NCBI GenBank assembly: GCA_044235305.1
Contig: JBIIHY010000001.1
Coordinates: 1 to 26,961, forward strand
Direction: 5' to 3'
Source: Bdellovibrionota bacterium
GTDB taxonomy: Bacteria; Bdellovibrionota_C; UBA2361; OMII01
DNA length: 26,961 nt
Of the stretch, positions 1 to 26,961 are shown piece by piece. Below the pieces are notes generated by a model that saw only the letters and a list, made by a program, of their open reading frames with translations, did no database searches and was not told the DNA's origin. How positions within the stretch are numbered: the stretch's first letter is position 1; every line of letters begins with the position of its first letter. The translations under genes and the position numbers were made by a program.

Positions 1-3000
1 TGTGAGTCGGCTGTGCACGAGAGCGGTGCTTTTGTTACCGTCAGTTTGCCGTTGGCGGTTGTGATCGTATAGAGCGATGCGGTTGGAGCTGAATCCCAGG
101 TGATGGCGTAGCCTGTTGTCTCGTTCACAGCAGAAGTAATTGTTGCTGTTGTAGTAAGAGTACCTCCCTGTATTCCGTCAGTTACGACCGTGCCGTCACT
201 TCGTCTGCAGGTAAACGAGAAAGAAGGATTAGCAACACCGTATTCGCGAGTGGCGTCGTTCGCGGTACAGGTGACTGGTATTTTATTAACAGTTATCGGC
301 ACTGAGGCAGAGCAGGTGGTGTAGTTTGTATCTCCTGGGATCGCGTAGTTTACGTTTAGGGTTCTTGTACCGGGCAACAGCACCGTGCCAGCCGCCGGAG
401 AATATGTGAAACGTTCTGGGTTCGCCACTGAAGTAGCAGTGCCCCACGCATTAGTGGCAGTTGCGTTAAGCTGAGTGCCGGAGAGAGCAGTACCGTACGT
501 GATTGCAGCAGGAGCACCCCACGCGCATGTGTGAGGCATCGGGTTGACAGTAATCGGAATCGAACAGGTGCTAGCTGTATATCCTGTACCGGGGGTAAAA
601 GTGGCATAGAAGGTGTAGGAGCCTGCACTCAATGTAGGGGTTCCTGTATAGGCGGTCTCTACACCAGTTAAGGAGGATCGAACCGTATAAGAGAATGTTC
701 CCGTAGCGGCGGCTGGGCTCTGTGTGGCGATGATCGAGGTGCCAAATGTTCCGATACTTATGGGGGTGCCGTAGGTAAATGACGGACCGCCAGAGAGTGA
801 ACAGGAGGTGACAGTAGTTGTAGGCGCTGAAACAACAAGCTTGCCGGGAGTGATGCTAGAAATATTGTACTTGGTACTACTAACTGGACCGCTAAAATCT
901 CTATGCTCGATATCGTACGTCCCAGCTAAAAGAGCGCCAGTTACCTCTGTTTTAACCCCAGTCTCAGTCTTAAACACCTTTAAGTTAATACCGCTTACGC
1001 TACTTATCAAATCAGAGCAGATAAAACCCGAGCAGCTAGTTGTAAGAAAATTCGCTGGCACTACCCCAGCAACCATCGCTTTATCATCAGCTTTACAGCT
1101 AAGTGGAGCCTTCGAAATGGTCAGGTATCCAGTGCCAACCGCAATGTCATAGAGACTCGAGGACGGCCACCCTGATGGGGTAAAGTTTATCTGATAATTG
1201 GTCGCCGGTGCGCTGCAGTCCACCGCCGACGTTGCAAGGACCCCGCCACTTATATCGCCTGTGACAATAGCGCCAGTCGGATCTGTCCCTACCCTACACT
1301 GGTAATCGAACGCCGGGTTTGCCGTCCCATACACCTTGGTCTTATTGTTTGGCCGGCAGGTGACCTGTTTCTTATTAACCACCACAGTGGTTGTGGCCGA
1401 GCAGCCGTTAAAATTATTAGCAACAGCCGGTGGTGGTGTAAAAGTTACCTGAACCGTGTACGTCGCAGGTGTCAGTATCGACCCCACCGACGGGGTAAAG
1501 CTAAAGAATCCAGCCTGCCCCGAATTTGTACTAGAATACGACGCTCCGCCAAGCACAGCCGCAGAAGCCGTCAGCGAAAGCGGTGTCTCGTAGTCAATCG
1601 GTGTTGGCGATGTAAGTGAGCAGGCGTAGCTAGCTTTATTAATTGTAATCGGCGTAGAGCATGTTGATGGGGCGTAGGTCGTATTATCTGGAACAAAGTC
1701 TGCATAGAGGGTGTATGTCCCTGCGTTGTAACCGATCTCTGGGACAAACGCACTCGCCGTCCCTGTGCTCGTCGGGGCAATGCGGTAGGTAACAGAGCCT
1801 GTTAAGGTACTACCCTTCGATGCTCCGGTAGCTATCTTACCAACTGTGGCAGGCGATATGGGGTTTTGAGTGTTAGGATATGTGAAAATGCCCGTGCCAG
1901 CCGAGACGGTACACATACTCGGTCTCTTCGGATCAGTGAGAAGCGCCCCATCCTGCCAGGTAATCTCGTAGTTTGTGCTCGTTGGAGTTGTTGTGTAGGT
2001 AATAGCATTACCAACAATTCGCAAACCACCCGTGTTGATAGCAGCGGTGCTCTGAGTATCTGGGGCGATAAAACCAGAACAGCTAAAAGTGAGTGAGCTT
2101 GCATCAGGAAAAGGCTCGCCGTCGATTATCCTTCGATCATCTGCTCTACAGGTAAGGGGTGCTTTATTTACCACCTGGTTCCGCGTCAATGGAGCACACG
2201 CCAGATAGTTGGTAGAATCTGTCGGTGTAAATGTCGCTGTAATTGCGGTCGTGCCAGCATTTAGCCTTGTAGAAGCTAGCTGCGAGTATGTGAAGGTTCC
2301 AGGAACAGTCCCCCCGTTGAAGGTGGCTGTTGCATTAAGGTGCGCTGACGGTAGCAGCGTTCCGTAGGTGATAGCACTTGGTGTCGTCCAAGCGCACGTT
2401 GGTTGCGCCTTGGTGATGGTGAAGGTGGCAGAGCAGTCCGTATTAGCATACGTCGGATCGGTCGGGTCAAACGAGGCCGTTACTGTATAGCTATTGGCGC
2501 TTGCATTCGGAAAAGTTCCGCCCCCCGAGTAGTAGTAGGAGAACTGCCCCGCTAACGCTCCCCCTGTCCCGGTAGTTCCCGAGCCTACCGGCGTTATTGC
2601 CGTGCCATATGCGAACGAAGAGCCACCAACAGATACCGAGCACCTTGTCGTTAAAAACGCCTTCACTGTTAGAAGCGCTGTTGATGTTGAGACGGTGTAA
2701 TTAGGAATAGTTGGCGGGTTACTTGCAACGTAACTGATTGTGTACAGGCCAGGCAGACTACTTGCAGTTGCATTGGTAGTTAAACTACCCCCGGACACCT
2801 TCGCCATCGTATCACCATTTACAAACCCTTCGCAGGTGTGGGTGAGAGGGATGCTTGCTGGGTTAGTGCCCTGAAACATCTCTTTAGGATCAGGCCAACA
2901 ACTCAATGACTTCGGATTTACCGTCAGATTAGTGGAACAAGATTTCGCGTTGTAATTAGCCGTTGCTAGTACGCTCGCAGTTATAGTGTAGGCAGAAGCC

Positions 3001-5651
3001 GATGCATTGAGGGTGATACCTACTATCGAGCTTAAGCCCGAGTATGGAGTAGAGAGCCCTGCGCCTGATATCGAGTAAATCGCGCTCGATGAAGCCGGTG
3101 AAAATACCGCGCTCTGGTGTGCGGAGTTAAGAGCGGTGCCGTAAGTTATCGGGTTTAGCGCGCCGAAAGAGCATGAAGGTGTTGCCTTGGCAACAACAAG
3201 GCTCGCCGGACACTCTGTTATCTCATACGTGGCAGAGTTGCTTGGGGTAAACTTTGCGTAGATCGTGTAAGTTCCGGCACCTAGTTGAGACGCTCCAGAG
3301 GGTAGCGGATTTCTATTCGTTGAGCTTCCTATAGAATATTCATAGATAAATGTGCCAGCCACCGGTACTCCGGATAACGTCTGCGCAGTCGCTGACGGTG
3401 TAGTCGTTGTGCCATAAGTTATCGAGTTGCCCCCCATGAGAGTAAGGTCGCACCGCGTTGCTATCTTGTTAGTGATTGTTAAGGTGCCAGGAGTAGTTGT
3501 GATCTGGTAGTTGTTGTTTACCGGCACACTTGTGTAGGTAATCGGATACTCCCCTACAGGACTACTTGTTGTGGCCGTTGTTGTTAGGCTCCAGCCTGTA
3601 ATTGAAGTAGCAGTGTCAGGCGAAACCAACCCGGTACAGGTCTGGGTTAGTGCTGGCAAGGACGACGCCCCCACTGTCATCGACTTATTGTCTGCCTTAC
3701 AGGCAAGTGCCAGCTTGGTAACAGTGAGCGTGCCCGGTTGTGTGGGAATTGTATAATTAGTGGATGTTGGCGCTGACGCCCATGTAATCGGATAGTCACC
3801 TGCATTACTGCTATCAGTAGCTGTAGTAGTGAGTGAGCCTTGGGTAGCAAGGTTTGCAGTGCTCTCACCGGTAATAAAACCAGAGCAGGTGAATGCAAAG
3901 CTTGGATTTGCTTGCCTGTAAGGCCGAGAGGTCGAAGTAGCTGTGCACGTTAAACTCTTTGGCGTAACGACCTGAACAACTGATACAGATACCGGTGATG
4001 GATAGGTAGCTGTGTCGCTTGCTCGGAATGTAACGCTAATCGTGTTGTTGCCGACGGGAAGAATCGTTCCCGCGGCACGGGAATATTCAAAGGTTCCAGG
4101 AACGTTTGCAGTTGCATTTAACTGTGTTGCTGAGAGAGCTGTTCCGTAAACAATCGCTGCCGGTGTGTTCCATGTGACAACAGGAGGCGGCACCGAACAT
4201 TGCGGAAGCGCCGTAGTAACCGTAAGGCCCGAGCACACATTCCCGCCGTTTACTGGCCCGCCATTTGTGCCCCATGTCTGAACGAAATTTCCAGCCGTTG
4301 CAAGACAACTTGGAACTGTCGCTGGCTCTAGGGTTGTCTTCTGGCAATCTTGAACTAGTTGGCAGCTTGCGTTACAGCGCCAACCATTTGCTGCGGTATT
4401 GGCGGCTGGAAGAGTCGTCCCGTCGCACTGGTCTGTACCGTTTATGACGCTATCTCCGCACGATGTACATGCAGGTAGCGCCGTCACAACCGTGAGATCC
4501 GTGCATGCAGCTCCGCCGTTTATCGGCCCACCATTGGTGGACCAGGTCTGAGTAAAATTCCCTGCCGGTGATTGGCAACTAGGGACAGTTGCAGGACTTA
4601 AGCTGACCTTCACACAATCTTGAATCAACTGGCACGAAGCGCTGCAACGCCAGCCGCTTGAAGCTGGTTTATCCGCTGGCAAAGCGCTTCCATCGCAGGC
4701 ATCCAGCCCGTTTATTACCCCGTCCCCGCAGCTTGGCCCAACCACTCCCCCTGTGCACGGGAAAGTAGGAAGCACCGGGTAGCAACTTAGATTTGGATTG
4801 CTTGCTGGCTGCGAAAATGGCCAACTTGATGTGCTTGCGTATTGCCCACACGTTACTACTCCACACGAAGACGGTGTTGGTGTAACTGTTGGAGTTGCTG
4901 TCGGCGTAGGGGTGTTTGTAGGGGTTGCTGTCGGCGTTGCCGTGGGCGTCGGTGTTGGTGTTGAGGTCGGCGTATTCGTTGGTGTTGCCGTTGGCGTCGG
5001 CGTGCGCGTTGGAGTAGCTGTTGGCACTGGATGAAGCGCCACTGCTGGTGCCGGCATCGCTACCGTAAACCCTAGAGCTCGTCCGGTATCACCACCTAGT
5101 AGCCCAGCAAAGCCGCCGCTTATCGGACTGGCACGAACCGCCATGGCGAGAAAGCTACCAACTTGGTCTGATGAAAGATTGGATAAACTTGCTGACGAGT
5201 TAGTATATGTCGTCCCATCTTGAAATCGCGCTGTCTCACCGGGGCGCAAAGCCAAAGCTCTGTAATACACAGTCTGGTCATCTGGGTAAGAACCCATAAC
5301 CATTCTATCTGGCGACATGCAGCTCGACATGCGACTGCGGGTCAGCGCAAGCTGCTCAACAGTTGTCCGTGCATTACGACGCGTGGCAAGATCTGAACTC
5401 TGCAACCCAGATATTAGCTCCCTATTTTTACTTATCTCAGTTACCGACTGCCCAATCGATGACTGCGAGCAGCTCGAAGAGAACATCAGCGAGGCGAATA
5501 CAAACCCTGCTAACAATATAGCGCCTACCAAGAAGAGGATAAGCACTGCCTCAACCAGAGCAACGCCCCTCATCGCCGCATACGAGCGGGCGCCACCGCT
5601 AATACGGCTACATAGGAGCTTTTGATTTGCCATCTGTTTATTCATCGGCAC
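1..5651 (-). CDS. Giant TadE/prepilin-like N-anchored, Cys-rich MBG/Ig-repeat surface protein, paralog 1 (3'-truncated by window edge, >1883 aa)
   Basis: GTG at 5651 (ATG at 5645) corresponds to the start of the 13494 ORF (offset 7843). Manual translation shows no stop, and the frame at the left edge ([10 protein letters not shown]) matches the start frame. It is absent from the ORF track because there is no in-window stop. N-terminus [30 protein letters not shown], then PT linker, [14 protein letters not shown] repeats and MBG motifs ([36 protein letters not shown]). Module order is collinear with paralog 2. Confidence 0.9.
4872..5030 (-). repeat. Pro/Thr (PTxT)n low-complexity linker of paralog 1 (~53 aa)
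   Basis: Degenerate gttgg(c/t)gt repeats encoding [52 protein letters not shown]. Confidence 0.9.
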
Positions 5652-5661
5652 AGGGCATGGG
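5041..5661. repeat. Near-identical direct repeat, copy A (5' part of giant gene 1)
   Basis: Manual alignment to 12884-13504 gives 10 mismatches in 621 bp. Confidence 0.95.
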
Positions 5662-5727
5662 TCAGAAGAGTTCGTTGTCTACCCCTACCTTTAACTCTAT
5701 GCCCTACCGAACTACCTGTATAGCCAA

Positions 5728-5765
5728 AGAATTAAGCAGCCTGATAATTGGTGATTACTTGTTTT
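5728..5765 (-). promoter_or_regulatory. Conserved upstream motif, copy A (candidate promoter/TF site)
   Basis: 31/38 identical to 13582-13619 within otherwise diverged intergenic DNA. Core on the coding strand: AAAACAAGTAAYCACCAAWTAYCAGGC. Confidence 0.4.
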
Positions 5766-5850
5766 ACCGATACCGAATTGACCGAGGCGTCGGGTAGTGA
5801 ATCCCCTTAGACAGCTCTGTTGCTAAGTAGGGGAAGTGCGTAAAGATATT

Positions 5851-8800
5851 TTATGGGCAGCGCGGCCATACCTGCTCGGTAGATGTTGTCCCGCCCAAAT
5901 TGACTCCATTGCCGGAAAACATGGTAGTGGGGAAGGTAAAGGCCTCCATGCCCGTGTCAGCGTGGCAAAAGGTGAAATCCTTAGGGCTCCCTGGACACTC
6001 AGAACCCATATTGACGTTTACAGACTTTCCGCAACTGTTTGTCACTTGTCTCTGCCTACGCCCTCGCTTCGGACAACAACGGCCCGAAGGACCAACATTT
6101 ATGTCAACAAGACCTCCGAAATAGCCGGGCTGATTGAACGACCACAGACCTGTAGCATTGGAAGGCACTTGTATAATCCCAACCTCCTCACTCCAAGCGC
6201 TATAGAGGGTTTGTGTCCTCGTGCCCCCCGTACACAACGGCCACCCATCTTTATCTGTTGGATAAGGACCAAACCAAACCGTCGTCAGGCACTGTCCTTT
6301 AGCCGAGTCAGGACAACTGTACTTACATGCAACACAAGAACAACCCAATCCCGCGCATCCTGAGTCTATCCCACCATCACATTCCTCAGAGTCTTGGTTG
6401 ATTTGACCATCTCCGCAGAACGGCCCCGTCACTGGCTGAGGTACAACCTTAAGCTTACCAGAGCAAGTAGTCGGTTCATAAAATTCATCCCCTGCTAGAG
6501 TAGCATCTACATCGTAGTCGTTCGCTGCTAAGGTTGATCCATTCGAGAGAGTAGTTTTCGAAGAACCAATCGAAGCTACATACGTAAAGTTTCTACCCGA
6601 AGCGCTATCAGTCAGCAGATAGTTTGCCCCTGCGCTATCCTGAATTTTTACCGTATTTGGCAGGGTGATGGTCTGCGGAGTAGCTAAGACGCATGCCCCT
6701 TTAGCTTTATTCACCGTTAGAGTGCCATCTGTAGACGTAGTTAAACTCAGTCGGTCATTCGCGGGGAGGGTTGCCTTAATGGTGTAGCTCCCAGGCCTTG
6801 GAACGCCTGAGCCTGGCGTAAGAAGCAAACTACTCAAGTCATAGGAGTACTGCCGACCGTCTGGAGCAGTGCTAGGGAACGTACCTCCACTGCCGTCTAT
6901 CGTAACCGCAGTCGGCCACGTTATTGTCTTGTTCGTTACTGAGCAGTTGTCCCCTTGCTTAGTGTTTACAGTCAGAGCTCTGGTTACCTCACAGCCATTC
7001 CAGTTTGCATTACCAGCCCAGGACATCTTGAGATTGTATATGCCTGCAGCGGAGAATGTAGAACCCGCACTCAAGGATTCCGTTACGGCACCGACTGTGC
7101 GTTGGTAAACCATTGCGGGCGAAGTCAAGGCAGTCAGATTGTCTTTAACTGTAGCCCCAAGCACAGATGCTGGAACCGTCTCATCTACCTTAAGCGAAGT
7201 TGGAGACAGCGTCCAGGCGCACGTAGGCGTTCCTTTTCCAATGGTCAGAGGCGCTGAACAGACTGCGCCGCTGGTGCTCGACGTACCTGAAAAGGTCGCC
7301 GTTATGTCGTAGGTTCCGGCTTCCAGGGTAGTTGCGGACGAATCTACCACGCCTGTGGTGTTGCCTCCAACTCCCATCGCTTGAGCAGTCGCACTACCAT
7401 CTTTTTTATAAGAGAACGTGACCGTGCCACCAGTGACTGGAAATCCAGAGGACGATACTGTTGCCCGGGCTGTGATAACGTTTCCACTACCAAAATTCCG
7501 AGAGGCGCCACCACCTACGATCTCAATCCCGCAGTCTGCTTGCGGTAAGGCTTTTATCTCTAGCGTCCCTTTGGTTACCGTTACCGCGTAGTTAGACGCT
7601 GTGACCGATGGGGTGATATCGTATTTACCGACATCTTCGCCTGCGGCGCGAGTATAACTGATCGTCGGATTGTTGCTATTTAGGATGCCACTGCAGCTAC
7701 CTGTAAGTGTGGGGTTGGCAGCTCCCTTGAACTTAGACTTAGAGTCGGCTTTGCAGGAGAGCGGTGCTTGCGTGACCTCAAGCTCGCCCGGAACTATCGC
7801 AATATCATAGATTGTCGAGGTTACACCTGTAAGCGTGATAGGGTATTTACCGACATTCGATAGATTATCGGCTGTTGTTGTCAACGTTCCGCCGGTTATG
7901 GAGTCAGTGATCGTTACCGACGGGTTACTGCGATCGTAGCAACGGTAGCTCAGTGTTGGATTAGCACTACCATATTGACGCGACACACGGTTGGGTTTGC
8001 ATTCAATTCCGGCTGTGGTTGTGACTGGTATTTTGTTCACCGTAATGGTAGTCGAGGTTGGGCAACCGGTGAAGTTACCATTGCTAGGAATAAAAGTTGC
8101 CTTCAATAGGTGAGCAACAGTGCTCGCCACTAGCACGGTGCCGGCCGGAGGATCGTATGTGAAACTCCCAGCAGGCGCTGGGGAGGAAGTCGCTTTGGCG
8201 TTAAGCTGGGTACCTGTCAGAGCGCTGGGGTAGTTGATAGCAGACGGTGCTGTCCATGAACATGTGACAGCTTTCGGTTTGACTGTTATTGCTGCAGAAC
8301 AGGTGGACTCTGCAACATTAGAATTAGACGGTTTAAATGTTGCCGTGAAAACATGAGACCCAGCATTCAGGGTTGGTGGATAATTGCCGTCGTAAACAGT
8401 ATTTGTAGAACCATTCGAGCTAATTTGGTAAGAGAAAGTTCCATTGATGAAGGAACTAGCGTTTATATTATATCCCGACGGTGTGCCAACAGTTATCGTA
8501 TCGCCATAAGTATACACAGTGGGATTAGCCTCGAGCGTGCAAGATGAAGGCGAAACTGCTACTGTTTTAAGCTCTCCGGAGTCCAGGGTGACGTCGTAAT
8601 TTGTGCTCGAGATGGCCAGGCCGGTCTGATTTTTGATTGTATACGTCTTGTTCGCCGTTTGCACATCGGCGTCCGCTATCTCTTGCTCTATATTGTTAAC
8701 GGTTTTATAAGCCTTCAGTGTTATCCCACTCGGCGCACTGCTGCTCATGGTATCCGCACCCACAAAGCCGCCGCAGCCGTAGGTATAGCTAACTGGCACC

Positions 8801-11800
8801 TTGGCAGTTTTCGTCGCCTGGATAACTCGGTTGTCAGCCTTACACCGCAGTGGCGCTTTCGTGATCGTAAATATTCCCTTTTCCTGAGCATTGCCATCGA
8901 GACTAGTCTGAACCTCATAGACGTCTGACCACGGCACTTTGTCCCAGGTGATACTACCGATGATGGTCCCTGGGACTGTATTGTTCCCAACAGTGGTCTC
9001 TAGTTTCCCACCAAAGATATTGGCTGGAATGATAGCTTTATCAATATTATCCGATTTGTTTTCGCCTGCCCTGCATGTGAAATCCAGAGGCGGATTTGCT
9101 GTACCATACACCTTAGTCTTATTATTTGGCCGGCACGTCACATATGTTTTGCTGACTGTCAGATCCTTTGTTGTCGTGCAACCGTTAAAATTCTTTTGCA
9201 CAGCGGACGGCGGCGTAAAATTAACCTGAAGCTTATAACTTCCGGGTCTAAGCGTTGAGCTTGCCCCTGGATTGAATACAAACCGGGTGGAATTGCTCGT
9301 GCTATTATATGTATCTCCCCCTGTGGCGGAGGCAGTAGCCTGAAGATTGACCGGGGTGCCATATTCAATCGAAGCGGGAGGCGGAGAAGTAAAGCTACAT
9401 TGATAGTCCCGTTTTGCAATCGTGACCTGCGTCGTGCACGTTGTTGGTAAATATTGGTCAGTTTCTTTCGGGGCGAATTTTGCGGTGATAGTGTACGTTC
9501 CAGCGTCGTAATTCTTGGTGGCACTAAACGTTTCAGAAGAGAGCTCTGCTGATGCAATCGAGTAAGAAATAGTAGACGCTTCCACACCCCCTAATGCGGT
9601 GGTCGTTGGCGTCCCTATCGCATCGCCATAAGTGAGACTCGGATTTGTTACCGTCACGGTACATGCGGGGGTTATTTGGGGGTCAATCTTTAGAACCCCG
9701 TCAGTCCACGTAATCAGATAATTACTATTCGTCGGCGCAGGCGAGGCCGTGATGTAGCTTCCTGAAGGACCAGTTACAACCACTAAAGTGATTGGAACCT
9801 TGCTTTGAGTATCTCCGTTAACAAACCCATTACAGCTGTAGGTAAGCGCAGGGTTCGGCTGCCCTGCGAATTTCCGCTTATCGTCTGCTCGACAGGAAAG
9901 CGGCGCCTTATTTACCTTCAAGGTTCGCTTTAAGCTGCAGGTATTGAAATTACCGGCACTAGCAGTAGAAGGAGTAAAAGTCGCTGTGATCTCCAAGGCG
10001 TCGTTAGCGTCTGGTGTCGTAGCACTTGCTGGTGAGTACGAAAAAATGCCGGCAACCGTGGCGCCGTTATACGTCGCCACCGCATTCAACTGATCGACTG
10101 ACAGCTTGGTGCCATACGTAATCGCTTGCGGTTGTGCCCATGCGCAGGTTGGCGTCACTTTCGCAATCGTAAAAGAGGCACTACACGTTGCTGTGTCATA
10201 GTTTTTATTTGCTGGGGTAAAGGTGGCAGCTACTGTGTAATTTCCGGCAGCATTAACTTGAAAGCTTCCGTTAATCGGCACACTTGCTTGTCCACCACCC
10301 GTATAGGAATAGGAGAAGGAGCCTGCCATAGTGAAGCCGTTGCCATCTTTTCCTTCGCCCCTAGGGTAGATGTAACTACTCAACACCGGACTCGCTGGAT
10401 CTATGGACACAGTGCAGCTAGACGCTAGCTTCATATTAACAGTGAGCTTACTCTCCGTTGTTTTGACGGTGTAATTTGGGATTGAGGGCGGGCTGCCGGC
10501 GACATAACGAATGTAGTAATTGCTACCCACTGGACTACTTGCGGTTGCATTAGTCTCTAATGCTCCACCGCTTACTTGGGCCATAGAGTCAGGTGCCACA
10601 AAATCAGATGTCGTACATGAGTGTGTGAGCGGTATTTTTGACGGATCCGACCCTTGATACATGCTCTTAGCGTGCGGAGCACAATTAAGATCTTTTGAGT
10701 TGACCATCAGCGTCGTTGAACAGGAGCTTGCGGAGTAGTTGTTCGTCTCCGGTACACTGGCGGTAATTGTGTAAGCCGAATTAGAAGCATTCAACTTGCG
10801 GTCTACAATCGTAGTGAGGTCAGTAAGTGGCGCCGCGAGAGCTCCTCCAGAAATTGAATAAAATATCTGCTCGTCGTTCGGATTAAATGATGCCACAGCC
10901 TGCTGTTGCGCCAAGGTGAGCGAATTACCGTACGTAATCGGGGCAAGCGTCCCAGGGGAGCACCCTCGTGCTGCCTTGGTTACAGTGACGCTAAGAGGAT
11001 CGCAATTGATTTCTGCATAGGTCTGAACACTCGGTTTGAAGCGAGCGTACATGGTATAGGTACCAGCTCCGAGCTTAAAACCATCAGCTGGGAATGTCTG
11101 CCGTATCCCATTTACCCCCGGAGCGACCTCGTAACTAAAACCCCCGTTTACTTGTGTGCTACCATCCATCACTGGATTACCAGTTACCTTGACAGTAGCA
11201 CCGTAGCTAAACGTTCCCCCGCCACCTATGGTGCATCGCAGCACGGTTTTATCAGACACGCTCAGGGTCGCATTTGAAGTTGTTACGTTGTAGTTGGTCG
11301 CTGAAGGCTTTGGATTAGTCGAATAAGAGATCGGATAGTTGCCCGTTACGGCAGGCGATGTAGCTGTAGTAGTTAAAGAGCCGTTTGACAGCACCACCTG
11401 TGCAATTTCATTATCAACGAACCCGTCACAGGTAGCCGTAAGAAAAGTAGTTGGGTCGAATGTAGCGCCAGCGGTGAGGGATTTATTATGTGCCGCACAG
11501 GACACGCTACGTTTACTGACCGTAAAGAGATTCGTTCCTGGCTTTCTAGATATCGAATAGTTCTTTGCCTCGGGAAAATCGCCCCAATTAATATCGTACG
11601 TCCCAGCATTACTAGCAAAAACAGCTGTAGTGGTGAGAGAGCCCGCCTTAGTGAAAACAGTCGTCCCTTCCAGCACTCCTGATTTAGTGATGAAGCCCGT
11701 GCACGAATAAGCCAGAGCAGGGTTGGCTGCTTTGTAGAGCCTACTGGCAGCCACGGGAGTACATTCTAATCCCTTTTGGGTGACTTTTTGATTAACTGTC

Positions 11801-13494
11801 TTAGTTACCTCTGGGTATCCACCCTGGCCCCTGAAGGTAACAGAGAGGACATTCGTATCACCAACATCTAAAATAGTACCGGCAGGCGGCGAGTACAGGA
11901 AGTCGCCTATTACAGTCGTTCCGTTTACCGTTGCTGTAGCATTAAGCTGTATGCTTGATAGTTCAGTACCGTAAACTATTGCGGCCGGATCGTTCCAGGT
12001 GATAACCGGAGTAGGGAGGGTGCATTGGCCAACATATGTCGTCTTTGTGAGTTCGGTACATGGCGCTCCACCACCATCAGGGCCTTTTGTTTGCCAGACC
12101 TGGGTAACATAGCCCGGCGTTGCAGAACAACTTGGAACTGTGTCTGGTACTAGGGTTGTCTTCTGGCAATCTCGGACCAATTTGCAGTTTACACATCTCC
12201 AGCCGTCTGTGGCAGGTTTGTCAGCAGGCAGTACGTTGCCATCACATTCATCTGTGCCGTTAATTCCATCGTTTTTGCACGTTGTGCAGGTTGCTGTGAC
12301 GAGCGTCGTCACTGTCAGAGAGCCACACGCGGTTCCGCCGTTTACCGCAGCGGCGAGAACTTCCCTCGTTTGAGTGAAATTTCCAGCGGTTTCAAGACAA
12401 GCTGGAACCGTCGGTGGGTCTAGGGCTGTCATCTGACAATCCCGCACCAACTCACATTTGTTGTTACATCTCCACCCGTCTTTAGTGGAATTTCCATTGA
12501 GGTCTGTACCATCACATTGCTCTACGCCCTCTCTTATTCCGTTACCGCACGAGGGCGGGAGAGTAACCGGTCCGCCCGTGCACGGGAACACTGGCAGAGA
12601 TGTGTAGCACGATACAGTTGGATTACTTACCGCCGTTGAAGAGGTCCAAGATGGTGTCTTAGCGTAATCGCCGCACGAGAGCACTGGACACGGATTATTC
12701 GTTGGAGTTGCCGTTGGAGTTGCTGTTGGCGTTGCTGTTGGCGTATTTGTGGGAGTTGGCGTCGGTGTTGGTGTTGGTGTTGGTGTTGCGGTCGGCGTAT
12801 TCGTGGGTGTTGCGGTTGGCGTACTGGTCGGCGTTGGCGTTGGCGTGCGCGTTGGAGTAGCTGTCGGCACTGCCTGAAGTGCCACTGCTGGTGCCGGCAT
12901 CGCTACCGTAAACCCTAGAGCTCGTCCGGTATCACCGCCTAGTAGCCCAGCAAAGCCGCCGCTTATCGGACTGGCACGAACAGCCATGGCGAGGAAGCTA
13001 CCAACTTGGTCTGATGAAAGATTGGATAAACTTGCTGACGAGTTAGTATATGTCGTCCCATCTTGAAATCGCGCTGTCTCACCGGGGCGCAAAGCCAACG
13101 CTCTGTAATACACAGTCTGGTCATCTGGGTAAGAACCCATAACCATCCTATCTGGCGACATGCAGCTCGACATGCGACTGCGGGTCAGCGCAAGCTGCTC
13201 AACAGTTGTCCGTGCGTTACGACGCGTGGCAAGATCTGAACTCTGCAACCCAGATATTAGCTCCCTATTTTTGCTTATCTCAGTTACCGACTGCCCAATC
13301 GATGACTGCGAGCAGCTCGAAGAGAACATCAGCGAGGCGAATACAAACCCTGCTAACAATATAGCGCCTACCAAGAAGAGGATAAGCACTGCCTCAACTA
13401 TAGCAACGCCCCTCATCGCCGCATACGAGCGGGCGCCACCGCTAATACGGCTGCATAGGAGCTTTTGATTTGCCATCTGTTTATTCATCGGCAC
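5851..13494 (-). CDS. Giant TadE/prepilin-like N-anchored, Cys-rich MBG/Ig-repeat surface protein (putative adhesin), paralog 2, 2547 aa
   Basis: Contains RG|VAIVE plus a 24-aa hydrophobic helix, a PT linker, Myxococcus-type Cys-rich repeats ([43 protein letters not shown]), about 21 stalk modules of ~80-100 aa including 8 MBG-like ones (e.g. [33 protein letters not shown]), and a Cys-rich C-terminal domain. The true start may be GTG 13494, ATG 13488 or a later Met. Confidence 0.92.
12700..12870 (-). repeat. Pro/Thr (PTxT)n low-complexity linker of paralog 2 (~57 aa)
   Basis: Encodes [57 protein letters not shown]. Confidence 0.9.
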
Positions 13495-13504
13495 AGGGCA
13501 TGGG
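12884..13504. repeat. Near-identical direct repeat, copy B (5' part of giant gene 2)
   Basis: 10 mismatches in 621 bp versus 5041-5661. Confidence 0.95.
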
Positions 13505-13581
13505 CGGTACGTCGGTATGAGTCGCTTGCCTCCTACCTCTATCCTTAAGTATAGGCCCTATCAGGCTACGTGCCTAGCATG

Positions 13582-13619
13582 AGAATTCTGGGGCCTGGTA
13601 TTTGGTGGTTACTTGTTTT
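13582..13619 (-). promoter_or_regulatory. Conserved upstream motif, copy B (candidate promoter/TF site)
   Basis: 31/38 identical to 5728-5765 and at a similar distance from the start codon. Confidence 0.4.
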
Positions 13620-13816
13620 TGATAGTGCCAGATAATCAGAGCGAATGGTGGTGAAATTGCGTAGCGGGTTGGTAGGTGGTAGTTACACAGACCGCAGCGC
13701 CCGTTTCATAACTTCAAAATGAGCTTCCCATATTTATTTTTGCCCCCGTTAACTGGACGCAGAATACTCTAAATCGATTCGGAGCATTGGTGCAGGTCGA
13801 TAAACTTGCCGTAGAG

Positions 13817-14902
13817 TTATGGCACCCAGTCGCAAACAGCAGGGTCTAGATTGGCAGTGCACGACGGACAGCTTGCCGGTTTATACCTCGGATAGCTACT
13901 TGCTGTTCGGTATTCATAGTAGCAATCAGGCGAACCAAGAAAGAGTTGCGCGACCTGCTTTACGATCCCAGTCCCCGACATGGTACAGGTGTCTGGAAGG
14001 TTCGGCTTCGCTATGAGGGTGAAACTCTCGCTCCACGAACAACCGGACGGCCCAGAACTGAGTCCCCAATTGTGCTTACGACTGTAGATCTGCCCGTTAC
14101 TAGTAATCTCATCGCAGTACTCTGCCGGTTTTGGCCCTGCTATGCTTGTTGTAGTACCTATGCACCCTAATCTGCCAAAGGAGTCCACCTGACAGGTGAA
14201 GTTAGTTTGATCGCACCACCCGCTCTTTTGAGCAGTGGCACACGCTGCTCCAACATTTGCGACGCTTGCGCATGTGGTGGCACAAGTTCCACCGCCAGAA
14301 GCAGACAGTGCGCCATTGTTGCAAGCAAAGACCTGAGAGCCCTTAGGCGTTGATGGGTAAGTTATACCTGAGACTTTTGCCGATACGACAGCCGTGGCTG
14401 TAATTGTTTGGCCGTGTGCAACAGCGTCACCTGTCGCCGTGCAGGTATTACCCTCAACAGTCCATGATACCGGCTGAGAGGCGCAGTTCACCGGCACTGC
14501 GGTCGTCGCTGTTGGTGTCACTGTTGGCGTTGCCGTCGGCGTCGGCGGAACCGCCATACACGTATTAGAACACAACCCTATCGGGTAACTTCCGGCAGCC
14601 GCGCCAGAAGGAGCAGCACCCATGGCAACACAAGCATACTGCCCACTACACGTCCAAGACGGGATATTACTTGCGTCACATACCTTTCCTCCAGAGCAAC
14701 ACGGGCTTGAGCCGGTCCCACAGTTGTTCGGATCATTAAAGCAGCAGAACTGATTTCCCCCACAGGAAACCGAAGAGTAATTTCCAACGCATCCTTGAGC
14801 GTTTGCGTCGTTACAGAGTGCGAGGAAAGAAAAAATGAGAATTGGCAACAGTAGCGCTCGGCACACCAGCTTATTTGCGATGACAGCGCCGAGACTCCAC
14901 AT
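13817..14902 (-). CDS. Secreted cysteine-rich hypothetical protein (~361 aa)
   Basis: Likely start is ATG 14902 (the ORF track starts at 14965). Sec-type signal ...RALLLPILIFSFLALCNDANA|Q, 28 Cys counted in the mature part, short PT linker ([16 protein letters not shown]). Confidence 0.82.
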   Translation of the reverse strand: MWSLGAVIANKLVCRALLLPILIFSFLALCNDANAQGCVGNYSSVSCGGNQFCCFNDPNNCGTGSSPCCSGGKVCDASNIPSWTCSGQYACVAMGAAPSGAAAGSYPIGLCSNTCMAVPPTPTATPTVTPTATTAVPVNCASQPVSWTVEGNTCTATGDAVAHGQTITATAVVSAKVSGITYPSTPKGSQVFACNNGALSASGGGTCATTCASVANVGAACATAQKSGWCDQTNFTCQVDSFGRLGCIGTTTSIAGPKPAEYCDEITSNGQIYSRKHNWGLSSGPSGCSWSESFTLIAKPNLPDTCTMSGTGIVKQVAQLFLGSPDCYYEYRTASSYPRYKPASCPSCTANLDPAVCDWVP

Positions 14903-15496
14903 ACGCCAGCTCTTGCTAGCACGGAGCGTGTCCTCACACAGGTTTAAGCAGCCGCAACGCAACATATACTTTAAGTATTACCACCGACGGGCTCGGCTGA
15001 CTACAAGAGATCTCTCTAAGGCAGCAGACTCGCAAGATATAGTACTACCTCTAGAGGTCCTCCCTACCCTCAGCCTACGCATCTCCTGTATTCAGACTCA
15101 GTAGATTTTCGTAAAATCGGAAAAGCTGTTTGGCAAAAAACCTCTAACGCGCCCCCTAGACCTGTGCTACAAACTCCCAACCTAACGGGCGATGAGCCCC
15201 TCGGGTGTTACTCACTTATTTGCCGTTCTATGGCGGCCCTTCTATTCCAGCTTATTTCGTGGAGTGAATGTAGAAGAAGGCCCGGGTAGTCCTTTAGGCA
15301 CCCAACGATCCGCTTTTGCAGCAGGGCCGGGTTTTGCCAGGGATGACCAGTACAATTATTAAAAAGACTGGAGAGCTTCTGAGCTCTAGTAGGCTGGTGC
15401 ATGCATGGTAAGCACCCCCCACGCTCAGAAATCGAACTAACTATTTCAGGGCGCTTAGAGCCCTTTAGCCACCTTTAGCGTTTGAATTCAGGCACT

Positions 15497-16438
15497 ATGA
15501 TTCTAAGCAATGAAACAACACTCGGGCCGAAAGGTAATTCGGCAGGCGCTTCACTGCCCCCTAGGCCGCGAATCACCCCTGCAAAGATCCGAACAGATTT
15601 TCCCGTTATCACATTTCTAGACTCACCTGACGAGAAGGTTGTCGTGCCATCTCGATTCAGAGGAATCGCCGCCGACTTCGACGGAACGATGATGAAATTC
15701 AATTTCACCGAAGGATTGCGCCAGCAGGCATTTCTGCTAGCAATCGACGGTCTAGCCAGAGAGAAAACGGGGCTTCCTGTATGCCCTCGCGAGTGCGGCC
15801 GTATTCATCGCAAAGCTGTTGAGAAGCCAGAAGAAGTGATGTGTGAGATCATCGCTGAACACCTGTCTCCCGTGATCGGCTGCCACCTTTCCAAACAGGA
15901 AGTACTGTCGGCGTGGAAGAACTATGCCCTGGTGTTACTCCTCACAGCTCCCGAGAGGTACGGCCGCTCCCCTGAGACTGCGATAAACGAGGGAATTATC
16001 CCCTTCCTTGAAGGAGCACAGGCTTTAGGAACGCCTACAGGGGTATGCACTGCCGGATACCACGAGTTCGTTATCCCGCTGATAAAAGCGGGGGCGCTCG
16101 ACCAGTTCTTAAACTTTGATACGTCTGTGTTTACAAGCCTCCATCCAGATATCTCGACCAAACCCGAACCCGACCCGTATCTCTTAATAGCCAGGAAGAT
16201 GGGCATACACCCCGGAGAACTTCTTGTTCTTGAGGACTCAGCCACAGGGGCGCTCTCTGCCCTTCGGGCTGGCGCTCAAGTCGTGCTGCAACCTTCCGGG
16301 GATCGAGATGAGACCCTTGTGAAGCTTGCTCGAGCGATTCAAATTCATCACTCAAACTGGATCACAGAGCGTGCGAATCGGATTATTGTGCTGTCGGAAG
16401 AGGCGGGATTTACGCAGCTTGTGCACGAAAATGCGTGA
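15497..16438 (+). CDS. HAD-superfamily phosphatase (subfamily IA, beta-PGM/YniC-like)
   Basis: Motif I DFDGT, motif II CTAG, motif III KPEPDPY, motif IV LEDSATG. Start uncertain (TTG 15482 or ATG 15497). Pro-rich N-terminal extension. Confidence 0.85.
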   Translation: MILSNETTLGPKGNSAGASLPPRPRITPAKIRTDFPVITFLDSPDEKVVVPSRFRGIAADFDGTMMKFNFTEGLRQQAFLLAIDGLAREKTGLPVCPRECGRIHRKAVEKPEEVMCEIIAEHLSPVIGCHLSKQEVLSAWKNYALVLLLTAPERYGRSPETAINEGIIPFLEGAQALGTPTGVCTAGYHEFVIPLIKAGALDQFLNFDTSVFTSLHPDISTKPEPDPYLLIARKMGIHPGELLVLEDSATGALSALRAGAQVVLQPSGDRDETLVKLARAIQIHHSNWITERANRIIVLSEEAGFTQLVHENA

Positions 16439-16460
16439 GACGTGAGAAGCTTTCGTCAGT

Positions 16461-16492
16461 AAAAAAGGAGGGAGCATAAAGCCCCCTCCTTT
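16461..16492 (-). terminator. Rho-independent terminator of nrdAB
   Basis: Minus strand AAAGGAGGGGGC-TTTAT-GCTCCCTCCTTT-TTT: GC-rich stem with one G-U pair and a U-tract, ~40 bp after the nrdB stop. Confidence 0.8.
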
Positions 16493-16533
16493 GACCAGCC
16501 ACCGTGGTGGCTCATGCACTTACTCAGCGCGAA

Positions 16534-17637
16534 CTACCAGCTCAATGAGCCAGCAGTCTGGTACTCAGTCACGCGAGTCTCAAAGAAGTTCTTCTCTTTG
16601 CCGAGATCGATCGTCTCGCTCATCCATGGGAATGGATTCTTTGAGCCGTATTGAGGCTTGAGTCCAATTCTCTCAAGACGACGGTCAGCAATAAACTGTA
16701 CGTAGTCTCGGAACATCGGAGCTGTTAGACCCAAGATACCGCGCGGCAAGCAATCAACTGCGTAGTTATACTCAAGCTCCACAGCTTGCTTAATCTTGTT
16801 CAAGATGTGCTCTTGGAACTCTGGGCTCCACAGCTCAGGATTCTCAGCCTTAATCGTGTTAATGAGATCGATTCCGAAATTGAGGTGGATCGTCTCATCT
16901 CGCAAGATGTACTGGAACTGCTCGCCGATACCGGTCAGCTTATTCTGACGGTGGAACGAGAGGATCATCACAAATCCACTGTAGAAGAAGATACCTTCCA
17001 TGATCACATAGAAGCCGATCAGGTTCTCAAGGAACTTCTGCGCGCCTTCCTTTGTGGCAGTTGAGAAGTTTGGATCCAACACCGCTGCAGTGAGCTCCAT
17101 CTCAAACTGATCCTTGTTGTGGATGCTGTTGATCTCGTTGTACATGTTGAACACTTCACCCTGATCGAGCGAGAGCGATTCTACAACGTAGTGGAACGTG
17201 TGCGTGTGAACAGCCTCCTCAAACGCTTGTCGGAGAAGGTACTGACGACACTCTGGGTTAGTCACATGCTTAAAGATTGCAAGGGTGATGTTGTTTCCAA
17301 CCAAGCTCTCTGCTGTGCTGAAGAAACCGAGGTTACGCAAGATTACTCGCCGCTCATCAGCGCTCAAGCGATCCGACTTCCAAAGCTCGATATCCTTACC
17401 CATCGAAACTTCGCTCGGTAGCCAGTTATTTGCGCAGCCGTTTAGATAGTGCTCCCATGCCCACTTGTACTTAAGTGGCATGAGTTGATTCACATCAACT
17501 GCCGCGCAGTTAATGATCCGCTTATCGGAAACCCGAACTCGCTTATCCTTACCTTCAGCGTCATCGCTCCCTCCGTTAGCTCCGGTTGAGCCGTTTGATC
17601 CTACTGAACCTGCATCATCAAATGTAAGCATACTCAC
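16534..17637 (-). CDS. nrdB: Ribonucleotide reductase small subunit, class Ic (R2c, Mn/Fe type)
   Basis: Ferritin-like ligands E110, E141/H144, E214, E248/H251 (ORF-track numbering). EEAVHTHTF has Phe148 at the radical-Tyr position, and Glu110 is the first ligand. C-terminal [13 protein letters not shown] 17631 has better spacing to the GGGAGA SD than GTG 17637. Confidence 0.96.
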
Positions 17638-17672
17638 TTCTCCCTAAATATAACCCAAAACCCAACTAATTC

Positions 17673-20600
17673 TTACTGACAACTCTCACAATCACCATCG
17701 AGTCCGCACACCTTTGGCACAGATGGCTTTGCTGCCGCAGGGGCCGGAGCCTCTGCTACCGCTGCGCGCTCAACTACCACCTCAGATGAAGCTGACTTAT
17801 TCTTCATCCAACGCGGTTGCAAACCACGCTTGTTGATGTCGGTTGTTGACTTCTCAATCTGCGTTGCACCGAGCGAGCGCAGGTAGTAGGTCGTCTTAAG
17901 ACCCTTTCTCCAGGCGCTCATGTACATATCGTTCAACTTCTTACCGCTTGGCTCAGCGATATACAGGTTGAGAGACTGTCCCATGTCGATCCACTTTTGA
18001 CGGCGGCTTCCGCACTCAATCAACCACTCTGGCTCGATCTCAAAGGCAGTCAAGTAGACCTTCTTCAGCTCATCAGGGATACGCTCGATCTCCTGAATAG
18101 AGCCGTCGAAGTACTTGAGATCGTCAATCATATCCTCATCCCAGATGTTGAGCTGCTTAAGCTCGTCAACGAGGTAGGTATTGTGAACGATGAACTCTCC
18201 TGAGAGGTTCGACTTAGCATAGAGGTGCTTGTAGTTTGGCTCGATCGACTGACTTACCCCTGTGATGTTTGAGATAGTAGCAGTCGGAGCTATCGCCATA
18301 GAGTTGCTGTTACGCACGCCATTCTTCTTAACGGCCTCGCGTACAACACTCCAATCAAGCGTTGAAGAGCTATCGACTTCCAGATCTCCGCCACGCTCAT
18401 CTGAGAGCAGCTTGATGGTGTCGATTGGCAACAGTCCTCGATCCCACTTTGAGCCCTTGTAGCTTGAGTAAGCACCTCGCTCTGCGGCGAGCTCGCTTGA
18501 AGCTAGAATGGCGTAGTATGAAATCATCTCCATGCTCTCATCGGCAAACTTAACTGCCTCAGGGCTTGCATAACTGATCCGCTGAGCATACAGCGCATCT
18601 TGGAAGCCCATCAGCCCAAGACCTATCGGCCTGTGCTTGAGGTTAGCATTTCGCGCCTCGGCTGTCGGATAAAAGTTAATGTCGATGACGTTATCCAACA
18701 TACGGACTGCTGTTCGAACGCTGCGAGCGAGTAGATCCCTATCGAGCCCACCTTTTGTTGTAAGGTGACGAACAAGGTTTATCGATCCGAGGTTACATAC
18801 TGCAGTTTCGTCAGCCGAAGTGTTGAGCAAGATCTCTGTGCAGAGGTTCGAGCTGTGAACAACACCACAGTGGTCCTGAGGCGAGCGCAGGTTCGATGGG
18901 TCCTTAAATGTGATCCACGGATGGCCTGTCTCAAACACCATGCTCAACATCTTTCTCCACAGCGCTACTGCCTCAATCTTCTTGTGCAGCTTCAACTCGC
19001 CGCGCTCTGCCTTCTTCTCGTACTCAGTGTAGCGCTGCTCGAACTTCTTGCCGTAAAGGTCGTGGAGATCGGGCACATCGCTTGGGCTAAAGAGTGTCCA
19101 GGTGCCGTTCTGAGCCACACGCTTCATGAAGAGGTCTGGAATCCAGTTAGCCGTATTCATGTCGTGTGTACGCCGACGCTCGTCACCAGTGTTCTTCCTT
19201 AGCTCCATGAAGTCCTCGATATCGAGGTGCCATGTCTCAAGGTAGGCACACATTGCACCTTTTCGCTTGCCGCCCTGATTAACAGCAACCGCCGTATCGT
19301 TTGCGACCTTAAGGAATGGGATAACACCCTGGCTTCGTCCGTTAGTTCCCTTGATACGAGCGCCAGTTGCACGCACATTTGTCCAGTCGTTTCCAAGTCC
19401 GCCTGCCCACTTAGAGAGCTGGGCATCGTCGGATACGCACTTGAAGATGTGTTGCAGGTCATCCATGACAGTTGTGAGGTAGCACGAACTGAGCTGCGGA
19501 TGGAGCGTTCCAGCGTTAAAGAGTGTCGGTGTACTTGAGGTGAAAAGGAACTTCGAGAGCACATCGTAGAACTCGATTGCTCGCTCGTTCTTCTGTGCAC
19601 CTTCGTTAACGCTCAAGCCCATCGATACTCGCATCCAGAAGATCTGTGGCGTCTCAAGACGCACATCTTCATGATGGATCAAGTAACGATCGTAGAGAGT
19701 TTGCAATCCAAGGTACTGGAACTGCTCGTCGCGCTCAAGCTTTAAAGCCTTAGCAAGCTTATCGAGGTCAAACTCAAGCAGCTTGGGATCCATGCGCTCA
19801 ACTGAGACTCCCTTCTTGAGACAAGCCTTGAAGTACTCTTGGTGAGCCTTCTCGATGGTCTTACTGTGTGCATCAACGCCCATGGTTTCTCTGTAGATCA
19901 CATCGAGCAGAAGCTTCGATGCAACGTAGGAGTATGCTGGGTCCTTCTCAATCTTTGAACGAGCGGCCATGATGTTAGCCTGGTCGATCTCTTCAAGCTT
20001 AATCCCCTCGTAGAAGTTCTTAATCGACTCTTGAAGCACACCCTCGCTTGATACGAGTTTCTCAAACCCCTTACATGCATGCTCGATACGTGCGCGGAGC
20101 TGAGCTTCTGTAATGGTAATTGTCTCGCCCTTAAGCCCGGTGGCCTTAAACGAAGCGCCAGCTCCTTGTGCTGCAACAGCCGGAGCCTCTACAGCAGAAT
20201 CTGCGCCTTCCGAGACCTCTGGCTGAACATCCTCAACTTCACGCTGCGCTGCGCGCTTGGCGCGATAGATGATAAAGTCCTTGGCCACTTGATAGAAGCC
20301 GCCAGCCATCATCTGGCGCTCAACTTCGTCTTGGATCAACTCAACATGTAGCTCAGTTCCTTCGCGAACCAATTGAGTAGCACGAGCTACAACCCGGTTG
20401 GTGAGAAGATTAACTGACCCAACAACATCCTCTGGGGTCTGTCCTTCGATATTGAGCGATGCTCGGAACGCGCGCTCGATGGCCGAGGCTATCTTCATCG
20501 GATTGAAGCGCACTGATGTCTTTCCGTCTCGTCGCAGGATCTTCAGGTTGCGAGGAGAATCGTCTCGCGCTGACTTATGCTCGTCACGGTAAATAATATA

Positions 20601-20990
20601 GTTGCGGGCTACCTCATAGTAGCCACCCTGCATGAGCTTAACTTCTACTGTATCTTGGATACCTTCAACGGTAACGCAGGCGCCCTTGGCAGCTTCAATC
20701 GCTACGGCAGCTACAACTTCATCGGTGATACCCTGAGCAACACTGTAGAGGTCCTGAGGGAGGGGGGAAGTTGCTGGGATACTATTAGTAGCGCGAATAG
20801 CGAGCTCAATAGCGCGGAAGATTCGAGAACGTCTAAACGGAACCAACGTTCCATTGCGCTTCACAACTGTGAAGTTCTCTAGGTCAATCGGTGTGCTGAC
20901 CCTACCCTGCGTAGCTGCTGCTTGAGCCAGAACTGCGCCATTTACCGTAGTAATATTAACCCCTTGGGAACCACCTGCTGCTACCGTCAT
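17673..20990 (-). CDS. nrdA: Class I ribonucleotide reductase large subunit with three N-terminal ATP cones
   Basis: Motifs [28 protein letters not shown] and C-terminal CESCQ. ATP-cone starts VVKRNG.., ILRRDG.. and a degenerate third. Start placed at ATG 20990 after GAGGAG/AGAGGG SD (the ORF track starts at 21032). Confidence 0.97.
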
Positions 20991-21136
20991 ACCCTCTTTA
21001 CTCCTCACCGCTACTTTGTCTAAACACCCCATTCCTGCCTGAATTCAGGCAACACTAATCCCATTCGCGTGATAGCGACCGCAAAAAACACCCCGCTGTA
21101 CTACCTAATATGAAGATTAGTTTTTCGGGGCTACCA

Positions 21137-21152
21137 CTACTATATGTAGTAG
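21137..21152. promoter_or_regulatory. NrdR box (proximal)
   Basis: CTACTATATGTAGTAG is near-palindromic, fits the CwAtATaTwG core of the NrdR consensus, and lies upstream of nrdA. Confidence 0.8.
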
Positions 21153-21168
21153 CCACCGCAGGAACCAA

Positions 21169-21184
21169 CTACAAGATATATGTA
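21169..21184. promoter_or_regulatory. NrdR box (distal, weaker)
   Basis: CTACAAGATATATGTA, 32 bp from the proximal box (typical tandem spacing). It overlaps a possible -10 of a minus-strand promoter, TAGACA(21203-21208)-N18-TACATA(21179-21184). Confidence 0.6.
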
Positions 21185-21515
21185 CGAGCAGAGGCTTCAG
21201 ATTGTCTATACGAAATGTTAGCAACCGCTAAAAAAAAGTGCTGGATTGAGCTAACACCCTATAAAAACTGCGCCCCTCAAATGAGACGCCTTTCTATATC
21301 AGCAACGATTACCGTTTTCAACGAAATTCGTTTTTCGACAATCCAGCCAAGATATTGATATAACTACTATCTTGCTATTTATTCACCAAAAAGGCCCCAT
21401 CCTCAAAAACATTGTTATTTTATCCAAGTCGGGGGATTTTCTCTTGACGCATCATCCCTACTGCGGCCTTGAAAAATCGAATCAACGGGTTGTGGTTTCA
21501 GAAGAGAAAAGGAGA

Positions 21516-22685
21516 ATGGTGCGCGACAAGAAAAGCAACAACGCTTTGATGTTTAACGAGCGTCCCATGAAAACAGGCAGTATAACTCGAAAAATCTACA
21601 CTCTGGCGCTCTCTGCGCTGGCCGGTGCCTTAGTCGTGTGGGGATCTTTTTCAATCATCACCCGCACTCGCAACACATTATCTTTTGAGCGAAAACCGCA
21701 GCCTCGCGGTGAGCTGAGCGGTGAAGAGCAATCAACGATAGATCTCTTTGAGCGTGCTTCTACTTCTGTTGTCTACATTACTAGCCTCTCCGTAGAACGC
21801 GATGCGCTTACAATGAACGTGTTTGAGATTCCTCAGGGTGCCGGGTCAGGATTTATCTGGGATTCTCGTGGTTATATCGTAACTAATTTCCATGTAATTC
21901 AGAGCGCGCAGGCTGCAAAGATTACTCTATCGGATCAATCAACGTGGGATGCATCCCTCGTCGGAGTTGAGCCCGATAAAGACATCGCCGTGCTCAAGAT
22001 AAATACTGAAGGCACTTCGCTTTCACCTATCCCTGTCGGTACGTCAAAAGATCTCCGCGTTGGACAACGCGTATACGCCATCGGCAATCCCTTCGGATTT
22101 GATCACACACTAACTACCGGTGTTATTAGTGGCCTTGGTCGCGAAATAAAATCAGTAACCGACAGACCGATTCAGGGTGTCATTCAAACCGACGCAGCGA
22201 TCAATCCTGGCAACTCAGGCGGTCCATTACTTGATAGCTCTGGTCGACTGATCGGCATGAACACTGCAATCGTTAGTCCATCAGGTGCATACGCAGGGAT
22301 CGGATTCGCTGTTCCTATAGACACCATCAATCGTATCGTTCCTCAACTAATTAAGAGCGGACGAGTGAACAAACCAGGGCTAGGTATTCGGCTCGTTGAA
22401 AGCAACGCTCTTCGCCTCAACGGTGTTGTTGGTGCTATTGTTGCAAGCGTTGTTCCTGGATCTCCTGCTGCGCGTGCGGGACTGACTCCACTGACACGAA
22501 GAAATGGGGGCAAGATCGAGATTGGTGATGTAATTATCGCTATAGAGGATACCCCTGTTGAGGTCGGCGATGATCTCTTACGCGTCCTTGATCAATATGC
22601 ACCCGGAGATACGATCACCCTACGTGTTGTTCGAGGTGGTGAAGAACGTGATGTTAAAGTAGCGCTTGGTGTTCTAAAGCAATAA
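21516..22685 (+). CDS. HtrA/DegP-family trypsin-like serine protease with N-terminal TM/signal and one PDZ domain
   Basis: Catalytic triad motifs TNFHVI, KDIAVLKI and GNSGGPL, plus TDAAIN and a C-terminal PDZ (PGLGI..GSPAARAGL..GDVII). Hydrophobic segment LALSALAGALVVWGSFSII. Start uncertain (21516/21519/21549/21567); the 21372 start is unlikely. Confidence 0.93.
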   Translation: MVRDKKSNNALMFNERPMKTGSITRKIYTLALSALAGALVVWGSFSIITRTRNTLSFERKPQPRGELSGEEQSTIDLFERASTSVVYITSLSVERDALTMNVFEIPQGAGSGFIWDSRGYIVTNFHVIQSAQAAKITLSDQSTWDASLVGVEPDKDIAVLKINTEGTSLSPIPVGTSKDLRVGQRVYAIGNPFGFDHTLTTGVISGLGREIKSVTDRPIQGVIQTDAAINPGNSGGPLLDSSGRLIGMNTAIVSPSGAYAGIGFAVPIDTINRIVPQLIKSGRVNKPGLGIRLVESNALRLNGVVGAIVASVVPGSPAARAGLTPLTRRNGGKIEIGDVIIAIEDTPVEVGDDLLRVLDQYAPGDTITLRVVRGGEERDVKVALGVLKQ

Positions 22686-22690
22686 TAATT
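22597..22690 (+). repeat. Direct repeat A (3' end of protease gene)
   Basis: 87/94 identical to 23876-23969. Confidence 0.95.
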
Positions 22691-22802
22691 GGCTCATCGA
22701 CTTTTAGAAATTGCAGCCTTTTTGCATTCAATTTTTGGGCAACTTTGAAAGTTCAGGAAATTTCTTGAAAGCATATTCAATGGGTTATACACCCCTTAAA
22801 CA

Positions 22803-22832
22803 TTGACGGTTTAGGTATATTAATGGTATATT
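22803..22832 (+). promoter_or_regulatory. Sigma70-type promoter of the TA operon
   Basis: TTGACG-N18-TATATT with extended -10 TG; the ATG lies 7 nt after the -10. Confidence 0.6.
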
Positions 22833-22838
22833 TATGAT

Positions 22839-23102
22839 ATGGAATTGGAGTTCGATCCCCATAAGAGCGCATCCAACAGAGCTAAGCACGGGATCGACTT
22901 TGAGGACGCACAGGAGCTGTGGAACGACCCTCATCTCTTGGAGATTGAGGCACGTTCCACAGATGAACCTCGCTTCCTGTTGATTGGGAGCATTAAAGGT
23001 AAATACTGGAGCGCAGTCGTTACTTACCGTGAAGATAAAGTCAGAATAATATCTGTGCGGCGCTCTCGAAAAGAAGAGGTGGAACTATATGAAGAAAGTT
23101 AA
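22839..23102 (+). CDS. brnT: BrnT family (DUF497) type II toxin, ribonuclease
   Basis: EFDPHKSASNRAKHGIDFEDA...EPRFLLIG...RIISVRRSRKEEVELY matches the BrnT signature (WD..K...N..KHGI.F..A; RIISAR.A...E...Y). Confidence 0.92.
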   Translation: MELEFDPHKSASNRAKHGIDFEDAQELWNDPHLLEIEARSTDEPRFLLIGSIKGKYWSAVVTYREDKVRIISVRRSRKEEVELYEES

Positions 23103-23334
23103 AGCTAAAGATTTTGACGCCGCCTTTGACCGCGGTGAAGATGTCACCCAGTATCTTGATAAATCGAAAGCTCGGCGGGTGAATGCTGAACTCAAGAGAG
23201 TGAATATCGATTTTCCTGTTTGGGTGATCGCAAGCTTAGACAAAGAAGCTCGTCGTCTCGGTATTACAAGACAGTCGCTGGTGAAGATGTGGATTGCGGA
23301 GAAATTCAAAACGGATAACCAAGCTTCAGATTAA
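23089..23334 (+). CDS. brnA: CopG/RHH antitoxin (BrnA-like)
   Basis: Overlaps the toxin stop by 14 nt. FD.GEDVTQYLD N-terminus and an RHH-type C-terminus, KRVNIDFPVWVIASLDKEARRLGITRQSLVKMWI. Confidence 0.85.
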   Translation: MKKVKAKDFDAAFDRGEDVTQYLDKSKARRVNAELKRVNIDFPVWVIASLDKEARRLGITRQSLVKMWIAEKFKTDNQASD

Positions 23335-23875
23335 TTCAGCAGAAAATGCTATGAGCAACCACAATTAAAGGAACACCTACTTGTGAGTAAGGCGCTACCC
23401 ATATTCAGGGCCTCGCACTACTTTTGCGCATGTAGCGACTTATCACTTTTGTACGAGGATTATAATTTCAGTTCTCAGGCTGAGTTTTGAGGCGTTTCCA
23501 CCTACGCTCTAAAGAGCTACGGCGGACAAGCCCACCTCCGACCTGGCGAGTTGCGGCGGGCAGGCCGCTTGCTTGTCCACCGAAGCGTTAGCGCAGGTAG
23601 TAGTCTTCTGGCTTTCGTTTCTCAAGTGTCCGTTTATATTCGTCTCTTCCTTGAAATTTACCGATGGCCCCGGAGCTTGTCGTCTCTCGTTCGAGCGAGT
23701 ACTCGATGCTTTTGTTTTACGGTCCTCAGCATCAGTATAGCCCATTCATGCATGCTACGCTTACTTAGCCTAGCCTCTGCGATATAATGGAGGAACTTGT
23801 GAGTGAACTATGGCGTTAAACGAGGAGCTCCCAGCTCGTAAGGATACGTGTATCTGCGACACAAGTAGATTCCTC

Positions 23876-23969
23876 ATGCACCCGGAGATACGATCTCCTT
23901 ACGTGTTGTTCGAGGTGGAGAAGAGCGGGATGTAAAAGTAGAGCTTGGTGTTCTAAAGCAATAATAATT
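23876..23969 (+). pseudogene. Direct repeat B: orphan copy of the last ~29 codons of the protease gene
   Basis: Reads APGDTISLRVVRGGEERDVKVELGVLKQ* versus APGDTITLRVVRGGEERDVKVALGVLKQ* in the intact gene. Confidence 0.88.
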
Positions 23970-24618
23970 AAGGCAACCACTTCACAAACCAAGCACCTGC
24001 TTCGCGAGCAACTTCTTCAAGAGCCCCTGGCTCTTCGAAGAGGTGGGATGCATCGGGAACAATAGCGATCTCTTTGTGACACTTCATCTGCGCTAGCGCA
24101 GTTCGGTTAAGCTCTTCTACTTGGGTATCACTCCCACCAACTATAAGCAGTGTCGGCGCTGAGACCTGAGCAAGTGATTCTCCAGCCAGATCAGGCCTCC
24201 CGCCGCGCGAAACGACCGCCTGCACATCGGGGTCTGCGGCCGCTGCTCGCAGTGCCGCGGCTGCTCCCGTGCTGGCGCCAAAGAGCCCAATCGGAAGGTG
24301 CGCTGTTGCAGCTCTGCGTTTCGTCCATTGGATTACCGACACAAGGCGCTCGGCGAGAAGATCTATATCAAATCGATTACTGAACTCCCTGTCTTCCTCT
24401 TTTGTGAGCAGATCGAAGAGCAGTGTTGCCAGACGGACGCGGTGGAAAAAGTCTGCAACGGAAAGATTGCGCGGGCTCAGTCTACTGCTGCCACTACCGT
24501 GAGCGAAGACAACTACACCGATAGCTTGCGGCGGAATGTAGAGCTCGCCAGGCAAGACGCGGTGATCAACTGGTATAAAAACGCGCTCCGGAGCGCTCTC
24601 ATGTAGTGCCTCTTGCAT
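23968..24618 (-). CDS. Dienelactone hydrolase-like alpha/beta hydrolase
   Basis: VVFAHGSGSSRLSPRN, nucleophile elbow GLFGASTG, SRGGRPDLAG, LIVGGSD and HLFEEPGAL, typical of the DLH/phosphoribosyltransferase-associated hydrolase family. Confidence 0.9.
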   Translation of the reverse strand: MQEALHESAPERVFIPVDHRVLPGELYIPPQAIGVVVFAHGSGSSRLSPRNLSVADFFHRVRLATLLFDLLTKEEDREFSNRFDIDLLAERLVSVIQWTKRRAATAHLPIGLFGASTGAAAALRAAAADPDVQAVVSRGGRPDLAGESLAQVSAPTLLIVGGSDTQVEELNRTALAQMKCHKEIAIVPDASHLFEEPGALEEVAREAGAWFVKWLP

Positions 24619-24886
24619 GCGTATGCCTGTTACCTCGTGGGGTGGTAAAAACGATTAAAACGTCAGTGTTGCAAGGTACCTACTATCTCCTGCCTGGCAG
24701 TATGTTTAGCGACAGGTCGTGTGGCATAGAATATTTGCGCTGGGCTTCAATTACCCCTGCCAACGCTCGATAGCTAAGTTCTTAAAGCTGCGAGGTTTCG
24801 TATGCAACACGTTTCCAGCCGGACATCATAACTTTTTATAGAATGGGAATAAGCAGTAAAGTTCCTGCTCAAAGAAAGGTTTAGCT

Positions 24887-25540
24887 ATGGTTGCATACGC
24901 AGATGAAAGGCGCTCAGACGGTCTTCAAAATCCCGAGCAGGCTGTCGACCCCGCACAGCGGCCAAATACCGATAGAGTTGTTCAGGAGGCGATCGATAGG
25001 GCTTTGGCTCAAGCAGCACAACACTCTTCACGCTCACCACACTCTGGCCCCGCAGTTTCAGTCGTAACCACAGCCCGTGCCGGAGTAGGCTACGGCCAGG
25101 TTGTCGATGCTGCCAAACAGGTCATCGACACTCAGCTTGCCGAACTCCAGGCCTCAGTCCCGCTATCCCAAGATCAAGCAGCAGCACTGCGTGACCAGTA
25201 CTGTGCAGCAATTGCCCTTGCAGCGCACGGCATCGCTGAGGAAGAGCAACGCAGAGAAGAGCAGAGAGTTGCTCAGGAAGAGTCCGCTGCAGGTGCGGGC
25301 GGGCAAACAGCCGCATCACTTTTTAAACGCGGAACTCCAGAAGCTGACGCCTCACCAGTTACTACTCGAACCGATCTAAGACCAAACGAGGTACCGCCAC
25401 CAGAGACCCCTCTTAGAAGGCTCGGGGCAGACTTGTTAACCTTAGCGAATAAAAGGGAACCTACTCCAGCGGGCTTTAACTCTGGAGGACCTATGAGTCC
25501 GGTTAGTCAGCCAAACGAGGCTCTCTCTCTCTCGGCCTAA
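24887..25540 (+). CDS. Hypothetical protein, Ala/Gln/Glu-rich, partly helical
   Basis: 217-aa ORF with AAAGG SD-like sequence upstream, divergent from the hydrolase gene. No family recognised. Confidence 0.7.
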   Translation: MVAYADERRSDGLQNPEQAVDPAQRPNTDRVVQEAIDRALAQAAQHSSRSPHSGPAVSVVTTARAGVGYGQVVDAAKQVIDTQLAELQASVPLSQDQAAALRDQYCAAIALAAHGIAEEEQRREEQRVAQEESAAGAGGQTAASLFKRGTPEADASPVTTRTDLRPNEVPPPETPLRRLGADLLTLANKREPTPAGFNSGGPMSPVSQPNEALSLSA

Positions 25541-25960
25541 GGAAGCGCGCAATTCTCAATCCAAGTTGCTTTTGAACAACATGTGTAATTTTGCGTCGAC
25601 TACTTGCGGGATTTATCAATCCGACGCTGTTGTATGCGCTTAAATTGGAAGTCTGCCGTGGTACATCCCTCTACATCAATATCAGGAGTGCATCACATTA
25701 TGAGAACTTCAAAAGACAGCTCTTCACCACGACCATCATGCGCCCGTTCGGGTAGGGCGGTAGTTGCCTCAGAGCTCTGCTCAGATGTAATAGACCCATC
25801 GCCCAGATACTCTAACGAGACTCCCGGGACTCAACGAGAGATATCTTCTAAAGCCAAAGCGCTCGGAGCTTTAGCGGAGCTTCGCCACCCTTCTAGCTCA
25901 ACGCGAGTGGGGTTTCGGGATTTTCTCGATTGAGACACATCCCCTACACCTGTGCCTTCG

Positions 25961-26956
25961 CTACCGAACTACGTCCTGCGCAACCGGCTCGCGCTGCAGG
26001 GGTAGGTACGAGGATATCTTGTCCTTAAGCTGACCGAACTTCGGCGTAAGTTCGGTCAGCTTTGCATCCCATTCTTCGTTGATGGGCTGCGCTTTTATTG
26101 CCACATGAAATTTCGTCATGATCATAACGAGGAAAAGAGGTTTCAGAACTGCCTCCCGTATATTCAGTGCAAAGAGAACACCGATTGCTAGAGGCCACGC
26201 CCCCAAAAACGGCATAACTTTTGAAAGCAATCCAGCCGGTATCAACAAAGCAAACCAAGCGAGAACTGTCAGCACATAGTCAAGCAAGACACACCACACC
26301 GCTGTCATCAAAACCGCGCGATTGTTCTGGCAGTAGTAAATAAGCCCATCCCGTGCTCCACGCCACGGATTCTCATCTCGCCGCGCTAAGTTGTAAGACA
26401 GAATTGTTTCATCCACGTAGGTAGTCGCCGCACGAACAACGGCTGTGAAAACCTGAACAAGTTGCTTGAGCCCAGGCAGGGGCAAAAAAGAAGTTATCCA
26501 TTCAAGTGAACGATTAAAAGCGGAGACGATGCCAGCTACGATTACATCGAGCGCAAACAACATGTTCACCTCGCCGAAACGCTCAGTAACGATCCTCTTC
26601 CCATATGAGAACATGCCCTCTGATCCGTTGCCGATAGATCCGGTTGTGATTAGCTCAGTGAGCACAGCGATATGCCCACACTTTAGAAGATAAAGGACGT
26701 ACCGAAGCACAGTAGCCCAGATCCAGCCGTACGCACCCAAGCCCGTGGCAAGCCAACCGTATCCCACCCATGGGTGAACCTTATCCGCGAGAAAACCACC
26801 ACCGCCAACTGTAACCCCAAACCACAAGACTGTGACTATCGTTACCCCTACTAGGATAGCAAACCGCACCACGAGATACGGTGCTGTCCGACAGAGAAGA
26901 CCGATAGCTGTCAGTACGCCGGCGCTCTCTACCGCAAGAGGATAGGAGTGTCTCAC
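25961..26956 (-). CDS. Hypothetical multi-pass membrane protein (possibly 5'-truncated by window edge)
   Basis: 331-aa ORF with several hydrophobic segments (e.g. VVRFAILVGVTIVTVLWFGVTVGG, VLMTAVWCVLLDYVLTVLAWFALLIPAGLL). The frame stays open to the right edge. Confidence 0.8.
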   Translation of the reverse strand: MRHSYPLAVESAGVLTAIGLLCRTAPYLVVRFAILVGVTIVTVLWFGVTVGGGGFLADKVHPWVGYGWLATGLGAYGWIWATVLRYVLYLLKCGHIAVLTELITTGSIGNGSEGMFSYGKRIVTERFGEVNMLFALDVIVAGIVSAFNRSLEWITSFLPLPGLKQLVQVFTAVVRAATTYVDETILSYNLARRDENPWRGARDGLIYYCQNNRAVLMTAVWCVLLDYVLTVLAWFALLIPAGLLSKVMPFLGAWPLAIGVLFALNIREAVLKPLFLVMIMTKFHVAIKAQPINEEWDAKLTELTPKFGQLKDKISSYLPLQREPVAQDVVR

Positions 26957-26961
26957 TGGTT

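Follow-up and report, generated by a model that had tools for sequence, protein, structure and literature searches.

How would a protein of some 2,500 residues without any recognisable sorting tail leave a Bdellovibrionota cell? The question is raised by a pair of giant genes on a contig of an uncultured freshwater Bdellovibrionota metagenome-assembled genome (MAG; 435 contigs), of which the window analysed here is the whole 26,961-bp contig. As the preliminary description had noted, two giant ORFs lie in tandem, P0001 being complete and P0002 open at the contig end (Table 1). The two products are colinear, with 56% identity overall and 99.5% over the first 200 residues, and the orthologue of P0002 is a complete 2535-aa protein (P0010, 86% identity). 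Contig C308 was considered as the source of the 3' end that gene 2 lacks, but was rejected, as its 700-aa MBG protein has a Sec signal, is 27% identical and represents a separate protein.

Table 1. Features of the giant-gene locus (window coordinates; residues refer to P0001)
Feature	Coordinates	Strand	Basis and remarks
Giant gene 2 (P0002)	3..5651	-	1883 aa, 3' end lost at contig end; ORF list and translation
Leader and putative pseudopilin module of gene 2	5034..5651	-	DNA 98% identical to gene 1
Giant gene 1 (P0001)	5851..13494	-	2547 aa, complete; ORF list and translation; Pfam MBG_2 x7
C-terminal Cys-rich tip domain, residues 2345-2547	5854..6462	-	Without known family; most variable part between orthologues
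Stalk, ~21 Cys-bracketed beta-sandwich domains (MBG_2, Ig-like), residues 492-2344	6463..12021	-	Cys spacing, Pfam, genome PF18676 matches
Cys-rich repeat region, residues 267-491, 20 Cys, CG[ND]G...CDG-type repeats	12022..12696	-	Translation, Cys map
Pro/Thr-rich linker, residues 207-266	12697..12876	-	Translation
TadE/F/G-like putative pseudopilin module, residues 30-206, invariant Cys61 and Cys111	12877..13407	-	AlphaFold models, fold searches, language-model features
Predicted alpha1-N hydrophobic helix, residues 30-57, invariant Glu at +5	13324..13407	-	Sequence, homologue alignment
Leader peptide, residues 1-29, ends Arg-Gly	13408..13494	-	Sequence; start taken as GTG 13494
Upstream Cys-rich secreted protein, 382 aa	13817..14965	-	Ordinary Sec-type signal, PT linker; conserved neighbour of giant gene in L056

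We took GTG 13494 as the start of gene 1, with Met3 or Met7 as alternatives. Nevertheless, two database gene calls, P0007 (2193 aa, from the same contig) and P0019, begin at the equivalent of Met355, and a 620-bp repeat of 98% identity brings a risk of misassembly in a short-read contig. Either the N-domain would then lie outside the giant protein, with Met355 as the true start, or the tandem pair would be a misassembly of the MAG. We consider such an artefact very improbable, as (i) no stop codon separates the N-domain from the stalk, (ii) the substitutions that distinguish the N-domain from its L056 orthologue fall 16/11/73 on codon positions 1/2/3, with synonymous and non-synonymous codons at 60:24, (iii) the antisense 102-aa ORF over the N-domain is broken in L056, (iv) the L056 orthologue was called full length from the same GTG, and (v) independent public contigs hold the giant1-giant2 junction and the fork of the repeat into both upstream flanks. 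Judging from the third-position bias and the synonymous excess, the sense frame of the N-domain is coding, and the antisense ORF probably misled the gene caller that started at Met355. Scans of both upstream regions for sigma-70 promoters and terminators gave nothing exceeding the shuffled expectation. RNA contigs of one metatranscriptome cover 5214-5627, a hint that the N-domain is transcribed, DNA carry-over being possible.

Both genes open with the signature reported in the preliminary description, RG/VAIVE in gene 1 and RG/VALVE in gene 2, each followed by a long hydrophobic helix. Arg28-Gly29/Val-Ala-Ile-Val-Glu34 and a hydrophobic run to Phe57 occupy 13324-13413 in gene 1, and the corresponding motif and helix of gene 2, a Leu32 variant, are found at 5481-5570. 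RG/VAIVE with 28 hydrophobic residues fits the class III signal of a TadE/TadF-type pseudopilin, and the TadE proteins of the same genus begin with G/SALVEAAIV or alike, close to the G/VAIVEAVLI of the giants. Searching all six frames of the genome with a crude pattern (G-x4-E, then a hydrophobic 16-mer), we obtained 26 matches, comprising 13 N-termini of Flp, TadE or type IV pilins or pseudopilins, the two giants, and 11 internal membrane segments. The motif by itself is no proof of a pilin. Gly(-1) and Glu(+5) were, however, invariant in all nine homologous N-termini recovered (32-62% identity), which lifts the motif above chance, and the leader preceding the Gly was free to vary both in length (15-40 aa) and in sequence. 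The genome carries one gene for a prepilin peptidase (PF01478), and we predict from the sequence that this class of enzyme cleaves after Gly29.

The N-terminal 205 residues represent a rare domain, with four matches among 1.84 billion representative proteins and a distribution covering 3 of the 24 sister species searched. In the short members of the family (327-586 aa), the N-domain is accompanied by little more than a linker of the PT or GT type and small Cys motifs. The preliminary description had proposed profile searches against TadE and N_methyl. The latter failed altogether, as hmmscan of residues 1-270 against Pfam and NCBIfam yielded nothing usable and no N_methyl match to the giants. 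For TadE (PF07811) the outcome was divided: the threshold was not reached, P0001 giving no hmmscan match at E<=1, but a weak match lies in the right register. In the genome search PF07811 met P0001 at a sub-threshold 13.3 bits (cut-off 22.9) over profile positions 1-29 (13324-13410), two members of the N-domain family matched at E of about 0.07 (best 0.065), and hhalign aligned the N-domain with TadE (P 6e-4) with Gly and Glu in register. PF13400, the TadG N-terminus, had no match in the genome. From all 25,314 genome ORFs, an HMM built from eight N-domains retrieved only the two giants; it missed the TadE proteins encoded there, and its matches to Flp pilins (E of about 1.3) were not significant.

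Structure prediction, also proposed earlier, was more telling. Two AlphaFold models of the N-domain (pLDDT 62 and 77) display a long helix at the N-terminus, after which come short helices and a beta-sheet. Clusters named TadE, TadG or pilus assembly made up 21 of the 30 best AlphaFold DB matches of the first model and 13 of the 20 best of the second. Shape matches in the ESM Atlas belonged to TadE, Tad, TadF and N_methyl families (TM 0.48-0.62), the best being TadF (4.0 A over 153 aligned residues), and language-model features in the Atlas assigned TadE sets to 80 of 100 neighbours. The neighbours in the two structure databases were almost all TadE/TadF/TadG, with best TM values of 0.62/0.63 and most at 0.4-0.6. 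On these predicted models, the N-domain appears to possess a pilin-like fold resembling TadE/F/G. With Foldseek, no PDB entry matched at E<=0.001, and VIA-align against 48,161 chains scored best (Z 6) with unrelated folds, pilins reaching Z 3.4-4.5 only; no solved Tad minor-pilin structure was among the PDB matches.

Behind the N-domain, a PT or GT linker is present in every homologue. Pfam and NCBIfam recognised only seven MBG_2 domains and a weak Big_3_5 in P0001; the Cys-rich repeat region had no Pfam match, and the tip domain had neither a Pfam nor an Atlas feature match. The complete copy had been described as lacking any recognisable C-terminal secretion or anchor signal, and our searches agree: P0001 matched no such sorting or anchor family in Pfam or NCBIfam (E<=1), and a Pfam search with its last 218 residues (E<=0.01) detected none either. 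Homologues of the stalk in Bacteroidota end in PF13585 of the gliding/T9SS type, which is absent from the giants, and the only other MBG protein of the genome, that on C308, carries an ordinary cleavable Sec signal. Since the giants have neither PF13585 nor a Sec signal of this kind, the N-module is the only candidate for a sorting device.

The N-terminus could instead be an ordinary Sec signal or signal-anchor with a convergent likeness to TadE, and the fibre could be exported otherwise, for instance by type II secretion after signal cleavage. The sub-threshold Pfam score, the 11 unrelated membrane segments with the same pattern, the only moderately confident AlphaFold models, and the presence in the genome of a type II secretion system with a secretin are in line with such an origin. 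We nevertheless judge it quite improbable. Twenty-eight hydrophobic residues are too long for the h-region of a cleavable Sec signal, and the signal on C308 exemplifies the ordinary type; the Gly and Glu are fixed in a family whose leaders vary; and three independent searches (AlphaFold DB, Atlas shape and Atlas features) all converge on TadE/F/G.

The machinery for a pilin-type route is encoded in the genome. Besides the prepilin peptidase, we found two Flp pilins, ten T2SSE ATPases, two secretins, TadE, a CpaB-like component and TadB/C-like platform proteins, that is, a Tad/Kil-type apparatus, with Tad loci on contigs C306, C55 and C401; the tad/cpa genes and the peptidase that the preliminary description had suggested looking for are thus present. 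The Flp pilins are encoded on C306 and TadE-like proteins on C401 and C55, and a further TadE-like protein, of roughly 800 aa, on C276. TadE occurs in 30 of 31 genomes of the genus. As also stated there, the window holds no pilus machinery, and the pilus genes of the genome are all located away from the giant locus. The giants are neighboured in the window by the Cys-rich secreted protein, a HAD hydrolase and RNR genes, and in relatives by PrkA-DUF444-SpoVR, AMIN proteins or a PMT glycosyltransferase. No Tad or type IV pilus locus adjoins the giant genes here or in relatives, and no small minor-pilin partners, as in the kilLMN trios, adjoin them. We had considered the AMIN-domain neighbours of the short family members as a link to pilus secretins, but this synteny reflects descent and is not independent evidence.

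The N-module is 99.5% identical between the paralogues and 87% identical to its orthologue, and the end domain retains 26-43% identity between orthologues whose stalks keep 63-91%. Leader and module of the two genes differ at 11 of 618 nt, the changes being synonymous in 9 of 10 changed codons. As the N-domains are 98% identical in DNA whereas the stalks have only ~50% of residues in common, the sequences indicate homogenisation of the N-modules by gene conversion. Kil/Tad Tip pilins likewise pair a conserved alpha1-N base with a distal domain that varies, and the pattern matches what would be expected of a conserved docking base and a variable tip.

Taken together, we regard the giants as probably being giant modular minor pilins (pseudopilins) of the Tad/type IV filament kind, a reading in which we have moderate confidence; pilus display, surface exposure and leader cleavage are its predictions. 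The preliminary description had listed three findings that would speak against a pilin (neither a pilin-like fold nor a TadE match, a plain signal-anchor, and a genome devoid of prepilin peptidase and Tad/type IV pilus genes), none of which applies, and the fold, the sub-threshold TadE register and the machinery support its pilin-type reading. The hydrophobic alpha1-N helix would insert the preprotein in the inner membrane, leaving the leader cytoplasmic and ~2,300 residues periplasmic, where the 76 extracytoplasmic Cys would pair as disulfides. After the prepilin peptidase has cut off the leader behind Gly29, the TadE/F/G-like module may enter the helix bundle of the pilus initiation (tip) complex, or the filament, and be carried outward through the secretin by the growing Flp filament. 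Once exported, the PT linker, the ~21-domain MBG/Ig stalk (some 80 nm if each domain spans about 4 nm) and the variable Cys-rich domain at its end would extend from the pilus and act as an adhesin, so that the cell probably displays very long sticky arms via its pilus machinery. Such an adhesin may serve prey or surface recognition in what is likely a predatory lineage, and gene conversion would keep the pilin modules identical and both paralogues fitted to the same machinery, while stalks and tips differ. The invariant Glu5 argues against the giant being the very top subunit of the tip; GspK, the capping pseudopilin of type II secretion, is without Glu5.

Several results speak against this pilin reading: PF07811 and PF13400 stay below their curated thresholds, the N-domain HMM misses the TadE proteins of the genome, most TM values are 0.4-0.6 and solved structures give no convincing match, and neither pilus loci nor small minor-pilin genes lie beside the giants. 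The stalk also tells against it, as ~80 nm far exceeds the periplasm, and it is hard to see how a stalk of this length would pass a secretin before the pilus does. The difficult geometry would be avoided if the pilin-like module were a mere membrane anchor, cleaved or not, the protein staying in the inner membrane and the fibre acting in the periplasm or envelope, or being freed by proteolysis, but never on a pilus. Inner-membrane residence was long proposed for TadG. The lack of linkage between giant and pilus genes, the short family members made of little more than the N-domain, and the recurrence of AMIN-domain envelope proteins as neighbours are compatible with an anchor. Still, we hold it to be unlikely, as a disulfide-stapled Ig/MBG stalk of 80 nm whose end domain evolves fast is the typical build of an extracellular adhesin, homologous stalks of other phyla are exported to the surface (PF13585), and a passive anchor would give the invariance of Glu5 no known role.

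If the giants are minor pilins as we favour, they are modular minor pilins (PMC8179133) and Tad Tip pilins (PMC12075869) taken to an extreme rather than a new machine, and the 'undescribed system' of the preliminary description was an overstatement. Like modular type IV pilins such as PilB and PilC of Streptococcus sanguinis, they combine a pilin module, a linker and adhesive modules proposed to be presented on a filament (PMC8179133). The N-module is followed by a 60-aa PT linker, Cys repeats and MBG/Ig domains, which are not pilus-specific. The modular pilins carry N_methyl (IPR012902) and belong to type IVa-like pili, whereas the giants are Tad-type and lack N_methyl; the most extreme multi-domain pilin named in the survey has 860 residues, and the passenger of the giants is about three times longer (PMC8179133). 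CofB and TcpB of type IVb pili, which sit at the pilus tip and start assembly, are likewise large minor pilins with extra beta domains after a flexible linker (cited in PMC8179133). Unlike the giants, CofB has about 500 residues, is trimeric, and is encoded inside the pilus operon.

A further likeness in layout concerns the Kil/Tad Tip pilins, which have variable disulfide-rich distal domains, are encoded away from the main loci, and are predicted in Bdellovibrio (PMC12075869). With TadE/F/G minor pilins and the Myxococcus Tip complexes KilL/KilM/KilN, the giants share the G/xxxxE class III signal and a small pilin-like module with an alpha1-N helix; also in common are the large size of the minor pilin, whose distal domain is variable and rich in disulfides, the location of paralogues apart from the main tad/kil loci, and an association with predatory lineages (PMC12075869). 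They differ in their size (~2,500 aa with a ~21-domain stalk, against one compact distal domain), in forming two tandem copies with a homogenised pilin module, and in an N-module too divergent for PF07811 or PF13400. The Kil Tip is a heterotrimer from a trio of L, M and N genes, whereas only two giant paralogues occur here without adjoining L or M partners, the upstream protein being of Sec type.

Giant MBG/Ig-repeat proteins of Bacteroidota (P0009, P0013 and P0021; 'gliding motility-associated C-terminal domain') have the same MBG_2 and Ig-like blocks and sizes of 2,000-4,000 aa, but possess an N-terminal Sec signal and a C-terminal PF13585, in place of which the giants have the N-terminal pilin-like module. 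PilY1/PilC of type IVa pili is a large adhesin at the pilus tip, as proposed for the giants; nevertheless, PilY1 is not a pilin and docks onto minor pilins by a C-terminal beta-propeller, whereas in the giants the pilin module resides in the same polypeptide as the adhesin.

Contact killing by Myxococcus depends on Tad pili, and the target range of these pili in Bdellovibrio and Myxococcus is believed to be governed by variable minor-pilin tips. Tad is also needed for prey invasion in Bdellovibrio (10.64898/2026.07.08.737194). If the pilin reading is true, a pilin head, an 80-nm stalk and a fast-evolving end domain would make up a built-in long-reach receptor-binding arm, and the mechanical question would be how a long, folded, disulfide-bonded passenger exits through a secretin. 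A more speculative and rather doubtful possibility is that a pilin-sized 'export handle' threads ~80 nm, 2,500-residue fibres through the Tad/type IV pilus secretin of a diderm as a general, unrecognised route of giant-adhesin display, the conserved 620-bp handle serving also as a recombination anchor at which predatory Bdellovibrionota swap or add stalk-and-tip cassettes, and with these their specificity for prey or surfaces. The module escapes Pfam and one gene caller cut it off, so that proteins of this kind go by the plain label "MBG domain" or are listed as hypothetical, and the giants point to an under-recognised class of giant pilin-headed adhesins.

The giant genes lie on a contig (C3) that constitutes the window in its entirety and belongs to a MAG of 3.07 Mb in 435 contigs (completeness 83%); the closest named relative, likewise a MAG assigned to Bdellovibrionota, comes from a lake time series. 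The two genes occupy the first half of the window, and their products, P0001 and P0002, are colinear with an identity of 56%. In Pfam searches, the P0001 stalk matched MBG_2 seven times and Big_3_5 weakly, and 76 of the 77 Cys residues of the protein reside beyond the membrane helix. As the preliminary description had it, and at the positions it gave (13324-13413 and 5481-5570), a basic residue and Gly precede hydrophobic residues, Glu(+5) and a long hydrophobic helix in both paralogs: leaders of 27-29 residues end in Arg-Gly, followed by Val-Ala-Ile/Leu-Val-Glu and an unbroken hydrophobic run to Phe57.

Coordinates of the tandem giant genes, the segments of P0001 and the opposing frames
Feature	Position	Strand	Remarks
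P0001 (gene 1)	5851-13494	-	complete ORF, 2547 aa
P0002 (gene 2)	3-5651	-	ORF of 1883 aa, open at contig end
Leader	P0001 residues 1-29		
Conserved N-domain	P0001 residues 30-206		invariant Cys61 and Cys111
Pro/Thr linker	P0001 residues 207-266		
Cys-rich repeats	P0001 residues 267-491		
Stalk	P0001 residues 492-2344		~21 domain-sized intervals, Cys at each boundary
C-terminal Cys-rich domain	P0001		~200 residues, without family match
Antisense ATG ORF	13160-13468	+	102 aa, opposite N-domain
Antisense ATG ORF	5317-5625	+	102 aa, opposite N-domain

A crude six-frame scan of the genome for G-x4-E with a hydrophobic 16-mer returned 26 matches, of which 13 were recognisable Flp/TadE/type IV pilin or pseudopilin N-termini, 11 were internal membrane segments and the remaining two were the giants themselves; the motif by itself is thus weak evidence, and the giants might begin with an ordinary signal-anchor of which the likeness to TadE is convergent. 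Relatives were recovered by phmmer with residues 1-210 (four only among 1.84 billion representative proteins), by a search of 40 related genomes (N-domain in 3/24 sister species and 0/16 from other families of the order) and by a stalk-based search, which yielded a further, complete orthologue (P0010, 2535 aa). All nine recovered N-termini (32-62% identity) have Gly at -1 and Glu at +5 without exception, and the leaders (15 to 40 residues) have no conserved sequence. As conservation starts exactly at the predicted cleavage site and the buried Glu is invariant, the N-terminus is more than a chance motif and, judged from the alignment, bears the signature of a putative class III signal; we consider the ordinary signal-anchor improbable. 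Short family members (327, 387 and 586 aa), in which the N-domain is followed by a linker of PT or GT type and by small Cys motifs, indicate that the N-domain is an autonomous module carrying passengers of very different length. Two of their genes (L020:10276-11982 and L021:7231-8382) adjoin AMIN-domain proteins near a lone PilP gene, as well as a PrkA-DUF444-SpoVR operon, an arrangement that may reflect either functional linkage or inherited synteny.

By sequence, the N-domain appears only weakly TadE-like. The TadE-like N-terminus proposed earlier stood in so far as a genome-wide search with PF07811 matched 13324-13410 at profile positions 1-29, but the score (13.3 bits) fell below the curated cut-off (22.9), and hmmscan gave no Pfam match there. 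TadE was the only family matched by two members of the N-domain alignment (best E 0.065), and hhalign against same-genus TadE alignments (P 6e-4 to 3e-3) placed Gly and Glu in register; the same-genus proteins begin with G|SALVEAAIV, G|AAFIEAAFV and similar. Predicted structures are consistent with a resemblance to TadE families. Two AlphaFold models of the N-domain, the second from nine sequences with the leader removed (pLDDT 61.9 and 76.6, pTM 0.52 and 0.63, respectively), both combine a long helix (~47-53 residues) with short ones and a beta-sheet. Of the best AlphaFold DB clusters, 21 of 30 (first model) and 13 of 20 (second model) were named TadE-like, TadG-like or pilus assembly protein (best E 5e-4, TM about 0.4-0.5). 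Nearly all ESM Atlas rows were TadE, Tad, TadF or N_methyl families (TM 0.48-0.62), the best row, a TadF cluster, aligning over 153 residues at 4.0 A, and 80 of 100 neighbours by language-model features fell in TadE-containing sets (scores 0.94-0.95). Solved structures gave nothing decisive; type IV and T2SS minor pilins matched only at Z 3.4-4.5 and no Tad minor-pilin structure was among the matches.

No pilus machinery was found near the giant genes, either in the window, as already described, or at the relatives' loci. The genome does encode tad genes and a prepilin peptidase, the latter a single gene cut by a contig end: two Flp pilins adjoin ATPase and platform genes on C306, a second Tad-like locus lies on C55, and C401 carries CpaB-like, TadE and TadG-like genes, with ten T2SSE ATPases and two secretins in total. 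Within the genus, 30 of 31 genomes have TadE, and TadE-type N-termini above the Pfam cut-off head 700-860-aa frames; a Tad minor pilin of large size is thus nothing unusual in the lineage. One ~800-aa open frame of the MAG (C276:1781-3439, equivalent to L003:1426-3084) has an N-terminus of the RG|VYLLE type (PF07811 E 0.14) and no Pfam domain within the 553 residues scanned. Across the genus its counterparts measure 790-860 aa and exceed the Pfam cut-off; the frame likely encodes the large TadG/KilN-like minor pilin of the lineage.

Autotransporter, RTX, PEP-CTERM, LPXTG and T9SS-type families went undetected with Pfam and NCBIfam, in agreement with the preliminary description, and the N-terminal pilin module is the only candidate export device of the giant proteins. 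The genome has only one further MBG protein (C308, 700 aa), which begins with a conventional cleavable Sec signal, and Bacteroidota stalk homologues (2,000-4,000 aa) end in a PF13585 sorting domain. Passengers of one kind are thus paired with distinct export devices in different phyla. We favour, with moderate confidence, the reading that the giant protein is a giant modular Tad-type minor pilin: the alpha1-N helix would insert the preprotein into the membrane, the leader would be trimmed off after Gly29, and the pilin module would enter a pilus initiation complex or filament, so that after passage through a secretin the linker would extend from the pilus together with the stalk and the variable end domain. 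The invariant Glu5 argues against a capping position. Threading an 80-nm folded passenger outward is a difficulty for such display, and a pilin-like inner-membrane anchor that never reaches a pilus is a secondary, rather unlikely alternative.

The closest published concepts to the proposed giant pilins are (i) modular pilins, which reach 860 residues in the most extreme multi-domain example named (PMC8179133), and (ii) Myxococcus Kil/Tad Tip complexes, where a variable domain rich in disulfides is displayed by a large TadG/KilN-like pilin; their paralogous tip clusters are found apart from the main loci, and Bdellovibrio is predicted to have analogues (PMC12075869). Prey invasion by Bdellovibrio bacteriovorus requires the Tad machine and a lone tadG, and its tad loci encode no TadV (10.64898/2026.07.08.737194). 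The giants differ from both concepts in being three-fold longer, in having a multi-domain stalk instead of a compact head, in lacking adjoining partner minor-pilin genes, in an N-module below Pfam thresholds and in occurring as a tandem pair whose base is homogenised.

Two other genomes each have a single-copy giant orthologous to P0002 (P0010 at 86% identity and P0019 at 83%), whereas P0001 is only 44-50% identical to these giants. The P0010 locus (L056), with an upstream flank resembling that of gene 1 and a giant body resembling gene 2, shows the ancestral order: HAD hydrolase, Cys-rich secreted protein, one giant. Over their first 618 nt the two genes differ at 11 positions (nine synonymous and one non-synonymous codon changes), and each differs from L056 at ~100 (16/11/73 over codon positions). 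These comparisons indicate that the pilin module has been recently homogenised by gene conversion and is under purifying selection as a protein. Identity among orthologues, 63-91% along the stalk, falls to 43% and 26% in the final two alignment windows, a pattern expected for a putative ligand-binding tip.

Several independent freshwater studies have yielded public contigs with this locus. In one run, a contig of 352 bp extends from the gene 1 stop across the intergenic region into the start of gene 2 with zero differences, and the N-domain repeat branches towards both upstream flanks; that the pair is an artefact is hardly credible. A drinking-water metagenome (X4) carries a 96%-like gene 1, its tail 95-99% identical, but unrelated DNA past the stop codon (5851), indicating that the tandem arrangement varies between strains. 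One gene caller begins gene 1 (database call P0007) and P0019 at the Met355 equivalent, dropping the pilin module, probably through preference for the antisense ORF; L056 has a broken antisense frame, and there the same GTG is taken as the start of the full 2535-aa gene.

Upstream of the giant gene, 13817-14965 (-) encodes a 382-aa Cys-rich secreted protein with a Sec-type signal, its own PT linker and no Pfam family, which could be a partner of the giant protein; this neighbourhood is conserved in L056 (DNA identity 77%). A PMT-family (GT-C, protein O-mannosyltransferase-like) gene directly follows the giant gene in both orthologous loci (L056:10210-11481 and the P0019 contig), so the 60-aa Pro/Thr linker may be O-glycosylated; our contig stops short of that position, and 11 PMT_2 matches occur elsewhere in the genome. 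Finally, contigs of a freshwater metatranscriptome (X20) cover the N-domain coding region 5214-5627 at 95-99% identity, which suggests that it is transcribed.
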